Assembly (NCBI GenBank): GCA_934293005.1
Contig: CAKQYA010000005.1
Location: 37,275 to 101,274 of the forward strand
From: an uncultured Bacteroidaceae bacterium
Lineage (GTDB): Bacteria > Bacteroidota > Bacteroidia > Bacteroidales > Bacteroidaceae
Reading direction: 5' to 3'
Length of the DNA: 64,000 bases
Shown: positions 1-64,000 of the stretch, in pieces
Layout of the letters: each line of letters opens with the position of its first letter
How positions within the stretch are numbered: position 1 is the first letter of the stretch
Translations under genes and position numbers: made by a program
The notes under the pieces: model-generated
What the model was told of the DNA's origin: nothing
The model's database searches: none
The model's input: the letters and a program-made list of their open reading frames with translations, nothing else

Positions 1-238
1 CAGGTATGCCTTGCAGCAAGATGAACTCATGTGGTATCTGCAGCATGATGCCTGCACCGTCACCTGTTTTATTGTCTGCACCTTCAGCTCCGCGGTGCCG
101 CATGTTCTCCAATACTTTCAATGCGGAATCAACCAACTCATGTGATTTGTTTCCGTGGATGTTGACAACCATGCCCACACCACACGCATCATGTTCATAA
201 GATGCGTCGTACATGCCAATTTGCTTGTAATCCTTCAT
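1..238 (-). CDS. gltB: glutamate synthase large subunit, N-terminal fragment (3' end lies outside window)
   Basis: rc translation from ATG at 236-238 gives MKDYKQIGMYDASYEHDACGVGMVVNIHGNKSHELVDSALKVLENMRHRGAEGADNKTGDGAGIMLQIPHEF, the conserved GltB Ntn-amidotransferase N-terminus (YDxxxEHDACGVG ... HRGA.GAD..TGDGAGI). Confidence 0.7.
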   Translation of the reverse strand, partial: MKDYKQIGMYDASYEHDACGVGMVVNIHGNKSHELVDSALKVLENMRHRGAEGADNKTGDGAGIMLQIPHEFILLQGIP

Positions 239-601
239 GTTTACAATCATTTTGATAATGAAAAACTGTTTATTATGTAAATTTGGTGCAAAATTACTGC
301 TTTTGACTGACATAATAAGTATGAGAGGCGGATATTTGTGACATGATTTATTTTTATTCAACCTTCAACTTACGAAATGAAAGGGAAAGAATTGAAAAAA
401 CTGCAATTAGAAAGATAAATAGAGGTAATAAGGATTAAATGTAATCATACCATTTTTATTTAAAAAATAATGATAGAATTTCTTTTTGTTTTTAATTATG
501 TTTTTTTGCAACCATCTGTCGTAAAATATTCATCATTTAATGTCATTATGTTTTTTAAAATTACTACCTTTGCATCGAATTAGGAATATAACCCAAAAAA
601 C

Positions 602-2488
602 ATGGAGGTTTTGAAGCACGAATGTGGCGTGGCAATGGTACGATTGCTCAAGCCCCTGGAGTACTACCAGCAGAAATATGGTACATGGATGTATGGACTC
701 AACAAGATGTATCTCTTGATGGAGAAGCAGCATAATAGAGGACAGGAAGGCGCTGGCATCGCTTGCGTCAAGTTGGACGCCGCCTCTGGCGAGGAATACA
801 TGTTTCGTGAGAGAGCTCTTGGCACAGGTGCCATAACCGAAATATTCCAAAACATTCACAATCAGTTTGAGGATTTGTCAGAAGCTGATCTTTCTGACGC
901 AATCTACGCAAAAAATTGTTTGCCCTTTGCCGGTGAGCTTTATATGGGCCATTTAAGGTATTCCACAACAGGCAAAAGCGGCATTTCTTATGTTCATCCG
1001 TTTTTGAGGCGAAGCAATTACCGTGCTCGCAACCTTGCTGTCTGCGGCAATTTCAATCTCACTAATGTTGATGAAGTGTTTGCTAAGATTACATCAGAGG
1101 GCCAGCATCCACGCCGCTACGCTGACACATATATTATATTGGAGCAGCTTGGCCATCGTCTCGACCGTGAGGTGGAGCATCTTTACGACATGTATGTTGA
1201 TGAGGGCAAAAAAGGCCTTGACATCACTCATGCTATAGAAGAAAACGTGGATATGTCCCATGTGCTGCAGGAAGCGAGCAAGGATTGGGATGGCGGATAT
1301 GTCATGTGCGGCATCACAGGCAGTGGAGAAAGTTTTGCGTTGCGCGACCCTTGGGGCATACGCAGCGCTTTCTGGTATATGGATGATGAAGTGATGGTGC
1401 TGGCCTCCGAGCGTCCTGTGATACAGACAGTTTTTGATGTGCCTGTTGATGCAATCCATGAGCTGCAGCCAGGCCAATCCTTGCTTGTCAGCAGGAATGG
1501 CCATATGCGCTTGGCTCAGATCAACATTCCATACAAGCTCAGGGCCTGCTCTTTCGAACGAATATATTTCAGCCGGGGAAGCGATGCTGACATATATAAT
1601 GAGAGGAAGCAGATGGGCAAGCTGCTCATCCCGTCCATACTTAAGGCCATCAATTTCGATGTTGACCACACCGTCTTCTCATTCATCCCCAATACGGCAG
1701 AGGTGGCTTTCTATGGAATGCTGGAAGGGCTGGACAACTATCTGAACCAGCTGAAGGTTCAGGAAATTGAGGCGGCCGTGCATTCTGGCGCTGGGCATGA
1801 AGTTGTGAATGCCATACTTTCACGGCGCATAAGAAGTGAGAAGGTGGCAATAAAAGACATAAAACTCCGCACCTTCATATCCGAAGGCAATAGCCGCAAT
1901 GATTTGGCGGCCCACGTTTACGACATAACATATGGAAGTCTGGAGCCATACGTGGATAATCTCGTCATCATTGACGACAGCATAGTGAGGGGCACCACGC
2001 TCAAACAGAGCATTATCAGCATCCTTGACCGTTTGCATCCCAAGAAGATTGTCATAGTGTCTTCCTCGCCTCAGGTGAGATACCCCGATTACTATGGCAT
2101 AGACATGGCGAGCATGGACCAGTTCATAGCTTTCAAAGCAGCTGTGGCTTTGCTTCGTTCGCGTGGCTTGCAGACGGTTTTGGCCAATGTCTATGCAAAG
2201 TGCAAGCAGCAACTCAATCTGCCGAAAGAGCATATGGTCAATTATGTGAAAGAAATATATGCTCCTTTCACGGATGAAGAGATATCAGAAAAGATGGTCG
2301 AGCTGCTCAAACCGGCCACGGTGAAGGCTGATGTGCAGATAGTGTACCAGACTCTTGACGGGCTTCATGAGGCTTGCCCCGAGCATGCGGGCGACTGGTA
2401 TTTCAGCGGCGATTATCCCACTCCTGGCGGTGTGAAGCTTGTCAACCAAGCATTCATCGACTATGTGGAGAGTGAGGATATCCTGTGA
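602..2488 (+). CDS. purF: amidophosphoribosyltransferase (long Bacteroidetes form)
   Basis: 628-aa ORF; N-terminal MEVLKHECGV Ntn-glutaminase start, C-terminal PRTase motif VIIDDSIVRGTT; TAcCTTTG -7 box at 575-582. Confidence 0.8.
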   Translation: MEVLKHECGVAMVRLLKPLEYYQQKYGTWMYGLNKMYLLMEKQHNRGQEGAGIACVKLDAASGEEYMFRERALGTGAITEIFQNIHNQFEDLSEADLSDAIYAKNCLPFAGELYMGHLRYSTTGKSGISYVHPFLRRSNYRARNLAVCGNFNLTNVDEVFAKITSEGQHPRRYADTYIILEQLGHRLDREVEHLYDMYVDEGKKGLDITHAIEENVDMSHVLQEASKDWDGGYVMCGITGSGESFALRDPWGIRSAFWYMDDEVMVLASERPVIQTVFDVPVDAIHELQPGQSLLVSRNGHMRLAQINIPYKLRACSFERIYFSRGSDADIYNERKQMGKLLIPSILKAINFDVDHTVFSFIPNTAEVAFYGMLEGLDNYLNQLKVQEIEAAVHSGAGHEVVNAILSRRIRSEKVAIKDIKLRTFISEGNSRNDLAAHVYDITYGSLEPYVDNLVIIDDSIVRGTTLKQSIISILDRLHPKKIVIVSSSPQVRYPDYYGIDMASMDQFIAFKAAVALLRSRGLQTVLANVYAKCKQQLNLPKEHMVNYVKEIYAPFTDEEISEKMVELLKPATVKADVQIVYQTLDGLHEACPEHAGDWYFSGDYPTPGGVKLVNQAFIDYVESEDIL

Positions 2489-2570
2489 CATGCATGTCTT
2501 TGGGTCATAGTTGACAAGTGGCATGATAGTGAAGGCACGAACGATACAAACAAAAATAAACAATATAGCA

Positions 2571-3644
2571 ATGAGAAAAGCAACATTGATTCTTGATGAC
2601 GGCACCCGCTTTGAGGGCTTGTCTTTCGGCTATGAGAAACCTGTGGCAGGAGAGGTTGTGTTCAACACTGCCATGACAGGTTATCCCGAGAGCCTCACAG
2701 ACCCGTCTTACGCCGGTCAGCTCATGACGCTGACTTACCCGCTTATAGGCAATTATGGTGTACCTCCTTTTACATTCGGTTCCAACGGATTGCCTGATTT
2801 TATGGAGAGCGAACGGATCCATGCAGAAGCTCTCATCGTGAGCGATTACAGCGAGGAGTGCAGTCATTGGAACGCTAACGAGACTCTTGCCGAATGGCTC
2901 AAGCGTGAGCATGTGCCAGGCATCACTGGCATAGACACGCGCGAGTTGACAAAGGTGCTGCGTGAGCATGGCGTGATGATGGGACGTATTGTCATGGAGG
3001 GCATGGGTGATAATGTTGAATCATTGCCATATTCTTCTGTCAATTATGTTGACAAGGTCTCTTGTTCCGAAGTGATACGCTACAATGAAGGAGCTGATAA
3101 GACTATAGTGCTTGTCGATTGTGGCGTTAAGAGCAACATCCTCCGTTGCCTCATCAAGCGCGGCGTGGAGATAATACGCGTGCCATGGAACTACGATTAC
3201 ACTTCCATGCCATACGATGGCATATTCATCAGCAATGGACCTGGCGACCCTGACATGTGCGGAGAGGCTGTTGACAACCTGCGCCGCGCCATGACTCTAA
3301 GCGATAAACCCATCTTTGGCATCTGCATGGGAAACCAGCTTCTTGCCAAAGCAGGTGGCGCCAAGACATACAAACTGAAGTATGGACATCGCAGTCATAA
3401 CCAGCCTGTGCGCATGGCTGGCTCTAACAAATGCTTCATCACAAGCCAGAATCACGGCTTTGCTGTGGATGACGCCACTCTCGGCTCCGATTGGGAACCA
3501 CTCTTCTATAACATGAACGACGGTTCTAACGAAGGCATTCGCCATAAGAGCAAGCCTTGGTTCTCTGTGCAGTTCCATCCTGAAGCTGCCAGTGGACCGA
3601 CCGACACAGAGTTTCTTTTCGATGAATTTGTTAAAATGTTGTAA
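2571..3644 (+). CDS. carA: carbamoyl-phosphate synthase small (glutaminase) subunit
   Basis: ORF 2511-3644; conserved CarA N-term starts at internal Met (MRKATLILDDGTRFEG); class-I GATase motifs GICMGNQLL, H..F.VQFHPEA. Confidence 0.85.
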   Translation: MRKATLILDDGTRFEGLSFGYEKPVAGEVVFNTAMTGYPESLTDPSYAGQLMTLTYPLIGNYGVPPFTFGSNGLPDFMESERIHAEALIVSDYSEECSHWNANETLAEWLKREHVPGITGIDTRELTKVLREHGVMMGRIVMEGMGDNVESLPYSSVNYVDKVSCSEVIRYNEGADKTIVLVDCGVKSNILRCLIKRGVEIIRVPWNYDYTSMPYDGIFISNGPGDPDMCGEAVDNLRRAMTLSDKPIFGICMGNQLLAKAGGAKTYKLKYGHRSHNQPVRMAGSNKCFITSQNHGFAVDDATLGSDWEPLFYNMNDGSNEGIRHKSKPWFSVQFHPEAASGPTDTEFLFDEFVKML

Positions 3645-3715
3645 CTGCCTGAGCTGAATGACAGAGTGATGAATTCTGATGATAATAGGCTAAGGGCATA
3701 AAAGAAGAGTCTTAT

Positions 3716-6700
3716 ATGAATGACAAAATAAAGAAAGTGCTGCTCCTTGGATCTGGAGCGCTAAAGATAGGCGAGGCTGGCGAGTTTGACTATTCGGGCT
3801 CTCAGGCTCTCAAAGCTTTGAAGGAAGAGGGCATACATACAGTGCTCATCAATCCAAACATTGCCACAGTGCAGACTTCTGAGGGTGTGGCAGACCAGAT
3901 ATATTTCTTGCCGGTCACTCCATATTTCGTGGAACGTGTGATAGAGAAAGAACGTCCTGATGGAGTGCTTCTCTCTTTTGGTGGACAGACAGCGCTCAAT
4001 TGCGGTGTTTCCCTCTTCCGCGACGGAGTGTTTGAGAAGTATGGCGTAGAGGTGCTTGGCACCCCTGTGCGTGCCATCATGGACACGGAAGACCGTGAGC
4101 TCTTTGTGGAGCGTCTCAATGAGATTGACGTTAAGACCATTAAGAGCGAGGCTGTGGAAAATATTGAAGATGCGCGCAGGGCTGCCAAGGAACTTGGCTA
4201 TCCTGTAATCATACGCGCGGCCTATGCTCTTGGCGGACTTGGAAGTGGATTCTGCGATACAGAGGACGAACTCAATGTCCTGGCTGAGAAGGCTTTCTCA
4301 TTCTCTCCGCAGGTTTTGGTTGAGAAAAGTTTAAGAGGATGGAAAGAGGTTGAGTATGAAGTGGTGCGCGACTGTTACGACAACTGCATCACTGTCTGCA
4401 ATATGGAAAACTTCGATCCATTAGGCATACATACAGGTGAAAGCATTGTCATTGCCCCATCGCAGACATTGTCCAACAGCGATTACCACAAACTTCGTGA
4501 ACTGGCAATCCGCATTGTGCGTCATGTGGGCATAGTGGGCGAGTGTAATGTGCAGTATGCCTACGACCCAGAGAGCGAGGATTATCGCGTCATCGAGGTC
4601 AACGCTCGTCTTAGTCGTTCATCGGCCCTTGCGTCAAAGGCCACAGGCTATCCGCTTGCTTTCGTGGCAGCGAAGCTGGGTCTTGGCTATGGCCTTTTCG
4701 AGTTGAAGAATTCTGTCACCAAGACCACAAGCGCATTCTTTGAGCCTGCGCTTGATTATGTGGTGTGCAAGATTCCGCGTTGGGATCTCGGCAAGTTCCA
4801 TGGTGTAGACCGTGAACTTGGCAGTTCTATGAAGTCGGTAGGTGAAGTCATGGCTATTGGCCGCACATTTGAGGAGGTCATTCAGAAAGGTCTTCGCATG
4901 ATAGGGCAGGGCATGCATGGCTTTGTCGGAAACAAGGAACTTGTTATTGAAGATGTAGACAAAGCCCTTCGCGAGCCAACAGATAAGCGCATATTCGTCA
5001 TATCAAAGGCCATGCAGCAGGGATACACCGTTGACCATATTCATGAGCTGACAAAGATTGACCGTTGGTTCCTCCAGAAGCTTAAGAAGATTGTTGACAC
5101 TTCTGATGAACTCACGAAGCACAATGCTGACACCCTTCCTGCCGACCTCCTCCGTAAGGCTAAGGTGCAAGGATTCTCAGATTTCCAGATTGCTCGTGCC
5201 ATCGGCCTTGAATCAAAGATGGGCAGTGAGGATGGCTCTATGGCGGTGCGCTCATTGCGCAAGAAGATGAACGTCATGCCTGTTGTCAAGCAGATTGACA
5301 CTCTTGCTGCTGAATATCCTGCCCATACCAATTACCTGTATCTCACATACAGCGGCACATCAAACGATGTGCAGTATGTTGGCGACCACAAGTCTATTGT
5401 GGTGCTTGGCAGCGGAGCCTATCGAATAGGTTCCAGCGTAGAGTTCGACTGGTGTGGTGTGCAAGCATTGCAGACCATACGCAAGCAGGGCTACAGAAGT
5501 GTGATGATCAATTACAACCCGGAGACAGTCAGCACCGATTATGACATGTGTGACCGCCTTTATTTTGATGAACTCACTTTCGAGCGTGTGCTCGACATCA
5601 TAGAATTGGAAAATCCGCATGGCGTCATAGTCTCTACCGGCGGACAGATACCAAACAATCTTGCTCTGCGTCTTGATACGGAAGGTGTGAATATCCTTGG
5701 CACCAGTGCTGCAAGTATCGACAATGCCGAAGACCGTGACAAGTTCTCTGCCATGCTTGACCGCATTGGAGTGGATCAGCCTGAGTGGAGCGCTCTCACG
5801 TCAATGGACGACATCAACAAGTTTATCGACAAGGTTGGTTTCCCTGTGCTTGTGCGTCCATCCTATGTGCTTAGTGGAGCGGCCATGAATGTGTGCAGCA
5901 ATCAGGAGGAACTTGAGCGTTTTCTCAGTCTTGCGGCCAACGTGTCGAAGAAGCATCCTGTGGTGGTGAGCCAGTTTATACAGCACGCCAAGGAGGTGGA
6001 GATGGATGCTGTGGCACGCAATGGCGAGATAATTGTATATGCAATATCTGAGCATATCGAGTATGCTGGAGTGCATTCGGGCGATGCCACAATACAGTTC
6101 CCACCGCAGAAACTGTATGTTGAGACCATGCGCCGCATCAAGCGTGTGAGCCGTAAGATAGCTCGTGAACTCAATATCTCAGGTCCATTCAATATCCAGT
6201 TCCTTGCACGCGAAAATGACATCAAGGTCATAGAGTGCAATCTTAGAGCTTCGCGTTCATTCCCGTTTGTCAGCAAAGTGCTCAAGATAAACTTCATCGA
6301 ACTTGCTACCAAGGTCATGCTCGGACTTGATGTGGAGAAACCAGGCAAGAACCTCTTCGACCTCGACTATGTTGGCATCAAGGCAAGCCAGTTCTCATTC
6401 AACCGCTTGCAGAAGGCTGACCCAGTGCTTGGTGTAGACATGGCTTCCACAGGTGAGGTAGGATGCATAGGCGACGACACTTCGTGCGCAATTCTGAAAT
6501 CAATGTTGAGTGTAGGCTACCGCATTCCTGCAACAGACAAGGGCATACTTCTCTCAACAGGCGATGCCAAGCAGAAAGTGGACATGCTGGCTGCTGCCCA
6601 ATGGCTGCAAAAGAAAGGCTACTGCATCTATGCCACTGGTGGCACATCGGCCTTCCTTGAGCAGAATGGAGTGAGCAATACACGTGTCTACTGGCCAAGC

Positions 6701-6940
6701 GAGGATGGCAAGCCTCAGGCTATCGACCTTCTTCACAGCAAACAGATAGACATGGTGGTCAACATTCCGAAGAATCTGTCTTCTGGTGAACTGAGCAACG
6801 GTTACAAGATACGTCGTGCTGCAATAGACCTCAATATACCTCTAATCACCAATGCTCGTCTGGCAAGTGCCTTCATCAATGCTTTCTGTACGATGTCTGT
6901 CGATGACCTTGCCATCAAGTCATGGAGTGAGTATCAGTAA
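3716..6940 (+). CDS. carB: carbamoyl-phosphate synthase large subunit
   Basis: 1074 aa; MNDKIKKVLLLGSGALKIGEAGEFDYSGSQA start; duplicated ATP-grasp halves and MGS-like C-terminal domain. Confidence 0.9.
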   Translation: MNDKIKKVLLLGSGALKIGEAGEFDYSGSQALKALKEEGIHTVLINPNIATVQTSEGVADQIYFLPVTPYFVERVIEKERPDGVLLSFGGQTALNCGVSLFRDGVFEKYGVEVLGTPVRAIMDTEDRELFVERLNEIDVKTIKSEAVENIEDARRAAKELGYPVIIRAAYALGGLGSGFCDTEDELNVLAEKAFSFSPQVLVEKSLRGWKEVEYEVVRDCYDNCITVCNMENFDPLGIHTGESIVIAPSQTLSNSDYHKLRELAIRIVRHVGIVGECNVQYAYDPESEDYRVIEVNARLSRSSALASKATGYPLAFVAAKLGLGYGLFELKNSVTKTTSAFFEPALDYVVCKIPRWDLGKFHGVDRELGSSMKSVGEVMAIGRTFEEVIQKGLRMIGQGMHGFVGNKELVIEDVDKALREPTDKRIFVISKAMQQGYTVDHIHELTKIDRWFLQKLKKIVDTSDELTKHNADTLPADLLRKAKVQGFSDFQIARAIGLESKMGSEDGSMAVRSLRKKMNVMPVVKQIDTLAAEYPAHTNYLYLTYSGTSNDVQYVGDHKSIVVLGSGAYRIGSSVEFDWCGVQALQTIRKQGYRSVMINYNPETVSTDYDMCDRLYFDELTFERVLDIIELENPHGVIVSTGGQIPNNLALRLDTEGVNILGTSAASIDNAEDRDKFSAMLDRIGVDQPEWSALTSMDDINKFIDKVGFPVLVRPSYVLSGAAMNVCSNQEELERFLSLAANVSKKHPVVVSQFIQHAKEVEMDAVARNGEIIVYAISEHIEYAGVHSGDATIQFPPQKLYVETMRRIKRVSRKIARELNISGPFNIQFLARENDIKVIECNLRASRSFPFVSKVLKINFIELATKVMLGLDVEKPGKNLFDLDYVGIKASQFSFNRLQKADPVLGVDMASTGEVGCIGDDTSCAILKSMLSVGYRIPATDKGILLSTGDAKQKVDMLAAAQWLQKKGYCIYATGGTSAFLEQNGVSNTRVYWPSEDGKPQAIDLLHSKQIDMVVNIPKNLSSGELSNGYKIRRAAIDLNIPLITNARLASAFINAFCTMSVDDLAIKSWSEYQ

Positions 6941-7055
6941 TAATAAGCATTCTCAGATAGCCTATATATAATAATGTATAATAATAGCGCCAATTGCGCT
7001 GTTGGCTGTTGGGATAAGTTTGAAACACTTTACACACTATATTATTATAATAAGT

Positions 7056-8666
7056 ATGCAACAAAAAATCATTATTCTCGATTTCGGTTCACAGACAACG
7101 CAGCTTATAGGCCGCCGTCTGCGCGAACTCGACACTTTCTGTGAGATCTTGCCTTACAACAAGTTCCCGCACAATGACCCCGATGTTATCGGAGTCATCC
7201 TGTCAGGCTCGCCTTTCAGTGTCTATGACCCAGAGGCTTTCAAGGTTGACCTCAGCGAGATTCGTGGCAAGTACCCAATCCTTGGCATATGCTATGGAGC
7301 GCAGTACATGGCTCACAATTTCGGCGGCAAGGTTGCACCTGCTGGCACTCGCGAGTATGGTCGTGCTAACCTACAGTGGTTTGAGAAGGACAATCCTCTC
7401 TTTAAAGGATTTGACGAGCACTCACAGGTGTGGATGAGCCATGGCGACACCATTGTGGCTCTGCCTGACAATTACCGCTGCATCGCTTCTACCGATAAGG
7501 TGCAGTTTGCCGCTTATCAGGCAGAGGGTGAGAAACTATGGGGCGTACAGTTCCATCCAGAGGCTTTCCATTCTGTTCAGGGCACTCAGCTGCTCAAAAA
7601 TTTTGCCGTTGACATTTGTGGCGGCCGTCAGGATTGGAGTGCTGATTCATTTGTGGAGACAACTGTGGCAGAACTCAAGTCGCAGCTTGGTGACGACAAG
7701 GTCATCCTTGGCCTATCAGGCGGTGTCGACTCAAGTGTGGCTGCTGTTCTTCTCAACAAAGCCATTGGCAAGAATCTCACATGTATCTTTGTCGATCATG
7801 GCATGCTTCGAAAGAACGAGTTTCATGATGTGATGGAAGATTACAAGTGCCTTGGTCTTAATGTCATCGGCATTGATGCTTCTGAGAAGTTTTTTGCCGA
7901 CCTTGCAGGCATCTCTGACCCAGAACAGAAACGAAAGATTATTGGACGCGACTTTGTGGAGGTATTCAATGCTGAAGCTAAGAAGCAGACAGGTGCCAAA
8001 TGGCTTGCTCAGGGCACAATATACCCTGACCGCATCGAGAGCCTTAACATCACAGGCAAGGTAATCAAGAGTCATCACAATGTGGGTGGACTGCCCAAGG
8101 AGATGAATCTTCAGTTGTGCGAGCCTCTCAAGTGGCTCTTTAAGGATGAGGTGCGTCGTGTGGGCCGTTCGATGGGAATGCCCGAACATCTCATCACACG
8201 CCATCCTTTCCCAGGCCCAGGTCTTGCAGTGCGTATCCTTGGCGACATCACGCCAGAGAAAGTTCGCATCCTTCAGGATGCAGACGACATTTACATCCGC
8301 GGACTGCGCGACTACAAGGTCAAGCTCAGCGGCGACGAGGCTCGCCGTGTGCTTGCTGCAGGAGTGCCTGCCGATATGGAGAATGGTGAGATAGAGGTAT
8401 CGTTGTATGACCAGATATGGCAAGCTGGCACAGTGCTCCTTTCTACAGTACGTTCTGTAGGTGTCATGGGTGATGAGCGCACATACGAGCATCCTGTGGC
8501 ACTTCGTGCTGTGACAAGCACCGATGCCATGACTGCCGACTGGGCGCATCTTCCATACGATTTCATGGCCAAGGTGTCAAATGAAATAATCAACAAGGTT
8601 AAGGGTGTCAACCGCGTATGCTACGACATCTCCTCAAAGCCGCCAGCAACTATCGAGTGGGAATAA
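7056..8666 (+). CDS. guaA: GMP synthase (glutamine-hydrolysing)
   Basis: ORF 7002-8666; conserved start [25 protein letters not shown]; GATase + PP-loop SGGVDSSV; C-terminal ...PPATIEWE. Confidence 0.9.
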
Positions 8667-8741
8667 AAGATATCAGCATTTTAATGCTTGTATCATCACT
8701 TCCTGCTTATAATGCAGCTCTATTATCATATTAGAGTTGAG

Positions 8742-8790
8742 CTTCCAATTGGCATTTCTTCATGAATGCCAGTTGGAGGCTTTTTTGTTT
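8742..8790 (+). terminator. rho-independent terminator after guaA
   Basis: imperfect hairpin cttccaattggcatt...aatgccagttggagg followed by cttttttgtttg. Confidence 0.55.
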
Positions 8791-8828
8791 GTTACCTGCT
8801 TTGTTGTCGCCTTATTGTCTTGCATGAC

Positions 8829-8900
8829 AAAAAAGGGATAGTAAGGATACTTCGTAAAGTATCTTAGGATACTTGGCCAAGTATCCTAAGATACTTTTTT
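8829..8900. repeat. palindrome array, locus A: tandem iterations of GGATACTT-N4-AAGTATCC
   Basis: aaaaagggatagtaAGGATACTTcgtaAAGTATCTTAGGATACTTggccAAGTATCCTAAGATACTTtttt; same unit recurs at 30785-30873 and 60551-60638. Confidence 0.8.
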
Positions 8901-9002
8901 AATGGTGTTTCGGATTGACTTTAAAGGCATGCGCAACTAATAAAGATGTATGGTCTTATTGTATTGACGGCGATAAGTTATGTGGCGCATCTCTATCGCA
9001 AG

Positions 9003-9038
9003 GTTTAACCCAAATCTAATGACCGATTTGGGTTAAAC
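9003..9038. repeat. solo palindromic copy of MITE-like TIR motif (gtttaacccaaatc-taatgacc-gatttgggttaaac)
   Basis: perfect 14-bp inverted arms around an 8-bp loop; arms match the termini of the ~200-bp element at 10947-11149. Confidence 0.7.
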
Positions 9039-9285
9039 ATGCTTCATTAGCTGAAAGAGTGTCATATTGCTCTGTGATCATGAAAATACTCCCAAGGAAG
9101 AGTGCGTGTTTCATATTTTATTCGTACTTTTGTTATGTCATTCAGAGTATCGTCCCACTTTTATCTTGTGGCACAGAGGTAAGTGTTTTTTTCCTGATAT
9201 GATGCGATGCTGAGCATTTTTGTGTTACTTAGGCGTTGCGAATTATTTTAATTATTGTGCCGTGCTGAAAAATGATGAATTTAAC

Positions 9286-10371
9286 ATGAAGAGAAATGAG
9301 ATTTGCTACATTGTTGTTGTGGCTATTATTGGAGTGTCGTTGTTTTTAGGATTTGCAGAAGAAGTGTTTGCTGTTAGTCTTGGCAAATTTGCATGGACGG
9401 CACACTGGGTGTCATCGCCTGTGGCGCTGGCTTTGGGTTTAGCTTTTGCTCTGCTTTTAGGCAAGGCATTTCCTGTGTTTAATAAGACCATGTCTAAAAA
9501 ACTGCTGCAATATTCCGTTATAGGATTAGGTTTCGGAATGAACGTGGACAAAGCGCTGGCATCGGGAAGTGAAGGTATGCTGTTCACTGTGGTCAGCGTG
9601 TTTGGGACACTTGCCCTGGGCTGGCTCTTTGGACGAAAGATTCTGAATGTAGATTCACAGACGAGCTACTTGCTTAGTTCAGGAACAGCCATATGCGGCG
9701 GTTCGGCAATAGCAGCTGTTGGGCCAGTAATCAAAGCTAAGGCAGAGAGCATGTCGGTGGCATTAGGCGTGGTTTTTGTTCTAAATGGCATCGCTCTGTT
9801 CTTGTTTCCATCTATTGGCAATGCCTTAGGCATGACGATGAAGCAGTTTGGCATGTGGGCAGCCATTGCTATCCACGATACATCTTCTGTGGTAGGTGCA
9901 GGTGCGGCATACGACCAGATGCATCCCGAACTTGTTGCCAGTCAAGGAGTGAGTGCGCTTGAGGTTGCCACAACCATCAAGCTTACGCGAGCTTTGTGGA
10001 TAGTGGTGTTGGCGTTGGTCACACCATTCTTCTTCCGCAGATCGCTTGCAGAGTCGGGCGGAATGTCGAAGCCTTGGTATAGCTGTGTGCCACGTTTCAT
10101 CATTTGGTTTATTGTGGCCATAATCTTCAATACATATATATTAAGCAACGCTTCGCTTATAGGCTATGGTGCCGCAGCAATAGGAGGCGAGTTGAGTGGT
10201 GCTGTCAGCAAGCTTGCCAAGCATCTCATCACGCTTTCGCTTTTCTTTATCGGTGCGTCGCTAACCAGAGAAACGTTGCGTAGCGTTGGTCTCCGCCCTC
10301 TTATCCAAGGTGTGCTGCTATGGATAAGCATCAGCTGCATCAGCCTTGTATATATCTTTGGGGTGGGATAA
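9286..10371 (+). CDS. YeiH/UPF0324 family putative sulfate-exporter membrane protein
   Basis: ORF 9220-10371, likely start MKRNEICYIVV; polytopic membrane protein with YeiH-like glycine-rich segments; TAcTTTTG box near 9122. Confidence 0.6.
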   Translation: MKRNEICYIVVVAIIGVSLFLGFAEEVFAVSLGKFAWTAHWVSSPVALALGLAFALLLGKAFPVFNKTMSKKLLQYSVIGLGFGMNVDKALASGSEGMLFTVVSVFGTLALGWLFGRKILNVDSQTSYLLSSGTAICGGSAIAAVGPVIKAKAESMSVALGVVFVLNGIALFLFPSIGNALGMTMKQFGMWAAIAIHDTSSVVGAGAAYDQMHPELVASQGVSALEVATTIKLTRALWIVVLALVTPFFFRRSLAESGGMSKPWYSCVPRFIIWFIVAIIFNTYILSNASLIGYGAAAIGGELSGAVSKLAKHLITLSLFFIGASLTRETLRSVGLRPLIQGVLLWISISCISLVYIFGVG

Positions 10372-10431
10372 TCATCGTGATGAATTGCCACAACGGATTG
10401 TGAAATATCATTCCAAACAGTTTGTTCCTTT

Positions 10432-10459
10432 CTTAAACCCAAATAGGTCATCAGATTGG
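10432..10459. repeat. partial copy of MITE-like TIR motif (ttaaacccaaataggtcatcagattgg)
   Basis: similar to ttaacccaaatcggtcatta motif found at 10947, 11127, 16251, 53496. Confidence 0.5.
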
Positions 10460-10613
10460 ACGAAATATTTGCTTAGATTATAATCTGTTGGTATTATCAT
10501 GTATTTATATTTAAATTGTTATACAATAGCATTGAATGGCTTTAATTTAAAACTATAAGCATTGTTGTTAAAACCTTTTTTTTATAATAAACATGCTTTT
10601 ACTGATTATTGCT

Positions 10614-10621
10614 TACCTTTG
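10614..10621 (+). promoter_or_regulatory. Bacteroidetes-type -7 promoter box TACCTTTG, distal promoter candidate for pyrG leader
   Basis: TAnnTTTG consensus in AT-rich DNA about 560 nt upstream of pyrG; no other consensus box nearer the start. Confidence 0.4.
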
Positions 10622-10859
10622 CATGTTGAAATGAGCAAGTGTTCAATAAGCATTCATTGAGAATGCCATATTTTTATTATTTAAAATTATCTTTGAACGA
10701 CTTGCTTGAAACAAATGGTTGCATAAATCTTTAATAATTGGTGTTATATGCTGAAATTCAAAATAAAACATAAAATCACAAACATTTGCGTGAAGCGCTC
10801 CCTCATGGAATCGAACACTATGCTAACTGCAGGATGTCAATCCGAGGGATGAGATGAGA

Positions 10860-10930
10860 GGGAACGAACCTGTTCCCGCATCAGAATGAATGTCCTCGCC
10901 CGAATTTGCAAGGGTGAGGATGTTTTCTTT
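10860..10930 (+). promoter_or_regulatory. terminator-like hairpins in pyrG 5' leader (possible attenuator)
   Basis: gggaac-gaacct-gttccc (10860-10877), then 8-bp stem cctcgccc/gggtgagg with 9-nt loop (10894-10919) followed by atgttttcttt. Confidence 0.35.
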
Positions 10931-10946
10931 ATAATACACAGGGGCT

Positions 10947-11149
10947 TTAACCCAAATCGGTCATTAGACCGAAACAGGGAAATTATCAGGACATTATTGT
11001 TTCTTTTCAACTCTTGTCAGCGTTTCTTTCGGCATCTTGCTTCCATTTGCGTTTCGACATAGCCTGCTATGCCTTCAACGCAACTGTCGCAACCTGCTCG
11101 AAACAAACACTAACAAGATTTGAAATCTAATGACCGATTTTGGTTTAAT
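10947..11149. mobile_element. MITE-like ~200-bp element, copy 1, with ~22-bp terminal inverted repeats
   Basis: left end ttaacccaaatcggtcattagacc, right end tctaatgaccgattttggtttaa (inverse complement); internal ~140 bp about 85-90% identical to 16125-16250; ends 33 bp before pyrG ATG. Confidence 0.5.
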
Positions 11150-11181
11150 CGAGGTGTCCACATAAACACACAAACATACAT

Positions 11182-12783
11182 ATGAAAACAAACTACATTT
11201 TTGTTACAGGAGGAGTGGTGAGTTCCCTTGGCAAAGGCATTATCTCAGCCTCTCTCGGCAAGTTGCTGCAAGCACGCGGCTACAGCATCACCATCCAGAA
11301 GTATGATCCCTACATCAACATTGATCCTGGCACGCTCAATCCTTATGAGCATGGCGAATGCTATGTGACCATCGATGGTCAGGAGACAGATCTTGACCTC
11401 GGACATTATGAACGCTTCACGGGCATTCAGACCACTCGCGCTAATAATGTCACCACAGGGCGCATATATCAGAACGTCATGGAGCGTGAGCGACAAGGAG
11501 GCTATCTTGGCCGCACCATCCAGGTGATACCTCATATCACGGATGAGATAAAGAAAAACATGCGAGCTCTTGGCGATACAGGCAAGTATGATTTCATCAT
11601 TACAGAGATTGGCGGCACCATTGGCGATATTGAGAGCCTTCCTTTCTTGGAGTCTATTCGTCAGCTGCGATGGGAAATGCCCGAGAACACCGTGTGCCTC
11701 CATCTCACATATGTGCCATACATAGCGGCTGCGGGCGAACTGAAGACAAAGCCTACCCAGCATTCTGTTAACAATCTGCAGAGCCTTGGCATACAGCCCG
11801 ACATCCTTGTGCTTCGTGCTGAACATGAACTGCCTCGCTCGCTCATGGACAAAGTGTCGTCGTTCTGCAATGTTGAAAAGCAATGCGTGGTGCAGAGCCC
11901 CGACTTGCCAAGCATATACGAGGTGCCTGTTAAGATGCAAGAGCAAGGGCTTGACGCAGCTGTCCTGCGCAAATTTGACATTGACCCGTCATCATCTGTT
12001 GCTGACTTGAAGTCGTGGCATCATTTCCTTGATAAGCGCAATGGTGCGCAGCGCACGCTTCGCATCGGCCTTGTGGGCAAGTATGACCTTCAAGATGCCT
12101 ACATCTCCATACATGAGTCGCTCTCGCATGCAGCTGCATATAACGACTGCCGCGCATCCTTCGTCTTCATCAACAGTGAGCATCTCACTAAAGACAATGC
12201 GGCTGATGCCATCGATGCCTGTGATGGCATCATCATATGCCCCGGCTTTGGCACAAGGGGAATAGAGGGAAAAATAATAGCTGCTCAGTATTGCCGTGAA
12301 CATGATGTGCCCACATTTGGCATATGTTTGGGCATGCAGATAATGGTGATAGAGTATGCGCGCAATGTTCTTGGCCTTGCTGATGCCAATAGCCGCGAGA
12401 TGGATGCTGACACGCCCAATAATGTCATTGACATCATGGAAGAGCAGAAGCATATCACTAATATGGGCGGCACCATGCGCCTTGGTGGTTATGAATGCCA
12501 TCTCTTGCCTGGCAGCAAGATACATGAAGCGTATGGCGTGGATGATATTGTGGAGCGTCATCGCCATCGTTATGAGTTCAATAACGACTTCCGCAGTTCT
12601 TTTGAAGCCAAGGGCATGCGCTGTGTGGGCTTCAATCCGCAGAACGGACTGGTGGAAGCTGTTGAATCAGAAAATAACAGCTGGTACATCGGTGTTCAGT
12701 ATCATCCTGAATATTCCAGCACTGTGCTCAAGCCGCATCCGCTGTTCATGAGTTTTGTTAAAGAGATTATCAGCAGATCATAG
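11182..12783 (+). CDS. pyrG: CTP synthase
   Basis: 533 aa; MKTNYIFVTGGVVSSLGKGI N-term synthetase domain, C-terminal GATase (GICLGMQ..., HRHRYEFN). Confidence 0.9.
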   Translation: MKTNYIFVTGGVVSSLGKGIISASLGKLLQARGYSITIQKYDPYINIDPGTLNPYEHGECYVTIDGQETDLDLGHYERFTGIQTTRANNVTTGRIYQNVMERERQGGYLGRTIQVIPHITDEIKKNMRALGDTGKYDFIITEIGGTIGDIESLPFLESIRQLRWEMPENTVCLHLTYVPYIAAAGELKTKPTQHSVNNLQSLGIQPDILVLRAEHELPRSLMDKVSSFCNVEKQCVVQSPDLPSIYEVPVKMQEQGLDAAVLRKFDIDPSSSVADLKSWHHFLDKRNGAQRTLRIGLVGKYDLQDAYISIHESLSHAAAYNDCRASFVFINSEHLTKDNAADAIDACDGIIICPGFGTRGIEGKIIAAQYCREHDVPTFGICLGMQIMVIEYARNVLGLADANSREMDADTPNNVIDIMEEQKHITNMGGTMRLGGYECHLLPGSKIHEAYGVDDIVERHRHRYEFNNDFRSSFEAKGMRCVGFNPQNGLVEAVESENNSWYIGVQYHPEYSSTVLKPHPLFMSFVKEIISRS

Positions 12784-12831
12784 ACATATGGCTGTTGCTG
12801 CGAAGCAGTGGCTTTATTGTAGTAGATATTT

Positions 12832-12879
12832 GAGAAGCGTTTCGTCATCATGACACGAAACGCTTCTTTTGCTTCTTAT
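12832..12879 (+). terminator. rho-independent terminator after pyrG
   Basis: gagaagcgtttcgtcat-catgac-acgaaacgcttc followed by ttttgcttc. Confidence 0.7.
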
Positions 12880-13182
12880 GAGTGTCAAAAGCTATTTGCA
12901 TGTGTAAATATGCGTGTTAATCTGTCAGGAGTGTTTATTTATATGTATCATAACACCTGTAAAGTGCTTAATTGTATGGATGCCGTAATTATTTTGCAAA
13001 AAAACATGCATATTTGAGATTTCTTTTGTATCTTTGTTTTGGCTTTGAATTTTTATCTTTATTATTTGGCGATTATAAAGATACTCATTTTTGTGGGGTA
13101 TAAAACGATAGAGCCTTTTGTTTTAAAATTAAGTTGAATCTTGTTTGTTTTTTTACTTACATAACTTTAGTAAATTTATAAT

Positions 13183-14207
13183 ATGGATAAATTAGTAACG
13201 GTTGTAATCCCCTGTTATAATGCTGAGAAATGTATAGGCTCTTGTCTTAAAAGTGTATTGTCACAAACATATTCTAATTTGGAAATAATTGTGATTAACG
13301 ATGCATCTAAAGACAGAACGCTGTTGAAATTACAGGAGTATGGAAAGATTGATAGTAGAATCAGAGTACTGAATAACCTACAACAGGGGGGGTAGATATT
13401 TCACGATTCCGTGGAATATCAGAGGCTAATGGTGATTATTTGTGCTTTGTGGATGCTGATGATTGGATTCCAGGCAACGCCATAGACATAATGGTTAAAC
13501 ATGCTGAAGAAACAAATGCGGATGTTGTTGAAGGTGGTATGACAAGAGTGTTGGGAAGACACAAATTTGCAAAATATTTCCACACAAAAACTTATAAAGA
13601 AATTACAACACCAGAACTCTTTGATGATTATTTCATTTCATTCTTCGGAGTGAATATTCTTAGTGTGAATTTATGTGGAAAAATATTTAAAAAAGAATTG
13701 TTTCAAAATCCTGAATTGAAACCGTCTGGTTTTAAGATGGGTGAAGATTTGATACTGAATATGCGAATATTCCCTTCTATTTCAAAATATATAGTTATAG
13801 AAGAAAATGTTTATTTCTATCGATATGGCGGTGGTACATCCCGTTATAATCCAAATATGTATTCTGATTTGAAGTCTCAGTATTATATAAAGTTGGATGC
13901 TATCAAGAAATATAAATACGCCAAAGCCCTTCGAACTACAAAAATCGAAATGTGTAATGTGTTGCATAGTCAGATTATACAAATGTTGGTTTATGGCTAT
14001 CCTTATTCTGATGTGAAGGATTTCTTTGCTGAAGAAGTTGCTTCAGGGTTTGTAGATGAAATAACGAAAGACGTTGATTACAGACTTGATTATTATCCTT
14101 TATTAAAGAAAAAGGATATAGATGGAATTATTGCTTTAGACAAAGAGGTTGTACGTAAAGGAAAAATAACAAAGATAGTCAAACATCTTTTAAATAAGCT
14201 TTTGTGA
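13183..14207 (+). pseudogene. family-2 glycosyltransferase interrupted by a -1/+2 frameshift inside a G7 homopolymer (candidate phase-variable gene)
   Basis: frag 1 (13183-13395): MDKLVTVVIPCYNAEK...IIVINDASKDRT...RIRVLNNLQQGG*; frag 2 frame, read upstream of its called start: GGVDISRFRGISEANGDYLCFVDADDW... (GT2 NxGGxxxARNxGIxxAxGDYxxFxDxDD motif); the two frames fuse if the G tract were 8 (or 5); islet is ~33% GC versus flanks. Confidence 0.75.
13386..13392 (+). repeat. poly-G (G7) homopolymeric tract at the frameshift point of the GT2 gene
   Basis: caacaGGGGGGGtag; ORF1 stop TAG immediately follows the tract. Confidence 0.9.
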
Positions 14208-14383
14208 ACATGAATGGTCACATGCTGTTGAAACAAATTATGAACATCTTCTTTTGCAAATTGTCTGCGACCACTTGCTTGCGATATTGCTTTATGTGAT
14301 TTTTTCAGCTTTATTGTTGCTCAACTTGAAATATTGTTGTATGTTTGCATGTGATTATCAATATTTATTTTTAAGGTAAAGTT

Positions 14384-14977
14384 ATGAATGTAAAGAAAAA
14401 TCTGGGATGGATCATCCCTCTTGCTATTGTGGCATTGCTTGCTCTATGGGGAGCAGGGGCGTATAACGGCATGGTTTCCATGGACGAGAATGTGCAGAAC
14501 AAATGGGCTAATGTGGAAACACAGTATCAGCGTCGTGCGGACCTCATACCTAATCTGGTCAACACCGTTAAGGGATATGCTGCACATGAGAAGACCACAC
14601 TGGAGGATGTGGTGAAAGCTCGCAGTGAGGCAACATCTGTAAAGATTGACCCAACCAACATCACGCCAGAGCAGATGAAGCAGTATCAGGCGGCTCAAGG
14701 CAGCGTGTCGTCAGCACTCGGACGCCTGCTTATGGTGGCAGAGAACTATCCTGAACTGAAGGCTAATGAGAATTTCCTTGAACTGCAGTCGCAGCTTGAG
14801 GGCACAGAAAACCGCATCAATGTGGCGCGCAAGGATTTCAATGATGCAGCCAAGGAATATAATGTGAGCATCCGCCGTTTCCCAAAGAGCATCATCGCTG
14901 GAATGTTTGGCTTTGAGAAGAAGACATATTTTGAAGCTGAGGCTGGCAGCGAGAAAGCTCCTGAAGTTCAGTTTTGA
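14384..14977 (+). CDS. LemA family protein
   Basis: 197 aa; N-terminal TM helix, then LemA-like sequence (NKWANVETQYQRRADLIPNLVNTVKGYAAHE...). Confidence 0.8.
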   Translation: MNVKKNLGWIIPLAIVALLALWGAGAYNGMVSMDENVQNKWANVETQYQRRADLIPNLVNTVKGYAAHEKTTLEDVVKARSEATSVKIDPTNITPEQMKQYQAAQGSVSSALGRLLMVAENYPELKANENFLELQSQLEGTENRINVARKDFNDAAKEYNVSIRRFPKSIIAGMFGFEKKTYFEAEAGSEKAPEVQF

Positions 14978-15039
14978 TGGTAGCAACTTGTAAAGCATAT
15001 CCTGAAGAATATTGGTTCAATAGGACAAACGCATCGTTC

Positions 15040-15957
15040 ATGAATATTAAGAAATGTATCTTGGCTGTTATTGCAGTATGGCTCATGTCGTTTCATCTTA
15101 TGGCTTCCGAAACAGTGGCTTACAAGGTGGAAACGGTGCCTAATGTGCGTCTGCAAGACAGCAGAGAATATGTGTCAGACCCAGCATCGCTGCTCACTGC
15201 TGCAACGCATGATAGCATCAATGCCATTTTCTCGCGCCTTGAGTCTTCCACAGGCATTGAGGCAGCTGTTGTCATGTTGCCATCAATAGGTGAGGCTGAT
15301 CCATTCAGTTTCTCTGTTGATTTGTTCAGACGATGGGGCATCGGCAAGAAAAAGAATGATAATGGCTTGTTGGTTCTGTATGTGGAAGACCAGCATAACA
15401 TACGCTTCACCACTGGCTATGGTATAGAAGGCACACTGACTGACGCTCTGAGCAAACGCATACAGATGCGCTATATGGTGCCAGCCTTTAAGAATGGTGA
15501 CCGCGACAGGGGCATGTTGCAAGGGTGCAAGGCCGTGGCAGGCGTGCTTGACGGCTCTATGCAGCCAGACGAGACTGAAGACGAATATGACTTTATTGGC
15601 GGTCTGGTTATCGCCATGATTATTTGGGCGGCTATTTTGATGATGGTCGTTCTGTCACGCCGCAAGCGCAAGTGCCCTCAGTGCAAGAAGCGCAAACTTG
15701 TGTTGCGTTCTTCTCGTGAACACATTGTCAATGGACGTCATTACAGAAAGAGCGTGTATCAATGTTCTCACTGCGGCAAAGTGGTGGAAGAGGACCGACG
15801 CGCAGATGACGATGATGATGGAGCACTCTTGACTGGCATGACCATAGGTTCAATCTTAGGCAGCAGTCGTGGTGGCGGTTTCAGTGGTGGCGGTTTCAGC
15901 GGCGGAAGCTTTGGAGGCGGCAGCACTGGTGGAGGCGGAGCAGGATCAAGCTGGTGA
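15040..15957 (+). CDS. TPM (YgcG-like) domain protein with TM helix, Zn-ribbon (CPQC...CSHC) and Gly-rich tail
   Basis: ORF 14974-15957, likely start MNIKKCILAV (signal/TM); LemA-TPM gene pairing is a common synteny; tail GGGFSGGGFSGGSFGGG. Confidence 0.7.
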   Translation: MNIKKCILAVIAVWLMSFHLMASETVAYKVETVPNVRLQDSREYVSDPASLLTAATHDSINAIFSRLESSTGIEAAVVMLPSIGEADPFSFSVDLFRRWGIGKKKNDNGLLVLYVEDQHNIRFTTGYGIEGTLTDALSKRIQMRYMVPAFKNGDRDRGMLQGCKAVAGVLDGSMQPDETEDEYDFIGGLVIAMIIWAAILMMVVLSRRKRKCPQCKKRKLVLRSSREHIVNGRHYRKSVYQCSHCGKVVEEDRRADDDDDGALLTGMTIGSILGSSRGGGFSGGGFSGGSFGGGSTGGGGAGSSW

Positions 15958-15988
15958 CGTGCCTCGTCATGCATGCAACATAAACAAT

Positions 15989-16040
15989 GAAAAGCATCCC
16001 TCTTGCAATGATAAGTTTTGCAAGAGGGATGCTTTTTATT
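15989..16040 (+). terminator. rho-independent terminator after TPM gene
   Basis: aaagcatccctcttgcaa-tgataagt-tttgcaagagggatgcttttt attgtttg. Confidence 0.75.
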
Positions 16041-16077
16041 GTTTGTATGACAAGCTGAAGCTTTGCTGGGCTGTTTA

Positions 16078-16273
16078 TTCCAATTTGGTCATCATGCCGA
16101 AATAGAAAGATTGTTGGGATATCATAGTTTCTTTTCAACTCTTGAAAGCGTTTCTTTCAGCATCTTGCTTCCATTCGTGTTTCGACATAGCCCGCTATGC
16201 CTTCAACGCAGGCTGTCGCAATCTGCTCGAAACAGACATTGACAAGACCTAAAATCTAATGACCGATTTCGAC
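16078..16273. mobile_element. MITE-like ~200-bp element, copy 2 (left TIR degenerate), abutting the upp stop codon
   Basis: right end aaaatctaatgaccgatttcgac ends at 16273, upp stop (rc TAA) is 16274-16276; interior homologous to 10975-11125; degenerate left end ttccaatttggtcatcatgccgaaa. Confidence 0.5.
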
Positions 16274-16933
16274 TTATTCCTTTGTGCCATACATGAGGTC
16301 GCCAGCATCTCCAAGACCGGGGACTATGAACTTTCGGTCGTTGAGTGAGGGGTCAATAGCGCCGCAGAAAAGAATGACGTCATCTTTGGGAAATACTTGC
16401 TTGAGGTGTTTCACGCCTGCTTCTGAGGCGATGACGCAGGCAAGGATGAGTTTTTTGGGATGTCCTTTGGTTATGAATGCCCGATAGGCCAGTTCCATGC
16501 TCTCTCCTGTGGCGAGCATAGGGTCTACTATGAGCAAGGTTTTGTCATCGAGCAATGGTGAAGCCATATATTCAATCTTGACGCCTATCTTCGTGCACTC
16601 CTTGTCTGTATAATAGCGGAAGGCTGAGAGAAATGAGTTGCCTGCCTCGTCAAAGAAATCAAGGAAACCCTGGTGGAGGGGAAGGCCAGCACGGAAGACG
16701 GTAGCTATCACCACATCGTCGTCGTATGTGTTTGTCTTGCTGGTGCCAAGTGGTGTCTGCACTTCCTTTGTGGAGTAGGAAAGGTATTTGCTTGCCTCAT
16801 ATGCCTCGATGTGTCCGATGCGGCGTATGTTCTCACGGAAGCGCATACGGTCATTCTGGATGTTCACGTCACGAAGCTGGCTCATGAACTTGTTGATGAT
16901 AGAGTTTTCTTTTCCGAGATTGATTACTTTCAT
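16274..16933 (-). CDS. upp: uracil phosphoribosyltransferase
   Basis: 219 aa; MKVINLGKENSIINKFMSQLRDVNIQ..., PRPP-binding LLIVDPMLATGES, C-term GLGDAGDLMYGT. Confidence 0.9.
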   Translation of the reverse strand: MKVINLGKENSIINKFMSQLRDVNIQNDRMRFRENIRRIGHIEAYEASKYLSYSTKEVQTPLGTSKTNTYDDDVVIATVFRAGLPLHQGFLDFFDEAGNSFLSAFRYYTDKECTKIGVKIEYMASPLLDDKTLLIVDPMLATGESMELAYRAFITKGHPKKLILACVIASEAGVKHLKQVFPKDDVILFCGAIDPSLNDRKFIVPGLGDAGDLMYGTKE

Positions 16934-16990
16934 TTTGAATTGTTGATGTGTCTTTGTGGTTATTATTGTTTATACAGTTAGTTGCTGCCT

Positions 16991-18328
16991 TCACTGATTC
17001 TTGAGGTGAGGCTTGTCTTTCCCATTGAAGCTTTTCACCTTCATCCCGAGCTGCGGAGGCAAGATGGCATTGAGGAATATGCCCACAAGTGCAGCGAGTG
17101 CAAGTCCTGATATAGTGACAGGCCCTATCTCCACTCCTCCGTTGGTGCCATATTGCACACCTATGGATATGACAAGGATGAGTGCAGCCACGAAGACGTT
17201 GCGTGATGAAGAGAAGTCGACAGATGTTTCAACAAGGTTTCTCACTCCTACAGCTGATATCATGCCGTAGAGGATCAAGCTCACACCGCCGATGGTTGCT
17301 GCAGGCATCAGACCAATGAGGCATGCGAATTTAGGGCAGAAGCTGAGCAGGATGGCCAAGACTGCTGCCAGACGGATTACGGCAGGGTCAAATACCTTGG
17401 TAAGGTTGAGCACGCCAGTGTTCTCGCCGTATGTGGTGTTGGCTGGCGCGCCGAAGAGTGAAGCGAGAAGCGTGGCGAGGCCATCACCGCTTAGTGTGCG
17501 GTGCAAGCCTGGCTCTTTGATGAAGTTTTTGCCCACAGTGCTCTGTATGGCGCACATGTCGCCTATATGTTCCATGATGGTTGCGAAGGCGATGGGGAAG
17601 ATGGCTATGACAGATGTGATGATGAGTTCGATGTTTGGCTCTTTAGCCACTGCCACCACGGTGCGGTCCATATTTATTGGCAAGCCAATCCATGCTGCTT
17701 GGTCAAGTTTGGAGAAGTCGACTTCTCCGAGAGCTGCTGCCAATATGTATGAACCAAGCACGCCAAGAAGGATTGGCACTATTTTGATGATGCCTTTGCC
17801 CCAGATGGATGAACTTATGACAATGACAATTGCCACTATGGCCAGCAGCCAGTTTTGCTGGCAGTTGCTGATGGCTGAGCCTGACAGCGTGAGTCCGATG
17901 GCAATGACCATTGGGCCTGTCACTACAGGCGGGAAAAAGCGCATGACTTTCTCCGTGCCGAACATCTTGAGGAGGAACGCCATGGCAAAATACAGCAATG
18001 ACGCTGCTGCCACACCAAGACAAGCGTAGTTCAGCGCCATTTCATCAGTGAGTCCTTGGGCCACGCATAATTGCTTCACAGAGGCGTATCCGCCAAGAAA
18101 CGCAAAGCTTGAGCCAAGAAATGCAGGTACCTTCATCTTTGAGAGAAGATGAAAGATGAGTGTGCCTATTCCTGCAAAGAGCAATGTGGCGCTCACATCG
18201 AGTCCTGTGATGAGCGGCACGAGTATGGTGGCGCCAAACATGGCGAAGAGATGCTGGATGCCGAGCACCATGAATTTTGTTTTTCCTAATGATTTGGCAT
18301 CATATATGCCTTGGTTGTCTGTGTCCAT
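16991..18328 (-). CDS. uraA: uracil/xanthine permease (NCS2 family)
   Basis: 445 aa polytopic; NCS2 family-like sequence; adjacent and co-oriented with upp. Confidence 0.8.
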   Translation of the reverse strand: MDTDNQGIYDAKSLGKTKFMVLGIQHLFAMFGATILVPLITGLDVSATLLFAGIGTLIFHLLSKMKVPAFLGSSFAFLGGYASVKQLCVAQGLTDEMALNYACLGVAAASLLYFAMAFLLKMFGTEKVMRFFPPVVTGPMVIAIGLTLSGSAISNCQQNWLLAIVAIVIVISSSIWGKGIIKIVPILLGVLGSYILAAALGEVDFSKLDQAAWIGLPINMDRTVVAVAKEPNIELIITSVIAIFPIAFATIMEHIGDMCAIQSTVGKNFIKEPGLHRTLSGDGLATLLASLFGAPANTTYGENTGVLNLTKVFDPAVIRLAAVLAILLSFCPKFACLIGLMPAATIGGVSLILYGMISAVGVRNLVETSVDFSSSRNVFVAALILVISIGVQYGTNGGVEIGPVTISGLALAALVGIFLNAILPPQLGMKVKSFNGKDKPHLKNQ

Positions 18329-18522
18329 TCTTTATAAGTTTTAATAATGAATAATTCGTGATTTGTTAGCGTTGGCCTAAATTGGTGCAAAAATAATCAA
18401 AAGAGTTTGAAGCAGCAAGATTTTCTTTATAATTTTTTAAGTAGGCGCTCATACCTATTATCTGAAAACAAAAAACTTGAGTGAATTATGCTGTATTCTT
18501 TGTTTTGTTGTATGCGATTTGC

Positions 18523-18530
18523 TAACTTTG
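18523..18530 (+). promoter_or_regulatory. -7 promoter box TAACTTTG upstream of MFS transporter
   Basis: TAnnTTTG consensus. Confidence 0.35.
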
Positions 18531-18688
18531 CACCATAAATCATGCGGCTCTGCTCATATGCAATGCATCATGCGTGAATTATGATTTTTTATGAGCGCAA
18601 GGGCTGATCAACTCGTTCGTGAAGAACTTCGTATGCAAATGGCAATAACATTTGCTGAGAATACATATTTATATATGTGTAGATTGTA

Positions 18689-19885
18689 ATGGCACATTCG
18701 ACTATGGAACAAAAAGAAAAGTTGTGGAACATAAACTATGTTAAGGTATGGCTCGCTAATTTCATGATATTTTTCTCCTTCATGATAGTGACGCCGCTTC
18801 TACCCCTGTATTTGAGCGACACTTATAGCGCGGATAAAGACACTATTGGCTTTGTGCTTTCTGGCTATACGCTCACGGCCCTCGTGGCACGTCCGTTGGC
18901 AGGCTATCTTGTTGACAGCTATAAGAGAAAAGTGGTGCTTCTCACATGCTATTTCTTGTTTTTTGCCTTCTTTGCAGGCTATTTGATAGCAGGCACTATG
19001 ACACTCTTCACCCTTGTGCGCACTTTGCATGGAGCGCCCATGGGCTCTGTCACAGTGGCAAACAGCACAAGTGCCATTGATGTGCTTGCGCCATCGCGCA
19101 GGGCAGAGGGCATAGGATACTACGGCCTTTCAAACAATCTTGCCACGAGCATTGCGCCAACGGCAGGACTGATGGTGTATGATTGTGTTGGCAATTATGA
19201 CACATTGTTTGTCATTGCCCTGTGTGCGGCGGGCTTGGGATTTTGCATAAATGCAAGTGTGAAATTCCCCGATAAGGAAATAGTGCCCAATAAGTCTCCA
19301 ATGTCGTTCGACAGGTTCTTCCTTGTGGAAGGATGGAGCGAAGGACTGGTCATGGTGTGCATAGGGCTGTCATATGGTGTGCTTGCCACATACCTTGCCA
19401 TATATGGAAAAGAAGCGTTGGGAATGACAGCAGGCACAGGAGCATGGTTTGCCGTGTTGAGTGGCGGACTGATACTCTCTCGGCTTGTCGGCGCAAGAAC
19501 CCTCAGGCAGGGCAAGGTGGTGGAGAATGTGAACCATGGCATCTTGGTGAGTGTGTTTGGATATCTGCTTTTTGCCGCAGTGAAGCATCCTGTGGGATTC
19601 TATGGGGCGGCACTCATCATAGGTCTTGGCAATGGACATATATGGCCAGGCATGCAGACCATGTTTATCAATCTTGCGCCAAACAACAAGAGGGGCACGG
19701 CCAATTCATCACAGTTGACATGCTGGGACATAGGCATGGGACTTGGAGTGGTGCTTGGTGGATTGGCTATACATTCTGTAGGCTACGCAGCAGCATTCTG
19801 GATGGCTTTTGCTGTTAATGTGGCAGGAGTGGCTCTTTATTTTGGTTATGTGAGGCAACATTTCATCGGACACAGGCTCAGATGA
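18689..19885 (+). CDS. MFS transporter
   Basis: 398 aa, 12 predicted TM segments, MFS-like G-x-L-x-D-R/K motifs. Confidence 0.7.
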   Translation: MAHSTMEQKEKLWNINYVKVWLANFMIFFSFMIVTPLLPLYLSDTYSADKDTIGFVLSGYTLTALVARPLAGYLVDSYKRKVVLLTCYFLFFAFFAGYLIAGTMTLFTLVRTLHGAPMGSVTVANSTSAIDVLAPSRRAEGIGYYGLSNNLATSIAPTAGLMVYDCVGNYDTLFVIALCAAGLGFCINASVKFPDKEIVPNKSPMSFDRFFLVEGWSEGLVMVCIGLSYGVLATYLAIYGKEALGMTAGTGAWFAVLSGGLILSRLVGARTLRQGKVVENVNHGILVSVFGYLLFAAVKHPVGFYGAALIIGLGNGHIWPGMQTMFINLAPNNKRGTANSSQLTCWDIGMGLGVVLGGLAIHSVGYAAAFWMAFAVNVAGVALYFGYVRQHFIGHRLR

Positions 19886-20227
19886 GTTTGCCATTCCTTT
19901 TATGCCTCTTGCTTTTGTTGCTCATCTTCATATTTTCATGCTGCTGTGCTTGTTGCGCAATCAGGTGTTCGAATTTGTTTGTATAATCAAATTGTGACGT
20001 TCATCATCCTACACCAGACAGCGTGCTGAGATGGACGTGACAGGTGCATAAAATGAAAAATGGAAGTTGTTGATGCTGCAGAATTAAGAAAATGAAGCAT
20101 GCTATTAGTTAAAATCTGTAAACAAACTTGCTCTTTCGTGGTTTTATAGTATTTTTGCATCAATATTTGTAAAAGATGTTACAAATCCGTTTAAAAAGCA
20201 TTAAAATCAAGTAACAATTACAGTTGT

Positions 20228-21937
20228 ATGGTAATTTGGATCTTTTTGAGGCTCATAGGAGCCTTGGCTCTGTTGATGTTCGGTATGAAATCCATGAGCG
20301 ACAGTTTGCAGAAGATGGCCGGCCCGCAATTGCGTCACGTGTTGGGCACGATGACAACAAATCGTGTCACAGGCATTCTTACAGGCGCACTTATAACAGC
20401 GGCTGTGCAGTCTTCAACTGCCACCACGGTAATGACGGTGTCATTTGTCAATGCAGGTTTGCTGACATTGGCGCAAGCCATCTCAGTCATTATGGGAGCG
20501 AATATCGGAACGACGCTCACAGCATGGATAATGAGTGCAGGTTTTTCGTTCAACATCACAGATTTTGTCTGGCCCGCATTTTTCTTGGCCATTATTCTTA
20601 TTTATAGCAGGAAACATAAGATAGTAGGTGATTTCCTCTTTGGTATTTCATTCATGTTCCTTGGTTTAGGAACATTGCGTCAAGCAGGCATCGACCTTGA
20701 CTTGGCACATAATCAGCCAGTGCTTGATTTTTTCGCTAGTTTTGACCCCGCAAGTTTTTCCACGACAATATTATTTCTCCTTATTGGAGGTGTGTTGACC
20801 ATGTGTGTGCAGAGTTCTGCTGCAGTGATGGCTATCACTATGATTCTGTGCTCCACAGGTGTGTTGCCTATCTATCAAGGCATTGCTCTTGTGATGGGAG
20901 AGAACATAGGCACGACGGTGACATCAAATATTGCTGCGCTGACAGCCAACACTCAGGCTCGACGGGCTGCATTGGCTCATATGCTCTTCAATGTGTTTGG
21001 TGTGCTTTGGATTTTGTGTGTGTTCCATCCTTTCATCAACTTGGTGTGTGATGTTGTTGGATACGACGTTGACATGGAGGCTTCCAATCCTCGTTTTGTA
21101 GCCAATGCAGCCAAGCTCTCGTTTGTGCTGGCCGCATTCCATACCATGTTCAACTTGGCCAATACTTTTATCCTTGTGTGGTTTGTCAAGTATATGGTAA
21201 AGGTTGTGTGCACTATCATCAAGCCAAAGAAGAATGTGGATGAGGACGACTTCCGCTTGAGGTTCATCCCTTCGGGCATCATGAAGACACCTGAGCTTTC
21301 TGTGCTTGAGGCACAAAAGGAAATACATTCATTTGCAGAGCGCATACAAAGAATGTTTGGCATGGTGATGACGTTACTTAATGAGAAGGATACTAACAAA
21401 TTCAATAAGCTCTACAGTCGTGTGGAGAAGTATGAGAGCATCTCTGACAATATGGAAATAGAGATAGCCAAGTATCTCGACAGTGTGAGCAATGCGCATC
21501 TTAGTGATGAGACTAAGGCTAAGATACGTGCCATGCTTCGTGAGATATCAGAATTGGAGAGCATAGGCGACAGTTGCTACAACATAGCGCGCACTCTTAA
21601 CCGCCGCATCAACAGTAAGGAAGATTTCACAGCGAAGCAATATGAGCACATATCTCAGATGATGGAGCTGACCAACATGTCGCTCACTCAGATGAACACC
21701 ATTCTTGTGAGCCATAGAGCCGAAAATGATGTGAACCGTTCATTCAATATTGAGAATGAAATCAATAATTATCGCAACCAGTTGAAGAAGCAGAACATCA
21801 ATGATGTGAACAATCATGTGTACACTTACACTCTTGGAACGATGTATATCGACATCATACAGGAGTGTGAGAAGCTTGCCGACTTTGTGGTGAATGTTGT
21901 TGAGGCTCGAATGGGAGTAAGGCAAAGAGAAGCATAA
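20228..21937 (+). CDS. Na/Pi-cotransporter II-related protein with C-terminal PhoU-like domain
   Basis: 569 aa; duplicated QSSTATT / GANIGTT NptA repeats; helical C-terminal PhoU-like region. Confidence 0.8.
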   Translation: MVIWIFLRLIGALALLMFGMKSMSDSLQKMAGPQLRHVLGTMTTNRVTGILTGALITAAVQSSTATTVMTVSFVNAGLLTLAQAISVIMGANIGTTLTAWIMSAGFSFNITDFVWPAFFLAIILIYSRKHKIVGDFLFGISFMFLGLGTLRQAGIDLDLAHNQPVLDFFASFDPASFSTTILFLLIGGVLTMCVQSSAAVMAITMILCSTGVLPIYQGIALVMGENIGTTVTSNIAALTANTQARRAALAHMLFNVFGVLWILCVFHPFINLVCDVVGYDVDMEASNPRFVANAAKLSFVLAAFHTMFNLANTFILVWFVKYMVKVVCTIIKPKKNVDEDDFRLRFIPSGIMKTPELSVLEAQKEIHSFAERIQRMFGMVMTLLNEKDTNKFNKLYSRVEKYESISDNMEIEIAKYLDSVSNAHLSDETKAKIRAMLREISELESIGDSCYNIARTLNRRINSKEDFTAKQYEHISQMMELTNMSLTQMNTILVSHRAENDVNRSFNIENEINNYRNQLKKQNINDVNNHVYTYTLGTMYIDIIQECEKLADFVVNVVEARMGVRQREA

Positions 21938-22007
21938 GGGATGATGTTTTCAATGATGGTTTATAGTTTGATGCGTCTCCTGTAAACATAGACAACGCTA
22001 TATAAAA

Positions 22008-22054
22008 TGAGAAGCGGAAGATATGCCATTGAGCATTCTTCCGCTTCTCTTTTT
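22008..22054. terminator. bidirectional rho-independent terminator between convergent nptA-like and serine-hydrolase genes
   Basis: gagaagcggaaga-tatgccattgagcat-tcttccgcttctc then ttttt on + ; A-run before it gives a U-run on -. Confidence 0.65.
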
Positions 22055-22138
22055 GTGCCGTGAGCCTATATCGTTAGCTTGTTTGCATTCTGTCTGTTCC
22101 AGCCATAAGGAACAAGCTGCAATTCGGGTATATCCAGT

Positions 22139-23647
22139 TTATTTTCCTTCAGGCTTTAGGGCGAAGGAATATTTCTTACTCTCGTAGTTGTATTTGACAT
22201 AAAGTGTGGGTGTCTTCGACTCGAAATAGAAAGTGAGGGTGAAGCCACTCATCCAGTCGATGAAATGTGTTTTGACCTCAAGCACATTGGCATCCTTCCA
22301 GCCATAGCTGCTTGCAGCAGTGAAAGGTTTTGTGAAACCCGTGAAAGCTCCTTGGGTGGCAGAACGCGAATAAGGCGGGAATTTTACTGGTACTTGACTG
22401 TTGGTCCATTGCTTATGTCCGCATCTCAAGCGCACTGTGCCGTGCTTGTCGGTATTGATGTTGACCATAAGGTCCTTGCCTTTCGAAGAAACGGATATGC
22501 TTTTCCATCCAAGACGGTTCTTAGACAGTTGGTATGTGGTGTTGTAAATTGTGTTCTGTTTTGCGGTGGTAGCTCTGCCTGGTGCGTATGGAAGGATGTA
22601 TGATGTCTGCTTCCTTGCAAGATTCTTATAGCCACGTTCGTCAGGCAGATAAGTCTCTTTGATGCCAGGAAGCACAATGTTGTATAGCATCTCTTGTTCT
22701 CTCTTTCCTGCATCGCCGGTCATGCTTTGAGTGATGACAGCTACCATGTCTTCTTTGGGCATGATGATGATGTATTGTCCAAAGGCACCGTCTGCTTTGG
22801 CTGTGCCGGGGTTGCTGCATATCCACATCTGATAGCCATACTTGCTGCTTTTCACCTGTGTCTTCATCATCTCTTCAACCCATGAGGCAGGTATGAGCTG
22901 TTTGCCTTTCCATGCGCCTTTGTTGAGAAGCAACTGACCGAACTTGGCCATCGACTCAGGCTGAAGGTACAGTCCCCATCCTCCGCAACTGATGCCTTCA
23001 GGACTCCACTCCCAGTTTACTTTTGTGATGTGCAGCGGTTCGAAGAGCCTTGGCTTGAGATAGTCGAAGAGGGTGGAGCGCGTCACTTTTGTGAGTATGG
23101 CCGACAGCAGGTATGTGTCCATGGAGTCGTATGCGAAACGTGTGCCAGGCTTGGAAGTCATGCTGTTGTTGATGCAGCCCTTTATCCATTTGTTCTGGTA
23201 TGTGCGCACGTCGTCGGTGACTTTGAAGCCTGATTGCATAGTGAGGAGGTCTCGAATGTTTATGTCGGCCAGATTTTTTGGTATCGTGTCGGGAAGGAGT
23301 TCTGGATAGAATGCTGCGAGCCGGTCGGTGAGTCGCAGTCTGTTCTCTTCTATAGCCATGCCTATGGCTGCGGATGTGAAAGTCTTGGAACAAGAGAAAA
23401 GAGTCTGGCCATATTCAGGTCTGAAGGGCCGAGGATATGCTTCAGCTATCACCTTGCCATGTCGCATGATGATGGCAGAGTGTATCTCTGCCGTGCTGAG
23501 GCTTGTTATGGAATCGAGAAAACTGATGATTGATTTTGAATGCACACCCTGTGATTCAGGTGTGGCACGTTCGAGTTCGTCGATTTGTCCGAACGTCATC
23601 GTAGGTAGTAATGCAACTGCGATGATTAGTGTTTTTTTCATTTTCAT
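22139..23647 (-). CDS. serine hydrolase, beta-lactamase (class C/PBP-like) family, secreted
   Basis: ORF to 23716, likely start MKMKKTLIIAVALL (signal peptide); S-x-x-K motif FSCSKTFTS; ~500 aa with C-terminal extension. Confidence 0.7.
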   Translation of the reverse strand: MKMKKTLIIAVALLPTMTFGQIDELERATPESQGVHSKSIISFLDSITSLSTAEIHSAIIMRHGKVIAEAYPRPFRPEYGQTLFSCSKTFTSAAIGMAIEENRLRLTDRLAAFYPELLPDTIPKNLADINIRDLLTMQSGFKVTDDVRTYQNKWIKGCINNSMTSKPGTRFAYDSMDTYLLSAILTKVTRSTLFDYLKPRLFEPLHITKVNWEWSPEGISCGGWGLYLQPESMAKFGQLLLNKGAWKGKQLIPASWVEEMMKTQVKSSKYGYQMWICSNPGTAKADGAFGQYIIIMPKEDMVAVITQSMTGDAGKREQEMLYNIVLPGIKETYLPDERGYKNLARKQTSYILPYAPGRATTAKQNTIYNTTYQLSKNRLGWKSISVSSKGKDLMVNINTDKHGTVRLRCGHKQWTNSQVPVKFPPYSRSATQGAFTGFTKPFTAASSYGWKDANVLEVKTHFIDWMSGFTLTFYFESKTPTLYVKYNYESKKYSFALKPEGK

Positions 23648-23993
23648 AGTGTTGTCAGTCATAAAAAACTCTACGATAAAAACAGCAGATAGGTGCTTGA
23701 TGTTAAACAGGTGCAAATTTAACGCTTTTTGTTGACAGGAAACATTGAGTGTGACATTTTTTTAATAGAATGTTACATAAATGCAATGAAGATTGATGAA
23801 ATGCTTGTGTCTGAGTGAAAAGGTCAAGTTTTTGTTGTTTTTCTTGCCAAGAGTTATTGTGCGCTTTCGTATATTTGCAAAGACATTCCATGCAAATGTT
23901 ATCCATCGTGGCGCTATCCGCAAGAGGTGTCGTGATGCATGGCAGGGCATGGCAAACCTAAAACAGCAAAAAACTATAATCATTTTACAAGAC

Positions 23994-25463
23994 ATGAAAA
24001 GAAAATGTGGAAAGTCTACCCAAGAGGTGAGACAATATGCTAAAGGCTTGATGGCAGCAGGATTGTTGTCTGCCATGCCATTGTGTGCAGGAGCGCAGAA
24101 TCCCATAGTGCAGACATGGTTCACTACCGATCCTGCCCCTCTGGTGCATGACGACAAGATGTATGTGTATACTGGGCATGATGAAGATGGAGCAGACTTC
24201 TTCTGGATGCAGGAGTGGAGAGTGTACAGCACAACAGACATGGTCAATTGGACTGACCATGGCACCCCGTTGGCTCTCGAGGATTTCTCATGGGCTGATG
24301 ACCGTGCATGGGCTGCACAGACGATTGAACGCAATGGCAAGTTCTATTGGTATATATGCGCGCATTCCAAGTTGAGCGGAGGCATGGCCATAGGTGTGGC
24401 TGTGAGTGATTCGCCAACAGGACCATTCAAGGATGCCATAGGAAAGCCTCTTTATGATAATGGGAGCTGGGACCATATCGATCCCACTGTGATGATAGAC
24501 GATGACGGTCAGGCTTGGATATATTGGGGCAATCCACGTGTGTACTACGCTCAGCTCAATGATGACATGGTAAGTTTGAAGGGCGAGGTGAAGAAACTTG
24601 AAATGACAGAAGAGGGATTTGGCTCTCCTGACCCGTCGCAGAGAAAAAAAGACGTGAAATATAAGGACATGTACACCGAAGGGCCTTGGATAATGAAAAA
24701 GCCGCAGATGGCGTCCAAAGGCAAGAACCACAAGGCTGGCAGGAAAGGCAAGAAACCAGGGTATTACTTGCTTTATGCGGCAGGCGGAGTGCCTGAGCAT
24801 ATCGCATACTCATGGTCTCCAACACCTTCTGGCCCATGGACGTATATGGGCACTATCATGCCCGAAGGCGGCACTGCATCGTTCACCAACCATTGTGGTT
24901 ATGAGCGTTATAAAGGACATGATTATTTCTTCTATCATACAGGCAAGCTGCCTAAAGGCGGTGGATTTGGCCGCAGTGTGGCTGTGGAAGAGTTCACTTT
25001 CAATGCAGATGGCACATTCCCAGTCATTCATCCAACAGACAAGGGTGTTGAGCCTATAGGAACACTTAATCCTTATGAGCGTGTAGAAGCGGAAACGATG
25101 GCTTTTTCAAAAGGTGTGAAGTCGGAGGTGAACAGCAAGATTGGTGTGTATGTGTCGGAAATACATGATGGCGATTATATCAAATTGCAAGCGGTCGACT
25201 TTGGAGATGTTGCCCCCGCGCGTTTCATGGCGAGTGCCGCTTGCGCGCTTCGAGGAGGAACCATCGAGATTCATGCCGACAGTATAGGAGGTGTTAAGAT
25301 GGCTGAGTTGAAAGTGCCAGGCACTGGAGGCTGGGAAGATTGGCAGACGCTGACAGCTTCCATTCAGCAAGGAGTGACAGGCGTGCATGACCTCTATTTT
25401 GTGTTCAAGGGAAGAAAAGGCGTTAAACTCATGAACCTCGACTGGTGGACATTTAAGAAATGA
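23994..25463 (+). CDS. glycoside hydrolase family 43 (arabinofuranosidase/xylosidase-like) with C-terminal CBM6-like domain
   Basis: ORF 23793-25463; signal peptide after internal Met (MKRKCG...AMPLCAGAQ); GH43 N-term QTWFTTDPAPLVHDDKMYVYTGHDE; C-terminal beta-sandwich (GDYIKLQAVDFG...); TATATTTG box 23869-23876. Confidence 0.8.
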   Translation: MKRKCGKSTQEVRQYAKGLMAAGLLSAMPLCAGAQNPIVQTWFTTDPAPLVHDDKMYVYTGHDEDGADFFWMQEWRVYSTTDMVNWTDHGTPLALEDFSWADDRAWAAQTIERNGKFYWYICAHSKLSGGMAIGVAVSDSPTGPFKDAIGKPLYDNGSWDHIDPTVMIDDDGQAWIYWGNPRVYYAQLNDDMVSLKGEVKKLEMTEEGFGSPDPSQRKKDVKYKDMYTEGPWIMKKPQMASKGKNHKAGRKGKKPGYYLLYAAGGVPEHIAYSWSPTPSGPWTYMGTIMPEGGTASFTNHCGYERYKGHDYFFYHTGKLPKGGGFGRSVAVEEFTFNADGTFPVIHPTDKGVEPIGTLNPYERVEAETMAFSKGVKSEVNSKIGVYVSEIHDGDYIKLQAVDFGDVAPARFMASAACALRGGTIEIHADSIGGVKMAELKVPGTGGWEDWQTLTASIQQGVTGVHDLYFVFKGRKGVKLMNLDWWTFKK

Positions 25464-25497
25464 CCTGCTTGTGACGCTTTAAATACAATATGAGAAC

Positions 25498-27330
25498 ATG
25501 AGAAGAATATTAAGCACATTAGGTTTGTTTATACTTGCTGCAACAATGGCTTGGGCACAAAAGGTCGCTTCTCCTAATGGCAAGGTGACTGTGGAACGGA
25601 CTGATGGCATATATGAGGTTCGTTATAATGGAAGCAAGGTCGTTGATCTGGTATCAGATGGAGTGCTTACCAAGCATCGCAGCCATGCTCCGGCATATAT
25701 ACGCATGGAAAAGCTTGGCAAGATAAAAGACAACTATCAGATGTTGCAAGGCAAGAGGCTTTCATGCAGCAACCGCGGCAATGCTTACGCCTTTGTGCAT
25801 GAATATGCTGATGGCTCTCCAATGAAGCTCGTGATGCGCGTGTACGACAATGGCGTGGCTTTCAGGTATGAGTTGCAGGGCCTTAATGATGACAGTCTGA
25901 AGGATGAACTCACATTTTATGATATAGGCAAAGGCACTCGCCGCTGGTTCATGAAATGGTCTGATGGTTATGAGGGCTTTTTCCCTGAGGCAACAAGTGG
26001 TGAAGGCGGCGGGCGGCATTGGGCATATCCTGCGTTATTGCAGAAAACGGACAATGTGTACGCCCTCATCTCTGAGGCAAACATTGAGAGGAGGCAGAGC
26101 GCATCGTCTATGCACAACGATGATGACGGAGATGTCTATAAGGTTTGCCCTGATGTCAACGATGTGCCTCTCAATGGTGAATGGCACACTCCTTGGAGGA
26201 TGCTGATGCTTGGCTCGCTGGCTGATATCGTTGAATCGACTCTTGTGACAGATGTGGCGGACCCTTGCCGTTTGGCCGACACAAGTTGGATAAAGCCAGG
26301 CGTGGTGTCGTGGGTATACTGGGCTTACAACCATGGTTCGAACGATTTCAACATCATTAAGAAATATGTTGACCTTGCTGTGGCTCTCAATTTGCCTTAT
26401 GTGCTCATTGATGCAGAGTGGGATGAGTTTAAGGATGGAAAGAGTGTTGTTGATGCTATTGACTATGCCAAGAAGAATGGCGTCAAGCCCATGATATGGT
26501 ACAATTCGTCTGTTGGTTGGATAAATGGAGCGCCAGGACCAAAATTTCGCCTCAATAAGCCAGAAGACCGGGAAAGGGAGTTTGCCTGGTGTGAAAGCCT
26601 TGGCGTTGCGGGTGTGAAGATTGATTTCTTCTCTGGCGACAACCAAATGAACATGGATTACTGCATAGATCTGTTGGAATGTGCCGCAAGGCATCATCTG
26701 CTGGTCAATTTCCATGGAGCCACCATACCAAGAGGATGGCAGCGCACATATGCCAATCTACTGTCCACTGAAGGTGTGTATGGAGCAGAATGGTATAATA
26801 ATGTGTCCACGTTCACGGCAAAGGCGGCGAAACACAATGCCACGCTTCCTTTCACCCGCAACGTTGTAGGACCTATGGATTATACTCCATGCGCCTTTTC
26901 TGATTCGCAGCATCCTCATATCACCACTCATGCTCACGAACTTGCGCTGACTGTCTTGTTTGAGTCGGGTTTGCAACATCTTGCAGATCGTCCTGAAAGT
27001 TTCTTGGCCCAGCCACAGGAGGTGAGGGATTTCCTGTCCAATTTGCCCAATGTTTGGGATGATACCAAACTTGTGGCTGGTTATCCTGGCGACTATGTTG
27101 TCATGGCTCGCAAGAGTAAGGGCAAATGGTATATTGCAGCCATCAATGGAACTGATGACGAGCGTGACGTTATTGTAGACTGGTCGCGGCTCAAACTGAA
27201 AAAGCCAACGTTTGCCGTTTATGCCGACAGTGGCAAGAAGGATGACCCTTGGGCGCTTGAAAGTGTAGCCAGCCTTCCGACGAATATACATTTGCAGCCA
27301 CGAGGTGGTGTGGTTATGGTAGAAAAATGA
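25498..27330 (+). CDS. glycoside hydrolase family 97 protein (alpha-glucosidase/alpha-galactosidase family)
   Basis: 610 aa; signal peptide; N-term SPNGKVTVERTDGIYEVRYNG and LVMRVYDNGVAFRYEL match SusB-type GH97 N-domain; GH97-like C-terminal domain. Confidence 0.7.
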   Translation: MRRILSTLGLFILAATMAWAQKVASPNGKVTVERTDGIYEVRYNGSKVVDLVSDGVLTKHRSHAPAYIRMEKLGKIKDNYQMLQGKRLSCSNRGNAYAFVHEYADGSPMKLVMRVYDNGVAFRYELQGLNDDSLKDELTFYDIGKGTRRWFMKWSDGYEGFFPEATSGEGGGRHWAYPALLQKTDNVYALISEANIERRQSASSMHNDDDGDVYKVCPDVNDVPLNGEWHTPWRMLMLGSLADIVESTLVTDVADPCRLADTSWIKPGVVSWVYWAYNHGSNDFNIIKKYVDLAVALNLPYVLIDAEWDEFKDGKSVVDAIDYAKKNGVKPMIWYNSSVGWINGAPGPKFRLNKPEDREREFAWCESLGVAGVKIDFFSGDNQMNMDYCIDLLECAARHHLLVNFHGATIPRGWQRTYANLLSTEGVYGAEWYNNVSTFTAKAAKHNATLPFTRNVVGPMDYTPCAFSDSQHPHITTHAHELALTVLFESGLQHLADRPESFLAQPQEVRDFLSNLPNVWDDTKLVAGYPGDYVVMARKSKGKWYIAAINGTDDERDVIVDWSRLKLKKPTFAVYADSGKKDDPWALESVASLPTNIHLQPRGGVVMVEK

Positions 27331-27471
27331 TGATATATTGAGTCTCCTTTTTAAAAGGGGGCTCAATATTGTTAAATCGCATTTGGAGTTGTATTTTATG
27401 CGTAAATGTCTACATGTTGCATTTTTTTTGTAAAAAAAATCAAAGGTGATAGGCATGTAAAAAAAAAAGAG

Positions 27472-27479
27472 TATCTTTG
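27472..27479 (+). promoter_or_regulatory. -7 promoter box TATCTTTG upstream of T9SS cargo gene
   Basis: TAnnTTTG consensus ~130 nt upstream of 27610. Confidence 0.35.
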
Positions 27480-27609
27480 TGGCGTAATTTACTATGAAAC
27501 CGACATCTTTGAGGATGTTTTTATGATGTAATCCAGTCTTGTATCAAGCGAATGTGCATTTGACTGAGATGTTTTTAAGCATAGCATACTAACTTTAATT
27601 TATCAACTT

Positions 27610-30606
27610 ATGAGAAGATTTTTACTACTTCCATTATGCGCACTCTCTATGTCGAGCAATGCGCAGGTGACACCAAAGGTGTTGCCAGAAATTCCTGTCG
27701 CAGGACAGAAGTACATTCTTGTCAACAAAGCTCAGACTGCCACACAGTACATGTCACGCACATCTTGGGACGGCTCTCTCTATTTCCTTGGAGAGAAAGA
27801 TTCCAATTATGCTGACAATGCGCTCACCGCTGTAGACAACAATGATGGCACATGGTCGTTTGTCAGAGTGGTGAAAGAGGAACGTGAAACAGGCGAAGTG
27901 GACGGCGAGGGAAATGCTGTCAAGGAACTTGTCGACGTGACTTATTATATGGGCATTCCTGATGGCACAGCTAATGTGAAGAGCAACCTCACCACACCTG
28001 CCTATTGGAAACTGTGGGACATGAAGAATGGTTTCTATAACCTTATCATGGGTGAGGGCAACAATGCCACAGCATTGGAGATGGCAACGTACACTCCGAC
28101 AAAAGACTTGCGTCTGCATCTCAATAATGGTGGCCAGTATTTTGTGGCAACATACTATACAGGTCCTTGGTATCCAGACTGTCAGGGCGGCATAAAAGAA
28201 ACAGAGAACGAGAGTGATGGAACAGTGCAGTTTGAGGCAAATGATTCCACATCATTCAACTGGGGCTTCGTGTCTGTCGAAAAGGTGCCAGACTACTATA
28301 AGGATATGCAGTATTCAGGCACCATCAACAAATTCTATGAGAATTACTGCAACATGGATGAATATGGAGCAGGCTTCCTCGCTACATACAACGTTGTGGC
28401 AGAGGCATACAAGAACGCCACTAACTATGATGAACTGGCTGAATTGGATATAGAAGGCACGATAAATGCAAAGATTGCCCTGCAGAAGGAAATCGATGCA
28501 GCAATTGCTCTTAATGAGAAAGAAGACGCAGTGCTGTCTGCTGCTATTGCTGCTGCTATGAATGCTTTCAACACTATCACAGCAAAGGCTGACGTGGAGA
28601 ATGCCGCAACCACTCTTAAGAAGGCTGAGAATAACTATTCTCTTGGCACAGGTGATGTGTCTTCTCTTGGCACAAACATGTCGTTTGAAGATCTCGCTTC
28701 TCAGAATGGAAACATGACGACAGGTGTAGGGCCTGCTCCTTATGGATGGAATGTGTATATAAACGGCAAACTTGCCAACTCTGTTGAGGAAATCAAGGCT
28801 GCTGGAGTAAATGCATGGCATGGTGTGAATGATGACAGTGAGGGCGATGTGAAGGATGGACAGATGTCATTCGGAATATGGAATTCAAACATTCCAAATT
28901 ATGAAATATCACAAACTATCAAAGGCCTGGCAAATGGCACTTATGAGATCACTGCAGGCTTGATGGCAGGAAACAACAATGGTCCTCGCCTCACCACACA
29001 ACGCATCTTTGGCAATCTCAACTCAACTTACTACGCAAGCGATGCTGATTACGACCTTTCTGTTCTTGATAAATCAGAAGTGAGCGAATTTGCAGGCAAT
29101 GAGATTCTTGTCACAGACCGTGAGATGCGTCCTGTGACAGTGAAGGCTTTCGTGTATGACGGAACTCTCACATTTGGAGTGCGCACTGATAACAACCTTG
29201 CTGCTACATTCAATGGCGGCGCATCTAATGCCGGTGCAGGATGGTTTAAGGTGGACAACTTCACTATCAAGTCTTTAGGATATGATGCTGCTGATGCTAT
29301 TGCGATATATAATCACTACACAAAGGCTCTCGATTCTTGGGAAGACCAGCCTATGAGCAAAGCTGCAGCCGAAAAACTTGCTGATTTCATAAAGACAATG
29401 GACAACATCACAGAAGCGAGCTCACAAGAAGACATCATAGCAGGCATCATCGCTGCAAAGGGACTTATGGATGAAGTGAATGCATCTGTGAAGACTTACG
29501 AGAAACTTGCCGCGCTTATCGAAAAGCATTTCACAAGTCTCGAACAGTATGAAAACAAGACTGGCGCAGGCGATTATTCCGACGTGATTTATTCAGTCCA
29601 GGAACGTTATGACGAACGTACAGTTGTGGATGATGCAGAGGTGGATGAAATCTCTAAAGAACTTGACGCAGCTCTTGAGGCTTGCATCCAGTCGGATGAC
29701 ATCGAACCAGGTTCTGTGCTGACAGAGTATATCAAGAATGCTTCTTTTGAAGACCTCTCTAATCAGAACAATAACAATAGTGGCGGTGTCGAAAACGCTC
29801 CTAAGGGATGGAATCTCTACATCAACGGCACACAGGTTAATACAGCTGCTGAGATATCAGCCGCAGGAGTGAAGGCTTGGTGCGCTATCAATGGCGGCGA
29901 TGCGATAAATGTGGAACTTGAAAATGGCGATATCGTCAACAATCAATATACTGATGGTGACCATCTATGGGGTATCTGGACAGAAGAAATTCCAGAGATT
30001 GAACTCTCGCAGACCATTAAGGGTCTGCCTGAAGGAACATATACTGCTACTTGCGATGTGCTCGTGCAGTATAACTGGGCTGGTTACTGCATCACTACTC
30101 AGCGAATCTTCGCCAACGACTACGTGGCAATGTACTCTTATGAAGGCAACTATGAGAACAACCTTCCAGAGGATGCTCGCATCGCACAGGAAATAGACGC
30201 TCTCAACCCTGATGCCGAACTGAAACACCTTACATACGCAGGCCATGAGTGTGAGGCTCCACGCTCTGACTACTCTAACAAGGTTTCTCTCACTTTCGGT
30301 CTTGCAAAGAAAGGCGACATCAAACTTGGCTTCCGCACAAACAACATTGACCGCGACGGTGTGGCTCAGGGCAGCGGTAAGGGATGGTTCAAACTTGACA
30401 ACTGGACTCTGACTTACGATTCAACAGAAGTTCCTGCAGGAGCAGGTACAGGTGCTGATGCCACAGGTGTGGACTCTATCACAGAGAATGCAGGTGGAGA
30501 GCCTGTGGAGTTCTACTCTGTAGATGGAGCTCGCCGCTCATCTCTCCAGACTGGCATTAACATTGTCAAGATTGGTGACAAGGTTTCAAAAGTCATCGTG
30601 AAATGA
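27610..30606 (+). CDS. T9SS C-terminal-sorting-domain secreted protein with two tandem homologous beta-rich modules separated by helical linkers
   Basis: 998 aa; signal peptide MRRFLLLPLCALSMSSNAQ; module A (~aa 355-545) and module B (~aa 700-935) share SFEDL..QN...GV..AP.GWN.YING...EI.AAGV.AW...GIW...IP..E.SQTIKGL..GTY...TTQRIF.N and end G(A/K)GWFK(V/L)DN(F/W)T; C-term EFYSVDGARRSSLQTGINIVKIGDKVSKVIVK = Por/T9SS CTD. Confidence 0.8.
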   Translation: MRRFLLLPLCALSMSSNAQVTPKVLPEIPVAGQKYILVNKAQTATQYMSRTSWDGSLYFLGEKDSNYADNALTAVDNNDGTWSFVRVVKEERETGEVDGEGNAVKELVDVTYYMGIPDGTANVKSNLTTPAYWKLWDMKNGFYNLIMGEGNNATALEMATYTPTKDLRLHLNNGGQYFVATYYTGPWYPDCQGGIKETENESDGTVQFEANDSTSFNWGFVSVEKVPDYYKDMQYSGTINKFYENYCNMDEYGAGFLATYNVVAEAYKNATNYDELAELDIEGTINAKIALQKEIDAAIALNEKEDAVLSAAIAAAMNAFNTITAKADVENAATTLKKAENNYSLGTGDVSSLGTNMSFEDLASQNGNMTTGVGPAPYGWNVYINGKLANSVEEIKAAGVNAWHGVNDDSEGDVKDGQMSFGIWNSNIPNYEISQTIKGLANGTYEITAGLMAGNNNGPRLTTQRIFGNLNSTYYASDADYDLSVLDKSEVSEFAGNEILVTDREMRPVTVKAFVYDGTLTFGVRTDNNLAATFNGGASNAGAGWFKVDNFTIKSLGYDAADAIAIYNHYTKALDSWEDQPMSKAAAEKLADFIKTMDNITEASSQEDIIAGIIAAKGLMDEVNASVKTYEKLAALIEKHFTSLEQYENKTGAGDYSDVIYSVQERYDERTVVDDAEVDEISKELDAALEACIQSDDIEPGSVLTEYIKNASFEDLSNQNNNNSGGVENAPKGWNLYINGTQVNTAAEISAAGVKAWCAINGGDAINVELENGDIVNNQYTDGDHLWGIWTEEIPEIELSQTIKGLPEGTYTATCDVLVQYNWAGYCITTQRIFANDYVAMYSYEGNYENNLPEDARIAQEIDALNPDAELKHLTYAGHECEAPRSDYSNKVSLTFGLAKKGDIKLGFRTNNIDRDGVAQGSGKGWFKLDNWTLTYDSTEVPAGAGTGADATGVDSITENAGGEPVEFYSVDGARRSSLQTGINIVKIGDKVSKVIVK

Positions 30607-30685
30607 ATATGATTTCAGATAAGGCAAGGTGTCGTATCTGATTGGGCACAGACTAAAGATGTCGGTCTGTATAATACAATAAAAG

Positions 30686-30735
30686 AGCCCCTCATGCAAT
30701 ACTTATCATTGCAAGAGGGGCGCTTTTTGTTTTCT
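30686..30735 (+). terminator. rho-independent terminator after T9SS cargo gene
   Basis: gcccctcatgcaat-acttatc-attgcaagaggggc gctttttgtttt. Confidence 0.7.
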
Positions 30736-30784
30736 TATTGATGAAAGCTGCGCTGGTGTGTGCCTCATGCAGTTTTTATGTCGA

Positions 30785-30873
30785 AAAAAGATAGTAAGGA
30801 TACTTGGCAAAGTATTACGTGATACTTTGCAAAGTATTATATGATACTTGGCCAAGTATCACGTGATACTTTT
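30785..30873. repeat. palindrome array, locus B (GATACTT-N4-AAGTATC units x4)
   Basis: aaaaagatagtaaGGATACTTggcaAAGTATtacgtGATACTTtgcaAAGTATtatatGATACTTggccAAGTATCacgtGATACTTttta. Confidence 0.8.
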
Positions 30874-30985
30874 TAGGGGTGCTTCTTGGCATATTTTGCT
30901 GAAACGTGAGCATTTGCCAAGCCATGCCAAATGCAACATATTCGTTGACTTCACCCCCGTCTTGTGTCTGATGGTTGAATGGAGC

Positions 30986-31696
30986 TTAATCCTTGCTCTT
31001 CAGTGCGGCATCTATTGTGTCGGTCCAGTCGATGGCTGGAGCTGCTACCACTTTGCCGTTGCGTGTCGTCGACACATCTGCGTGCATGGCATGAAAGCCA
31101 AGTGCTCTTGCTGCTTCGACATTTGGAGTTGAGTCGTCTATGAACAGGCACTCTGATGCTGGAGAACCTATTTCCTTGAGCATGGCAAGATATATGTCGT
31201 CATTGGGCTTTGCCATATGCATCTCCTGCGAAAGAAATGTGTGCTTGAAGATGCTGTCGACAACGTCTTGGCCTCCAAAGCAACGGGAAACGATGTCTTG
31301 CCAGTGTGCGTCGTTGGTGTTTGAGAGCATATATATGCCATAGCCCATGTCGCGCAAACGGCGCAGCTTGTCTAATCTGTATTGAGGAATGCCTATGCAG
31401 CATGTGTTCCATGCGTCAACCACTTGCTTCATGGTGGTGCCTGCATGGCAAAGGTTATGTATGGCTGTCAGAAAATCGTGTGTGGTCACAGTGCCTATCT
31501 GATATTGGTTGAGCATGCCGTTGGCAACTACTCCCTCTCCCATGACTGCCGGCTTCATGCTGGGGGTGTCGTTGGAAGGTGATGGCTGTGGAAGTGCGCT
31601 TAGATCAACGCCGAGCGTCTCAACGCTATGCATGCAGTAGGGCAGGTCTATGTCGAGGAGTACGCCGCCGAGGTCGAATATGATGTTCTTTATCAT
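30986..31696 (-). CDS. HAD-superfamily hydrolase (subfamily IA-like)
   Basis: 236 aa; motif I MIKNIIFDLGGVLLDID; DDS motif near C-term. Confidence 0.75.
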   Translation of the reverse strand: MIKNIIFDLGGVLLDIDLPYCMHSVETLGVDLSALPQPSPSNDTPSMKPAVMGEGVVANGMLNQYQIGTVTTHDFLTAIHNLCHAGTTMKQVVDAWNTCCIGIPQYRLDKLRRLRDMGYGIYMLSNTNDAHWQDIVSRCFGGQDVVDSIFKHTFLSQEMHMAKPNDDIYLAMLKEIGSPASECLFIDDSTPNVEAARALGFHAMHADVSTTRNGKVVAAPAIDWTDTIDAALKSKD

Positions 31697-31762
31697 GGTT
31701 ATGATTCGTGGTTTTTGGGGGGATCCTTTGGTGATTTCAGCAATGATTGCTGTTGTGATGGC

Positions 31763-32620
31763 TTATTCGTTTTTAATGTGCACGTCCATCTGAGGGAATG
31801 GGATCTCGATGCCTGCTTCGGTGAGAGTGTTGTATACCTTTTCGGTTGTGTCAAACTTCACATTCCAATAATCTTGGGCTTTAGTCCACATGCGCATTTG
31901 GAACACTATGCTGCTTGACGACATTGCTGTCATCGGTATGGCTGGCGCGTAAGCATCATCTTTCAAGATGCGCATGTCAGCATCGATGATGTTCTGCAAT
32001 ACTTTGCGCACTTCTTCTGTGCTGGTGCCATAGGCCACTTCCACTTCGAGGTCGACACGGCGCATGGCAGCAGCTGTGGAGTTTTTCATGCATCCTGTGG
32101 CAAGAGGACCATTTGGGATGATGATTATCTGATTGTCTGCAGTGCCGAGTATTGTGCTGAAAATCTGGATTTCCTTGACTGTGCCGGCAAAACCTTGAGC
32201 TTCGATATAGTCGCCCACTTTGTAAGGACGCAAGATGAGGATGAGCACACCTCCTGCGAAGTTCTGGAGCGTGCCGCTCAAAGCCATGCCGACAGCGATG
32301 CCGGCTGATGCGAACACTGCGAGGAATGAGCTGGTGTCGATGCCTAAGATGCCAATGATGATTATGCCAAGCAGAATGTTGAGCGAGATGGATACGAGGC
32401 TGTTGACGAATGACGAGAGCGAAGCCTCAAATTTGCGCTTCTGCGTTATGGCCCTCATTGCTTTGACTGCATACTTGATGATGAACCTGCCTATGATGTA
32501 GACAATGATGGCTGTGATGATGTTTTTGCCAAATGTTATGGCATAATTGACCAAAAGGCTCAAATCGATATGCTGCCAATCGATGCTGGCAATTGCTGAT
32601 ACTTTTTCTTGTGTGTCCAT
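31763..32620 (-). CDS. mechanosensitive ion channel (MscS family)
   Basis: 285 aa; 3 N-terminal TM helices then MscS-like beta domain (FKVGDYIEAQGFAGTVKEIQIFSTIL). Confidence 0.8.
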   Translation of the reverse strand: MDTQEKVSAIASIDWQHIDLSLLVNYAITFGKNIITAIIVYIIGRFIIKYAVKAMRAITQKRKFEASLSSFVNSLVSISLNILLGIIIIGILGIDTSSFLAVFASAGIAVGMALSGTLQNFAGGVLILILRPYKVGDYIEAQGFAGTVKEIQIFSTILGTADNQIIIIPNGPLATGCMKNSTAAAMRRVDLEVEVAYGTSTEEVRKVLQNIIDADMRILKDDAYAPAIPMTAMSSSSIVFQMRMWTKAQDYWNVKFDTTEKVYNTLTEAGIEIPFPQMDVHIKNE

Positions 32621-32800
32621 TCTTGAATCTTTTACCTTAGTTGTCTTTTCGTTATTATGTTGTTTATTGTATATGTGTGATGCTTTAGCGTTGCATGTGC
32701 AACATGTGGCTAAATGCTATTCGGAATGCAAAGGTACAAAAAAAACAGGTATGAATGATGAAATTGTAGGCCTGTTCCTCTGTTTTAAGTAAAAAAGTTG

Positions 32801-32808
32801 TAACTTTG
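32801..32808 (+). promoter_or_regulatory. -7 promoter box TAACTTTG upstream of lysS
   Basis: TAnnTTTG consensus. Confidence 0.35.
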
Positions 32809-32912
32809 CACCATGGCTTGTAGTGTGGATGTGTGATTAGGAGCATCGGCGAGCTGACGAAGGCACGTCAGGCAAGCTCAAGAATAGAATAAATAAAAAC
32901 ATATATATAAAG

Positions 32913-34667
32913 ATGAACGTACTCGAACTTTCCGAGCAGGAGATTAACCGCAGAAACAATCTCCAAGCACTTAAGGATATGGGCATAAACCCTTATCCAG
33001 CTGCTGAATACCCAACAAACGCTTTCTCGACTGACATCATAGCTGAGTTTAAGGACCCTGTCACTGATGCTGATGGCAATAATGCCGAACCTCTTCGCGA
33101 GGTGTGCATTGCTGGCCGCATGATGAGCAGGCGTGTGATGGGTAAAGCAAGTTTTGTGGAGATTCAAGATTCAAAGGGCAGAATACAGGTGTACATCACT
33201 CGTGATGACATCTGTCCTGAAGACAATAAGGATATGTACAATCAAGTGTTCAAGAAGCTGCTTGACCTTGGTGATTTCATCGGCGTGACAGGATTTGTCT
33301 TCCGTACACAGACAGGAGAAATCAGTGTGCACGCCAAGTCTCTCACAGTGTTGGCCAAGAGCCTCAAGCCGCTTCCGATTGTGAAGGAGAAGGACGGGCA
33401 GGTGTTTGATGCTTTTGAAGACCCTGAGCTCCGTTGCCGCCAGCGTTATGTCGACCTTATTGTCAATAATGGAGTGAAGGACACTTTCTTGAAGCGCGCC
33501 ACTATTCTCCGCACAATGCGCCAAGTGTTTGACGAGGCGGGATTCACAGAGGTGGAGACTCCTATCCTTCAGCAGATTGCAGGAGGTGCTTCAGCACGAC
33601 CATTCATCACTCATCATAATGCGCTCAATGTGGATCTTTATCTGCGTATCGCTACGGAACTTTATCTGAAGCGTCTTATTGTGGGCGGTTTTGAAGGTGT
33701 GTATGAAATTGGCCGCAACTTCCGCAATGAAGGCATGGACAAGAGCCATAATCCAGAATTCACATGTATGGAACTTTATGTGTCATACAAGGATTACAAT
33801 TGGATGATGTCGTTCACAGAGCAGTTGCTCGAAAAGATTTGCGTGGCTGTGAATGGTAGCACGGAGGTCAAGGTGGGAGACAACATAATAAGTTTTAAGG
33901 CACCATTCCGTCGCTTGCCAATTCTTGAGGCTATCAAAGAGAAGACTGGCTATGACTTGGAAAGCATGAGCGAGGATGAAATGCGCGAGGCTGCTAAGAA
34001 AGTCGGCGTTGAGGTCGATGAGACAATGGGCCGCGGCAAACTTATTGACGAAATATTCGGTGAGACTTGCGAGGGCACATTCATACAACCTACATTCATC
34101 ACAGACTATCCTGTTGAGATGTCGCCTCTCACAAAGATGCACCGCTCAAAGCCAGGATTGACAGAACGCTTTGAATTGATGGTTAATGGCAAGGAACTGG
34201 CTAACGCCTACTCAGAGCTTAATGACCCGATTGATCAGGAAGAGCGTTTTGTGGAACAGATGAAACTTGCAGACAAGGGCGATGATGAGGCTATGGTCAT
34301 TGATCACGACTTCCTTCGTTCTCTTCAGTATGGCATGCCGCCAACATCAGGCATCGGCATAGGCATAGACCGCCTTGCGATACTCATGACAGGGCAGCCT
34401 ACAATACAGGAGGTTCTTCTCTTCCCGACAATGAAGCCTGAGAAGAAAGCTCCAAAGGATGCTGTGCAGAAGTTCGTCGAACTCGGTTTCGCCGAAGATA
34501 TAGTGCCTGTGCTTTATAAGGTGGGTTACAACCTTGTGGCAGACCTCGAAGGTGTCAATGCTCAGAAATTGCAGCAGCAGATTGGCGAGATTCTTAAAAA
34601 ATACAAACTCGACATAAAGAAACCGACGGTTGACGAACTTTCAGCCATTCTTTCCAAAATGCAGTGA
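32913..34667 (+). CDS. lysS: lysine--tRNA ligase (class II) with Bacteroidetes C-terminal extension
   Basis: 584 aa; anticodon-binding OB fold + class II motifs (FRNEG, GIGIDRL). Confidence 0.9.
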   Translation: MNVLELSEQEINRRNNLQALKDMGINPYPAAEYPTNAFSTDIIAEFKDPVTDADGNNAEPLREVCIAGRMMSRRVMGKASFVEIQDSKGRIQVYITRDDICPEDNKDMYNQVFKKLLDLGDFIGVTGFVFRTQTGEISVHAKSLTVLAKSLKPLPIVKEKDGQVFDAFEDPELRCRQRYVDLIVNNGVKDTFLKRATILRTMRQVFDEAGFTEVETPILQQIAGGASARPFITHHNALNVDLYLRIATELYLKRLIVGGFEGVYEIGRNFRNEGMDKSHNPEFTCMELYVSYKDYNWMMSFTEQLLEKICVAVNGSTEVKVGDNIISFKAPFRRLPILEAIKEKTGYDLESMSEDEMREAAKKVGVEVDETMGRGKLIDEIFGETCEGTFIQPTFITDYPVEMSPLTKMHRSKPGLTERFELMVNGKELANAYSELNDPIDQEERFVEQMKLADKGDDEAMVIDHDFLRSLQYGMPPTSGIGIGIDRLAILMTGQPTIQEVLLFPTMKPEKKAPKDAVQKFVELGFAEDIVPVLYKVGYNLVADLEGVNAQKLQQQIGEILKKYKLDIKKPTVDELSAILSKMQ

Positions 34668-34827
34668 CGAGCGTGTGTGTCGTCGATGCCATGTTTGGCA
34701 TCGTCTGATTATGTTTTTAATGCTTGTCAACGCATATGACTGCGGATAATGCCGCAAACTATAAAGGTTGCTTGCATATATAATATAATGTGTAACACAT
34801 ATTGCTTATACTTACAAAAAGAGCATC

Positions 34828-35829
34828 ATGCAATTTAAATGTACAGGTAAGGTGGCAGTCTTGGGCGGAGGAAGTTGGGCTACGGCTATTGCCAAGATTG
34901 TCATGCATCATGAGGATAAGATAACATGGTACATGCGCCGTGATGACCGTATAGAGGACTTCAAGCGCTTGCACCATAACCCTGCTTATCTCACCGGGCT
35001 GCACTTTGATGTCGACAGAATCCATTTCTCAAGCGACATCAATGAGGTGGTCCGAGAGAATGACACTCTCATATTTGTTGTACCTTCTCCTTACATCAAG
35101 GGCCATCTGAAGCGTTTGAAGGCAAATATGAGAGAAAAAATGGTGGTGACGGCCATAAAGGGTATTGTGCCGGATGAAGGCATCACTGTGAGCAGATATT
35201 TTCAGCGCATGTTTAATGTGCCTGAGGAACAGGTGGCCTGCATTGGCGGACCAAGCCATGCGGAGGAGGTTGCCCTTGACCGCTTGTGCTATCTGACAGT
35301 GGGATGCCGTGACTTGGAAAATGCCAATATGGTGGCCGACTTGTTTACAAACAAATTTGTCAAAACAAGTGTGTCTACCGACATTGAAGGCATTGAGTTT
35401 TCTTCGGTGCTGAAGAATGTGTATGCTATAGCAGCTGGGATATGCCACGGCCTGAAGATGGGAGACAACTTCCAGGCGGTGCTTGTGGCTAATGCAGTTC
35501 AGGAAATGAAGCGTTTCCTTACAGCAGTGCAGCCTGAGGACAGGCATGTGAGCGATTCGGCATACCTTGGCGACTTACTTGTGACGATGTATTCCAATTT
35601 TTCCCGCAACCGTGTCTTTGGCACTATGGTTGGACAAGGATACAGCGTAAAGACGGCGCAGCTCGAGATGGAGATGATAGCTGAGGGCTATTATGGCACA
35701 AACTGCATGAAACTGCTCAATAAAAGGTATCATGTCAATATGCCTATCCTTGACGCTGTTTACAGCATCTTGTATGAGAAGATTGCTCCAAGTGTGGAGA
35801 TAAAGATACTGAGCGATTCGCTCAGATGA
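34828..35829 (+). CDS. gpsA: NAD(P)H-dependent glycerol-3-phosphate dehydrogenase
   Basis: 333 aa; Rossmann motif VAVLGGGSWATAIA. Confidence 0.85.
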   Translation: MQFKCTGKVAVLGGGSWATAIAKIVMHHEDKITWYMRRDDRIEDFKRLHHNPAYLTGLHFDVDRIHFSSDINEVVRENDTLIFVVPSPYIKGHLKRLKANMREKMVVTAIKGIVPDEGITVSRYFQRMFNVPEEQVACIGGPSHAEEVALDRLCYLTVGCRDLENANMVADLFTNKFVKTSVSTDIEGIEFSSVLKNVYAIAAGICHGLKMGDNFQAVLVANAVQEMKRFLTAVQPEDRHVSDSAYLGDLLVTMYSNFSRNRVFGTMVGQGYSVKTAQLEMEMIAEGYYGTNCMKLLNKRYHVNMPILDAVYSILYEKIAPSVEIKILSDSLR

Positions 35830-36034
35830 TTATTTATTAACGTTTATGCTGTTCTGCCCCAGTCGAACGGCGCACAATTATATGTTCCAAAAGGATCTGG
35901 ATGGAGGCTTGGAAATGGTTTCTGTGGGTCTTTTAAACATCTTCATGGCTATTTGTGTGGGTGTGCATGGAAGCATGAGGTGAATAGAATGGCTTTTCGG
36001 ATTTTTCTGGCATGTAAGTGTGGGGGCTTGATTC

Positions 36035-37369
36035 ATGAAGATAGATATTAGCAAAGCTTCGCAGTTTTTAGCTGCAAATGCAATCGAGGCATTAGAGCCT
36101 AAGGTTAAGGATGCTCAGGCTGCTCTTGAGCAAGGCACATGTGCAGGAAACGATTTTCTTGGATGGATGCACCTCCCAAGTTCTATCACTCCTGAGATAA
36201 TAGCAGAGATTAACGCTACAGCAAAGATTTTGCAGGAAAACTGCGAGGCTGTTGTGGTAGCCGGAATAGGTGGTTCATATCTTGGCGCACGTATGGTTAT
36301 CGATGCGCTGTCAAACACTTTCGGATGGCTTCAGCCTTCTGGCTGTCCACGCATCCTTTTTGCTGGTAACAATATAGGTGAGGATTATCTCTCGGAACTT
36401 ATCGGCTACCTGAAAACGGTGAAGTTTGGCGTGATCAACATATCAAAGTCGGGTACAACCACGGAGACTGCCATCACATTCCGTCTTCTTAAGAAGATGT
36501 GTGAGGACCAGCGCGGCAAGGATGAGGCTAAGAAGGTTATTGTTGCAGTGACTGACGCTAAGAAGGGCGCGGCACGCACTACAGCCGACAAGGAAGGTTA
36601 CAAGTCGTTTGTCATACCTGACAATGTGGGCGGTCGTTTCTCTGTGCTCACTCCTGTTGGACTTCTTCCGATAGCTGTGGCTGGTTTTGATATTGCAGCT
36701 CTTGTGAAGGGTGCGCAGGATATGGAATCTCAGTGTGCTGAGAATGTCCCATTCGCAGAGAATCCAGCAGCTGTTTATGCTGCCGTGCGCAATGCTATCT
36801 ATCAGAGCGGAAAGAAAATTGAGATCATGGCCAACTATCAGCCTAAGCTCCATAACCTCGGTGAGTGGTGGAAACAGCTGTATGGCGAGAGCGAAGGCAA
36901 GGACGGCAAGGGAATCTTCCCTGCATCTGTTGACCTCACTACAGACCTTCACTCAATGGGCCAATGGATTCAAGATGGCGAACGCACAATCTTCGAGACT
37001 GTTTTGTCTGTTGAGAATCCAAACACTTCTCTTGCAGTCCCTTCTGATGAAGAGAATCTTGATGGACTCAACTTCCTCGCAGGCAAGCGCATTGATGAGG
37101 TGAACAAGATGGCAGAACTTGGCACTCAGTTGGCTCATGTTGACGGTGGCGTGCCAAATATCAAGATTTCTATCGAGAAGCTTGATGAGTACAATCTTGG
37201 CCAACTCATCTATTTCTTTGAGAAGGCTTGCGGCATTTCAGGACTTGTCCTTGGCGTTAACCCATTCAACCAGCCTGGTGTTGAGGCTTACAAGAAGAAT
37301 ATGTTCGCTCTTCTTAACAAGCCAGGCTATGAGGCAGAGAGCGCTGCCATACAGCAGAGGCTGAAGTGA
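36035..37369 (+). CDS. pgi: glucose-6-phosphate isomerase
   Basis: 444 aa; PGI signatures (GIGGSYLG, FDxxNQPGVE). Confidence 0.9.
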
Positions 37370-37457
37370 TATGACATAATGATGGGCATTGTCCGCCGTG
37401 GGATTGAACCGGTGCGGCAATGTCCATGTTTTATACTTGAATAATATTGATAACAGC

Positions 37458-38630
37458 ATGAAATATGAATATGTAGCTCCTGGCGTCAAATACATCGGAG
37501 TTGATGACCTTGACATAGACCTTTTTGAAGGACAGTATGATGTGCCTGAAGGCATGTCGTACAATTCTTATGTCATCCTTGATGACAAGATAGCTGTGAT
37601 GGATACAGCAGATGCACGCAAGGAAAAAGAATGGATGGCCAACCTTGAGGCCGCGCTTGCTGGCAAGTCTCCTGATTACATTATTGTGCAACACTTTGAG
37701 CCAGACCATTCAGGCTGCGTGAAAACGGTTCTTGATAAATATCCTGGCGCGGTTGCAGTCTGCTCGCAGAAGGCTGTGCCGATGTTTGGCCGTTTCTTTG
37801 ATGTGGATTTTGGAAATCGTCTCAAAGTGGTGAAGGAGGGTGAAGTGCTTCAACTCGGAGAACATACCCTGCAGTTCTTCATGGCTCCAATGGTGCATTG
37901 GCCAGAGGTGATGGTTACATATGAACAGACTACCAAAACATTGTTTACAGCTGATGGTTTTGGTAAGTTTGGAGCTTTATGTAAGGAAGATGAAAATGAT
38001 GAGGGCTGGGCTTGTGAGGCGCGACGCTACTATTTTAATATCGTGGGCAAGTATGGAGCTATGGTACAGAAGCTTCTTGCCAAAGCTTCAACACTTGACA
38101 TCCAGACAATCTGTCCGCTTCATGGTCCTGTGCTCAACGATAACCTTGGACAGTATCTGAGCCTTTATGACACTTGGAGCAAGTATGAGGCTGAAACTAA
38201 AGGGGTCTTCGTGGCTTATTGTTCTATTTATGGCAACACGGCCAAGGCGGCCCTGATGCTGGCAGATATGCTGCGTGAAAAAGATGTGAAAGTGTCTGTC
38301 GCAGACATTGCTCGTGATGATTTGCATGAGGCTGTTGAAGACGCTTTCCGTTATGACCGCATGGTGCTCTGTGCTCCTACGTACGATGGTGGCATAATGC
38401 CGATAATGGAGGATTTCATAAACCATTTGCGCATCAAAACTTATCAGAACCGTAAGGTCGGTTTTGTTGAGAATGGCACATGGGCGCCTGTGGCTGGAAA
38501 AAAAATGATGGAGGAGATGGGGGCAATGAAGAACATTACAATCATCGAACCGTTGGTGACTGTTGAATCGGCTGTGAAAGCAAAGACGGTAGAAAACTTG
38601 AAACTTCTTGCGGATGCATTATGTGACTGA
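37458..38630 (+). CDS. FprA-family A-type flavoprotein (flavodiiron protein; metallo-beta-lactamase + flavodoxin domains)
   Basis: ORF 37389-38630, conserved start at MKYEYVAPGVKYIG; HxExDH di-iron motif (HFEPDHSG); C-terminal flavodoxin fold. Confidence 0.8.
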   Translation: MKYEYVAPGVKYIGVDDLDIDLFEGQYDVPEGMSYNSYVILDDKIAVMDTADARKEKEWMANLEAALAGKSPDYIIVQHFEPDHSGCVKTVLDKYPGAVAVCSQKAVPMFGRFFDVDFGNRLKVVKEGEVLQLGEHTLQFFMAPMVHWPEVMVTYEQTTKTLFTADGFGKFGALCKEDENDEGWACEARRYYFNIVGKYGAMVQKLLAKASTLDIQTICPLHGPVLNDNLGQYLSLYDTWSKYEAETKGVFVAYCSIYGNTAKAALMLADMLREKDVKVSVADIARDDLHEAVEDAFRYDRMVLCAPTYDGGIMPIMEDFINHLRIKTYQNRKVGFVENGTWAPVAGKKMMEEMGAMKNITIIEPLVTVESAVKAKTVENLKLLADALCD

Positions 38631-38802
38631 CATGAAACTGTATCGCAAAAGGTGTTTTCAAAACAGCATTTATAATTGCAAACATGCACACTTTAAATGC
38701 TGGTCCTTGCGTAAGGTGAGCATGACAGATGTTTTTTTATCAAAAAACGGTGGAAGGTGGAAAATAAATTGAATAAACATTGCGTGATTCAAATATTTTT
38801 CC

Positions 38803-38810
38803 TACCTTTG
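38803..38810 (+). promoter_or_regulatory. -7 promoter box TACCTTTG upstream of tRNA-Arg
   Basis: TAnnTTTG consensus 72 nt upstream of tRNA. Confidence 0.4.
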
Positions 38811-38881
38811 TACCCGCAAATCGCTCAAATGCTTTTATGCAAACGATTTGCAGCATGCAGCGCATGTTTTCCTTAAAGGAT

Positions 38882-38955
38882 GGTTCGGTAGCTCAGCTGG
38901 ATAGAGCAACAGCCTTCTAAGCTGTGGGTCTTGGGTTCGAATCCCAACCGAATCA
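38882..38955 (+). tRNA. tRNA-Arg (anticodon TCT)
   Basis: 74-nt cloverleaf: acceptor ggttcgg/ccgaatc (one G-U), D-arm gctcagctggatagagc, anticodon stem acagc/gctgt with loop cttctaa, T-arm ttggg-ttcgaat-cccaa. Confidence 0.85.
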
Positions 38956-39120
38956 CTATTGAAAAACGAAAATAACAAAGAACACCCCTAATTTTCAAAT
39001 TCAAAAAGGGTCAAGCGATTCCAATTTCGCAAAGCGGGCATTGCGGGCTCGCAGGAACGTGGCAACCTGTACTTCTCCAAAGTAAAATTAGATTGAAAAT
39101 TAAAAGCATAACAAAAGAAA

Positions 39121-39381
39121 ATGTCGAAAATTTGTCAGATTACAGGTAAAAAGGCAATGGTGGGAAATAACGTGTCTCACTCACTGCGCAGAACAAAAAG
39201 ACAATTCAATGTCAACTTGTTCACAAAGAAATTCTACTATGTAGAGGAAGATTGCTGGATCGTGCTCAAAGTGAGTGCTGCAGGTCTGCGTATCATCAAC
39301 CGCATCGGACTTGATGCAGCTCTTAAGAAGGCTGTCGCAAAGGGATTTTGCGAGTGGAAAGAAATCCAGGTAATAGGCTAA
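39121..39381 (+). CDS. rpmB: 50S ribosomal protein L28
   Basis: 86 aa; [33 protein letters not shown]. Confidence 0.9.
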
Positions 39382-39407
39382 TAATTTAAAGTAAGGAGAA
39401 CGAAACA

Positions 39408-39596
39408 ATGGCAAAGAAAGCTAAAGGCAATCGCGTGCAGGTAATCCTCGAGTGCACAGAAATGAAGGATAGCGGTCTTCCAGGAACATCAAGATACGTC
39501 ACTACAAAGAACCGCAAGAACACTCCAGACCGTCTGGAGCTCAAGAAGTATAACCCAATCCTTAAGAGAATGACAATTCATAAGGAGATTAAATAA
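39408..39596 (+). CDS. rpmG: 50S ribosomal protein L33
   Basis: 62 aa; [20 protein letters not shown]... Confidence 0.9.
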
Positions 39597-39605
39597 TAAT
39601 AAGTT

Positions 39606-39758
39606 ATGGCAAAGAAAGTAGTCGCAACACTGAAGACTAAGGACGGACGTTCCTTCACAAAGGTTATTAAGATGGTAAAGTCTCCTAAGACTGGTGCTTA
39701 CGCTTTTGAAGAGCAGATGGTTCCTGCTGAAACTGCAAAGGATTTCTTCAAGAACTAA
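39606..39758 (+). CDS. DUF4295 family small protein (conserved after rpmB-rpmG in Bacteroidetes)
   Basis: 50-aa ORF (below ORF-track cutoff) MAKKVVATLKTKDGRSFTKVIKMVKSPKTGAYAFEEQMVPAETAKDFFKN; ATG 10 nt after rpmG stop. Confidence 0.6.
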   Translation: MAKKVVATLKTKDGRSFTKVIKMVKSPKTGAYAFEEQMVPAETAKDFFKN

Positions 39759-39839
39759 TTTTGGCCGTCTTATAAATTTGATACAGCATATACATGTGTT
39801 AAGCTCTTGAATGAGTCTTTATAACATGTAAAATAATAG

Positions 39840-39875
39840 CCTCTCCATCTATTTTGGAGAGGTTTTTTTGTTTTG
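39840..39875 (+). terminator. rho-independent terminator after rpmB-rpmG-DUF4295
   Basis: cctctcca-tctatttt-ggagagg then tttttttgttttg. Confidence 0.75.
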
Positions 39876-39955
39876 TTCGCTGAATTTCTGTAACTTTGTA
39901 TCATTATTATGAATGATGACGATGATTAACACAATAAACTATAAAAGCTGACATT

Positions 39956-40909
39956 ATGGGATTCTTCGATTTGTTTAAGAAAAAAAACAAGGAAACGCTC
40001 GACAAAGGCTTGGCAAAGACCAAGGAAAGCGTCTTTGAAAAGATTGCGCGTGCTGTAGCTGGCAAGTCAAAAGTGGATGATGAAGTGTTGGACAATCTGG
40101 AAGATATCCTTATTTCCAGCGACGTCGGTGTGGATACTACGCTAAAGATTATTCAGCGCATTGAGGAACGCGTGGCGCGTGATAAGTATGTTGGCACAGA
40201 TGAGTTGAATGTAATACTAAGGGAAGAGATAGCGGCATTGCTCACTGAAAATAATTCGGACGATACCGAGGGCTTTCAGATACCACGAAATGCGAACAAA
40301 CCATATATCATACTTGTAGTAGGTGTGAATGGTGTTGGCAAGACCACCACCATCGGTAAGTTGGCATACCAGTTCAAGCAAGCCGGACTGAATGTGTATC
40401 TTGGTGCGGCTGATACTTTCCGAGCTGCAGCCGTAGAACAGATATGCATATGGGGTGAAAGGGTCGGAGTGCCTGTGGTGAAGCAACAGATGGGCAGTGA
40501 CCCTGCAAGCGTGGCATTCGACTCTGTAAGTTCGGCAAAGGCTAATGGAGCTGATGTTGTCATTATTGACACCGCAGGTCGTCTTCACAATAAAATAAAT
40601 CTGATGAATGAACTGACAAAGATAAAGAATGCTGTGAAGAAAGCTTCAGGCCATGAAGCTGACGATGTGATGCTTGTGCTTGATGGCTCTACTGGACAGA
40701 ATGCTTTTGAGCAGGCAAGGCAGTTTACTGCGGCCACTGATGTCACTTCCATGGCAATAACCAAGCTTGACGGCACTGCAAAGGGAGGCGTGGTGATAGG
40801 CATAAGCGACCAGTTGAAAGTGCCTGTACGCTATATTGGCTTGGGCGAGGGCATGGAAGATCTTCAGGCTTTCAATCGCAAGGCTTTCGTGGAAAGCCTG
40901 TTTGGATAA
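39956..40909 (+). CDS. ftsY: signal recognition particle receptor FtsY
   Basis: 317 aa; SRP GTPase motifs (GVNGVGKTTT, DTAGR); TAACTTTG box at 39891-39898. Confidence 0.9.
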   Translation: MGFFDLFKKKNKETLDKGLAKTKESVFEKIARAVAGKSKVDDEVLDNLEDILISSDVGVDTTLKIIQRIEERVARDKYVGTDELNVILREEIAALLTENNSDDTEGFQIPRNANKPYIILVVGVNGVGKTTTIGKLAYQFKQAGLNVYLGAADTFRAAAVEQICIWGERVGVPVVKQQMGSDPASVAFDSVSSAKANGADVVIIDTAGRLHNKINLMNELTKIKNAVKKASGHEADDVMLVLDGSTGQNAFEQARQFTAATDVTSMAITKLDGTAKGGVVIGISDQLKVPVRYIGLGEGMEDLQAFNRKAFVESLFG

Positions 40910-40928
40910 AATAACACCTACTTATCAG

Positions 40929-42230
40929 ATGAGAAAAAATACGGTAGATATTATTACACTTGGATGTTCAAAGAATTTGGTGGATTCTGAAAGGTTGATA
41001 CGCCAATTAGAACTGAACGGCTATAAGGTCACTCATGATAGCGAGAATCCGCAAGGAGAAATAGTTGTTGTCAACACTTGTGGCTTCATAGCTGATGCGC
41101 AGGAAGAAAGCGTGAACATGATTCTTGAATTATGTCAGGCAAAGGCCGAGGGACGTGTCAAGGCAGTGTATGTTATGGGATGCCTTTCGCAAAGATTCAT
41201 GAAAGAACTTGGTCATGAGATACCTCAGGTGGATAAGTTTTATGGCAAATTCAATTGGAATGAATTGCTTGCGGATCTTGGTAAGGTGTATCATGATGAG
41301 TGCTGTTATGAACGGTGTCTCACTACGCCAAGCCATTATGCATATCTGAAGATATCTGAAGGATGTGACCGTCATTGCGCTTATTGCGCTATTCCAATTA
41401 TTACAGGACGTCATCAAAGTCGAAGGATGGAAGACATCGTGGCTGAAGTGGAGCATCTTGTGTCGGAGGGCGTGAAAGAATTTCAAATCATTGCCCAGGA
41501 ATTGACATATTATGGCATAGACCTTTACGGCAAACAGATGATTGCGGAACTGGTGGAACGCATAAGTGATGTGAAGGGTGTGAAGTGGATACGCTTGCAC
41601 TATGCCTATCCAACTAATTTCCCATGGGACTTGCTGCGTGTCATCCGTGAAAGAGATAATGTGTGCAAGTATCTTGACATCGCTCTTCAGCATGTGAGTA
41701 CGCGTGTGCTTGACAACATGCAGCGTCATATTGACAAGGAAGAGACTTATGCTTTTGTGGAACGTGTTCGCAGCGAAGTGCCTGGCATATGTTTGCGCAC
41801 TACATTGATGGTGGGCTTTCCTGGTGAGGGTGATGCGGAATATGAAGAACTTAAGGAATTTGTAAAGTGGGCTAAGTTTGACAGAATGGGCGCATTTGCT
41901 TATTCAGAAGAAGAAGGCACGCCGGCTAAAAGGAATTTTAAAGATGATATTCCTGAAGATGTCAAACATGAACGTCTTAGTGAATTGATGGATATTCAAC
42001 AGGCGATATCATCAGCCGTGCAGGCGCAGAAGGTGGGCCGTGTGCTTAAAGTGGTCATTGACCGCAAGGAAGGAGAGTTTTTTGTGGGACGCACCGAATT
42101 TGATTCCCCTGAAGTTGATCCAGAGGTGCTGATTCCAGTGTCTGAGCGTAATTTGAGGAAAGGTTGCTTTTATGATGTGAAGATAACCGATTCTGATGAT
42201 TTCGATTTGTATGGAAGTGTTGTCGGATGA
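40929..42230 (+). CDS. rimO: ribosomal protein S12 methylthiotransferase RimO (radical SAM MTTase)
   Basis: ORF 40836-42230, conserved start MRKNTVDIITLGCSKN; radical-SAM CAYCAIP; TRAM domain at C-term. Confidence 0.85.
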   Translation: MRKNTVDIITLGCSKNLVDSERLIRQLELNGYKVTHDSENPQGEIVVVNTCGFIADAQEESVNMILELCQAKAEGRVKAVYVMGCLSQRFMKELGHEIPQVDKFYGKFNWNELLADLGKVYHDECCYERCLTTPSHYAYLKISEGCDRHCAYCAIPIITGRHQSRRMEDIVAEVEHLVSEGVKEFQIIAQELTYYGIDLYGKQMIAELVERISDVKGVKWIRLHYAYPTNFPWDLLRVIRERDNVCKYLDIALQHVSTRVLDNMQRHIDKEETYAFVERVRSEVPGICLRTTLMVGFPGEGDAEYEELKEFVKWAKFDRMGAFAYSEEEGTPAKRNFKDDIPEDVKHERLSELMDIQQAISSAVQAQKVGRVLKVVIDRKEGEFFVGRTEFDSPEVDPEVLIPVSERNLRKGCFYDVKITDSDDFDLYGSVVG

Positions 42231-42243
42231 CAAATGACTGAAT

Positions 42244-42534
42244 GTGTATAATTTAATGAACAGTAAGGATTTTATAGATAAGGTATCCCAAAAAGCGGGT
42301 ATTGGTGCAGGCGAGGCCGAGAAGCTCTTGTCTGCTCTTGTGTCGTGCATGCTTGAAGAATTGTCGGATGGGAATAGCATCAGCATGCAAGGATTTGGCA
42401 GTTTTGAGGTACGTGAGAAGAGTGGGAGGAAAATATACAATCCATCATCTAAAGCATATATTGATGTGCCGTCTAAGACCACTGTGGCATATAAAATGAG
42501 CGGTGTCCTCAAAGAACGATTAAACGGAGTGTAG
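42244..42534 (+). CDS. HU family DNA-binding protein
   Basis: 96 aa; HU fold (GFGSFEVREKSGRKIYNPSSKAYIDVPSKTTVAYKMSGVLKERLN). Confidence 0.75.
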   Translation: MYNLMNSKDFIDKVSQKAGIGAGEAEKLLSALVSCMLEELSDGNSISMQGFGSFEVREKSGRKIYNPSSKAYIDVPSKTTVAYKMSGVLKERLNGV

Positions 42535-42537
42535 CCA

Positions 42538-44034
42538 ATGAACGAGAAATTATCATTCCAACATATTGCAGAAGCTCTTTCGCAAAAAGGTAGTGTGCAG
42601 AAAAAGGTGGCAGAGTCTTTTGTCAAGTCATTTTTTGACACAGTGGCTGAAGCTGTGAAAAATGGTGAGGATTCTGTCAAGATTGATGGCTGGGGTACGT
42701 TTAAGCGAGTGTCTGTTGACAGCCGTGAAAGTGTCAATGTGTCTAATGGTGAGCGTATATTAATACAAGGATATACTAAACTTGCATTCTCACCCGAAGA
42801 TACGGTCGTAGCAATGCTTAGCAGAAGTAAAAAGAATTCCAAAATAGAAGAAGCGGATGATGATTGTTCTCTTGATAAGAATGACGTTTCGCAAGAGAGT
42901 GATTTGAGTGATGGAGTTTCTTGTGTTGACACGAATGAGATTCTGCCGGGAAATATAGAGCATGAATGTTTTCTTGATGATATTGTTGAGGAAGATGAGT
43001 CTCCATTTGTGGAACTTGCTAAAGATGATTTTTCAGGTATAGACATGATCATATCTACGCCAGAAAGTTTGAATGACGTGCATCTGCAACTTGAAGAGGC
43101 AAAATCCAAAGTGGCAGAAGCCATAGAGATGGTAAAAAAAGCAAGCGCGGAGAAGGCAAGATTAGAACGTTTGCTGGAACGTCTGGAAAAGAACATTGCT
43201 CCAGAAGAAGTTGGCAACCATAATCTTTACGTTGGCTATTCTGACGAGAAGGAACATTCCGTGCAGGATGATGAGCAGCTTTCAAAGAGCGAGGATGCAT
43301 GTCATGATGATTCTGCCTGTCTGATGTGTTCTGATGATGATAAAGAAGGTGCGCATCTTGATGGCAATGAACAGCATGACGGTGCTTTGCAGCGTGTGCT
43401 GTATGGAAGCGATGATGGCTCAATGTTGAGAGAGGGAGCTTCGAGTGAGGGCGGCATTGAAGCCCCAGTGTCTAAGGATTCTTCATCTAATAGTGGCCGC
43501 AAATGGCTTATAAGCATAGCTTGCATCTTATTGGCCATAGTTCTTGTTGGTGGAATAGGCTATTTGGTTTATGGTACATTCTTGTCAATTGAATCTGTTG
43601 AAAAAGTGCCCAATTTAAATAGTTCTAAAGATATGGTGCATGGCCAGCCTGAGATGAAACCCTCGAAAGGTGATGGAAATTCAGTTGGTAAGTCGGTAAT
43701 GAATAATGATGAATTGGCTGAGAAACCAAAAATTGATAATGAAGTTTGTTTAGATGTGCAGAATGCGAATGATGGCTTGAATGCAAAAACAGATAAACCT
43801 TCTGGAATGTTGGACGATGCTCAGCAAGCGTCTGCCTCTTCTTCTAAACAGAATGTCGTTTCTGATGATAAACCATTGCGTCCCCCAAAATACACATTGA
43901 AGAAAGGCGAGACCCTCACACGTGTATCGCAACGTTTCTATGGCACGAAAGATTCAGTCAGTGCCATCATACGTGTGAACACATTTGTCAATCCAGACAA
44001 TGTGCCAATAGGAGCGGTTATCACTCTTCCGTAA
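42538..44034 (+). CDS. HU-fold N-domain / acidic disordered linker / TM helix / C-terminal LysM domain protein
   Basis: 498 aa; N-term HU-like (GWGTFKRVSVDSRESVNVSNGERILIQGYTKLAFSPE), D/E-rich coiled region, TM WLISIACILLAIVLVGGIGYLVYGTF, LysM KYTLKKGETLTRVSQRFYG...VNPDNVPIGAVITLP; start 4 nt after the preceding HU gene. Confidence 0.7.
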   Translation: MNEKLSFQHIAEALSQKGSVQKKVAESFVKSFFDTVAEAVKNGEDSVKIDGWGTFKRVSVDSRESVNVSNGERILIQGYTKLAFSPEDTVVAMLSRSKKNSKIEEADDDCSLDKNDVSQESDLSDGVSCVDTNEILPGNIEHECFLDDIVEEDESPFVELAKDDFSGIDMIISTPESLNDVHLQLEEAKSKVAEAIEMVKKASAEKARLERLLERLEKNIAPEEVGNHNLYVGYSDEKEHSVQDDEQLSKSEDACHDDSACLMCSDDDKEGAHLDGNEQHDGALQRVLYGSDDGSMLREGASSEGGIEAPVSKDSSSNSGRKWLISIACILLAIVLVGGIGYLVYGTFLSIESVEKVPNLNSSKDMVHGQPEMKPSKGDGNSVGKSVMNNDELAEKPKIDNEVCLDVQNANDGLNAKTDKPSGMLDDAQQASASSSKQNVVSDDKPLRPPKYTLKKGETLTRVSQRFYGTKDSVSAIIRVNTFVNPDNVPIGAVITLP

Positions 44035-44419
44035 TGTTGTGAGTGCATGCTGTGATATGGCAATCCTGTAGCTCTAAATTGGGCTTCAGGATTGTTCTTT
44101 TCTGTTAAACTGATAAATGCAACTTATTGCTAAGTGGTTACTTTGAGAATTATAATCTTTGGCAAATTATAATAACTCTTAAAAACAGTCAGTCTCCGAT
44201 AGTTTTTACATTCTTTAAGATGAGAAGTAGAGAATAAATCGTAATTTTGTAGTCGAAAAAGTCAAATACTGTATCAAACAGGTATAATTGTCTGCTTTGG
44301 TTTATTTGTGTAATTGTTATTTATACATCTAATATTTAGCATTATCTGTTCTTTTGGTATGATTAGTGTCTTTTAAAAACGAAATTGTAGTTAAAATTAT
44401 AATTGATAAAAACATAAAT

Positions 44420-45415
44420 ATGGCAGAATCAATTGACATCCGCGAATTGAACGAACGGATAGAACGTCACAGCGCATTCGTGACAAACATTATGACAGGT
44501 ATGGACCAAGCCATTGTCGGACAAAAACATCTTGTGGAATCATTGCTTCTCGGACTGTTGTCTGATGGACATGTTTTGCTTGAGGGTGTGCCAGGTCTGG
44601 CAAAAACAAAGGCTATAAAGACACTTGCATCACTGATTGATGCACAGTTCAGCCGCATACAGTTCACTCCTGACCTTCTTCCTGCTGATGTTATAGGTAC
44701 AATGATATACAGCCAGAAAGATGGTGAGTTCAAGTCGAAGAAGGGACCTATCTTTGCCAACTTTATTTTGGCAGATGAGATAAACCGCGCGCCAGCTAAG
44801 GTGCAGTCGGCTCTTCTTGAGGCTATGCAAGAGCGTCAGGTCACAATCTCAACTAATACATTTGAGCTTCCAAAGCCGTTTCTTGTGCTTGCCACACAAA
44901 ACCCTATTGAACAAGAAGGCACATATCCTTTGCCAGAAGCGCAGGTAGACCGTTTCATGCTTAAGGTTGTCATTGACTATCCTAAACTTGAAGAAGAGAA
45001 AAAAATCATAAGGCAGAATATATCAGGGGAAAAGTTGGTGACACGTCCTATTATGACTACAGCGGACATTGAAAGTGCTCGCAACGTCGTGCGTGAAGTC
45101 TATCTCGATGAGAAGATTGAACAGTATATTGCAGACATAGTCTTTGCTACTCGCTATCCTGAAAAATATAACCTTAAGGAACTCAAAGGACTCATCAGTT
45201 TTGGCGGTTCGCCACGAGCTTCAATCAATTTGGCTCTTGCGTCACGTTCATATGCCTTTATCAAACACCGTGGATATGTCATCCCTGAAGATGTGCGTGC
45301 TGTGGCACAGGATGTGCTTCGCCACCGCATAGGTCTTACTTATGAGGCTGAAGCCAACAATGTTACTTCCGAGGAAATCATAAGCAAGATTCTCAATAAA
45401 GTGGAAGTGCCTTAA
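44420..45415 (+). CDS. MoxR-family AAA+ ATPase (Bat operon)
   Basis: ORF 44366-45415, start at MAESIDIREL; Walker A GVPGLAKT, MoxR architecture. Confidence 0.85.
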   Translation: MAESIDIRELNERIERHSAFVTNIMTGMDQAIVGQKHLVESLLLGLLSDGHVLLEGVPGLAKTKAIKTLASLIDAQFSRIQFTPDLLPADVIGTMIYSQKDGEFKSKKGPIFANFILADEINRAPAKVQSALLEAMQERQVTISTNTFELPKPFLVLATQNPIEQEGTYPLPEAQVDRFMLKVVIDYPKLEEEKKIIRQNISGEKLVTRPIMTTADIESARNVVREVYLDEKIEQYIADIVFATRYPEKYNLKELKGLISFGGSPRASINLALASRSYAFIKHRGYVIPEDVRAVAQDVLRHRIGLTYEAEANNVTSEEIISKILNKVEVP

Positions 45416-45668
45416 TGTTCTTATAGCTCATAATAGTGAGATGTTTCTGATTTCCTGATGGTCTTTAGACTGAATGCGTGATTCCTGTTATAGCATTAGT
45501 CTTTCTTTTCAAATATAGTCTGCATGATTTTTTTGATGCCCGTCTGATGACTGCATTTCAAAATAGAATGTTGTGACTTCAATATGGACATTGCAATCCG
45601 CTTGCCACATATATAATAAGAATAGAACAAATGACTGTTTGGAGTTAAATATATAAATTCATTTTCTG

Positions 45669-46538
45669 ATGGATACAGAAGAACTTTTGCAAAAAGTAAG
45701 GAAGGTTGAGATTAAGACTAAGGGATTGTCCAACAATATCTTTGCAGGTGAATACCACTCTGCCTTCAAGGGGCGAGGTATGGCATTCAGTGAGGTGCGT
45801 GAATATCAGTATGGTGATGATGTGCGCGATATTGATTGGAATGTCACTGCCCGACTTGGCAAACCTTATGTCAAGGTCTTTGAGGAAGAGCGAGAGCTGA
45901 CGGTCATGCTTCTTGTGGATGTGTCTGGTTCTCTTGATTTTGGCACACAATGCCAAACTAAGCGGCAGCTACTCACTGAGATAGCTGCCACGCTCGCTTT
46001 CTCTGCCATACAGAACAATGATAAGATAGGTGTGATATTCTTTTCTGACAGGATTGAAAAATTCATTCCTCCCAAGAAAGGAAGAAAACATATACTTTTT
46101 ATCATCCGTGAGTTGCTTGGCTTTCAGCCTGCAAGCAACAAAACAGACATAGGCCATGCTGTCGAGTTTATGACGAATGCCATCAAGAAACGTTGCACAG
46201 TGTTTCTTTTGAGTGACTTCTTTGACAGCAAAGACTATAGCAATCAATTGACGGTGGCTAACAGACGTCATGATGTGGTGGCATTGCAGATATATGATCG
46301 TCGCATGGTCGAATTGCCTAATGTCGGCATTGTAAAGATGCTTGATGCCGAGACAGGTCACGACACGTTTGTCGACACCTCATCTTCTGCAGTCAGAAAG
46401 GCTCATCATGAATGGTGGTGTGACCATCAGGCATATTTGCATACGGCTTTCACTAAGTCAAATATAGATAATGTGTCAGTGCGAACAGACGAAGACTATG
46501 TTCGTGCTCTGATGAACTTATTCCGCCGCAGAGGGTGA
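45669..46538 (+). CDS. DUF58 (vWA-like) protein (Bat operon)
   Basis: 289 aa; DUF58-like GEYHSAFKGRGMAFSEVREYQYGDDVRDIDWNVTAR. Confidence 0.8.
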   Translation: MDTEELLQKVRKVEIKTKGLSNNIFAGEYHSAFKGRGMAFSEVREYQYGDDVRDIDWNVTARLGKPYVKVFEEERELTVMLLVDVSGSLDFGTQCQTKRQLLTEIAATLAFSAIQNNDKIGVIFFSDRIEKFIPPKKGRKHILFIIRELLGFQPASNKTDIGHAVEFMTNAIKKRCTVFLLSDFFDSKDYSNQLTVANRRHDVVALQIYDRRMVELPNVGIVKMLDAETGHDTFVDTSSSAVRKAHHEWWCDHQAYLHTAFTKSNIDNVSVRTDEDYVRALMNLFRRRG

Positions 46539-46649
46539 ATAGTTGTCATGCTGCATCATATTACGATACACTTTCTGTTTTTCAGATGATGTTGGGGCGA
46601 TATGATAAATGTGCATGAAGTAAGGAGTATAAATTGAATATAAACCAAG

Positions 46650-47744
46650 ATGGTTAGACTGATTTGTAAAATAAAGTATGTATATGCTGTTGTCCTCATG
46701 TTTTTTTTAGGGACAAGCTCGTTGCAAGCACAGGTGACGGTGGATGCCAAACTTGATTCGGCTGCCATCTTTATAGGGCAACGCATTGGATTGACATTAG
46801 AAGTGTCTGCAGATGCGCAAAAGAATATAGAACTGCCTGAATGGGATTCCCTTCAGCAGATTGTGCCTGGTGTGGAGTTTGTAAATGCAGGGAAAGCTGA
46901 CACAAGTTTTCTTGACAATGACAAGCGCATAGTGCTCAGTCGTCGTTATTACTTTACTTCGTTCGACTCGGCTCTTTATCTCTTGCCAGAGATGCAGGTT
47001 AATGTTGATGGCAAGTTGTATACATCGAAAAAGATGGCATTGAAGGTGCTCACGTTAGACATCGACACCATCCATGCTGACAGCATCTATGGCATAAAGG
47101 CGGAATTGGCTCCTCCGTTCGATTGGGCTGAGTGGCGTCTTGTCATTGTTGGCATCTTGATAGCTCTCCTGTTTGTTGCCATGCTTGTGTATGTATGTTA
47201 TAGATTGAAGCATAATAAGCCGATACTTCACCGCATACGTCGCAAGAAACATGTGCCTCCTCATACTGCGGCAATGAAGAAGATAGAGCTTATCAAGGAT
47301 GAGAAGATATGGCAGAGTGAGGATTCTAAAGAATATTACACTATGCTTACAGACACGCTGCGACAGTATATCAAAGAGCGTTACGGATTCAATGCGCTGG
47401 AGATGACATCATTTGAGATTATTCATAAATTGCAGGAAGTCAATGATGAAACTGCAATAGCTGAATTGCGAGAACTTTTCCAAACAGCAGACCTTGTTAA
47501 GTTTGCTAAATATAGCACGCTTATCAATGAAAATGACCGCAATCTCGTCAGTGCCATAGAGTATATCAACCAGACTAAACTTGAAGAGCCTGAAGAAAAA
47601 CCTCAACCAGAAGTAGTTGTTGTAGAAGAAAAGCGCTCCAAGGTGGCCAAATGGGTGCTAACGGCTTCAATAGTTGTGGTAGGCCTGATGCTTCTTGCCG
47701 TCTTAGCTTATGTTGCATACAGAGTATATATGCTTACTCTATAG
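46650..47744 (+). CDS. Bat-operon membrane protein (signal peptide, two TM helices)
   Basis: 364 aa; position between DUF58 and batA as in Bacteroides Bat operon. Confidence 0.55.
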   Translation: MVRLICKIKYVYAVVLMFFLGTSSLQAQVTVDAKLDSAAIFIGQRIGLTLEVSADAQKNIELPEWDSLQQIVPGVEFVNAGKADTSFLDNDKRIVLSRRYYFTSFDSALYLLPEMQVNVDGKLYTSKKMALKVLTLDIDTIHADSIYGIKAELAPPFDWAEWRLVIVGILIALLFVAMLVYVCYRLKHNKPILHRIRRKKHVPPHTAAMKKIELIKDEKIWQSEDSKEYYTMLTDTLRQYIKERYGFNALEMTSFEIIHKLQEVNDETAIAELRELFQTADLVKFAKYSTLINENDRNLVSAIEYINQTKLEEPEEKPQPEVVVVEEKRSKVAKWVLTASIVVVGLMLLAVLAYVAYRVYMLTL

Positions 47745-47781
47745 CTCCTGTATTTTTTAATGTTCAAGTAATAATGAAATA

Positions 47782-48771
47782 ATGGAATTCAAGAATCCTC
47801 TGTTTTTTCTGTTGCTCATAGCTCTCGTGCCATATATAATATGGTATGTGATGAGATACAAGCAAAGCTTGCCTTCGTTGAAGGTGCCTGATACATCTAA
47901 GTATGCTAAGGTGACCAAGAGTTTTCGGCTGTATTTGCTTCATGTGCCTTTTGTGCTTCGCTTGGTAGTGCTTACCTTGATAATATGCACACTTGCTCGT
48001 CCCCAAAGTAAGCATTCGTGGAGCAATACTGATGTAGAGGGCATTGACATAATGTTGGCGGTAGACGTGTCCACTTCCATGTTGGCGCAAGACTTCAAGC
48101 CAAACAGAGTGGAGGCTTTGAAAAAGATAGCGCAGAAATTTATCGACAATCGTCCCAACGATAATATTGGTCTTACCGTATTTGCTGGTGAGGCATATAC
48201 ACAGTGTCCGCTAACTATTGATCACGCTGTACTGATGAATCTTTATAACAGTGCTGATTGCAATATGGCTGCTCGTGGAGTCATTGACGATGGCACTGCC
48301 ATTGGAGATGGCATTATGAATGCTATTCTCCGTCTGAAGGATAGCGAGGCTAAGTCTAAAGTCATCATTCTGCTCACCGATGGTGTTAATAATAGCGGAA
48401 ATATATCCCCTGTGACAGCAGCAGAGATTGCTCGCAAGTATGGCATACGTATATACACCATAGGCATTGGCCGCAATGGAATGGCTCCTTATCCACTGCC
48501 AACAGGCGGCACTGCGATGCTTCCTGTTGAAATAGACGAGGCTGCTATGACAAAGATTTCGTCAGAGACAGGCGGACGTTATTTCCGCGCTCAGAAAAAT
48601 GATGAACTTTTGTCGGTATACAATGACATAGATGATATGGAGCGCACCAAATTCAGTGTGAAGCAATATAGTCGTCGCAATGAGTTGTATGAGCCTTTTG
48701 CTCTTACAGCTCTTGTGGTGCTTGTGTTTGAGGTGTTGTTGCGCACCGTTGTGCTGAGGCGATTGCCTTGA
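47782..48771 (+). CDS. batA: aerotolerance protein BatA (vWA domain, N-terminal TM)
   Basis: 329 aa; vWA MIDAS DVSTSM...TAIGDGI; operon position. Confidence 0.8.
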   Translation: MEFKNPLFFLLLIALVPYIIWYVMRYKQSLPSLKVPDTSKYAKVTKSFRLYLLHVPFVLRLVVLTLIICTLARPQSKHSWSNTDVEGIDIMLAVDVSTSMLAQDFKPNRVEALKKIAQKFIDNRPNDNIGLTVFAGEAYTQCPLTIDHAVLMNLYNSADCNMAARGVIDDGTAIGDGIMNAILRLKDSEAKSKVIILLTDGVNNSGNISPVTAAEIARKYGIRIYTIGIGRNGMAPYPLPTGGTAMLPVEIDEAAMTKISSETGGRYFRAQKNDELLSVYNDIDDMERTKFSVKQYSRRNELYEPFALTALVVLVFEVLLRTVVLRRLP

Positions 48772-48826
48772 CACATTTTTTTCGTGAGATATAGTATTTG
48801 AACTTAATGGATTAAATGTTAGAGAA

Positions 48827-49843
48827 ATGTTCAGATTTGCGTGTCCAATATATTTGTACCTTTTGGTGCTGATTCCGGTGATGATTTTGGTATATGCTTT
48901 CATGCGGTACCGAGCCAAAAAGCAACTGAATAAGTTTGGCGATCCCGTTCTGGTCAAGTTGCTTGTGCCAGATGTGTCGCCAATGAGGCAACATGTTAAA
49001 TTTTTCTTGATGATGGCTGCGTATGCTCTTCTCTGTGTTGTCTTGGCACGTCCGCAGTATGGTACCCGTAATGAAGAGGTTAAACGCCAGGGCATAGAAG
49101 TAGCCATAGCTGTCGATGTGTCCAACTCTATGCTTTGTGAGGATGTCAGTCCTAATCGTCTTGAGAAATCAAAAATGATAGTTAGCAAGCTTGTCGAGCA
49201 GTTTGACGAGGATAAGGTAGGTCTTGTGGCATTTGCAGGAAGCGCGATAACGTTGCTTCCAATGACAGGCGACTATGTGTCAGCAAAGATGTTTCTTGAT
49301 CAACTCAACCCTGCTACAGTGACTATGCAAGGCACTAATCTTGCTGAGGCCATAACGCGTGCCACTGCTGGATTCTCAGAAAAGGCAGGCGTAGGGCGTG
49401 CTCTGATTCTTATCACAGACGCAGAAGACAATGAACAAGGTGCTGTGGAAGCAGCCAAAGACGCCAAACGTCTTGGAGTGCAAATTTTTGTTTTGTCTGT
49501 AGGCACGTCGCAGGGAGGCCCCATTCCTATGGGAGATGGTTCCTTTAAGAAAGACAGCGATGGCAATGTGGTCACGACTAAATTGAATGAAAACATAGGA
49601 AAGAGCATAGCTCAGGCTGGCGGTGGTGTATATGTGCATGTAGACCAGACTAATCTGGCTCAAGAACTTTTGAATAAAGAAATTGAAAAGATGCAGAAAG
49701 ATGATATATCCACATCCATGTATTCAGCTTATGATGAGCAGTTTGTGGCTGTTGCATTGCTTGCTTTCATTGTGCTGATGGCTGAAGTGTGTGTGATGGA
49801 AAGAAAAAACAGGTGGATAAAGAAATATAAATTGTTCAACTAA
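48827..49843 (+). CDS. batB: aerotolerance protein BatB (vWA domain)
   Basis: 338 aa; second vWA DVSNSM; C-terminal TM. Confidence 0.8.
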   Translation: MFRFACPIYLYLLVLIPVMILVYAFMRYRAKKQLNKFGDPVLVKLLVPDVSPMRQHVKFFLMMAAYALLCVVLARPQYGTRNEEVKRQGIEVAIAVDVSNSMLCEDVSPNRLEKSKMIVSKLVEQFDEDKVGLVAFAGSAITLLPMTGDYVSAKMFLDQLNPATVTMQGTNLAEAITRATAGFSEKAGVGRALILITDAEDNEQGAVEAAKDAKRLGVQIFVLSVGTSQGGPIPMGDGSFKKDSDGNVVTTKLNENIGKSIAQAGGGVYVHVDQTNLAQELLNKEIEKMQKDDISTSMYSAYDEQFVAVALLAFIVLMAEVCVMERKNRWIKKYKLFN

Positions 49844-49945
49844 TGTTCATACTGCGGTTGTTTATATAGAATATCACTTGGCGATCGGTGGAGATTATCA
49901 TTATATTTTGAGGCAGTTTAAACAAAATAATAACCATTTAAGCAG

Positions 49946-50704
49946 ATGAGACAAATAATCATTGGCATATTGATGTTTTTCGTTCTTGTGCCAGCATCAG
50001 CACAGAATGCGCGCGACTATATACGCATGGGCAACAAGGCATACCGCCAAAGCCAGTATGACAAGGCTGAGACGATGTATTTAAAGTCCGTGTCTAAGGT
50101 GCCCTCATTCGAGGGATATTACAATCTTGGCAACGTTTACGTCATGCAGAGGAAAGACTCTACAGCCTTTGAAAATTATAAAAAAGCTGATTCAATAGGC
50201 ATTAACGATGCAGTGCGCAAATCGCTTAACTATCATAATATGGGCAATATCTGGTATGCTCAAGGCATTGCGGCGACTCGCTCGCATGAGGGCAATGCTG
50301 CAGATGCATTCCAGAATGCTGTCAATTTCTATAAGAGCGCACTTCGTTGCAATCCTTCCGATAATGAAACTCGATACAACCTTGCAATGGCGCAGTATCA
50401 GCTGAAGAAGAGCCAAAACAACAAAGGCGGCGGTCAGAATGATAATGGCAAGGATGATAAAGACCAACAGAAACAAAAGCAGCAGAATAAAGACCAACAG
50501 AAAAAGGACCAACAGAAAAAGGACCAACAGAAAGATAATAAGGATCAGCAGCAAAATAAATCCAACAGTGAGAAAAAGGATGAAATGAGCAAACAAGCTG
50601 CCGAACAACTGCTTAATTCTGCTCAACAAGATGAGAAGAGCGTTCAACGAAAATTGAACGAGAATAAGGACAACCGTCGCAAAACACTCGAAAAAGACTG
50701 GTGA
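49946..50704 (+). CDS. batC: aerotolerance protein BatC (TPR repeats with K/D/Q-rich low-complexity tail)
   Basis: 252 aa; TPR-like YYNLGNVY / HNMGNIWY; tail KDQQKKDQQKKDQQK. Confidence 0.7.
   Translation: MRQIIIGILMFFVLVPASAQNARDYIRMGNKAYRQSQYDKAETMYLKSVSKVPSFEGYYNLGNVYVMQRKDSTAFENYKKADSIGINDAVRKSLNYHNMGNIWYAQGIAATRSHEGNAADAFQNAVNFYKSALRCNPSDNETRYNLAMAQYQLKKSQNNKGGGQNDNGKDDKDQQKQKQQNKDQQKKDQQKKDQQKDNKDQQQNKSNSEKKDEMSKQAAEQLLNSAQQDEKSVQRKLNENKDNRRKTLEKDW
50488..50532 (+). repeat. 15-bp tandem repeat (aa[ag]gaccaacagaaa x3, plus a diverged copy upstream) inside batC
   Basis: encodes KDQQK iterations; potential length-variable low-complexity tail. Confidence 0.7.
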
Positions 50705-50826
50705 GTCAATTTGTGGAGAATGTCTGTCAAATAGCTATTGCCTTTTATGAATGATGGATATTCAATTCAGTCTTCTCTTTATGAGACGTATTATATATAG
50801 ATGATACAATTGACGACTATAAGATT

Positions 50827-52671
50827 ATGAAAAGAATAACAAATATAATTCTATTATTTTGCGTATTTGTATGCGCATGGGCTGATGGCAATGTCACCTT
50901 CAAGGCGACAGTGCCATCTACGGTAGAAGCTGGGGGCAAATTCCGAGTGCAGTTTACTGTCAACACACAGGATGTCTCAGGTTTTTCAGCTCCTGATTTC
51001 AAGGGATTTGAGGTGCTTTACGGTCCAGCCACTTCTTCCCAAAGCAGTTTTCAGATAATTAACGGCCGTACGTCTCAAAGCAGCAGCGTGATTTATTCAT
51101 ACGTGCTCATGGCCAACCAGTCGGGAACATATACTATAGGCAGTGCAAGTGTGCATGCCGGAGGCAAAACTGTGAAGACACGCCCTGTGCAAGTAAAGGT
51201 GCTGCCGTCAGGATCCCAGTCGTCAGGTACATCTTCAAGTTCATCGTCTGCTTCATCTCGCAATGTCTCGTCACGTGAATCCTCGTCGGACGCAGGACGT
51301 GGCATTTCAGCCAGAGACTTGTTCATGACTGCAACAGCTTCGCGCACTAACGTGCATGAACAGGAAGCCGTGCTTTTGACTTATAAGATATACACACTTG
51401 TAGACCTCACGCAGCTTGATGGCAAACTTCCAACATTGGATGGATTCCAGATTCAAGAGATACCTCTGCCACGTACAAAGGAGTTTCAGCTTGAACAGTA
51501 TAATGGCCGCAATTATCGCACAGTTGTTTGGAGCCAGTATCTTGTCTTCCCGCAGAAGTCGGGCAAACTTACCATTCCATCCATAACATATGATGGAGTT
51601 GTTGTTACCCGCAACCGCAATATCGATCCATTTGAAGCGTTCTTTAATGGCAATAGTGGCTATGTTGAGACAAAAAAGAAGATAGTGACAAAGCCAATAG
51701 TTATAAATGTGTCTCCACTTACAGGCAAACCTTCTGGCTTCTCAGGAGCTGTCGGCAAGTTCAGCATCTCATCAAGCATTAGTTCTCATGCTGTAGATGC
51801 CAATGAAGCTGTCACCCTTAAATTGAAGGTCAGCGGAAACGGAAACATGAAGCTCATATCTACTCCTTTAGTTGATTTCCCTAAAGACTTCGAAACTTAT
51901 GATGCTAAAGTGACTGACAACTTCTCCATTTCGCGTACAGGACTCACTGGAACAAAAGAGTTTGAGTATCTTGCCGTTCCTCGCCATCCAGGCACTTATA
52001 CTATTCCTGCTGTAAAGTTTATTTACTTCGACACTGCAACGCGCACATACAAAACGCTGATGACGGAACCGTATGAGTTGAAAGTAAACAAAGGCAAAGG
52101 GGGATATGGTCAAAGTGTGACAAGCTACAGCGGACAGCAACAAGATGTTCAGCAACTAAACCAAGACATTCGATTCATCAAGAAAGGTGATGTGGAATAC
52201 CATCGGTCATACGATGCTTTTTTTGCTACATGGCGCTTTTGGCTTGCATACATCATACCTTTGGTACTTTTCTGTGTAGCTGTATCGTTTGGTCGCAAAC
52301 GATTGAGAATGAATGCTAATGTAGCTCTTTCGCGTGGACGTAAGGCTAACAAGGTGGCTATCAAACGTCTTAAAGCGGCAAAGAAGCTTCTTGATGCTCA
52401 TGAACGTGAACCGTTTTACGATGAGGTGCTTCGTGCCCTTCTTGGATATGTGGGGGATAAATTTAATATGTCGCAAGAGACGCTCAATAAGGAGAATATT
52501 GAACAGTCGCTCGCATCGCGCAGAGTCCCTAACGAATATGTTGATGCTTTCATGAAGGTCATCAACGACTGTGAGTTTGCACGATATGCGCCGGGAGACC
52601 CTGAAGCTAATATGGAGCAGGTCTATGACAGTTCTATCGAGACTATTAGTAAAATGGAGGATAATTTATGA
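50827..52671 (+). CDS. batD: aerotolerance protein BatD
   Basis: 614 aa; signal peptide, S/T-rich linker, C-terminal TM; overlaps next gene by 4 nt (ATGA). Confidence 0.75.
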   Translation: MKRITNIILLFCVFVCAWADGNVTFKATVPSTVEAGGKFRVQFTVNTQDVSGFSAPDFKGFEVLYGPATSSQSSFQIINGRTSQSSSVIYSYVLMANQSGTYTIGSASVHAGGKTVKTRPVQVKVLPSGSQSSGTSSSSSSASSRNVSSRESSSDAGRGISARDLFMTATASRTNVHEQEAVLLTYKIYTLVDLTQLDGKLPTLDGFQIQEIPLPRTKEFQLEQYNGRNYRTVVWSQYLVFPQKSGKLTIPSITYDGVVVTRNRNIDPFEAFFNGNSGYVETKKKIVTKPIVINVSPLTGKPSGFSGAVGKFSISSSISSHAVDANEAVTLKLKVSGNGNMKLISTPLVDFPKDFETYDAKVTDNFSISRTGLTGTKEFEYLAVPRHPGTYTIPAVKFIYFDTATRTYKTLMTEPYELKVNKGKGGYGQSVTSYSGQQQDVQQLNQDIRFIKKGDVEYHRSYDAFFATWRFWLAYIIPLVLFCVAVSFGRKRLRMNANVALSRGRKANKVAIKRLKAAKKLLDAHEREPFYDEVLRALLGYVGDKFNMSQETLNKENIEQSLASRRVPNEYVDAFMKVINDCEFARYAPGDPEANMEQVYDSSIETISKMEDNL

Positions 52672-53420
52672 TTAAAAGAATATATATAATGTTAGTGATG
52701 GTGTTTATGTGCGCCATCACTGCTATTGCAGCAACTAAAGCCGAGGCTGATGCATTGTATGAAAAAGAGAATTATGCAGAAGCCGCAAAAGTTTATCTGA
52801 TGGTAACAAAGGCCAACGGCGTGTCATATGAGGTTTATTATAATCTTGGAAACTGTTATTATAATTTGGATGACATTCCGCAAGCCGTGCTATATTATGA
52901 GCGAGCTTATTTGTTGAATCCTGGTGATGCTGATGTGCGTGCCAACCTTGCTTTGGCGCGCGGCAAGACCGTTGATAAGGTTGTGCCTCCTTCTGAGATG
53001 TTTTTCGTCACTTGGTGGCGCGAACTGACTCATTGTATGGATGTCACATCGTGGACGGCATTAGGACTGACATCATTTATCCTTATGCTTGTAGGTGTGA
53101 CGCTATACATGTTCATGTCACAACTTTGGCTTCGTAAGATTGGCGTTTATGGAGCTATGTTTCTTTTTGTGCTGTTGATTGTGGCAAATATGGCTGCATT
53201 TTCGCAACATCGTGACATGGTCAATCGCAACACTGCTATAATCATGGCACCTGCAGTCACAGTCAAAAGTTCTCCAAGTGACCGCAGCACGGATCTCTTT
53301 GTGATACATGAAGGCTCTAAAGTGGAAATAATAGATAAGAGCATGTCCGACTGGATTGAAGTGAAGTTTGAGGAAGGCAAACAAGGGTGGATACCAGTCG
53401 GTGCTGCCGAGGTGATTTAA
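52668..53420 (+). CDS. batE: aerotolerance protein BatE (TPR + TM + SH3-like C-terminus)
   Basis: 250 aa; TPR YYNLGNCYY; C-terminal SH3b-like GSKVEIIDKSMSDWIEVKFEEGKQGWIP. Confidence 0.7.
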   Translation: MIKRIYIMLVMVFMCAITAIAATKAEADALYEKENYAEAAKVYLMVTKANGVSYEVYYNLGNCYYNLDDIPQAVLYYERAYLLNPGDADVRANLALARGKTVDKVVPPSEMFFVTWWRELTHCMDVTSWTALGLTSFILMLVGVTLYMFMSQLWLRKIGVYGAMFLFVLLIVANMAAFSQHRDMVNRNTAIIMAPAVTVKSSPSDRSTDLFVIHEGSKVEIIDKSMSDWIEVKFEEGKQGWIPVGAAEVI

Positions 53421-53495
53421 AAGTAAGAGCTGCTTTGCACGGTTGCTTGTAAAAACAAAAGGCTGCAAGCAGTTGTGAAATATTACATAAAACGT

Positions 53496-53520
53496 CCTGA
53501 TGACCGATTGGGGTTAATTG
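53496..53520. repeat. partial copy of MITE-like TIR motif (cctgatgaccgattggggttaattg)
   Basis: matches taatgaccgatttgggttaa consensus. Confidence 0.5.
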
Positions 53521-53582
53521 CTGAAGAGGCATGAAAGTCTGTTTGAGATATATGGATGATAATGGATATATAATATTATAAT

Positions 53583-54269
53583 ATGGATATAAACCAACTT
53601 GACCACACGTTAACGCTTCTCATCAATGGTAGCGACAGCATTTTCTGGGATAATGTGATGTACACCGTCACAAACACTTTTTCATGGTCTATGGTGATAG
53701 TGGCATTGCTTGTCATCATCTTCAAGAACAACAGCATCAAGAACACGTTGATAATATTGCTTACTATTGCTTTGCTTATCTTTGTCGCAGACCGTATTTG
53801 TTCAGGATTGGTCAAGCCTATGGTGGCGCGTTGGCGACCTGCTCAAGATCCTCAACTGATGTATATGGTTGATGTGGTGCGTGGTTACCGTGGAGGACGT
53901 TTCGGATTCTTCTCAGGTCATGCTTGCAATACCATGTGCATGGCTGTGTTCCTTTCGATGCTTTTCCGCAGCGCCAAAGTTACGTTGGTTCTCATCTTTT
54001 GGTCGCTCACAACCACTTTTACCCGTTTGTATCTTGGTGTGCATTATTTAGGTGATGTTTGTGTCGGTTGGTGTGTGGGCGTCATATTAGGATTATTGTT
54101 TTATTATCTTATGCGACGTTTTCAGCGTGGTGATGACCGCAGAAGTTACATCTCAGAACAATTTACTTCCACGGGTTATTTGAAGAGTGACATGGACTCA
54201 TTCCTTACAATTATATTCTTTAATTATGTCTGTGTCATTATTTTTGCCATGACCTTAGGTATAGGATGA
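53583..54269 (+). CDS. PAP2-family phosphatase (membrane)
   Basis: 228 aa; PAP2 motifs KPMVARWRP ... SGH ... YLGVHYLGDV. Confidence 0.8.
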   Translation: MDINQLDHTLTLLINGSDSIFWDNVMYTVTNTFSWSMVIVALLVIIFKNNSIKNTLIILLTIALLIFVADRICSGLVKPMVARWRPAQDPQLMYMVDVVRGYRGGRFGFFSGHACNTMCMAVFLSMLFRSAKVTLVLIFWSLTTTFTRLYLGVHYLGDVCVGWCVGVILGLLFYYLMRRFQRGDDRRSYISEQFTSTGYLKSDMDSFLTIIFFNYVCVIIFAMTLGIG

Positions 54270-55584
54270 CAACTCTTTTCGTCTTGCCATCCACTTTGTA
54301 TAATTCGGAACTTCTACGTCCGACCACCCAGGCAATCTCTTCTCCGTCCATAAGCAGAGGTTGCCTTTCTTTTTCAAACAGGCTCATCTTCTGATCTGTC
54401 ATGTAGTCGCTGAGCAGCTTTCTTTTGCCTTTCATTCCGAATGGGGCAAAACTGTCTCCTGCCTTTGGCGTGCGCATTGTCAGTTGGTCGTGAAGCTTGT
54501 CTGCATCGAGATAGGCGTGAAGCCCATCTCTTTCTATCTTCATATCAGCTACATCTACAATGCGCTTTTCGATGACAGGAACAGGGTAGTGTGGGGCCTC
54601 CGTAATGATGCATGTCCTGTCTATGACAACTCTGGAGCCTTTCTTTCCGAACACCTTCCCGCATCCGCATGCCAGCATGTCTTTTAGTTCGGCCTTGTTG
54701 AACCCGCGGTCACCAATCAATTCGTGGAGCACGGATATAGGCGATGCTGTTTCTTTAAGCTTGCTTATGTCTATGAGTGTTTCCCCATTGTCCGCAACAT
54801 GAGCGCAGAAGGCAATGTCGCGTTTTATGGCATGCCTGTACACCTTATAGACTTCATTGAGGTTTTCCATTGTGGATGCCATATTGCCAGCAGCTCCACG
54901 GTTTATCTGTTCCAGTATCGGCATGATGTCAAGCCGTACCTTGTTGCGGGCGTATTCATCTTCCAAATTGGTGTGGTCTGTCACGTATCCTTGTTTGTGC
55001 TCGTCAAGGTAATCAATAATGTCTTTTCTCGTCAGACAAAGCAAAGGGCGCACTACATCATTATTCTTTGGCTGCATGCCGCACATGCCTTTGATGCCTG
55101 TGCCACGAACCATATTAAGCAGCATGGTTTCTGTATTGTCGTTCTCGTGGTGCCCTACAGCTATGCACTCAGCTTCTGTTTCTTTCATTATTTTTCTGAA
55201 CTCGCTGTAGCGCAGTTCTCTGGCAGCCATCTCTATGCTGATTTTTTTCTTTTCAGCATACCCGATAGTGTCGAAGTCTGTTTTAATCATTTTAATGCCT
55301 AAGGAACAGCATAGATTTCGTGCGAATGTTTCGTCTCTCATGCTTTCCGCACCCCTAAGGTGAAAGTTGCAGTGCACGGCTGTCACATCAAAGCCCAGTT
55401 CTGCTAATATCATGATGAGGCACACTGAGTCGGGCCCTCCGCTTAGTCCTGCTATAACCTTACTGTTTTTTCCTATCAGCCTGTTGGAAAGTATGAATCT
55501 CTCCACCTTCTCGCTCACCTTGCTTCTTTTTGCTTTTGTGATCTTTCCTTGCATATCAATTGTGATTGTCTTATATGTGGACAT
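54238..55584 (-). CDS. tilS: tRNA(Ile)-lysidine synthetase
   Basis: 448 aa; PP-loop AGLSGGPDSV; overlaps 3' end of convergent PAP2 gene by 32 nt. Confidence 0.85.
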   Translation of the reverse strand: MSTYKTITIDMQGKITKAKRSKVSEKVERFILSNRLIGKNSKVIAGLSGGPDSVCLIMILAELGFDVTAVHCNFHLRGAESMRDETFARNLCCSLGIKMIKTDFDTIGYAEKKKISIEMAARELRYSEFRKIMKETEAECIAVGHHENDNTETMLLNMVRGTGIKGMCGMQPKNNDVVRPLLCLTRKDIIDYLDEHKQGYVTDHTNLEDEYARNKVRLDIMPILEQINRGAAGNMASTMENLNEVYKVYRHAIKRDIAFCAHVADNGETLIDISKLKETASPISVLHELIGDRGFNKAELKDMLACGCGKVFGKKGSRVVIDRTCIITEAPHYPVPVIEKRIVDVADMKIERDGLHAYLDADKLHDQLTMRTPKAGDSFAPFGMKGKRKLLSDYMTDQKMSLFEKERQPLLMDGEEIAWVVGRRSSELYKVDGKTKRVVILYLRSWQK

Positions 55585-55780
55585 TAGTCATTGGCAGAGT
55601 CATGATATAGCTCGTTTGCCTTTGGAGGACTTCATCAGCATTCACTCTGCAGAATGGCTTGTTGTCTCTTGTTTCTTCTATTTTAATGCAAAATTACGCA
55701 ATAAATCTTGGTTTTTATAGTGAAATGCGATTTTTTCTAAAAAAAAACATGAATAGTTTTGCCAGTTCAGAAAAATGCGC

Positions 55781-55788
55781 TACCTTTG
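55781..55788 (+). promoter_or_regulatory. -7 promoter box TACCTTTG upstream of tRNA-Cys
   Basis: TAnnTTTG consensus 49 nt upstream. Confidence 0.4.
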
Positions 55789-55836
55789 CACTCGCAAACA
55801 GGAAATAACAACGTTTGTTTCTTTAAGCAGCACAAT

Positions 55837-55908
55837 GGTGCGTTGGATGAGAGGCTTAGTCAACGGTCTGCAAAACCGTGTACACCCGTTCGAATCGGGT
55901 ACGCACCT
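55837..55908 (+). tRNA. probable tRNA-Cys (anticodon GCA) with atypical D-arm
   Basis: perfect 7-bp acceptor ggtgcgt/acgcacc, anticodon stem acggt/accgt with loop ctGCAaa, T-arm acccg-ttcgaat-cgggt; D-arm pairs poorly in my hand fold. Confidence 0.6.
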
Positions 55909-55918
55909 CTTTAAAAAA

Positions 55919-55958
55919 GAAAGGGATTCAATCAAACTGATTGAATCCCTTTCCTTTT
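55919..55958 (+). terminator. rho-independent terminator after tRNA-Cys
   Basis: aagggattcaatc-aaact-gattgaatccctt tccttttg. Confidence 0.75.
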
Positions 55959-56213
55959 GATGCCTTCTGTTGTATTGATAAATGCTGGGTCAGCGGATTT
56001 TCCCGGTTAGTGGCAATGGATAATGCTGCATTGCTCTGTCTGACCCTATAACTCTGCTGCTCCGACTTTCATCAACTTACAGGAACGCATCCCTCAGACT
56101 ATTGGGCATTATAAAGAGAAGGACGCTGTACTTGCCAACGACATTCTGCTCTTGAAGGAGATAATTAAGTTGGCTTGGAATTGACGATGCTGCTGGTGTG
56201 GACATGTTGTTAG

Positions 56214-56259
56214 CTATAATATAAAAAGGTGGCGTATCCTGTGATAGATACGTCACCTT
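56214..56259 (-). terminator. rho-independent terminator (minus strand) after bamD-rpoZ-DUF4293 genes
   Basis: 13-bp stem aaggtggcgtatc/gatacgtcacctt (one G-U), loop ctgtgata; forward A-run ataatataaaaa upstream gives a U-run on minus. Confidence 0.6.
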
Positions 56260-56305
56260 ATTATATATTGTCAGTTGAGGAAATATTCATTTGTTTCACT
56301 CCTTG

Positions 56306-56797
56306 TCATCTAAGTCTGTCCAGTGAGCGAACAAGCGCTTCGTCTTTCCTTATGCCTTGTATGGCGAGGCAGTTGAGTATGATGCTTAGTGCAGGAAGAA
56401 CAGCTGCGAATTTCACGTGAAATGTTGGAATGGCATTTTCTACCGCTATCTGTTCAATGTTGAGGTGATAGTAGTATGCAAACACGGCATAAGTGGCTAT
56501 ATATCCCACAAGCAGTATTGTGCTGAGAATTACAAGCCGCAACTGACGCATGCGCTTTCTGAAGAGCAGTATGCTTATGGATGAAACGAAAATCACCAAT
56601 ATGAGCAGTATGCCCATGCACCATGGTCCGCTTGTGGCGTCAAGTGATAGCCAAGCACCGTTCGCATTGAATGTGAAGTTGCTGAAATTTGCCACGGTGT
56701 CATTTGCGATTGTCCATTCCCCCATAGTGGATATAAGTGCGACAAACGAAAAAATGACGACGAGTGCCATGTATACAGTCTGTATTCTTTGTATCAT
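56306..56797 (-). CDS. small polytopic membrane protein (DUF4293-like)
   Basis: 163 aa, 4-5 predicted TM helices; family assignment from recollection only. Confidence 0.45.
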   Translation of the reverse strand: MIQRIQTVYMALVVIFSFVALISTMGEWTIANDTVANFSNFTFNANGAWLSLDATSGPWCMGILLILVIFVSSISILLFRKRMRQLRLVILSTILLVGYIATYAVFAYYYHLNIEQIAVENAIPTFHVKFAAVLPALSIILNCLAIQGIRKDEALVRSLDRLR

Positions 56798-56936
56798 GAT
56801 ACGGTTTTGTCAGAAAATGTTGTGCAGTTTCAGAGAAGAAGCATTCAGCGGAACGCTTTGTTCTTCCCGAAACTGCAGTATTTCATAAATCTGTTAGAAT
56901 AAAAATGAATGTTTCAGTAAAAATAATGTGCAACCG

Positions 56937-57269
56937 TTATTTCCTTTCAGTTTCTTTTGCCGGGTTGCGGTAGTATATGTCGTCGTTGAGGAATTCCTCT
57001 GTTGCGATGAGTGTTGGCTTAGGCAAACGCTCATAGTAGCGTGAAATCTGAATTTGTTCCTCATTCTCAAACACCTCCTCAAGCGTGTCGTTGTGTGATC
57101 CGAATTCCACCAGTTTCTTGTTGAGTTCTTCTTTCATTTCCTGTGCAATCTGATTAGAACGCTTGGCAATGATGGCTACACTTTCGTAGAGGTTGTTAGT
57201 GTCGCGGCAGAAGTCCATAAGATTTCTTGTCACAGTTGTTGTTGGCGCTTTTACTTTTTTGAAATCCAT
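56937..57269 (-). CDS. rpoZ: DNA-directed RNA polymerase subunit omega (Bacteroidetes long form)
   Basis: 110 aa; NLYESVAIIAKRSNQIAQEMKEEL matches Bacteroidetes RpoZ core. Confidence 0.65.
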   Translation of the reverse strand: MDFKKVKAPTTTVTRNLMDFCRDTNNLYESVAIIAKRSNQIAQEMKEELNKKLVEFGSHNDTLEEVFENEEQIQISRYYERLPKPTLIATEEFLNDDIYYRNPAKETERK

Positions 57270-57367
57270 AGTAATTATTTATGTGTATGTTTTTTTGATT
57301 TTATCTTGTCAGTGTTGAATGAACAATGTGATATTGTCGGCATGTTTGTCAGCAAGGAGTGCCTGAT

Positions 57368-58234
57368 TCACTTTGCGGCTGCAGCAACATCGTCTTTAAC
57401 AGGCTCGCCATTCTTTTTTAACGATTGTTTGTATATCTGGTCTGCCTCTTTCATATATTTGCTATCAGGAAACTCGTTTTTGAAACCGAAGTACTCGTCT
57501 ATTGCCTGTTGGAATCGTTCATCCTTTTTTTCTTCAATGCTTCGCGCTGCCAATTGGTATCGGCAACGAAGAATCAGCATGTACAGGTCTTCGCGCAGTT
57601 TGGTGTATGGAAATGATTTTAGTGCGTTTTCAGCGGTGATGATGCTTGCCTCATAGTTGTTGCCACCGAAGTAGCAGTTTCCGTTATATCCGCCAAGGTC
57701 GTAATATAGCTTTGCAGCTTCATATTCTTTAAGCACCAGCCTGTCTTGCAGCTCATATATCATGTCGTTCACCTCTTCTCTCTTTGTCGAGTAGGGATAA
57801 AAGTCGAGAAACTCCTGCAAGGTGTTGAGAGCTGAGTATGTCGGTGACTGATCCAGTCTTGGGTCAGGACTTTGCCTATAGAGGGCCTTGCCGCTGTAGA
57901 ATCGCGCCAATTCGGTATATTCGCCTTTAGGGTAGCTTTTCACATACCTGTCGAGGTAGAGTGATGCCGTTTCATAGTCGCGAAGGTTGTAGTAGCACAT
58001 GCTGAGCATGAACAGCGACTCCTCGCCGTGGTCATATCCTTTCATTGCCACAATAAGACCTTCGAGCAGCTGGTAAGCCCTCGTGTATTGTCCGCTGGCA
58101 TAGCATTCTTTTGCTGCCTCGTATTTGTATTCTATGTCTGTTGATTTCAGCACTCTGTTGTATGAGTTGCACGAACTCATCAGCGAACTTATCGCTATTG
58201 CTGAAACCGTTCCAATCGACAATAATCTTTTCAT
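57368..58234 (-). CDS. bamD: outer membrane protein assembly factor BamD (TPR lipoprotein)
   Basis: 288 aa; lipoprotein signal ...LMSSC; TPR helices; conserved bamD-rpoZ synteny. Confidence 0.75.
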   Translation of the reverse strand: MKRLLSIGTVSAIAISSLMSSCNSYNRVLKSTDIEYKYEAAKECYASGQYTRAYQLLEGLIVAMKGYDHGEESLFMLSMCYYNLRDYETASLYLDRYVKSYPKGEYTELARFYSGKALYRQSPDPRLDQSPTYSALNTLQEFLDFYPYSTKREEVNDMIYELQDRLVLKEYEAAKLYYDLGGYNGNCYFGGNNYEASIITAENALKSFPYTKLREDLYMLILRCRYQLAARSIEEKKDERFQQAIDEYFGFKNEFPDSKYMKEADQIYKQSLKKNGEPVKDDVAAAAK

Positions 58235-58385
58235 TCCTAAATACTATTATAGTGCAAAGTTACGTTTTTTTTGCCTAAGTATAGCCATGTGATATTGATT
58301 ATTTCACTTTTATTGGCTAAAATGCTGTCCGATTATCAAATAAAGTAGTAATTTTGCATTTCGATAAGATAAACAGGCAAGTGTA

Positions 58386-60419
58386 ATGGATTTCAAACTA
58401 AAATCACAGTTTAAGCCAACCGGCGACCAACCACAAGCGATTGAACAGCTTACCCAGGGTGTCAGGGATGGCCTCCCTGCCCAAGTACTCATGGGTGTCA
58501 CTGGCTCAGGCAAGACGTTTACCATGGCAAATGTCATACAGAATATTGGCAGGCCAGCGCTGATTTTCAGCCATAACAAGACTCTTGCCCATCAGCTTTA
58601 CGCAGAGATGAAGGCTTTTTTCCCTGACAATGCGGTGGAGTATTATGTGAGCTACTACGATTATTATCAACCAGAGGCATATATACCATCAACCAACACG
58701 TATATAGAAAAGGATCTTGCCATCAATGACGAGCTTGACCGCAGCAGGCTTGCTGCGATATCTTCGCTGCTGTCAGGACGCAAGGATGTCATAATAGTAT
58801 CTTCTGTGTCGTGCATTTATGGAATGGGAGCACCTACGAGTTATGCCGAGAGCATACTTCACATATCTGTAGATGAGGAATTGCCGCAAGAGTCTTTGAG
58901 GCGCAAACTGGTTGACATGCTCTATGTCAACAATGATTTGGCGGAACCAGGCGAACTGGAGCGCGGGCAATTTCGTGTCAAGGGCGAAACTGTCGACATA
59001 TACCTTGCTTATGAGGAGAAAATTCTGCGCATCTCGTATTTTGATGATACAATAGATGAGATACAGGAATTGGACATCCAGACATTGTATCCTATAGCTT
59101 CTTTTGATGAGTATCAGATTTACCCAGCCAATCTCTTCATGACCAGCAAGGAACAGCAAAAGTGCGCTATACGTATGATTGAGCATGACTTGCAAGAGCG
59201 TATAGACTACTATATGGAACGTGGAGAAGAAGACAGGGCGAAGCAGATTGAGATGAGGGTCAATAATGATCTTGAATGGATTCGCGAGACGGGGCATTGT
59301 TCTGGCATAGAGAACTACTCTCGCTATTTTGATGGCAGAGAAGCGGGACAGCGCCCTTATTGCCTTCTTGATTTTTTTCCTGAAGATTACTTGCTTATCA
59401 TAGATGAGAGCCATCAATCTATACCGCAGGTTAAGGCCATGTGGGGCGGTGACCGCCGTCGCAAGGAGAATCTGGTTGAGTATGCATTCCGTTTGCCTGC
59501 TGCGCTTGACAATCGCCCTCTGACTCTGAATGAGTTTGAACAACTCACGCCGCAGACAATCTATGTGTCGGCGACACCTGCCGAGTATGAGCTTGAGAAA
59601 GCAGACGGTGTGATTGTGGAGCAGCTGATACGCCCAACGGGCTTGCTTGATCCACCGATTGAAGTGAGGCCGAAACGCAACTTCATGGACGACCTCCTTG
59701 AGGAAATACATCGTCGCATCGAGGCTGATGAGCGCACTCTTGTCATCACGTCTACAAAAAGGCAGGCTGAGGAGGTGTCACGGTTCTTCAATGAAGTCAA
59801 TGTGAACGCTAATTATATACATTCCGATGTCGACACATTTGACCGTGTTGAGATTCTCAGCAAGTTTCGTGCAGGCGTATACGATGTGCTCATAGGCATC
59901 AACCTTTTGCGTGAGGGGCTCGACATACCAGAGGTGTCGCTTGTTGCCATACTTGATGCTGATTTTCAGGGTTTCTTGCGTGACCATCGCTCACTCGTGC
60001 AGATTATAGGAAGGGCAGCGCGAAATGTCAACGGTCTCGCCATCATGTATGCTGATACCATAACAGACATGATGCAGCTCACGATTGATGAGACTATGAG
60101 AAGACGCAAGAAGCAGCAGCTCTACAATGAAGAGCATGGCATCACGCCTACGCAGATACGCAAGGCTCAGGTTGCCATTAAGGAACATAAGCCTATAGAT
60201 TATTTGGGTGATGCGTTTATTGAAGAAAATGCAAGCATGGCTGCTGAGTCGATGCCTGACAGCATATACAATGCCATGACTGCCGATGAATTGGAAAAAG
60301 CCATCCTGCGCAACAGAAAACTTATGAAAGAGGCTGCAAAGAAGATGGAGTTTATGCAGGCTGAGGAATACAAGCAGGAGGTTATTCGCATGGAAGAACT
60401 GCTTAAGGGGAAAAGATGA
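58386..60419 (+). CDS. uvrB: excinuclease ABC subunit B
   Basis: 677 aa; Walker A GVTGSGKT, helicase motifs, C-terminal UVR domain. Confidence 0.9.
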   Translation: MDFKLKSQFKPTGDQPQAIEQLTQGVRDGLPAQVLMGVTGSGKTFTMANVIQNIGRPALIFSHNKTLAHQLYAEMKAFFPDNAVEYYVSYYDYYQPEAYIPSTNTYIEKDLAINDELDRSRLAAISSLLSGRKDVIIVSSVSCIYGMGAPTSYAESILHISVDEELPQESLRRKLVDMLYVNNDLAEPGELERGQFRVKGETVDIYLAYEEKILRISYFDDTIDEIQELDIQTLYPIASFDEYQIYPANLFMTSKEQQKCAIRMIEHDLQERIDYYMERGEEDRAKQIEMRVNNDLEWIRETGHCSGIENYSRYFDGREAGQRPYCLLDFFPEDYLLIIDESHQSIPQVKAMWGGDRRRKENLVEYAFRLPAALDNRPLTLNEFEQLTPQTIYVSATPAEYELEKADGVIVEQLIRPTGLLDPPIEVRPKRNFMDDLLEEIHRRIEADERTLVITSTKRQAEEVSRFFNEVNVNANYIHSDVDTFDRVEILSKFRAGVYDVLIGINLLREGLDIPEVSLVAILDADFQGFLRDHRSLVQIIGRAARNVNGLAIMYADTITDMMQLTIDETMRRRKKQQLYNEEHGITPTQIRKAQVAIKEHKPIDYLGDAFIEENASMAAESMPDSIYNAMTADELEKAILRNRKLMKEAAKKMEFMQAEEYKQEVIRMEELLKGKR

Positions 60420-60550
60420 TCTTAAATCTGATTCGGCATCAGGCTGATGCCTATTGTGGGGTTGTGCATTAGTCGTTCTGTCCAACTCTTGCCAAAGTCG
60501 TTCTTCGGCATGTTGTTTTGCGCGTGCTATGCATGCGCATGAAACACCCG

Positions 60551-60638
60551 TAAAAAGTATCTTAGGATACTTGGTCAAGTATATTAGGATACTTTGCAAA
60601 GTATCTTAGGATACTTCGCCAAGTATCCTTACCCTCTT
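60551..60638. repeat. palindrome array, locus C (GATACTT-N4-AAGTATC units x4)
   Basis: taaaaAGTATCTTAGGATACTTggtcAAGTATattAGGATACTTtgcaAAGTATCTTAGGATACTTcgccAAGTATCCTtaccctctttttt. Confidence 0.8.
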
Positions 60639-60737
60639 TTTTGACGGATAATTTTGTTTCCATGCCCTTTGTTGTTATACGCACATGGGATGGAAAAGAC
60701 TTTGGCCCAAACGGTGACAAGAATTGAAAAGAATCCC

Positions 60738-60803
60738 CCAATTTACTAATGACCTCCATTAGAAAAATGACAAGAAGCTTTTTCTGATGTCCGATTGGGA
60801 ACA
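60738..60803. repeat. degenerate MITE-TIR-like inverted pair (cccaatttactaatgacc ... gatgtccgattggg)
   Basis: both arms resemble cccaaatctaatgacc / gaccgatttggg; ~30-bp spacer. Confidence 0.4.
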
Positions 60804-61086
60804 AATGATTGTTTGTTGCCTTTGTTGTCAGGGACTGGTTGGACATAATGGAAAACAACCCGCAAAGGAAGGGAAGAGCATCTTAGTTTTGACGCTTCTG
60901 CTTACCTTTATGGGCTGTTTGTTGTTATTGCTAATGTGATTTTGTTAAGTAGGTGCTCAAAATTATTTTATTATATCAAAGTAAGCTGCTCTCATATTTG
61001 TCGCACTCTCTCTCTTGAGTGCGTCAAATATAAAAATAATTATGAACACATACTTAAGTTAGCCAAGAATGAAACTTTGACTTCTC

Positions 61087-61440
61087 TTATTTCAGTATCT
61101 TATTGGTGACCTTGTCGGGGAATGCCACTTGTGGCTTAAACGACTTGGCCTCTTCGTAGTCCATCAAGGCATAAGACATGATGATCACGATGTCATCAAC
61201 CAGCACTTTGCGAGCTGCTGCCCCATTGAGGCAGATGCATCCGCTGCCGCGCTCGCCCTTGATGACATATGTGTCAAAGCGTTCGCCGTTATTGTTGTCT
61301 ACAATATGCACACGTTCGCCTGCGATGAGGCCAACGGCATCCATCAGGTCTTCGTCAATAGTGATGCTGCCCATGTAATTGAGGTTGGCTTCCGTCACCC
61401 TCACGCAGTGCAGCTTCGATTTTAGTACTTCTATCTGCAT
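61087..61440 (-). CDS. panD: aspartate 1-decarboxylase
   Basis: 117 aa; [33 protein letters not shown] (pyruvoyl-forming G-S site). Confidence 0.9.
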
Positions 61441-61514
61441 GTCTGTTGTTTGTGGTGGATGAAAAGTGGTGAGGCATGTGGTTGCCTTTGCTTTTCCGCT
61501 ACTCCTCCGTTCGT

Positions 61515-62384
61515 TTATTTATAGTTGATGTTGTCAATCAATCTGATGGGCGTCGCACCGCAGAATACAGTGATGCATCCTTGTATGTGATCGGCTTTGT
61601 CCCATGAGTCCACAGTTTCCAGTGTGTTGGCATTGACTATGTCGTAATATTGAACCTCAAGCCCATCCACAGCATTGATGGCGTCAATTGTCATTTGTTT
61701 TGTCTCTTTCACGGTGTGGCTCTTGCTGAAGTCTACACTTGCTTTGATGGCTTTGTATATTCTTGGTGCGATAGAACGTTCTGAAGGTGTGAGCAGGGTG
61801 TTGCGGCTTGACAAAGCCAACCCGTCATTTTCTCTCACTATGGGGCAAGGGCAGATGGTGAGGCGTTCTGCCCACTCTGCTTTTTGCTGCTTGTAGTCGT
61901 TTACCATAGCGCATATCACGGCTATCTGCTGAAAATCTTTTTCTCCGAAATATGCTCTGTCGGGCTCTACGAACATGAACAGTTTGCTCACAATCTGGCA
62001 CACACCGTTAAAATGTCCTGGACGGAAGGCACCTTCCATCACTGTGTCAGTTGGAGGGTATGAGAATGAGCGGGTGTCGGGTTCTGGATAGACCTCTTCC
62101 ACGCTTGGCGCAAACACATAAGTGGCGCCTATGCTCTCTAATAATTTGCAATCTGCATCGAGGGTGCGTGGGTATACCTCAAGGTCTTTCTTGTCATTGA
62201 ATTGTGTGGGATTGACAAATACGCTCACCACTGTGGCGTCGTTCTCAGCTACACTCCTTTTCACCAAAGATGCGTGGCCCTGATGGAGGGCACCCATTGT
62301 CGGAACCAGTCCGATACGCTTGTTATCTTTTCTTAGGGCAGAAACTTTAGCCTTAAGTTCCTTTACTGAATTGATAATTTCCAT
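61515..62384 (-). CDS. panC: pantoate--beta-alanine ligase
   Basis: ORF extends to 62504 but conserved start is [11 protein letters not shown]...[16 protein letters not shown]; rc TACCTTTG box at 62431-62438. Confidence 0.85.
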
Positions 62385-62689
62385 TGTTTTCTGTTTGGGG
62401 TCTATGACCCGTGTTTTTTGAATGCGGATGCAAAGGTACGAAAATAATCTTACATGAGTGTATATAGTGATGAAAAAACAGGAAGTTGAGGTCTCAAAGG
62501 ACATGGATGCGGCCGTTTTGGCACATTATGTAGACATTTTCTTTGTCATATCCAATAAAAACCGTAATTTTGCAAGATAATTGAAACACGGCAGCCGGTA
62601 TCTGTTGTTTTTAGGATGACGCTTCTCTTTTTGGGGGCAAGGATGCATTCAGATCTGGCAAATATTTTTTTAATTCAGAGATAAGTACA

Positions 62690-64000
62690 ATGAAACAGAC
62701 AAAGATTGTTGCGTCCATTAGTGACCGTAGATGCAGTGAGGATTTCATCCGCCAGTTGTTTGAAGCAGGTATGGATGTGGTGCGTATGAATACAGCGCAC
62801 GCCACACCTGAAGGCATTCGCGAAATTATCAATAATGTACGGAGCGTGTCGCCTCACATAGGTTTGCTCATCGATACAAAAGGACCAGAGGTCCGCACTA
62901 CGGGGTGTGAAGCTCCCATTAGCTATAAAGCTGGAGAGATTGTGAGTATTTACGGTCGTCCTGAAGCGGATTCTGAGCATGATGTCATTAGTTTGTCGTA
63001 TGCTGACATTGCTGCTGATGTCAAGGTCGGCGATGACATCCTTTTTGATGACGGGGCGCTTTGCATGCGCGTCACAGCTATAAATGGAGACGAGATTGTT
63101 GCGGAAGTACAAAATGACGGGGTTCTTGGCGCTCACAAGAGCGTGAATGTTCCTGGGGCTCATATCGATTTGCCTGCGTTGACAGAGAAAGATAAACGCA
63201 ACATACGTCTGGCTGCAGAGGAACGAATAGATTTCATTGCTCATTCTTTTGTGCGCAGTGCCGCAGATGTGAAGGCTGTCCAGGATATCCTTGATGAGTG
63301 CGGAAGTCCGATTAAAATCATTTCAAAGATTGAGAACCAGGAGGGTGTGGATAATATTGATGAAATTATCGAAGCTTCATATGGTATCATGATAGCACGT
63401 GGTGACTTGGGCATTGAGGTGCCTATAGAACGCATACCGGGCATTCAGCGCATAATCATACGCAAATGCGTGCAGGCGAAGAAGCCTGTCATAGTTGCTA
63501 CACAGATGCTCCATTCAATGATAGGCAACCCGCGTCCTACGCGCGCAGAAGTCACCGACATAGCCAATGCCATATATTACCGTACTGATGCTCTCATGCT
63601 CAGTGGCGAGACTGCCAGCGGAAAGTATCCTGTGGAAGCGGTGCGAACAATGGCGCAGGTGGCTGAGCAGGCTGAGAAGGACAAGTTGCGTGAGAATGAC
63701 ATTGCGCTTCAACTTGAAAGGGGGTGCTCTGTTAGGGATTTCCTTGCTCATAGTGCTATTCAGGCCACTGGCATCATGGATGTGAAGGGTATCATTACTG
63801 ACTGCTCGACGGGCATGACTGCGCGTCATCTTGCTGCTTTCCGTGGTCCCAACCCGGTGCTTGCCATTTGCTATACAGAGCAATTGCAGCGTTGGCTGAG
63901 CTTGAGCTATGGCATAATCCCTATCTATCAGAAAGGGCATATGGCATCGCCTGAAATATACCCTACGGCTGTGCGCATGCTGTGCCAGAAGGGCTACTTG
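62690..64000 (+). CDS. pyk: pyruvate kinase (3' end outside window)
   Basis: open frame from ATG 62690 to window end: MKQTKIVASISDRRCSEDFIRQLFEAGMDVVRMNTAHATPEG...LIDTKGPEVRT; absent from ORF track because no stop in window. Confidence 0.85.
   Translation, partial: MKQTKIVASISDRRCSEDFIRQLFEAGMDVVRMNTAHATPEGIREIINNVRSVSPHIGLLIDTKGPEVRTTGCEAPISYKAGEIVSIYGRPEADSEHDVISLSYADIAADVKVGDDILFDDGALCMRVTAINGDEIVAEVQNDGVLGAHKSVNVPGAHIDLPALTEKDKRNIRLAAEERIDFIAHSFVRSAADVKAVQDILDECGSPIKIISKIENQEGVDNIDEIIEASYGIMIARGDLGIEVPIERIPGIQRIIIRKCVQAKKPVIVATQMLHSMIGNPRPTRAEVTDIANAIYYRTDALMLSGETASGKYPVEAVRTMAQVAEQAEKDKLRENDIALQLERGCSVRDFLAHSAIQATGIMDVKGIITDCSTGMTARHLAAFRGPNPVLAICYTEQLQRWLSLSYGIIPIYQKGHMASPEIYPTAVRMLCQKGYL

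Follow-up and report, generated by a model that had tools for sequence, protein, structure and literature searches.

Each of the three loci carries a copy of a dispersed, non-coding repeat family found on Prevotellaceae chromosomes. They lie in the window, i.e. the whole 64-kb stretch of DNA that was analysed. Each copy consists of a leader, an array of 22-bp units and a tail that begins with a T-run. The array unit is ATACTT-NGCN-AAGTAT plus a 6-nt linker, repeated head-to-tail. The family, found in gut Prevotella/Segatella genomes, is apparently undescribed. The explanation considered best, and held to be moderately probable, is a dispersed repeat of the REP/BIME-like or MITE-with-minisatellite kind: its length would be changed by slippage, its copies would be made as whole units and its hairpins would act incidentally as a barrier.

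Layout of the arrays in the window

The arrays are A1 (8846-8896), A2 (30799-30871) and A3 (60555-60627); none has any coding capacity. Eight matches to GATACTT-N4-AAGTATC (up to two mismatches) are found in the window, all within the three arrays, for 0.16 expected; none of 100 shuffled windows reached eight. A period of 22 is given by Tandem Repeats Finder at A1, A2 and A3. The three-locus repeat reported in the preliminary description from the letters of the sequence is thus real. Its count of three to four units per array is replaced by five half-sites in A1 (two full hairpin units and a terminal half-site) and seven in A2 and in A3 (three units and a half). ATACTT and AAGTAT half-sites alternate, their starts being 10 and 12 nt apart, which amounts to one dyad axis per 11 bp and a 22-bp period. 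Because of this spacing of axes, single-stranded DNA or RNA could fold either into a row of 7-bp hairpins or into one 19-29-bp hairpin.

A1 (forward strand) reads GATACTT cgta AAGTATC ttag GATACTT ggcc AAGTATC ctaa GATACTT. Its leader, AAAAAAGGGATAGTAAG (8829-8845), aligns with those of A2 and A3 and is kept in all same-species contigs; its tail is TTTTAATGGTGTTTC (8897-8911). A2 (forward strand) has the linkers TACGTG, TATATG and CACGTG and the loops ggca, tgca and ggcc. It is preceded by the leader AAAAAAGATAGTAAG (30784-30798), which is AAAAAGAGAGTAAG in the allele of strain L194, and followed by the tail TTTAGGGGTGCTTC (30872-30885). A3 is in the opposite orientation to A1 and A2. Read on the reverse strand, its leader is AAAAAAGAGGGTAAG (60628-60642), retained in the one-half-site allele of contig L089, and its tail is TTTACGGGTGTTTC (60541-60554). 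The A2 leader and the three tails were read in the sequence and aligned with the other copies.

The leader common to the three copies comprises A5-6, G, one of GGATAG, ATAG or AGGG, then TAAG (an A-run followed by a GAGGGTAAG-like stretch); the common tail comprises T3-6, A, NGGGTG and YTTC. A shared start and a T-run end had been noticed from the sequence and are present in all three arrays; A3, however, is a reverse complement, and its leader and tail line up with the others only once it is inverted. On both sides, the copies resemble each other for only about 15 nt beyond the array. The tail is not an inverted repeat of the leader, and an IS-like terminal repeat is absent. No solo leader-half-site-tail copy was found by the search of the window.

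Length variation between strains

The most informative property was missed by the preliminary description: the arrays are variable in number, and differ between strains by steps of 22 bp. Contigs that encode proteins identical to those of the window were compared. All three arrays vary by whole 22-bp units within the species of the window, from 1 to 9 half-sites. A1 has alleles of 3, 5 or 7 half-sites in same-species contigs. A2 is the same in three close contigs and has 3 half-sites, versus 7, in the more divergent L194. A3 has 7 half-sites in the window and in eight contigs; 9 in L090 (+22 bp, one unit duplicated); a single one in L089 (-66 bp, exactly three units lost), where leader and tail are intact. 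The flanks of these length variants are otherwise nearly identical. Folding of the array is proposed to promote replication slippage or misaligned repair, which would generate the 22-bp length variants.

The presence of arrays also differs between lineages. None is found next to panD in 80 related metagenome loci (77-88% identity), nor after guaA in three sister species (about 92% GuaA identity); the insertions are therefore lineage-specific. These array-less panD and guaA loci have neither synteny nor alignable spacers, so that insertion boundaries cannot be defined there. Other strains of the species, covered over about 150 kb, have no array at positions where the window lacks one.

Distribution across genomes

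Recurrence across the genome and in related genomes, proposed as a check at the outset, was found: a scan for GATACTT-N4-AAGTAT-N5-GATACTT in one genome per species gave at least 80 loci. Nearly all of the matches listed are from the Segatella copri complex, other Prevotella and Bacteroidales MAGs. Also among the matches listed are Prevotella CAG:1092, rumen and pig MAGs, MAGs labelled Bacteroidaceae, Bacteroidales or 'Bacteroides', and one match in a Parabacteroides distasonis isolate assembly. At least 17 of the loci listed belong to one MAG and at least 10 to another. The Acutalibacteraceae label of contig L031 was rejected: it is mis-binned S. copri/Segatella DNA, with proteins 89-100% identical to the array neighbours in L010 and their orthologues. 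The window comes from a Prevotella species that is uncultured; between its GuaA and the closest other clusters, one of them named Prevotella sp., identity does not exceed 92-93%. Gut metagenomes, Hadza ones among them, contain same-species contigs.

A pattern scan of viral contigs and blastn of the element against phage and plasmid collections both gave no match. The gathering scan of Rfam gave nothing at threshold except one tRNA elsewhere. Full-text searches, with 18-mers of the element and on Prevotella repeats, found no description in the literature. The opinion that this is not a described element is upheld by these Rfam and literature searches.

Positions relative to genes were derived from heuristic ORF calls around the arrays. 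Outside long ORFs are 82 of 83 places, or 52 of 53 non-redundant places after removal of orthologous duplicates. Among the 42 places with both neighbours known, 21 are tandem, 15 convergent and 6 divergent. Of the intergenic and 3'-end bias suspected earlier, the former part is clear (52/53); the bias to gene 3' ends is a trend, below significance (15 convergent versus 6 divergent). The T-run tail is randomly oriented with respect to incoming genes: 8 arrive from the leader side and 9 from the tail side.

Hairpin anatomy and core conservation

Anatomy was studied on 190 hairpins, taken from related loci as well as the window. Six base pairs (ATACTT/AAGTAT) form the conserved core, which is shorter than the 9-bp half-site first described. 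The 4-nt loop is variable, with a bias to NGCN; GGCA, TGCC, TGCA, GGCC, GGCG and CGCC make up about half of the 190. The 6-nt linker between hairpins is lineage-typical: CTTAGG/CCTAAG, CACGTG/TACGTG, GTGGAG/CTCCAC, GTTTAG. Of 103 pairs of adjacent hairpins, 98 have a spacing of 22 bp. The centres of loop and linker are both palindromic at consensus level; as a result, the whole array is self-complementary and the 22-mer dyad-symmetric. The bases at the hairpin foot are TAAG, TTAG, CTAA or ACGT. Conserved flanks differ in other genomes, each having its own, and cover only about 15 nt in the window's species. In the DYCT01 MAG (L013, L017, L022, L042, L053, L057, L069, L071) a repeated element of about 500 bp has the array at its centre; the arms of this element have about 230 conserved nt and carry inverted copies of TGTATATTTATGCA.

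One orthologous locus has the array in a spacer of about 115 nt between co-directional genes in 8 species representatives of the S. copri complex. The flanking genes read as gpmI and ung by sequence motifs. At this locus, compared in six species, variation is found in none of the 36 core columns and in 6 of the 26 columns of loops and linkers (p=0.004). Conserved half-sites with a free spacer had been described: the former hold, and the spacer is biased to NGCN rather than free. In all arrays, stem departures from the core consensus comprise 261 single breaks versus 11 compensated pairs. Stem changes being uncompensated, there is no positive evidence of selection on pairing. That the exact half-site is kept while linkers and flanks differ would fit protein recognition at least as well as passive selfish spread.

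The main rival to the repeat-family reading is considered rather unlikely. The arrays would be binding platforms for a dimeric sequence-specific protein (nucleoid-associated protein, regulator or domesticated nuclease) and would be selected for this predicted binding; inverted half-sites 11 bp apart would lie on one helix face and the number of units would set occupancy. The half-period of 11 bp is near one helical turn. ATACTT/AAGTAT cores are kept across lineages with differing loops, linkers and flanks, and are invariant at the orthologous S. copri-complex locus, where loops and linkers vary. Uncompensated stem deviations are expected where sequence, not pairing, is read, and the lack of orientation preference relative to transcription is that of a symmetric DNA site. 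However, concerted evolution within arrays could by itself keep the half-sites constant. The number of units is free among near-identical strains, down to one half-site, which is hard to reconcile with a dosage-critical site. Arrays mostly lie near 3' ends or between convergent genes, rather than in promoter regions, and no candidate protein was identified.

A promoter box was noted at the same orthologous locus. In L010, L014, L020, L026, L035, L048, L051 and L079, the last half-site and T-run, at the array end nearest the start codon, read TACTTTTG. This matches TAnnTTTG exactly, some 20 nt ahead of the downstream start codon. TAnnTTTG is the -7 promoter consensus of Bacteroides/Bacteroidetes. 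The box was rejected as a feature of the family: the match is exact only where a G follows the T-run of the tail, and the window copies read TACTTTTT.

Neighbouring genes, terminators and predicted folding

A1, A2 and A3 each lie 110-180 nt past a stop codon. A1 is 163 nt downstream of the guaA stop; a terminator-like hairpin with a T-run (8739-8782, forward strand; terminator scan, given as context only) is located 47 nt before the array. The next gene past A1 encodes a PF03601 membrane protein (9017-10445), about 120 to >300 nt away. This gene is absent from the same-species contigs L095, L096 and L099, which have about 50 nt in place of 1.43 kb, with pyrG adjoining.

A2 lies between convergent genes, 179 nt past a 998-aa ORF (27610-30606) and 113 nt past a HAD hydrolase gene. 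After the 998-aa ORF, a hairpin GCCCCTC..GAGGGGC followed by TTTTTGTTTT (30687-30733, forward strand; context only) is recognizable by eye about 50 nt before A2; the consensus terminator scan made no call at this position. Strain L194 has a 193-aa ORF (9407-9988 of L194) in place of the 998-aa ORF.

A3 lies between convergent uvrB and panD; no terminator of uvrB was called before it by the terminator scan. The placement of all arrays just after terminators, as first described, is found for A1 (scan) and A2 (by eye), not for A3. As to the neighbours then named, guaA and uvrB agree with domain content; the supposed T9SS cargo gene, i.e. the 998-aa ORF, matches nothing in Pfam or NCBIfam at E<=0.01, T9SS sorting domains included.

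For either strand, folding of the window arrays and their flanks as RNA predicts a hairpin of 19-29 bp, with energies of -31 to -47 kcal/mol and z scores of -5.9 to -8.3. Predictions are a 19-bp hairpin on either strand for A1 (z -6.1 and -7.8), -47.4 kcal/mol for A2 (z -7.5), and z -8.3 and -5.9 for A3. In the leader-to-tail direction, the T-run directly follows the last half-site; in the reverse direction, a T-run lies about 10 nt past the hairpin.

The arrays could primarily be terminators, insulators or mRNA 3'-end stabilisers, selected against read-through between neighbouring or convergent genes; this is judged unlikely. It would account for the very stable hairpins predicted on both strands, the A-run that opens the leader and the T-run directly after the last half-site in all three window copies, their distance to stop codons, the 15 convergent versus 6 divergent contexts, and the array that fills the S. 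copri-complex spacer. It leaves the conserved half-site sequence unexplained. Moreover, none of the three arrays was called by the consensus terminator scan, separate canonical-looking terminators stand upstream of A1 and A2, and the U-run on the leader side is about 10 nt from the hairpin foot. Tail orientation is random (8 versus 9), and L089 is devoid of all A3 repeat units, one half-site being left. The earlier view that the array is not an ordinary terminator agrees with the scan and with this random orientation. In the repeat-family reading, an array in place would form a hairpin barrier at transcript 3' ends, stopping read-through or protecting from 3' exonucleases in a REP/BIME-like way. 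Such a barrier would probably be a side effect, not the reason for the existence of the family.

That the arrays are genes for structured small RNAs is most improbable. The predicted folds are stable, and lenient Rfam matches consist only of miRNA-precursor-like hairpins; these matches are all far below gathering scores (at most 35 bits for thresholds of 57-245). There is no covariation, the two strands fold equally well, length changes in steps of whole units and can collapse to one half-site, and the promoter scan found no promoter-like site above chance near the arrays.

Comparison with known repeat families

The element is proposed to be outside REP/BIME, BrickBuilt and PINSR, as a new family that shares their general kind and would work like them. 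A CRISPR array was rejected: units abut, with only 4-nt loops and 6-nt linkers, and unique spacers are absent. An integron attC was rejected on architecture.

REP/BIME and REPINs (Proteobacteria, E. coli BIME-2). As in these families, the arrays are short extragenic palindromes, dispersed in many lineage-specific copies, variable in unit number, located mostly beyond 3' ends and hairpin-forming on both strands. The REP/BIME-like look reported at first, of multi-locus intergenic palindromes, is borne out. Arrays of both are regular, those of REP/BIME with REPs in alternating orientation; here, half-sites alternate every 11 bp. Since each 22-bp hairpin unit is symmetric, alternating orientation of whole REPs would be indistinguishable from simple tandem repetition. 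With its 6-7-bp stem and 22-bp period, the unit is much shorter than that of REP/BIME; it is also fully dyad-symmetric, neighbouring hairpins share arms, the host belongs to the Bacteroidota, leader and tail are conserved and no RAYT was found in the array-bearing loci. REP palindromes carry at one end a conserved tetranucleotide, GTAG or CGTC (PMC3733652); no GTAG, CTAC, CGTC or GACG is found at the foot of the array hairpins.

BrickBuilt (MITE of P. gingivalis). Its 23-nt unit, for which palindromy is not described, is present in 1 to >20 copies between leaders and tails of up to about 300 nt with IS5-like terminal inverted repeats, GAGACCTTTGCA and TGCAAAGGTCTC; BLAST matches were reported solely in P. 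gingivalis and P. gulae (PMC4596501). Both families have a Bacteroidota host, strictly intergenic dispersal, a spacer-less tandem unit of about 22-23 nt in variable number, and a leader and tail. The DYCT01 element of about 500 bp, with long leader and tail and inverted arm motifs, has the same MITE-with-minisatellite layout. The window arrays differ from BrickBuilt, as described, by their palindromic unit and by leaders and tails of about 15 nt. With at most two mismatches, its terminal repeat has matches in the window only at 3050 and 55779, fewer than by chance and far from the arrays.

PINSR. This 188-bp non-coding repeat, specific to P. intermedia/nigrescens, has about 180 intergenic copies (PMC4755523). 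Like PINSR, the arrays are an amplified intergenic repeat specific to a Prevotella lineage, without terminal inverted repeats or known mobilising enzyme (PMC4755523). Unlike them PINSR, by its description, is a single 188-bp unit of the oral P. intermedia clade for which no tandem palindrome is described.

Bidirectional intrinsic terminators. The A-run, stable hairpin (predicted for the arrays) and T-run between gene ends are common to both. The arrays differ by repeated units, family-wide conserved sequence, copy-number variation, random orientation and the fact that A1 and A2 already have separate terminators upstream.

Mobility and candidate enzymes

Mobility of the arrays is inferred from their common ends and patchy distribution; as no clean pair of filled and empty sites was obtained, the same holds for boundaries and target duplication. 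To make new copies, leader, array and tail would be copied and pasted as one unit by some enzyme, modelled on a REP/RAYT-type or MITE/IS-type mechanism. No transposase, RAYT, other mobilising gene or binding protein was identified in the array-bearing loci. Clustering of ORFs around arrays revealed no gene family recurring beside them except orthologous housekeeping genes.

That the family is a canonical REP/REPIN population, which a single-copy RAYT (Y1 transposase, IS200/IS605 superfamily) encoded elsewhere in the genome would mobilise, is regarded as quite improbable. TTAC/TTAN lies beside the terminal half-site on both outward-reading strands, presumably reminiscent of IS608-type target tetranucleotides. 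Many lineage-specific short extragenic palindromes in regular alternating arrays also correspond to the general description of REP/BIME (PMC2817692, PMC3733652). The GTAG/CGTC tag is nevertheless absent from the hairpin foot, stems are only 6-7 bp, and Bacteroidetes are unmentioned in the RAYT survey. In 727 kb of array-bearing DNA, tblastn gave no Y1 transposase match better than E=0.25, a weak test with two approximate queries.

A Bacteroidota-specific counterpart of the REPIN-RAYT system, with the arrays as its cis element, is unlikely. A vertically inherited putative nuclease or DNA-binding protein would read ATACTT (as hairpin or duplex), disseminate the arrays and use the phased 11-bp platforms to insulate transcription units, the number of units tuning the effect. 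If a dedicated protein reads the invariant half-site, REP/RAYT-like biology would be extended to Bacteroidota; we know of no described example in this phylum.

Implications and other observations

Few human gut bacteria have been studied as much as Segatella (Prevotella) copri and its relatives, and few are less tractable. Length steps of 22 bp between near-identical strains provide variable-number markers for strain tracking. The arrays are also candidate cis elements at transcript ends, with possible roles in termination, RNA stability or genome plasticity.

Arrays lie within about 100 nt of a contig end in L002, L011, L021, L042, L058, L062, L071 and L078. Scaffold L006 of Prevotella sp. 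CAG:1092 contains a perfect 216-bp palindrome centred on an array (1204-1419). Given how many arrays lie at MAG contig ends, they probably cause some of the breaks and fold-back artefacts in short-read assemblies.

In the S. copri complex, an array is found between tandem paralogous genes (L073, 2564-3982 and 4100-4531; also L004, L043, L066, L080). The products share the N-terminus MADxxFxIxxGxNQIxPNA and have no Pfam match. Beside the array in L043, the alignment inspected by eye suggests a group II intron reverse transcriptase.

Two other features of the window were noted. A 15-bp coding tandem repeat, AAAGACCAACAGAAA, is present in 5 copies (50459-50533) inside a 252-aa ORF (49946-50704), which has faint TPR matches and belongs to a BatA/BatD-type cluster. 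A tRNA-Cys(GCA) was detected by ARAGORN (55837-55909) and is not listed in the Rfam gathering scan. About 100 nt past it (about 56000-56300), L204-L206 have unrelated sequence in place of a segment of 150-290 bp that is present in the window and in L203; the region downstream of this tRNA gene may be a hotspot of integration or replacement.

Follow-up and report, generated by a model that had tools for sequence, protein, structure and literature searches.

The window, by which we mean the whole stretch of 64,000 nucleotides that was analysed, contains two full-length copies of a short repeat with inverted ends, copy A just upstream of pyrG and copy B at the stop codon of upp, as well as smaller pieces of related sequence. 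The features are listed by window coordinates.

9009–9032, no strand: 24-bp mini-palindrome CCCAAATC+TAATGACCGATTTGGG, flanked by TTTAA/TTAAA (HMM).
10438–10455, plus strand: solo end-like sequence CCCAAATAGGTCATCAGA, 2 mismatches, preceded by TTAAA.
10946–10950, no strand: target-site duplication TTTAA on the left side of copy A, the same as 11144–11148 (sequence).
10951–11143, minus strand: MITE copy A, 193 bp, intact; family-HMM match with E 4e-41.
10951–10968, plus strand: left terminal inverted repeat of copy A, CCCAAATCGGTCATTAGA, identical to the ends of a 1,467-bp IS1380-family IS in contigs L047 and L100.
11126–11143, plus strand: right terminal inverted repeat of copy A, TCTAATGACCGATTTTGG (sequence).
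11144–11148, no strand: target-site duplication TTTAA on the right side of copy A, 33 nt upstream of the pyrG ATG (sequence).
11182–12783, plus strand: pyrG (CTP synthase; Pfam CTP_synth_N/GATase), downstream of copy A.
16080–16273, minus strand: MITE copy B, 194 bp, ends degraded and hairpin weakened; HMM match 16080–16272 with E 2e-33.
16274–16278, with its second copy at 16075–16079, minus strand: target duplication of copy B (filled/empty-site alignment).
16274–16933, minus strand: upp (uracil phosphoribosyltransferase; Pfam UPRTase), stop codon within the copy B duplication.
53495–53513, plus strand: solo end-like sequence TCCTGATGACCGATTGGGG, followed by TTAAT (HMM).
60746–60799, minus strand: relic of the left end of an autonomous IS, inverted repeat plus subterminal hairpin, part of a roughly 94-bp remnant (60706–60799).

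The ends of copy A are 18-bp terminal inverted repeats (TIRs), and the 5-bp TTTAA on either side of the element is its target-site duplication. An earlier note on this DNA had given the TIRs as 22 bp (22–24 bp). The inverted ends are real but shorter than claimed: the outer 5 bp belong to the duplication, which was mistaken for TIR because TTTAA is nearly palindromic. From the end of the duplication to the ATG at 11182 the distance is 33 nt. A GAAATC just before the right TIR also matches the IS end that bears the transposase stop codon. The TIRs are conserved in 58 aligned family copies, and the element is small (193 bp), with neither a transposase nor conserved coding capacity. A small protein encoded by copies A and B was considered and rejected: ORFs of at least 20 aa are not kept in frame between the copies, and the short ORFs either lose register by a 1-nt indel or have no counterpart, in agreement with the lack of coding capacity noted earlier.

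Copy A was found in all recovered contigs of the window species and is identical in strain contigs L001 and L135. Comparison of two strains gave 0 differences over 204 bp; the flanks differ by ~2%, hence only ~4 differences would be expected, too small a number to indicate extra purifying selection on copy A. Copy A is a member of a recently amplified subfamily, which occupies at least four further sites in metagenome contigs, one of them (L150) with the duplication ATTAA/ATTAA. In a sister species whose PyrG protein is 86% identical, the guaA-pyrG spacing is only 185 bp and the element is absent, a coarse empty state for copy A. Region 10438–10950 is not repeated in any fetched locus outside the window species.

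Copy B adjoins the upp stop codon, as had been described, with boundaries at 16080–16273. Its similarity to copy A, put earlier at ~85–90% for the interior, is a mean column identity of 87% over about 240 columns, and no comparable long direct repeat occurs elsewhere in the window. On the upp strand, the copy B duplication reads AATAA (ATAAA with the boundary moved by 1 nt) and includes the upp stop codon TAA. Nine contigs that encode an identical Upp protein have this site either filled (L137, L138, L141 and L144) or empty (L139, L140, L142, L143 and L145). Filled and empty contigs differ in length by 199 bp, and the empty site is precise, with a single AATAA retained. The repeat thus generates strain-level structural variation beside core metabolic genes. 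Two SNPs flank the copy B site. Because the ends of copy B are degenerate, the filled and empty states may go back to an old insertion that segregates between lineages, not to recent movement.

We built an HMM from 58 family members and searched the window with it. Exactly two full-length copies were detected, at 10951–11143 and 16080–16272, both on the minus strand, along with fragments at 8999–9032, 10438–10480 and 53473–53513. The 15-mer TCTAATGACCGATTT occurs 8 times in the window when up to 3 mismatches are allowed, versus 1.85 expected, and 8 occurrences were reached in 0 of 100 shuffles. Among the partial motifs reported earlier, the solo palindrome (9009–9032) and the sequences at 10438–10455 and 53495–53513 are indeed element fragments; the one at 60746–60799 is not a MITE fragment but the relic of an IS. 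The palindrome is probably a collapsed MITE, which would have arisen by deletion between two AAATC repeats of a copy-A-like element; AAATC repeats are present in the sequence of copy A. The end-like sequence at 10438–10455 forms the right boundary of a 1.4-kb segment that is absent from strain contig L135. This segment carries a gene with element remnants on both sides and is missing in one strain. When 60746–60799 was aligned to the left ends of the IS in L047 and L009, 54 of 89 columns were invariant among the three sequences. The relic attests only to the past presence of an IS, and a tblastn search with the IS transposase found no transposase gene in the 64-kb window.

Bacteroidales genomes and viral contigs yielded over 100 copies. 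The 18-mer end maps to more than 115 GTDB genome loci among the matches listed, and the 20-mer end is present in 15 IMG/VR contigs. The range of the 18-mer and 20-mer ends covers Prevotella, Hallella, Bacteroides, Phocaeicola, Parabacteroides, Muribaculaceae, Paludibacteraceae and Alloprevotella. Paired ends are most commonly spaced by 180–200 bp (54 pairs, among the matches listed). The HMM gave 99 near-full-length matches in 62 fetched loci, a number that also counts opposite-strand matches on the same palindromic copies. The analysed copies were retrieved via an exact match to one end and are thus biased toward intact elements and phylogenetically non-independent. A blastn search of phage and plasmid reference collections with a common subfamily as query returned no match. 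Many end matches sit 50–140 nt away from the end of a contig, as would be expected if assemblies break at repeats. The family reaches high copy numbers in Prevotellaceae and Bacteroidales of the human and animal gut, and it breaks short-read assemblies, as in contigs L002 and L136, which end inside copy A.

Target-site duplications, proposed earlier as a check, are the rule. Perfect 5-bp duplications flank 50 of 80 copies, with 13 different sequences, versus 0 of 80 in the control; copy A itself has TTTAA/TTTAA. The target consensus is W-T-N-A-W, typically TTTAA, TTAAA or ATAAA, with an invariant T at position 2 and an invariant A at position 4. Because the target often contains TAA, copies often lie at stop codons, as copy B does on upp.

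A search for a cognate transposase had also been suggested, and a gene with matching ends was found in an IS of 1,467 bp present in L047 and L100. The carriers are a Prevotella MAG and Hallella bergensis, L100 being strain DSM 17361. In L047, the IS spans positions 427–1893 and has a single 442-aa ORF. The L047 protein scored 233.2 bits against the NCBIfam model NF033539 'IS1380 family transposase' (cut-off 180), covering positions 2–418 of 419, and 139 bits against Pfam DDE_Tnp_1_4 (PF13701). NCBI names it IS1380 family transposase (WP_302974199.1; 90% cluster, n=4,417), and it is 27–29% identical to the transposases of ISEcp1 and ISEnca1. By the ISfinder rule, the ends of IS1380-family elements start with CC. 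The ends of the partner IS are CCCAAATCGGTCATTAG(A/G) and begin CCC, and perfect 5-bp duplications flank it (ATAAA in L047, TTAAA in L100). The IS thus has the traits of the family: one ORF, short inverted repeats starting with CC and 5-bp duplications, within the 4–5 bp typical of the family. The sequence that it has in common with the MITE is limited to the 17–18-nt ends, so a derivation of the MITE interior from the IS was rejected.

These results make it highly probable that the copy A/B family is a non-coding MITE mobilised in trans by an IS1380-family DDE transposase with the same 18-bp ends. The mobile, non-autonomous, MITE-like repeat proposed in the earlier note is thereby borne out: additional copies scattered over unrelated loci of many Bacteroidales genomes, target duplications, a precise empty site in strains that encode an identical Upp protein, and a cognate transposase were all found. 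The copies at unrelated loci and the empty copy B site exclude the opposite scenario, in which relatives would share a conserved regulatory region at orthologous positions and no site would be empty. The 193-bp element would be unable to move alone, and the DDE transposase of the 1.47-kb IS would act on it in trans. Both the IS and the MITE duplicate 5 bp when inserting, and the transposase would bind the ends and make a 5-bp staggered cut. The known ends, the 5-bp W-T-N-A-W target and the IS1380-family partner can be used for annotation and as a strain marker.

We looked at the position of copy A relative to the promoter of pyrG. The only −7-type promoter boxes upstream of pyrG are at 10614 and 10688, and copy A lies between them and the start codon. 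On the pyrG strand, no Bacteroidetes −7 box TAnnTTTG was found from 10696 to the pyrG ATG. The idea that the element may supply expression signals to pyrG is therefore not supported, the box being absent from copy A and from the 33 nt that follow it. Among 57 family copies, TAnnTTTG was found in one on one strand and in four on the other; a sigma-70 scan is not meaningful for Bacteroidetes. Because copy A lies between the two boxes and the start codon, the pyrG mRNA most probably includes it. Judging from this arrangement, copy A most probably rides in the pyrG mRNA as a large 5′-leader hairpin and brings no promoter, and we reasonably infer that it may modulate pyrG expression in this form. 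Transcription of pyrG probably passes through a hairpin of about −70 kcal/mol located 33 nt before the start, a natural case for the study of leader structure in Bacteroidetes.

Copy A as a whole forms one long imperfect hairpin, with complementarity extending beyond the ends. As RNA, the minus strand folds at −90.6 kcal/mol (z −9.5) and the plus strand at −71.7 kcal/mol. With DNA parameters, the values are −53 (minus) and −41 (plus), with a fold z of −10.7. Copy B, whose hairpin is weakened, folds at −53 kcal/mol with a z of −1.4. Across the 193-bp family, 41 pairs were tested: 91.2% of the cells were paired, versus 75.0% in shuffled controls and 31–47% with slid partners. Double-change cells numbered 402, versus 130 in shuffles, and 0 of 500 shuffles reached any of the five measures. 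An apical CGGG loop is conserved in the family, as is a mismatch of G56 (52 of 57 copies) opposite A119 (50 of 57). The adjacent pair A57·G118 is less fixed, with A in 31 copies and C in 17.

The fold is systematically better on one strand. In the window-minus orientation, 54 of 57 copies fold better, with a mean difference of −13.7 kcal/mol (Wilcoxon p 1e-10), and clustering at 75% interior identity gives 25 groups, 24 of which show the same direction. Wobbles are unbalanced in the same family (151 G·U cells versus 54 A·C cells); the G·U excess could in principle also come from strand-specific C-to-T mutation in a single-stranded stage, not from selection. Orientation relative to the flanking ORFs is random (25 to 26 upstream, 23 to 28 downstream), and a function that depends on the host mRNA was rejected on this ground. 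One strand folds better whatever the orientation of the neighbouring gene, so this strand appears to be selected in a single-stranded form, as RNA or ssDNA. The interior of the family is thus not junk, and the single-stranded form probably matters for the success of the element itself, most likely as read-through RNA and alternatively as an ssDNA stage. MITE families of other lengths (about 150 bp and 240 bp) share these ends and are weakly structured. The hairpin is therefore no general need of the transposase, and we rejected it as a transposase requirement. An internal hairpin preserved on one strand is the only unusual feature of the 193-bp element.

What the hairpin does can be read in two main ways. 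A tentative possibility is that the interior is primarily a structured non-coding RNA gene or module packaged between transposon ends, with a role for the cell or for the element, for instance by regulating the transposase or by binding a protein of the host or of the element. Covariation well above controls and a strand-specific stability seen in 24 of 25 subfamilies point in this direction. So do the G·A mismatch and the CGGG loop, both retained amid stems whose sequence is entirely replaced, and the fixed element length of 193 bp; the existence of same-end families without structure likewise indicates that the transposase does not dictate the fold. However, the Bacteroidetes promoter box is virtually absent from the element and no internal promoter was found, and with random orientation relative to the neighbours, transcription would read the wrong strand in half of the copies. 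A known RNA family was looked for and rejected: with Rfam 15, the whole window gave only a tRNA at gathering score, and the region 10380–11200 searched at E up to 10 gave only chance-level matches of at most 18 bits. The apical motif was found only in end-bounded elements of viral contigs. A free-standing ancestor of the core was rejected as well, the three viral contigs with the apical motif being one normal MITE and two chance coding matches. Finally, ssDNA parameters yield the same asymmetry, so the folding energies do not discriminate between RNA and ssDNA. Were the RNA reading true, gut Bacteroidales would have a novel, widespread class of RNA that travels on a DDE transposon.

Somewhat less probable still, and unlikely on present evidence, is that the hairpin is selected as DNA and has no RNA function, as a single-stranded or cruciform intermediate that aids mobilisation; it could hold the two ends close to each other, or form on the template of the lagging strand. 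The fold with DNA parameters is highly non-random (z −10.7) and asymmetric, the hairpin juxtaposes both ends, and among the matches listed no other size class of same-end elements is as abundant as the hairpin family. A cruciform, however, would select both strands equally, yet one strand is favoured, and the unstructured same-end families likewise bear target duplications. To our knowledge, no single-stranded intermediate is known for IS1380- or piggyBac-type DDE transposition, which also speaks against a DNA-level role.

We propose only with reserve that the 193-bp family is the vehicle of a strand-specific structured nucleic acid with its own function, likely an RNA of ~150 nt with a G·A internal loop and a CGGG apical loop, or else the sign of an unrecognised single-stranded step in IS1380/piggyBac-type transposition. 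A functional RNA or a single-stranded transposition step would, if true, be something new for DDE transposon biology.

It is highly improbable that the sequence is no mobile repeat but a conserved leader (a riboswitch or attenuator) that regulates pyrG or upp in cis. The two copies do adjoin genes of pyrimidine metabolism, one just before pyrG and the other just after upp, and the structure is strong, but copies also sit beside unrelated genes in dozens of genomes, target duplications are present, the sister species has no element upstream of pyrG and Rfam gave no match, and the precise empty site of copy B and the distribution of copies refute this reading. We consider equally improbable a REP/BIME palindrome spread by a RAYT (an IS200/IS605-like tyrosine transposase) or an integron attC-like single-strand site, which would account for a palindromic, intergenic, multi-copy sequence with strand-specific folding and for the short solo palindrome at 9009–9032. 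REP/BIME elements are marked by an absence of duplications and by a link to a Y1 transposase, whereas the present elements have regular 5-bp duplications and the same ends as an IS1380-family IS, which encodes a DDE transposase and itself has duplications. No RAYT or integrase was seen beside the copies, and the solo palindrome is explained by a collapsed MITE.

We compared the family with known systems. piggyBac, a eukaryotic relative of IS1380, targets TTAA. The family described here resembles it in using a short AT-only, palindrome-like target with fixed T and A positions that is duplicated (TTNAA here, TTAA for piggyBac); it differs in that the duplication is 5 bp, not 4 bp, and the system is bacterial. 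Correia elements (NEMIS/CREE) of Neisseria and ERIC/IRU elements of enterobacteria are short (100–200 bp), intergenic, multi-copy and largely palindromic. They fold into long hairpins once transcribed and are found in mRNA leaders and trailers; Correia elements in addition undergo RNase III processing, carry promoter or IHF sites and duplicate TA. The 193-bp MITE is likewise a short palindromic intergenic hairpin element, known here from sequence and fold. Its ends, transposase family and host phylum are different, and its duplication is the 5-bp W-T-N-A-W in place of the TA of Correia. Also unlike Correia and ERIC, its 193-bp hairpin covaries across genera and systematically favours one strand.

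The partner IS shares with the IS1380 family (ISEcp1, IS1247, ISPme1) a single DDE transposase, CC-starting ends and 5-bp duplications; with 1,467 bp it is among the shorter members. A 5-bp DR is listed for IS1247 (PMC3281130). IS1380-family members move adjacent DNA via imperfect end-like sequences, and ISEcp1 and ISPme1 have strong outward promoters (PMC9330008). Unlike in these two, no outward promoter box was found in the MITE. Compared with the partner IS, it also lacks a transposase, has only 18 bp in common and contains an unrelated structured hairpin as its interior.

Within Bacteroidota, the family resembles the MITEs of Porphyromonas gingivalis (BrickBuilt, MITE239/293/464/700), which are non-autonomous and have ends that match a resident IS (PMC4596501). 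They are intergenic, reach 10–20 copies per genome and show filled/empty polymorphism between strains; the IS elements that their ends match are ISPg elements of the IS5 family (GAGACCTTTGCA), and the duplications vary (PMC4596501). The likeness lies in non-autonomous intergenic elements with IS-matching ends and filled/empty sites. The family described here differs by its IS1380-family ends, its regular 5-bp duplication and a conserved hairpin interior instead of tandem repeats.

Literature searches with the end sequences found no relevant paper among those covered, and those for 'IS1380' with 'miniature inverted' found no Bacteroidales case. A 2024 census (Nucleic Acids Res 52:13094, PMC11602168) lists 81,380 different MITEs in Bacteroidota genomes. 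It is an automated catalogue in which 'IS1380' has 0 occurrences and no target rule or conserved structure is described (PMC11602168). Some of its MITEs also occur in Prevotella and Bacteroides phages (PMC11602168), and the 193-bp family is similarly found in IMG/VR viral contigs. Cultured carriers are Hallella bergensis DSM 17361 for the IS and Hallella faecis CLA-AA-H145 for the closest MITE.

The stretch upstream of pyrG (10946–11149) aligns with a relative at ~16075–16278 at a mean column identity of 87%, and the two correspond to repeat families D2 and D5 of a repeat search of the window. This bears out the repeat described in an earlier note, which had also given it terminal inverted repeats (TIRs) of 22–24 bp. 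The inverted ends are real, but the true TIR measures 18 bp and the remainder is a near-palindromic 5-bp duplication, TTTAA. With ≤3 mismatches allowed, the window contains 8 occurrences of the 15-mer at the core of the ends, versus 1.85 expected. We call the intact element upstream of pyrG copy A and the degraded one, adjoining the upp stop codon, copy B.

Features of the window discussed in the text
10951–11143: copy A, 193 bp, with the duplication TTTAA at 10946–10950 and 11144–11148
11182–12783, plus strand: pyrG
16274–16933, minus strand: upp
10438–10455: solo element end
53495–53513: solo element end
8829–8907, 30782–30888 and 60538–60642: arrays of a ~22-nt palindrome (GGATACTTnGnCAAGTATCCTAA)

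Short open reading frames (ORFs) within copies A and B show no in-frame conservation between the two, in agreement with the proposed lack of coding capacity, and only one tRNA reached the gathering score in an Rfam scan of the whole window. The earlier note had suggested looking for target-site duplications, empty sites, further copies and a cognate transposase with matching TIRs, and all were found. Of 80 short elements whose ends each had ≤2 mismatches, 50 carried identical 5-mers on both flanks, versus 0/80 perfect matches for the control, the next 5-mers outward. The duplicated 5-mers were of 13 kinds, including TTTAA, TTAAA, TTGAA, ATAAA, TTTAT and ATAAT, and had T at position 2 and A at position 4 without exception, which defines the target as W-T-N-A-W. 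It is this family rule that places copy A at 10951–11143, with TTTAA on both sides. Because the target often contains TAA, copies come to adjoin stop codons: several lie 2 nt past one, and copy B indeed ends exactly at the stop codon of upp.

We compared the copy B site among contigs encoding exactly the Upp protein of the window. The distance from upp to the next gene is 316 nt in four of them (L137, L138, L141, L144) and 117 nt in five (L139, L140, L142, L143, L145), and alignment of filled and empty contigs gave a clean 199-bp difference. The empty site reads ...CACAAAGG-AATAA-ACGGCAC..., the filled one ...CACAAAGG-AATAA-[194 bp]-AATAA-ACAGCCC...; the boundary of copy B can be moved by one base to ATAAA, which conforms to the family target rule. 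This polymorphism proves that the element is mobile. When metagenomes were scanned for a motif diagnostic of the subfamily represented in the window, near-identical copy A-type elements were recovered at no fewer than four additional sites, one of them (L150) flanked by ATTAA on both sides. Copy A itself is carried by all recovered contigs of the species, intact in L001 and L135; L002 and L136 are broken inside it. In a species whose PyrG is 86% identical, guaA and pyrG are separated by just 185 bp, without the element.

Some Bacteroidales metagenome-assembled genomes (MAGs; noted with L062, L122 and L097) hold 3–5 copies per 8 kb, and in L062 two copies (4162–4354 and 4359–4551) lie head-to-tail, 4 nt apart. 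Target duplication at every insertion may mean that the copies already present generate new target sites alongside themselves.

The 18-mer CCCAAATCGGTCATTAGA, an element end, was found at >115 loci among the matches listed in GTDB species genomes, nearly all of them in Bacteroidales (Prevotella, Hallella, Leyella, Alloprevotella, Bacteroides, Phocaeicola, Parabacteroides, Muribaculaceae and Paludibacteraceae), and a 20-mer of the end matched 15 IMG/VR contigs; as copies were gathered by exact match to one end, these counts are lower bounds biased toward intact ends. Many matches lie 50–140 nt from a contig terminus with the element continuing past it, as multi-copy repeats break short-read assemblies. 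When every end was paired with the next inverted end, spacings of 180–200 bp dominated among the matches listed (54 pairs), and a small class spanned 1,415–1,467 bp. The 1,467-bp copies, in L047 (a Prevotella MAG) and L100 (Hallella bergensis DSM 17361), have the ends of the window element, perfect 5-bp duplications (ATAAA and TTAAA) and a single 442-aa ORF. Against the NCBIfam model NF033539 ‘IS1380 family transposase’, this protein reaches 233 bits (cut-off 180); it also matches Pfam DDE_Tnp_1_4, bears the NCBI name IS1380 family transposase in a 90% cluster of 4,417 members, and shares 27–29% identity with the transposases of ISEcp1 and ISEnca1. Comparison of the short element with this insertion sequence (IS) revealed nothing in common beyond the 17–18-nt ends.

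No transposase was found in the window. However, 60746–60799, the right half of a ~94-bp remnant (60706–60799), is a relic of the left end of the autonomous IS that includes the subterminal hairpin, showing that the IS family was once present in this genome. [quoted passage not shown] It is correctly described, and well explained, as a MITE of an IS1380-family IS, and the MITE family occurs widely among gut Bacteroidales, with polymorphism between strains.

In full, copy A folds as a single long imperfect hairpin whose complementarity goes beyond the ends (minus-strand RNA, −90.6 kcal/mol, z −9.5; plus strand, −71.7 kcal/mol, z −5.8). The hairpin of copy B is decayed (down to −53 kcal/mol, z −1.4). 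For an alignment of 58 members of the 193-bp family, copies were oriented according to their sequence similarity, without regard to folding energy. Their interiors are only ~65% identical, yet most copies are 192–195 bp long and retain the hairpin. RNAalifold predicted 42 pairs, with compensatory double changes in 32. On 41 tested pairs, 91.2% of cells were paired (75.0% shuffled; 31–47% with slid partners) and 402 cells were double changes versus 130 in shuffles; 0/500 shuffles attained any measure, although such controls overstate significance because the aligned sequences share kinship.

Folding was more stable in the orientation matching the minus strand of the window for 54/57 copies (mean difference −13.7 kcal/mol, p 1e-10) and for 24/25 clusters at 75% interior identity. 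There were 151 G·U cells versus 54 A·C cells. The stem conserves a mismatch, G56 (52/57) facing A119 (50/57); the adjacent A57/G118 varies more (31 copies with A, 17 with C), and the apical hairpin GUAG-CGGG-CUAC is nearly invariant. Neither duplex DNA nor a symmetric cruciform can be the level at which a mismatch conserved on one strand, or an excess of wobble pairs, is selected; both features point to one strand acting in single-stranded form. DNA energy parameters gave the same asymmetry as RNA parameters, so that both RNA and single-stranded DNA fit. Orientation relative to flanking ORFs was random (25 to 26 upstream, 23 to 28 downstream), and a Bacteroidetes −7 box sought inside the element was absent. 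Strong structure is lacking in other families with the same ends (~150 bp and ~240 bp); the hairpin is thus a trait of the 193-bp family and not a transposase requirement. The covarying, strand-specific hairpin with its conserved non-canonical positions is the sole surprising feature of the element. We regard the involvement of a functional RNA, or of an unrecognised single-stranded step, in the 193-bp family as a real but rather unlikely possibility.

One copy (L128, 3478–3670) has a flipped apical loop, GTAGCCCGCTAC in place of GTAGCGGGCTAC, as if the hairpin centre had been inverted.

The −7 box TAnnTTTG occurs 70 times in the window (44.9 expected; reached in 0/100 shuffles), consistent with a Bacteroidetes genome using that promoter element. 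On the pyrG strand, the last boxes ahead of the ATG are at 10614 (TACCTTTG), which the earlier note had called the only consensus promoter box, and at 10688 (TATCTTTG); none lies in copy A or the following 33 nt. Copy A thus appears to supply no recognisable promoter, contrary to the suggestion that it may provide pyrG expression signals, and we infer that pyrG is transcribed through it. In its pyrG sense, copy A would then form a hairpin of ~−70 kcal/mol in the transcript, a short distance ahead of the start codon, and any modulation of pyrG by copy A would act via mRNA structure, processing or stability.

A GC-rich structured stretch follows the two boxes, and a terminator-like hairpin read from the sequence (CCTCGCCC-N10-GGGTGAGG plus TTTTCTTT, 10893–10929) lies just upstream of copy A. 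Region 10600–10930 could be a ~300-nt sRNA or a pyrG leader attenuator; it has no Rfam match and is absent from every fetched locus outside the window species. On the minus strand, 11171–11178 is a perfect −7-type box (TATGTTTG) directed away from pyrG into the best-folding strand of copy A. As CAAACATA also occurs in the MITE-less sister species (contig L134), it may simply belong to the pyrG leader. There, five tandem 17-bp units (tcattatcttgagcaWK) fill the guaA-pyrG spacer (L134, 680–790).

Among the solo palindrome and partial TIR motifs of the earlier note, 9009–9032, 10438–10455 and 53495–53513 are MITE pieces; only 60746–60799 belongs to the IS instead. The 24-bp palindrome 9009–9032 (CCCAAATC joined to TAATGACCGATTTGGG) is probably a copy A-like element collapsed by deletion between its two AAATC repeats, whose expected product it fits exactly. 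Strain contig L135 lacks the 1.4-kb segment between this palindrome and the solo end at 10438–10455 (~9033–10437), which holds a gene at 9220–10371 (Pfam PF03601 Cons_hypoth698). At the junction in L135, a MITE with an internal deletion is joined to the solo end, showing that MITE remnants mark strain-specific gene presence and absence. The 155 bp rightward of this junction are 15% diverged, versus ~2% elsewhere.

Correia and ERIC elements are transcribable long hairpins found in leaders and trailers, and the window element is alike in this. Porphyromonas gingivalis MITEs match IS5-family ends (PMC4596501); the window element is likewise an IS-matched, non-autonomous element of Bacteroidota, with IS1380-family ends instead. 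Within the IS1380 family, IS1247 generates repeats of 5 bp (PMC3281130), and IS1380 members can move adjacent DNA through imperfect ends (PMC9330008). A census published in 2024 catalogues tens of thousands of MITEs from Bacteroidota, some of them shared with Prevotella phages, as uncharacterised entries and without mention of IS1380 (PMC11602168). A literature search by the element end sequences found no paper containing them.

The window holds other repeats. The ~22-nt palindromic units (GGATACTTnGnCAAGTATCCTAA) form REP-like intergenic arrays unrelated to the MITE, and the array after guaA has one unit more in L135 than in the window. Two long perfect-stem palindromes, 15971–16055 (between a TPM-domain gene and copy B) and 30681–30727 (AAAAGCATCCCTCTTGCAA...TTGCAAGAGGGATGCTTTT), show 85% mutual complementarity over a distance of 14 kb and are likely bidirectional terminators. 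Repeat family D4 consists of tandem 15/30-nt repeats at 50457–50546 (AAAAGGACCAACAGA...). Finally, in seven IMG/VR viral contigs (L005, L006, L008, L010, L014–L016), one lone end from another family that shares the TIR lies, in a conserved arrangement, ~190 bp ahead of a gene; the product of this gene begins MENNVDNVVALADVCEVLQGKNVDKKK and, by eye, resembles a restriction-modification specificity subunit.

Follow-up and report, generated by a model that had tools for sequence, protein, structure and literature searches.

The locus considered here raises the question of why an apparently useful glycosyltransferase gene should be broken inside a short run of Gs. The gene lies in a 64 kb stretch of DNA from an uncultured Bacteroidaceae bacterium; we refer to this whole analysed stretch as the window. 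A preliminary description had taken two adjacent open reading frames (ORFs) for the halves of one family-2 glycosyltransferase (GT2) and had proposed a phase-variable gene. Other explanations are that the gene is decaying, that the run is a non-adaptive mutational hot spot, that the break is a sequencing error, that the ribosome or polymerase reads through it, or that expression is controlled by DNA inversion. We consider it likely that the locus is a slipped-strand contingency switch acting on an orphan, glycan-decorating GT2, and that it is in the OFF state in the window.

A glycosyltransferase gene interrupted at a poly-G tract

The positions of the gene, the tract and the surrounding features are given in Table 1. 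The peptide encoded by the 5' ORF ends in ...NNLQQGG, followed directly by TAG. The seven Gs of the tract (G7) provide the last base of Gln68 and the whole of Gly69 and Gly70; with eight Gs (G8), the first base of Val71 is included as well. The 3' part of the gene contains the FVDADD (DxD) motif and a C-terminal helical domain. In the program-made list of ORFs, this 3' half is represented only by 13440-14207 (255 aa), with an artefactual TTG start.

Table 1. Positions of the glycosyltransferase gene, its tract and neighbouring features in the window
Feature	Position	Strand	Remarks
GT2 gene, whole, in OFF phase here	13183..14207	+	G8 version encodes 341 aa
5' frame, truncated product of the G7 state	13183..13395	+	70 codons; Gly-Gly last, TAG at 13393-13395
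Poly-G tract (G7), proposed hypermutable switch	13386..13392	+
3' part of the glycosyltransferase, -1 frame	13392..14207	+	Begins GTA GAT ATT...; 271 codons, stop at 14205-14207
11-bp hairpin, GATATTTCACG-ATTC-CGTGGAATATC	13395..13420	+	Begins 2 nt 3' of the tract
AT-rich islet between pyrG and lemA, the glycosyltransferase its only gene	12850..14383	.	GC about 0.30-0.37
pyrG intrinsic terminator hairpin	12833..12867	+	Arms of 13 bp around a 9-nt loop, then a T-rich tail; bounds the islet on the left
Candidate promoter, TATCTTTG	13029..13036	+	About 150 nt upstream of the ATG; exact match to TAnnTTTG

When the tract was edited in silico, G8, G5 or G11 gave a continuous ORF of 340-342 aa (341 for G8, 340 for G5), and G4, G6, G7, G9 or G10 gave 69-82 aa. 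The gene thus has the arrangement of a contingency locus, i.e., a mononucleotide repeat of about seven or more units inside an ORF, in which a change of one unit toggles the frame. The earlier assignment of G8 and G5 as ON and G7 as OFF agrees with these translations and with intact G8 copies that occur naturally at the same site between pyrG and lemA. Moreover, after addition of one G, the protein matches PF00535 with 116.6 bits (cutoff 23.3; E = 1.5e-33) over residues 6-130, and because this match crosses the repaired junction, the two ORFs are indeed halves of one GT2.

The tract is the sole run of at least seven Gs or Cs within the 64 kb. Dinucleotide shuffles of the window contain 1.45 such runs on average, and 69 of 100 shuffles contain at least one. 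A single G7 per 64 kb is therefore within what chance would produce, so that its significance rests on where the run lies and on comparative data.

Predicted function of the encoded enzyme

The repaired protein has the PF00535 domain, the DxD motif and the GT-A fold of the inverting GT2 family, and it is predicted on these grounds to be a transferase. Its FVDADD motif lies at residues 89-94, and D92, D94 and D95 are invariant in a family alignment of 49 sequences. The fold is taken from an AF2 model of an orthologue that is 84% identical (P0001; pLDDT 94.4), in which the Gly-Gly pair is placed in a loop. In a Foldseek search with this model, the top matches were all GT-A enzymes of family GT2. 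The best full-length structural matches were CgT/GalT1, TarS, TarP and RmlT, with a TM of about 0.68 across some 340 columns, and a sequence match to 5hea had E = 1.4e-24. No NCBIfam equivalog matched at its cutoff, the best reaching 84 bits versus 423.

In the enzymes found in this way, TarS and TarP of Staphylococcus aureus wall teichoic acid, RmlT of Listeria and CgT/GalT1 of S. parasanguinis, a helical C-terminal domain likewise comes after the GT-A domain. These enzymes attach side sugars to a polymer that is already in place, and TarP in particular is an accessory modifier gained by horizontal transfer. However, identity is just 18-23%, and their acceptors, teichoic acid or serine-rich adhesins, do not occur as such in Bacteroidales. 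This is a resemblance and not membership. The ON enzyme would most likely decorate a surface polysaccharide, encoded elsewhere in the genome, with a side-branch sugar, with capsule, lipopolysaccharide or lipooligosaccharide (LPS/LOS) and the glycan of a glycoprotein as candidate acceptors.

Tract length among near-identical strains

We compared tract lengths between consensus assemblies. The sample covers 40 of the 186 members of the glycosyltransferase cluster, and several sets of loci were found by way of products that differ with the tract state, which biases the proportions of ON and OFF copies. In a census of proteins, the exact N-terminus encoded in the window occurred in its G7 form on 96 contigs, as G6 on 3 and as G9 on 3, and ON members of this cluster (at least 90% identity), with a full length of 341 aa, were found on 12, 6 and 3 contigs. 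At the DNA level, the window lineage includes G6 (L001, L123, L124), G7 (the window, L002, L120-122, L126, L129) and G8, which is ON (L090-099, L125), at the same pyrG-GT-lemA site.

These differences occur on backgrounds that are identical or 99.9% identical, so ON and OFF lengths are both present among close relatives. A G6 copy (L001) and a G8 copy (L096) differ by one mismatch and the tract gap across 2853 bp, and an ON copy (L003) and an OFF copy (L100) by three mismatches and the tract gap across 3303 bp. There were at least six independent changes of tract state on a tree of 0.0616 substitutions/site, which corresponds to a tree-based rate of change roughly 100 times that of the average site. 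The proposal of a phase-variable gene is therefore strongly supported by the comparison of orthologues, in which G6, G7, G8 and G9 are found on near-identical flanks, with the tract conserved and no second lesion.

It might seem simpler to suppose that the true gene is an intact G8 and that the G7 is a sequencing or assembly error, given that some platforms are error-prone at homopolymers. However, the 70-aa product of G7 is exactly repeated on 96 contigs and the 255-aa C-terminal fragment on 51, in independent ENA, Logan and NCBI assemblies. These contigs include a Hadza scaffold with 80x coverage (L122), and another contig (L002) matches 4819 bp of the window at 100% identity. The A7 and A6 homopolymers in the same alignment, of 20 full-length copies, never vary. 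The preliminary description had raised such an error as its alternative, which we reject as having a vanishingly small chance of being correct.

A more serious alternative is that the tract is a non-adaptive mutational hot spot, where OFF alleles arise repeatedly as neutral or mildly deleterious losses of function and the orphan glycosyltransferase of this species is drifting towards loss. OFF is the majority state in the window lineage, as this explanation would lead one to expect: 9 of 10 window-lineage contigs picked regardless of tract state are OFF, as are about 85% of the contigs in the protein census, a figure affected by state-biased retrieval. On the other hand, the tree has ON copies in two distinct clades. 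Whole cohorts are uniform in state (L090-099 are all G8; L100-109 are all G8-OFF), which suggests that switching may be slow in comparison with Campylobacter. Among tracts with fast switching in bacteria proficient in mismatch repair, G7-G9 is at the short end.

Integrity and constraint of the remaining gene

If the gene were decaying, additional damage would be expected in the OFF copies. Yet in every OFF copy examined (more than 30), a one-G change of the tract is by itself enough to give an ORF of 340-342 aa, and no second lesion was present in any of them. Among the 20 full-length copies, indels in the coding sequence (CDS) are confined to the tract and one deletion 5 nt 5' of it. Between alleles, dN/dS is 0.08-0.13. 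Within the mostly-OFF window lineage, there are no nonsense mutations versus 2.9 expected, and a single indel outside the tract versus 14 expected from the rate in the flanks (P = 1e-5). We therefore reject the hypothesis of a decaying pseudogene.

The same observations bear on the hot-spot explanation, in that OFF copies free of a second lesion and an approximately 14-fold depletion of CDS indels outside the tract are difficult to reconcile with drift towards loss. There are, nonetheless, points in its favor. The window-lineage pN/pS is 0.50 (p = 0.017), higher than the approximately 0.1 between alleles, and this value is also compatible with partly relaxed selection. Secondary changes occur at the edge of the tract, namely a deletion in L127 and a T>G change in L128, and a partner glycan locus is missing from the neighborhood.

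The conservation of the tract itself argues in the other direction. The GGG-GGG pair is retained in four alleles whose synonymous divergence ranges from a dS of 0.6 to saturation (>1). Only 4.9% of the window's Gly codons are GGG, and in its long ORFs none of 77 Gly-Gly pairs is GGGGGG. A purely harmful run would be expected to disappear through one synonymous change. The gene is thus otherwise intact and under purifying selection, and its repeat is maintained in spite of synonymous divergence and codon bias, as is characteristic of contingency loci. On balance, we regard a hot spot lacking an adaptive role as rather unlikely.

Sister alleles and a second poly-G site

ON and OFF states are both present in all four tract-bearing alleles. 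In the P0001 allele, which was found in pig gut, G7 is ON and G8 is OFF; the P0002 allele has G9 in its OFF form and G8 or G9 in its ON forms; and in the P0006 allele G7 is ON, with a 274-aa OFF form ('MGGVD...') on 12 contigs. In the tract-less clusters P0018 and P0057, which served as negative controls, nearly all members are full-length. Two further searches were made. A pattern scan of JGI metagenomes yielded a single match (L089, a G7 ON allele). A scan of genome contigs with the repaired protein found distant GT2s only, as partial matches of at most 46% identity, because the back-translated patterns matched generic GT2 motifs.

A branch of the family at about 49% identity carries a separate poly-G run, at codons 8-10. 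This tract is OFF (G8) in one contig (L131). RefSeq homologues from the cultured Bacteroides acidifaciens and B. congonensis, WP_289705464.1 and WP_301424874.1 among them, have at least six different N-termini: ON versions of the tract are visible as TGGGK and TGGK, and OFF-type versions as MNGGGGK and as forms of 337 and 340 aa. The run at codons 8-10 is a second, independent tract in this glycosyltransferase family, i.e., a case of convergence. That a second site arose independently is also difficult to explain for a hot spot with no adaptive role.

Possible recoding of the G7 state

In the G7 state, and for the window allele only, the tract forms the heptamer caG-GGG-GGG (X-XXY-YYZ) followed by the stop codon TAG, with GTA GAT in the -1 frame, and the hairpin listed in Table 1 lies downstream. 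A -1 frameshift or transcriptional slippage at this site might yield a little full-length enzyme, in which case G7 would be 'low' and not 'off', a reading that is compatible with switching at the DNA level. The -1 frame arithmetic works on the sequence, and G7 is the most frequent state in the window lineage. Moreover, the hairpin is common to three tract-bearing alleles, being present in the window, L090, L003 (9 bp) and L005 (10 bp), and its predicted folding energy is -13.7 kcal/mol.

However, local z-scores for this fold are weak (-0.3 to -2.4), clean covariation is lacking, and the hairpin is absent in L004/L110 as well as in the tract-less L008. Its spacer of 2 nt is below the typical range for stimulatory structures, which are typically 5-9 nt from the slippery site, and efficient slippage is not known for all-G heptamers. 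Further, the common OFF state of the sister alleles is +1 (G8 versus an ON state of G7, or G9 versus G8), which a -1 slip would not rescue. Among the orthologues, no stimulatory structure at an appropriate distance and no frameshifted arrangement was thus found to be conserved. We consider recoding improbable, with the slipped-strand switch remaining the preferred explanation.

Genomic context

The gene is located in an islet (about 12.8-14.4 kb) whose GC content is 0.29-0.37, versus about 0.50 in pyrG and lemA. No glycan locus was found within the 64 kb. The gene had been described as a lone, horizontally acquired glycosyltransferase in a low-GC islet. This description is partly supported, since in other Bacteroidales the sister alleles belong to capsule-type loci, and their homology to the window is limited to 13151-14208, ending at the CDS borders. 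However, the islet was found in all 23 copies of the window species that were examined, and is therefore not an island that individual strains gained recently. We also sought an empty site in a sister species (PyrG 86% identical), in which pyrG is followed by an MFS gene; this reflects a larger rearrangement and is uninformative on the glycosyltransferase alone. The window-species locus occurs in human gut assemblies, among them those of the Hadza. In a homology search with PyrG, identity was at most 75% beyond the species and its sister, with approximately 72% to a protein labeled 'MAG: Bacteroidaceae bacterium'.

The Bacteroidetes -7 promoter consensus is TAnnTTTG, and TATCTTTG is its sole exact match in the gap upstream of the gene, making it a candidate promoter. 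A scan with a sigma-70 model, which does not cover Bacteroidetes promoters, found 12 sites versus 9 expected. An Rfam scan of the window found a tRNA at 38882-38955 and nothing else.

Since inversion of promoters is the standard mechanism of phase variation in Bacteroidales, we considered that the gene might be controlled by an inverton like those of Bacteroides capsule loci, the break at G7 being incidental. Weak inverted repeats are indeed present upstream (12906-12918 and 13003-13015; 13 nt, 92%). However, they enclose only 84 nt, there is no recombinase gene in the neighborhood, and the segment is inverted in none of 23 copies. The locus therefore lacks the properties of a Bacteroidales inverton, and we give almost no weight to this possibility.

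Comparison with known phase-variable systems

The closest parallel to the proposed switch is provided by the glycosyltransferases of Campylobacter jejuni LOS, capsule and flagellin glycans (wlaN/cgtB and the Cj1295 class), which have an intragenic run of about 8-9 Gs in an AT-rich glycan gene (PMC3068675, PMC7142995, PMC8355987). A one-G change in these genes separates a full-length product from an early stop, both states occur among close isolates, and the enzymes have a GT-A fold and alter surface glycan structure, as the window's enzyme may do by analogy. However, the host of the window's gene is a gut Bacteroidales, and the sequence relationship is limited to the GT2 domain. Also in contrast to C. 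jejuni, the gene lies on its own, flanked by housekeeping genes, and its states seem stable by cohort, so switching may be slower.

In Neisseria and Haemophilus, simple sequence repeats (SSRs) in glycosyltransferase genes (pgtA with its poly-G, lgtA/C/G, lic2A, lex2) likewise set translation ON or OFF through repeat length, and the enzymes add terminal or side-branch sugars. In pgtA, moreover, the presence or absence of the tract is allele-specific (PMC2193922). Apart from taxon and niche, the difference is that the window's tract lies in a conserved nucleotide-binding loop (N-x-G-G-V) of the GT-A domain instead of near the 5' end, to which the family branch with a tract at codons 8-10 is an exception.

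Like the invertible capsule promoters of Bacteroides, the switch would be expected to produce stochastic, heritable heterogeneity of glycans, and the sister alleles are themselves inside capsule-type loci. In contrast to these promoters, it would be translational and would affect a single glycosyltransferase, and thus one sugar rather than a whole locus, and it is not associated with recombinase-linked inverted repeats.

The reviews that we searched describe phase variation in Bacteroidales through DNA inversion only (PMC11868660, PMC12632263), and the contrast drawn earlier between inverton biology in Bacteroidetes and slippage elsewhere agrees with the literature searched. In that literature, mostly outside subscription journals, we found no report of SSR-driven glycosyltransferase switching in Bacteroidales (Bacteroides, Prevotella). 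The nearest report is a speculative remark on a C4-to-C5 frameshift in an acetyltransferase of B. fragilis (PMC3090145).

Proposed switch and its implications

We propose that the coding G tract gains or loses single Gs through slipped-strand mispairing at replication. For the window allele, G8 (or G5 or G11) would be read through and the GT-A fold family-2 enzyme made, and with G7, G6 or G9 an early stop of translation, after about 70-84 residues, would turn the enzyme OFF. Such a switch would alter the surface glycan in a way that is heritable yet probably reversible within a clone, and phage and host immunity may be the agents that select for it.

More broadly, we see roughly even chances that gut Bacteroidales possess inversion-independent phase variation of glycans, in which poly-G tracts arose at least twice (in the N-x-G-G-V loop and at codons 8-10). 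The orphan copy would then resemble a serotype converter, modifying a glycan encoded elsewhere, and may alter recognition by phages or antibodies.

Phase variation in gut Bacteroidales has been studied nearly always via DNA inversions, and inverton finders detect those alone. In current annotation, genes such as this one end up as pseudogenes or as a pair of hypothetical proteins. If homopolymer slippage does toggle glycan enzymes in these bacteria, then part of their surface heterogeneity, with its consequences for how strains persist, how IgA recognizes them and how susceptible they are to phages, would have been overlooked.

Frame break and tract in the window

The preliminary description had placed the break in this family-2 glycosyltransferase (GT) gene at a run of seven Gs (G7), and the break is as described: no other stretch of 7 or more Gs or Cs occurs in the 64-kb window. 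The upstream ORF ends ...RIRVLNNLQQGG at a TAG stop, and the GT frame resumes in the -1 frame from 13392 as VDISRFRGISEANGDYLCFVDADD.... With one G added, as had been proposed, a 341-aa protein results, and its PF00535 match extends across the junction (E = 1.5e-33). When tract lengths were varied in silico, G5 and G11 were in frame besides G8, while the remaining lengths from 4 to 10 led to truncation at 69-82 aa. It should be borne in mind that sequence shuffles of the 64 kb give a mean of 1.45 G7 runs. A lone G7 is therefore not improbable by itself, and the case rests on context and comparison.

Coordinates of features (in the window unless a locus is named)
Feature	Position	Remarks
GT gene	13183-14207	upstream ORF starts at 13183; GT frame stops at 14207
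G7 tract	13386-13392
Upstream ORF stop	13393-13395	TAG
Hairpin	13395-13420	perfect, 11 bp; begins 2 nt past the G tract
Homology to sister alleles	13151-14208	ends at the CDS borders
Low-GC region	~12.8-14.4 kb	GC 0.29-0.37; ~0.50 in flanking pyrG and lemA
T7 and T6 runs	13148-13154; 14300-14305	one-base variation between copies
Deletion, L090 clade (L090-L099)	12893-12905	13 nt, upstream of GT
Insertion, L090 clade	~14237	203 nt, between GT stop and lemA
YeiH-like Cons_hypoth698 gene	9220-10371	upstream of pyrG; compared with L120, L121 locus positions 1-1297
TPM-domain gene	14974-15957	after lemA; start overlaps lemA stop
AT-rich intergenic stretch	27422-27468	T8, A8 and A10 runs; just upstream of the 998-aa ORF
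998-aa ORF	27610-30606	no Pfam match
Sole other G run of at least 6	31717-31722	in 66-nt gap between two minus-strand ORFs; C6 on coding strand
ORF next to that run	30986-31696	start ~21-26 nt downstream of the run, which is near the ribosome-binding region
P0003 orthologue and recombinase (L008, L009)	2365-4001	434-nt gap
Inverted repeats (L008/L009)	3500-3510 / 3839-3849	11 nt; enclose 328 nt
Second-site G run (L131)	~2734-2741	G8

Tract length among close relatives

Sequencing error, initially raised as the alternative, was rejected because identical G7-split products recur across independent assemblies. In the assembly collection, 58 blocks list the 255-aa downstream product in exactly this form, and contig L002 matches the window at 100% identity across 4819 bp, G7 included. 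The suggested comparison with relatives, made at the DNA level with the flanks CAACA-Gn-TAGATATTTCACG, bore out the expectation of variable length, as G6, G7 and G8 all occur on the window's flanks. Across 2853 bp, a G6 contig (L001) and a G8 contig (L096) are separated by one substitution and the tract gap.

Tract lengths and products in the window lineage and in sister alleles
Form	Tract or codons	Contigs
70-aa product, window's exact N-terminus	G7	96 (NCBI, ENA, Logan)
81-aa product, window's exact N-terminus	G6	3
82-aa product, window's exact N-terminus	G9	3
Full-length 341-aa forms, same >=90% cluster	G8	12, 6 and 3
DNA on window flanks	G6	L001, L123, L124
DNA on window flanks	G7	window, L002, L120-122, L126, L129
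DNA on window flanks, intact gene, identical pyrG-GT-lemA position	G8	L090-099, L125
P0001, 342-aa forms	AAT GGG GGG GTA, ON at G7	20, 14 and 9
P0001, 274-aa 'MGGVDIS...' form	G8	37
P0002, 341-aa form	CGG GGG GGG GCA, ON at G9	44
P0002, '...KQGGGRHVSIPWNL' form	G9	15
P0006	AAT GGG GGG GTA, ON at G7
P0006, 274-aa OFF form		12

Ten long contigs were picked via LemA, hence blind to tract state. Counting net frame, one of the ten is ON (in the full-length frame), six need one more base to reach that state and three need two. This set includes two sub-alleles. L127 has lost 1 nt at a point 5 nt upstream of the tract; in L128, whose ON counterpart is P0134 (QQGGGD), a T>G change lies at the tract's 3' edge. 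A neighbour-joining tree was built from 23 copies with the tract masked (1125 ungapped columns; total length 0.0616 substitutions per site). At least 6 changes of tract state map onto it, so the tract evolves ~100 times faster than the average site. Because the sample was partly chosen through state-dependent products, its ON/OFF proportions are biased. Independent of that bias are the changes among identical tips (L121/L124, L120/L123, and L001 within the L090 clade).

Gene integrity and selective constraint

A one-G change at the tract alone restores a 340-342-aa ORF in every OFF copy (>30 copies, three allele lineages). Indels in the 1025-nt CDS of the window lineage (20 full-length copies compared) are limited to the tract and the adjacent L127 deletion. 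The 575 nt of non-coding flank have 8 indel events; at that rate, 14.2 would be expected in the CDS, where 1 was seen (P = 1e-5). Length is constant in the A7 and A6 runs among aligned copies of this lineage. Between alleles dN/dS is 0.08-0.13; the window lineage itself has a pN/pS of 0.50, which departs from neutrality at p = 0.017, and 0 nonsense mutations versus 2.9 expected. These values indicate that the gene is under constraint, somewhat relaxed, as expected with only part-time exposure to selection. A decaying pseudogene was rejected on the grounds that OFF copies are otherwise intact and the CDS is constrained.

A related rival is that the tract is a non-adaptive mutational hot spot in a gene on its way to loss. 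The predominance of OFF and the relaxed selection are consistent with this possibility, but OFF copies have no second lesion, the tract is maintained and the family contains a second tract.

The tract in sister alleles

Intact orthologues at 84%, 80% and 70% protein identity have the run at the identical two Gly codons. Synonymous divergence among the window, P0001, P0002 and P0006 alleles ranges from 0.6 to saturation. In the window's long ORFs, GGG makes up 4.9% of Gly codons, and GGGGGG occurs in 0 of 77 Gly-Gly pairs. Retention of GGG-GGG in four lineages under free drift would be very improbable (roughly 1e-6, a rough estimate and not a computed value). P0001, P0002 and P0006 are each seen ON and OFF, and the break is always at the tract. 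The P0003/P0004 alleles have GTC GGG GTC and are without the tract. At this site the family consensus has one Gly (N-x-G-V-D), so it is the tract that gives rise to the doubled Gly. Nearly all members of the tract-less control clusters are full-length (P0018, 341 aa; P0057, 346 aa).

The hairpin next to the tract shares bases with the conserved DISRFRGI codons. Three tract-bearing alleles have it; L004/L110 and the tract-less L008 do not. It may serve as a frameshift or pausing element or as a DNA structure favouring slippage, or it may arise as a by-product of coding. It is formally possible that G7 is leaky, through -1 ribosomal frameshifting on G-GGG-GGG-TAG with this hairpin. However, the hairpin lies at the wrong distance, orthologues do not keep the arrangement and the OFF states of sister alleles are +1.

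Control of the GT by an inverton was also considered; features of one were looked for at the GT locus and among aligned copies, and were not found. Separately, the tract-less P0003 orthologue is a lone GT divergent from a tyrosine recombinase (Phage_integrase/Phage_int_SAM_5), and these loci may represent an inverton-controlled version of the same enzyme.

A second poly-G run in the family

A family branch at ~49% identity is without the N-x-G-G-V-site tract; there, an independent run of Gs occupies codons 8-10. L131 (an ENA ERZ4933519 contig) carries it in the OFF state: ATG AAT TGT AAA TAT AAA TTA ACG GGG GGG Gta agc ctc TAA. In cultured B. acidifaciens / B. congonensis, the RefSeq forms MNCKYKLTGGGKPL (TGGGK, G9) and MNCKYKLTGGKPL (TGGK, G6) are ON, and 337- and 340-aa forms have annotated starts downstream of the tract. 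Judged from the protein, the MNGGGGKPL form would imply a G11 tract translated in a different frame from a start other than ATG. PGAP seems to accommodate this run by choosing start codons that are non-ATG or lie downstream (WP_289705464.1, WP_301424874.1, WP_366915739.1 and WP_336527106.1 belong to this branch).

Further members of the family have recurrent truncations at different sites, seen at the protein level. P0041 (B. finegoldii) has 299- and 290-aa forms with a C-terminus frameshifted near residue 285 (108 and 40 contigs) and 351-aa forms (32 and 16 contigs); P0114 (Duncaniella muris) has 84- and 104-aa C-terminal fragments (19 and 55 contigs).

Predicted enzyme, genomic context and host

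The predicted product belongs to GT2, has the GT-A fold and carries FVDADD as its DxD motif; NCBIfam equivalogs all score below their cutoffs. In an AF2 model of P0001 (pLDDT 94.4), the tract's Gly-Gly lies in a loop between strand 61-66 and helix 72-82 and adjoins the invariant N69/G71, a position that would explain tolerance of one Gly more or fewer (G5, G8, G11). The best full-length structural matches (TM ~0.68, 18-23% identity) are CgT/GalT1, TarS, TarP and RmlT, which add side sugars to a pre-existing polymer; the likeness is one of resemblance only.

The window GT is an orphan amid housekeeping genes, in the order carAB, guaA, pyrG, GT, lemA, TPM-domain gene, upp, permease; ftsY and the Bat operon lie further on, and no glycan locus is present within the 64-kb window. 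Sister alleles sit in Wzy-type capsule or O-antigen-like loci (EpsG-family polymerase, GT2, hexapeptide acyltransferase, GT4, Bac_transf). Downstream of the P0001 allele (L003, L100, L101, L103) are AAA_15/AAA_21 ATPase genes, with a DUF4276 gene also in L003; the combination resembles a defence pair of the OLD or abortive-infection type at the capsule-locus edge.

The Cons_hypoth698 gene occurs in some strains, including the window, and in others guaA is directly upstream of pyrG, which suggests gene presence/absence or rearrangement. The TPM-domain protein has a Gly/Ser-rich tail (GGGFSGGGFSGGSFGGGSTGGGGAGSSW) and is called 326, 321 or 305 aa by strain.

For PyrG, identity is 86% to one sister lineage and does not exceed 75% elsewhere; MAGs carrying the label Bacteroidaceae stand at ~72%. 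The host is an uncultured Bacteroidales. Window-lineage contigs are from Hadza and other human gut metagenomes, and the P0001 allele is found in pig gut.

Mechanism and precedent

Slipped-strand mispairing at the intragenic poly-G tract would alter its length, and this change would produce translational ON/OFF switching of a putative glycan-decorating GT. Such a switch, OFF in the window, is the best explanation. Sequence comparison directly shows the frame logic, natural length polymorphism on near-isogenic backgrounds, gene integrity and constraint, tract conservation and convergent appearance in the family. We infer slippage as the cause, the reversibility and rate of switching within a clone, an acceptor glycan and a selective agent.

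Campylobacter, Helicobacter, Neisseria and Haemophilus are the classic hosts of homopolymer-slippage switching. For Bacteroides, a 2025 phase-variation review (PMC11868660) covers no switching other than the inversion-based kind, and neither does a 2025 review of gut Bacteroidales, where 'slipped' and 'homopolymer' have zero occurrences each (PMC12632263). Targeted literature searches found no report of an SSR-switched glycosyltransferase in Bacteroides or Prevotella; the nearest precedent, put forward speculatively, is a frameshift at a C run in a B. fragilis acetyltransferase (PMC3090145). The evidence here is unusually strong for comparison alone. The sister tract in culturable Bacteroides provides a direct experimental route.

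Follow-up and report, generated by a model that had tools for sequence, protein, structure and literature searches.

Two adjacent HU-fold genes in the analyzed DNA (a window of 64,000 nucleotides from an uncultured Bacteroidaceae bacterium) encode a small, classical-type HU and a 498-aa protein in which a divergent HU domain is followed by acidic disordered spacers, a conserved family-specific module, a single transmembrane (TM) helix, and a C-terminal LysM domain. We regard it as slightly on the probable side that the two HU folds, probably as a heterodimer, tie DNA via the membrane to peptidoglycan, with a role in chromosome positioning or segregation. Very little work exists on how the Bacteroidales, a dominant order of the gut and rumen, position their chromosomes and coordinate this with wall growth and division. 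As a conserved unit of vertical inheritance, the two genes offer a testable candidate for a physical connection from DNA across the membrane to peptidoglycan. A nucleoid-to-cell-wall tether had already been proposed in an earlier reading of the sequence alone (here, the sequence-only reading). This proposal agrees with a published prediction for the family (PMC5499826), and we infer the function itself.

Organization and conservation of the locus

Both HU-fold ORFs lie in tandem on the plus strand with rimO directly upstream (Table 1), as the sequence-only reading had described; the gap between the two HU genes, given there as 4 nt, is in fact 3 nt (TAG cca ATG). This short junction is consistent with translational coupling, and the two genes share a reading frame. 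Stop-to-start gaps of 1 to 11 nt were found in 35 of the 40 related loci in which the pair was resolved (3 nt in 16 loci and 4 nt in 10). Since 3-nt and 4-nt gaps each occur often, the relative reading frame varies between loci, and read-through or fusion of the two genes as a selected feature was ruled out.

In a consensus scan, the stretch from ftsY through rimO to the HU genes showed no terminator-like sites, and rimO and the HU pair probably share a transcription unit. Downstream of the pair, a stem (GGCAATCCTG/CAGGATTGTT) followed by TTCTTTTCTGTT forms a hairpin with a T-rich tract, a probable intrinsic terminator that would end the unit; positions 44035 to 44120 fold at -26.8 kcal/mol (RNAfold). 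The consensus scan overlooked this hairpin because of its long loop. No structured RNA was found within or near the HU pair.

The same gene pair was present in approximately 55 of 61 related genome loci, as well as in metagenome contigs; its arrangement is not due to chance. Without exception, the related loci belong to Prevotellaceae, Bacteroidaceae, or Bacteroidales MAGs, and in nearly all of those compared rimO adjoins the HU pair upstream. The gene order ftsY-rimO-HU-HU-LysM is shared across the Bacteroidales, distant members included; the longer series rpmB-rpmG-ftsY-rimO-HU-HU-LysM is kept even where the members are only 24 to 26% identical.

Two other origins of the locus were considered. 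Membership in a defense system was ruled out, as the PADLOC models gave only two 14-bit matches, both across the module region (aa ~162 to 256). A phage origin was ruled out as well, with similarity to PHROGs confined to generic HU and endolysin-LysM.

Table 1. Features of the rimO-HU-HU-LysM locus (positions within the window)
Feature	Position	Strand	Basis or remark
rimO (ribosomal protein S12 methylthiotransferase)	40926..42230	+	TIGR01125, E = 2e-135, above cut-off
Small-HU ORF as first opened	42244..42534	+	GTG start, 96 aa
Stand-alone classical-type HU, 92 aa	42256..42534	+	PF00216, E = 3.8e-22
Stop-start junction, TAG cca ATG	42532..42540	+	3 nt between stop and start, read in the sequence
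Bitopic HU-TM-LysM protein, 498 aa, whole CDS	42538..44034	+	ORF list, Pfam
Divergent HU/IHF-alpha-like domain, aa 1-104, predicted cytoplasmic	42538..42849	+	PF00216, E = 3.4e-15
Acidic disordered spacer 1, aa 105-151	42850..42990	+	pLDDT < 50
Family-specific module, aa 152-223, predicted cytoplasmic	42991..43206	+	Conservation, AF2
Module motif F-x-G-I-D-M-L-I-S-T-P-E-S, aa 165-177	43030..43068	+	Part of the conserved module
Module a/d-heptad helix, aa 178-218	43069..43191	+	Heptad hydrophobic periodicity
Acidic disordered spacer 2, aa 224-318	43207..43491	+	pLDDT < 50
Single TM helix, core aa 323-348	43504..43581	+	Mean KD 2.59; AF2 helix 319-353, pLDDT 86-93
Disordered spacer, near-neutral, aa 354-444, predicted periplasmic	43597..43869	+	pLDDT < 50
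C-terminal LysM domain, aa 445-498	43870..44031	+	PF01476, E = 7.3e-7
Intrinsic terminator, probable	44059..44106	+	Hairpin, then T-rich tract

The small stand-alone HU

The first protein of the pair had been taken for a canonical HU of 96 aa. Its classical HU character was upheld (PF00216, 78.8 bits versus a cut-off of 22.4), and its closest relative in the PDB is the HU of T. maritima (E = 4e-14). The length is probably shorter: since homologues have 91 to 92 aa and begin with MTNKEF, translation probably starts at the ATG at 42256 (MNSKDF; 92 aa) rather than at the GTG at 42244. Across the family, the clasp of the small HU carries a mean of 8.6 K/R (net charge, +6.3), and the NP tip was present in 40/40 sequences. 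With a p-distance of 0.39, versus 0.08 to 0.13 for neighboring housekeeping genes, the small HU evolves 3 to 4 times faster than its neighbors. Scores against the NCBIfam IHF equivalogs were below the cut-off of 111 bits for both the small HU (best, 50.5 bits) and the fused domain of the second protein (37.5 bits).

The fused HU domain

The ORF of the second gene was found at its predicted length of 498 aa, and 546 homologues of the protein were retrieved, with 35 to 43% identity over the full length among the matches listed. Its first ~95 aa had been described as HU-like, and on this point Pfam, the AF2 fold, and Foldseek all agree. PF00216 matched aa 8 to 89 with 56.5 bits (cut-off, 22.4), and the AF2 model consists of H7-18, H22-41, five strands, and H88-99 (pLDDT 92 to 96). 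The G-x-G turns of the HU fold are present as GWG and GFG. When the long protein was compared with the PDB using Foldseek, the top 37 matches were HU or IHF chains, followed by LysM domains. The best match of the fused domain was IHF-alpha (8flj_E, E = 2.9e-7), to which it aligns without gaps through the beta-arm, including an untruncated arm tip. The HU-CCDC81_bac_1/2 models (PF18174/PF18175) did not match the fused domain at E ≤ 0.1; weak matches to PF18175 occurred in 4 of 108 representatives (best E = 1.1e-4) and were taken as below the 35-bit gathering cut-off.

The beta-arm of the fused domain (RESVNVSNGERI) is full length and invariant in the family, yet it is charge-neutral, and Val68 sits where a tip proline would be. 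Family-wide, the clasp of the fused domain, counted over 41 aa from the G-x-G turn, contains 5.3 K/R versus 5.3 D/E (net charge, 0), and the tip proline is absent in 44/44 sequences (Val or another residue). Because the fused arm lacks most of the canonical DNA-contact residues, binding of DNA by the anchored unit may be weak, or its ligand may be a different one. DNA binding probably rests on the small partner, as the arm of the fused domain is neutral and without an intercalating proline. The fused domain is also a good example of an HU-fold subunit turned anchor, with DNA contacts of its own that were probably given up.

Acidic spacers and a conserved cytoplasmic module

The region between the HU domain and the TM helix had been read as an acidic linker with heptad-like stretches. 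Both its acidity and the heptads were recovered, but it is not a simple linker: a near-invariant module of ~70 aa lies between two disordered spacers. Within the family, spacer 1 has a median length of 72 aa (range, 12 to 175) and a net charge of -24.9 per 100 aa, and spacer 2 has a median length of 90 aa and a net charge of -20.1 per 100 aa. In the module, AF2 with a deep alignment predicted H166-171, a kink, and H175-218 (pLDDT 78 to 91), and I168, D169, P175, and E176 were invariant in all 108 representatives. No Pfam family matched the module. A word-indexed search with the module alignment also gave no match, probably because the profile is short and compositionally biased, and an exhaustive HMMER search was used instead, in which just 119 of 1.84e9 representatives matched. 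PF00216 was carried by 92 of the 108 module representatives scanned, and LysM was carried by 80 of the 108 family representatives. Natural two-HU fusions were not found among the module-bearing proteins, whose long members have longer acidic linkers.

Membrane topology and the LysM domain

The single TM helix noted in the sequence-only reading corresponds to one hydrophobic segment that AF2 also models as a helix. No other hydropathy window of the long protein exceeded 1.0, and exactly one TM helix was found in 97/97 full-length members. The long protein has no signal peptide, and GRK lies on the N side of the helix. Throughout the family, the N-side flank is richer in K/R than the C-side flank (3.8 versus 2.4), with N exceeding C in 70 members and the reverse in 14. 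On the basis of the missing signal peptide and this positive-inside bias, the protein is predicted to be N-in/C-out, in line with the earlier placement of the DNA-binding fold inside the cell and of LysM in the periplasm. Neither of the two findings that would have spoken against the sequence-only reading was obtained, as the N-terminal domain has an HU/IHF fold and a TM helix is predicted.

The spacer that follows the helix has a family net charge of -2.8 per 100 aa. At the C terminus, PF01476 matched aa 452 to 498 with 29.5 bits (cut-off, 20.9), so that the LysM domain, as PF00216 in both proteins, lies above its gathering cut-off. The AF2 model of this domain has the order beta-alpha-alpha-beta (E451-453, H460-467, H473-481, and E494-496; pLDDT 96 to 97), and Foldseek detected resemblance to LysM-GlcNAc complexes (4b8v, 5k2l, and 7r1l). 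The LysM domain would bind peptidoglycan outside the cytoplasm.

Joint loss and co-variation of the two HU parts

Some members of the family lack the fused HU domain (L053, L058, L060, P0204, P0222, P0230, and P0235), and in each of these loci the stand-alone HU is missing as well. The two HU parts were lost together in at least 2 to 3 separate sub-lineages, which retained the module, TM helix, and LysM domain; the resulting variants have 274 to 302 aa and are still encoded in the same locus. Among the loci examined, none had one HU part but not the other. With its gene in fragments on a short scaffold, an additional candidate (P0138) was left out of the count. As the module-TM-LysM part survives the loss of HU, it forms a conserved core anchored in the envelope, not recognized in the sequence-only reading, to which the HU parts are an addition, and the core role of the protein can be fulfilled without DNA binding.

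The small HU and the fused domain also co-vary. Their correlation (r = 0.91) was the highest of all pairs tested, and the partial correlation given RimO and FtsY was 0.76, a value attained by 0/2000 permutations, although mirror-tree correlations of this kind may stem from common rate variation rather than physical contact.

A proposed heterodimeric HU tether and alternative explanations

HU folds are obligate intertwined dimers, and for this reason the small HU is proposed to heterodimerize with the HU domain of the long protein. The joint loss and the co-variation of the two HU parts support this indirectly. Via the 3-nt stop-start junction, the small HU would be produced at approximately 1:1 with the long protein, and the two would form an asymmetric DNA-bending unit whose small subunit provides the canonical DNA contacts. 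The coiled coil would join two chains or dock a cytoplasmic partner, and the long acidic spacers would serve as flexible stand-offs that repel DNA and membrane. The outcome would be a tether between nucleoid, membrane, and cell wall, probably for chromosome positioning or segregation at division. Alternatively, the coiled coil could pair two fused HU domains as a homodimer.

This last arrangement is part of an unlikely explanation in which the two HU proteins work independently: the fused domain would homodimerize with the help of a parallel coiled coil and serve as the anchor, and the small HU would be an ordinary homodimeric nucleoid protein that is merely coexpressed. HU proteins often homodimerize, the a/d helix of ~5 heptads that follows the HU domain could keep two chains in register, and the small HU looks wholly classical. 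However, neither its fast evolution nor its absence wherever the fused domain is lost would be expected of a general nucleoid protein. The tight stop-start coupling and the co-variation, strongest between the two HU parts, also argue against separate action, and a homodimer with a neutral, proline-less arm would bind DNA poorly. We consider it highly improbable that the long protein is a membrane-sequestered regulator. In that case, it would capture the small HU at the membrane as an anti-HU, its LysM domain would sense the state of the cell wall, and an HU unit set free by regulated proteolysis or a conformational change would modify the structure of the nucleoid or gene expression. DNA binding could indeed be blocked by the charge-neutral arm together with the spacers beside the HU domain, which are very acidic and resemble DNA mimics, and one-component transmembrane regulators are likewise bitopic with an extracytoplasmic ligand-binding domain, although this is an analogy only. 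Against this, no protease, anti-sigma-like, or signaling gene is conserved beside the pair, no cleavage motif was identified in the protein, and the invariant coiled-coil module would be left unexplained. Furthermore, bacterial LysM domains are generally anchors, not sensors.

A different emphasis, possible but in our estimation not probable, makes the conserved core (motif and coiled coil, TM helix, and LysM) an envelope or divisome adaptor of FtsN-like layout, which would act on a cytoplasmic partner by recruitment or regulation, for example on a factor of the divisome, of cell-wall synthesis, or of partition; the HU pair would be an accessory chromosome link in most lineages. This explanation overlaps with the tether and places the primary function elsewhere. 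The conservation of the four invariant module residues exceeds that of both HU and LysM, the module is restricted to the HU-TM-LysM family, and the lineages that shed both HU parts kept the core in place; in one homologue (L049), the motif is retained although the helix that follows it has been replaced. However, the HU domain is kept by most representatives and its arm is invariant, which indicates strong selection on the HU part in most lineages. No similarity links the motif to a known interaction motif or Pfam family, the partner is only putative, and the neighborhood of the HU pair contains no divisome genes. A more specific and rather doubtful extension is that the module docks a putative division or partition factor of the Bacteroidales within a trans-envelope system of peptidoglycan, membrane, and chromosome, in which the HU heterodimer is a removable cartridge. 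If true, this would be a lineage-specific system functionally similar to Ter linkage or nucleoid occlusion, whose HU cartridge was dropped several times in evolution.

Comparison with known systems

The architecture, the two-gene operon, and the tether idea were already published in 2017 (Burroughs, Kaur, Zhang & Aravind; PMC5499826), and the present finding rediscovers and refines a known kind of system. That study describes a bacterial membrane-anchored HU-CCDC81 clade composed of HU, a disordered segment, a TM helix, and SPOR or LysM. It pairs single-HU forms with a stand-alone, classical-like HU in an operon of two genes and predicts that the two form a heterodimer tethering nucleoid and envelope (PMC5499826). 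The 498-aa protein shares its N-terminal HU, disordered segment, single TM helix, C-terminal LysM, and two-gene operon with the clade in this description. A 2025 preprint still calls the nucleoid-envelope tether idea untested, and our literature search found no experimental work on the phenotype, localization, or binding of the HU-TM-LysM family.

The present family also differs from the published clade. Its fused domain matches the general PF00216 model and not the HU-CCDC81_bac_1/2 models. The arm is not truncated; truncation of the beta-hairpin tip is ascribed mainly to two-domain forms (PMC5499826) and may not apply to single-HU forms. Depletion of basic residues in the clasp is only partial (5.3, compared with ~2.8 in the clade and ~8.1 in classical HU according to the same study), although the regions measured may differ. 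The segment described there as disordered holds an invariant motif and coiled-coil module here, and HU-less derivatives, which the accessible part of PMC5499826 does not mention, were observed. New in this study are the motif and coiled-coil module, the asymmetric HU arms, the conservation of the locus, the joint loss of the HU parts, and their co-variation. The asymmetric HU pair, the invariant motif with its coiled coil, and the natural HU-less variants provide experimenters with hypotheses and controls.

The proposed DNA-bending unit of two unlike HU-fold subunits resembles IHF alpha/beta of Proteobacteria, and IHF-alpha chains are the nearest solved relatives of the fused domain. In contrast to IHF, only one subunit here has a basic arm and tip proline, one subunit is membrane-anchored, and the genes are adjacent and probably translationally coupled; no sign of sequence-specific binding was seen. 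In FtsN-type bitopic proteins with SPOR or LysM domains, a short cytoplasmic segment for interactions is followed by one TM helix, a flexible linker in the periplasm, and a domain at the C terminus that binds peptidoglycan; the HU-less variants match this layout. However, the present proteins have no SPOR domain, no sequence similarity to FtsN, and an unrelated cytoplasmic motif, and a role in division is putative.

Noc (the nucleoid occlusion protein of B. subtilis), RacA-DivIVA, and the MatP-ZapB-ZapA Ter linkage are DNA-binding proteins by which the chromosome is linked with the membrane or the division machinery, in some of them through coiled-coil adaptors. They are functional analogues with unrelated folds (ParB-like, MerR-like, and ribbon-helix-helix); to our knowledge, none of them spans the membrane, binds peptidoglycan directly, or has an HU fold. 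Noc and RacA are also named as parallels in PMC5499826.

Gene pair and domain architecture

The two genes directly downstream of rimO encode a small, stand-alone HU and a 498-aa protein (the long protein); coordinates are collected in the table below. Both products belong to the HU/IHF superfamily, and the LysM domain of the long protein is genuine. The sequence-only reading had described an HU gene followed by a fusion of HU, acidic linker, transmembrane (TM) helix and LysM, and this observation is real and was correctly read. The HU-like N terminus and the C-terminal LysM were recovered by Pfam, by AF2 modeling and by Foldseek searches against the PDB, in which the best 37 matches were HU/IHF chains and the next were LysM domains bound to GlcNAc oligomers. 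AF2 models built with a 24-sequence and a 108-sequence alignment were both confident in the HU fold (pLDDT up to 92-96), the beta-alpha-alpha-beta LysM fold (pLDDT 96-97), a long helix at aa 175-218 and the TM helix at aa 319-353; the remainder had a pLDDT of <50. The claimed TM helix contains the sole strongly hydrophobic segment of the protein (aa 323-348; mean KD, 2.59), and neither a missing HU fold nor a missing TM helix, both looked for as outcomes contrary to the reading, occurred. A GRK sequence lies at the N side of this helix, no N-terminal signal peptide was found in the long protein, and a single-TM, N-in/C-out topology is predicted. IHF status was rejected for both proteins in an equivalog profile search, as was defense-protein status in a defense-model search.

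Two details of the pair needed revision. The identity of the small HU held, but not its length of 96 aa: as homologues are 91 to 92 aa long and begin with MTNKEF, the ATG at 42256 is the likely start, giving 92 aa. The genes do adjoin; their gap, however, is 3 nt rather than 4 nt, and both share one reading frame. An antisense ORF across this region, rich in serine and leucine, does not look like a gene and seems to be a side effect of the GA-rich acidic coding strand.

Features of the HU locus and of HU-less relatives (window coordinates unless a related locus is named)
Feature	Coordinates	Strand	Remarks
Flavodiiron-type protein gene	37458..38630	+	ODP/metallo-beta-lactamase and flavodoxin domains; upstream of rpmB-rpmG
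tRNA gene	38882..38955	+	After flavodiiron-type gene; only Rfam match in whole window
Terminator-like site	39838-39864		Before ftsY; sole such upstream site in window
rimO	40926..42230	+	TIGR01125, E = 2e-135
Antisense ORF, 401 aa	42012..43217	-	Overlaps rimO end, small HU gene and first half of long gene
Small HU ORF	42244..42534	+	PF00216, Pfam E = 3.8e-22, above gathering score
Long-protein ORF	42538..44034	+	PF00216 aa 8-89, E = 3.4e-15; LysM aa 452-498, E = 7.3e-7; above gathering scores
Strong hairpin and T-tract	44059-44106		After long gene; -26.8 kcal/mol
Bat operon, complete	44366..53420	+	Follows HU pair
HU-less form, L053	4923-5831		
HU-less form, L058	4926-5825		
HU-less form, L060	4926-5819		
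HU-less form, L067	4001-4843		
HU-less form, L069	4001-4831		
HU-less form, L072	1509-2333		
HU-less form, L073	3001-3846		

Locus conservation and transcription unit

Synteny with rimO, proposed as a check on the sequence-only reading, was observed, with the HU pair directly after rimO and the order conserved among related loci. One genome per species was scanned with a pattern that required exact conserved peptides, so the 61 loci obtained are a minimum for the distribution; all came from rumen and gut MAGs of Prevotellaceae, Bacteroidaceae or Bacteroidales. The conserved order was rpmB-rpmG-ftsY-rimO-HU-HU-LysM, usually followed by moxR-DUF58 of the Bat (Bacteroides aerotolerance) operon, and was kept even where the long protein was only 24 to 26% identical to that of the window. 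In the window, ftsY was likewise identified upstream by Pfam. The Bat operon here comprises a MoxR AAA+ ATPase, a DUF58/VWA protein, a 364-aa membrane protein, BatA, BatB, a TPR protein, BatD and a TPR-SH3 protein, and moxR-DUF58 also lies downstream of the pair in most related loci.

Across 40 loci, the stop-to-start gap between the HU genes was 3 nt in 16, 4 nt in 10 and between 1 and 11 nt in 35, a spacing that fits translational coupling. Gaps of 3 nt and of 4 nt both occur frequently, and read-through fusion was therefore rejected as a conserved feature. The terminator-like sites before ftsY and after the long gene suggest a probable transcription unit ftsY-rimO-HU-HU-LysM.

Conserved cytoplasmic module and acidic spacers

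The segment previously read as an acidic linker is indeed acidic and heptad-like, but it is not featureless. In two alignments, one of 24 full-length homologues (35 to 45% identity) and a later one of 108 cluster representatives, conservation of the long protein peaked in a cytoplasmic module (aa ~152-223), above HU and LysM. It opens with the motif F-x-G-I-D-M/L-L-I-S-T-P-E-S, in which I168, D169, P175 and E176 were invariant in all 108 representatives. The helix that follows has hydrophobic positions at 181/185/188/192/195/199/202/206/209/213/216, an a/d heptad pattern spanning ~5 heptads. The AF2 model from the deeper alignment placed a short helix at 166-171, a kink at S-T-P and the long helix at 175-218 (pLDDT 78-91). 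The module had no match in a Pfam scan, and a module-only profile retrieved just 119 proteins at E <= 0.001 from 1.84 billion cluster representatives. Among 108 scanned module-bearing representatives, PF00216 was present in 92 and LysM in 80, while SPOR or another recurrent domain was present in none; the module is therefore specific to the HU-TM-LysM family. In the long protein of one related locus (L049), the motif G-I-D-L-I-I-S-T-P-E-S is kept and a repeat rich in proline and valine stands in place of the coiled-coil helix; the helix is thus not needed for the short motif to persist.

Across the family, the two cytoplasmic spacers carry net charges of -25 and -20 per 100 aa and range from 12 to 175 aa and from 48 to 251 aa, while the periplasmic spacer, at -2.8 per 100 aa, is close to neutral. 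Acidic spacer 1 of four homologues (P0081, P0099, P0117 and P0120) holds tandem SSEAEQ(T/I) repeats in differing amounts (alignment A1, columns ~140-200 and 330-410). The length of this spacer therefore appears to vary as repeats are gained or lost, with only its acidity and disorder seemingly conserved.

Asymmetry and co-variation of the two HU modules

The nearest relative of the stand-alone HU is classical HU (Thermotoga maritima HU, E = 4e-14), and its clasp, the DNA-binding arm region, averaged 8.6 K/R with a net charge of +6.3 over 40 loci, with an N-P tip in every one. The HU domain fused to the long protein is nearest to IHF-alpha (E = 2.9e-7), and as this alignment is gapless through the arm, the arm is not truncated. 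Its clasp is charge neutral (5.3 K/R versus 5.3 D/E); another residue takes the place of the tip proline in 44 of 44 members, so that most read S-V-N-V there. The arm R-E-S-V-N-V-S-N-G-E-R-I is almost invariant among the 24 homologues, indicating strong constraint for some function.

When the HU pair (42256..44034) was set against its flanks (39956..42230 and 44366..46538), it diverged three to four times faster than its neighbors. The two HU parts had mean p-distances of 0.39 and 0.34, versus 0.13 for RimO and 0.08 for FtsY, and tblastn identities to the window were 25 to 70% for the pair versus 67 to 97% for FtsY, RimO, MoxR and DUF58. Pairwise distances of the two HU modules over 39 loci correlated at r = 0.91, more strongly than any other pair tested, and at a partial r of 0.76 after removal of the RimO and FtsY signal, a value reached by none of 2,000 permutations. 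This supports, but does not prove, co-evolution of the two modules, as shared rate variation could contribute to the correlation.

Natural HU-less forms

Seven HU-less relatives (L053, L058, L060, P0204, P0222, P0230 and P0235), of 274 to 302 aa, occupy the slot directly after rimO with gaps of 15 to 120 nt and amount to natural domain-deletion "experiments." Motif, coiled coil and TM helix are kept in all, as is a LysM-like C terminus; they have neither an HU domain nor a stand-alone HU gene, and no HU remnant was detectable. In a comparison of the shared region they spread over different sub-lineages: P0222 adjoins the HU-bearing P0218, P0220 and P0228, P0230 adjoins the HU-bearing P0215, P0232 and P0214, and the P0204/L053 group is a third cluster. 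Both HU modules were therefore lost jointly at least two or three times, and none of the loci examined kept one without the other. The L053 contig (JAMPEL010000010.1) is labeled "MAG: Roseburia sp." and carries a Bacteroidales-type rpmB-rpmG-ftsY-rimO-(module-TM-LysM)-moxR-DUF58 locus whose flanking genes are 76 to 95% identical to those of the window; its binning into a Firmicutes MAG is almost certainly an error, the contig being from Bacteroidales.

Proposed mechanism and alternatives

A refined form of the published nucleoid tether is the best-supported model, and we consider it probable, if only modestly so. A heterodimer would form between the small HU, which is basic, and the fused HU with its neutral arm, the two being made roughly 1:1, and the canonical DNA contacts would come from the small subunit. 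Through its coiled coil the long protein could pair with a second chain or dock a partner, the acidic spacers would act as flexible stand-offs, and the TM helix and LysM would hold the assembly at the inner membrane and peptidoglycan. The analysis shows the domains and folds, their conservation, the coupling of the genes, the co-loss and the co-variation, and predicts the topology from sequence; the heterodimer, its binding to DNA, the binding of peptidoglycan and the role in the cell are inferred.

The persistence of HU-less forms shows that module-TM-LysM has a function independent of the HU modules. The core could accordingly be pictured as an FtsN-like envelope or divisome adaptor for which the HU pair is an optional cartridge; this reading overlaps with the tether and by itself seems rather unlikely. 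The joint loss argues that both HU modules work as a unit, and it is improbable that the fused HU homodimerises and the small HU acts independently. A role of the long protein as a membrane-sequestering regulator of the small HU is very improbable.

Relation to the published HU-CCDC81 family

In 2017, Burroughs, Kaur, Zhang and Aravind (PMC5499826) described HU proteins from Bacteroidetes that also contain a disordered segment and a TM region and end in a SPOR or LysM domain. They stated that the gene for a single-HU form shares a two-gene operon with that for a stand-alone HU of classical-like type, and proposed that the heterodimer serves as an anchor between nucleoid and envelope during segregation. 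Nucleoid anchoring is still presented as an untested computational prediction in a 2025 preprint (10.1101/2024.06.24.600358). No experimental work on the HU-TM-LysM family was found in the literature searched, and public sources name its members only "HU family DNA-binding protein" or "nucleoid DNA-binding protein/LysM repeat protein." The finding is therefore a rediscovery of a computationally described, experimentally uncharacterised family. Additions to the published picture are the invariant module of motif and coiled coil, numbers for the asymmetry of the arms, synteny that holds in distant members, co-loss on repeated occasions and the co-variation; they sharpen the tether hypothesis and give experimental handles, and leave that category unchanged.

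In architecture and operon structure, the long protein matches the single-HU LysM branch of the HU-CCDC81 clade as set out in PMC5499826. Three sequence hallmarks of that clade are not clearly present: Pfam HU-CCDC81_bac had no match in the fused HU, the arm is not truncated, and the depletion of basic residues is only partial. By architecture and operon the long protein is thus assigned to the kind of system described in that paper, as a candidate member of the clade in the strict sense. A coiled coil is not mentioned for the bacterial forms in the same paper; the long protein carries a conserved one (aa 175-218) downstream of its HU domain, and the eukaryotic HU-CCDC81 proteins, as described in section 7 of PMC5499826, combine HU domains with a C-terminal coiled coil.
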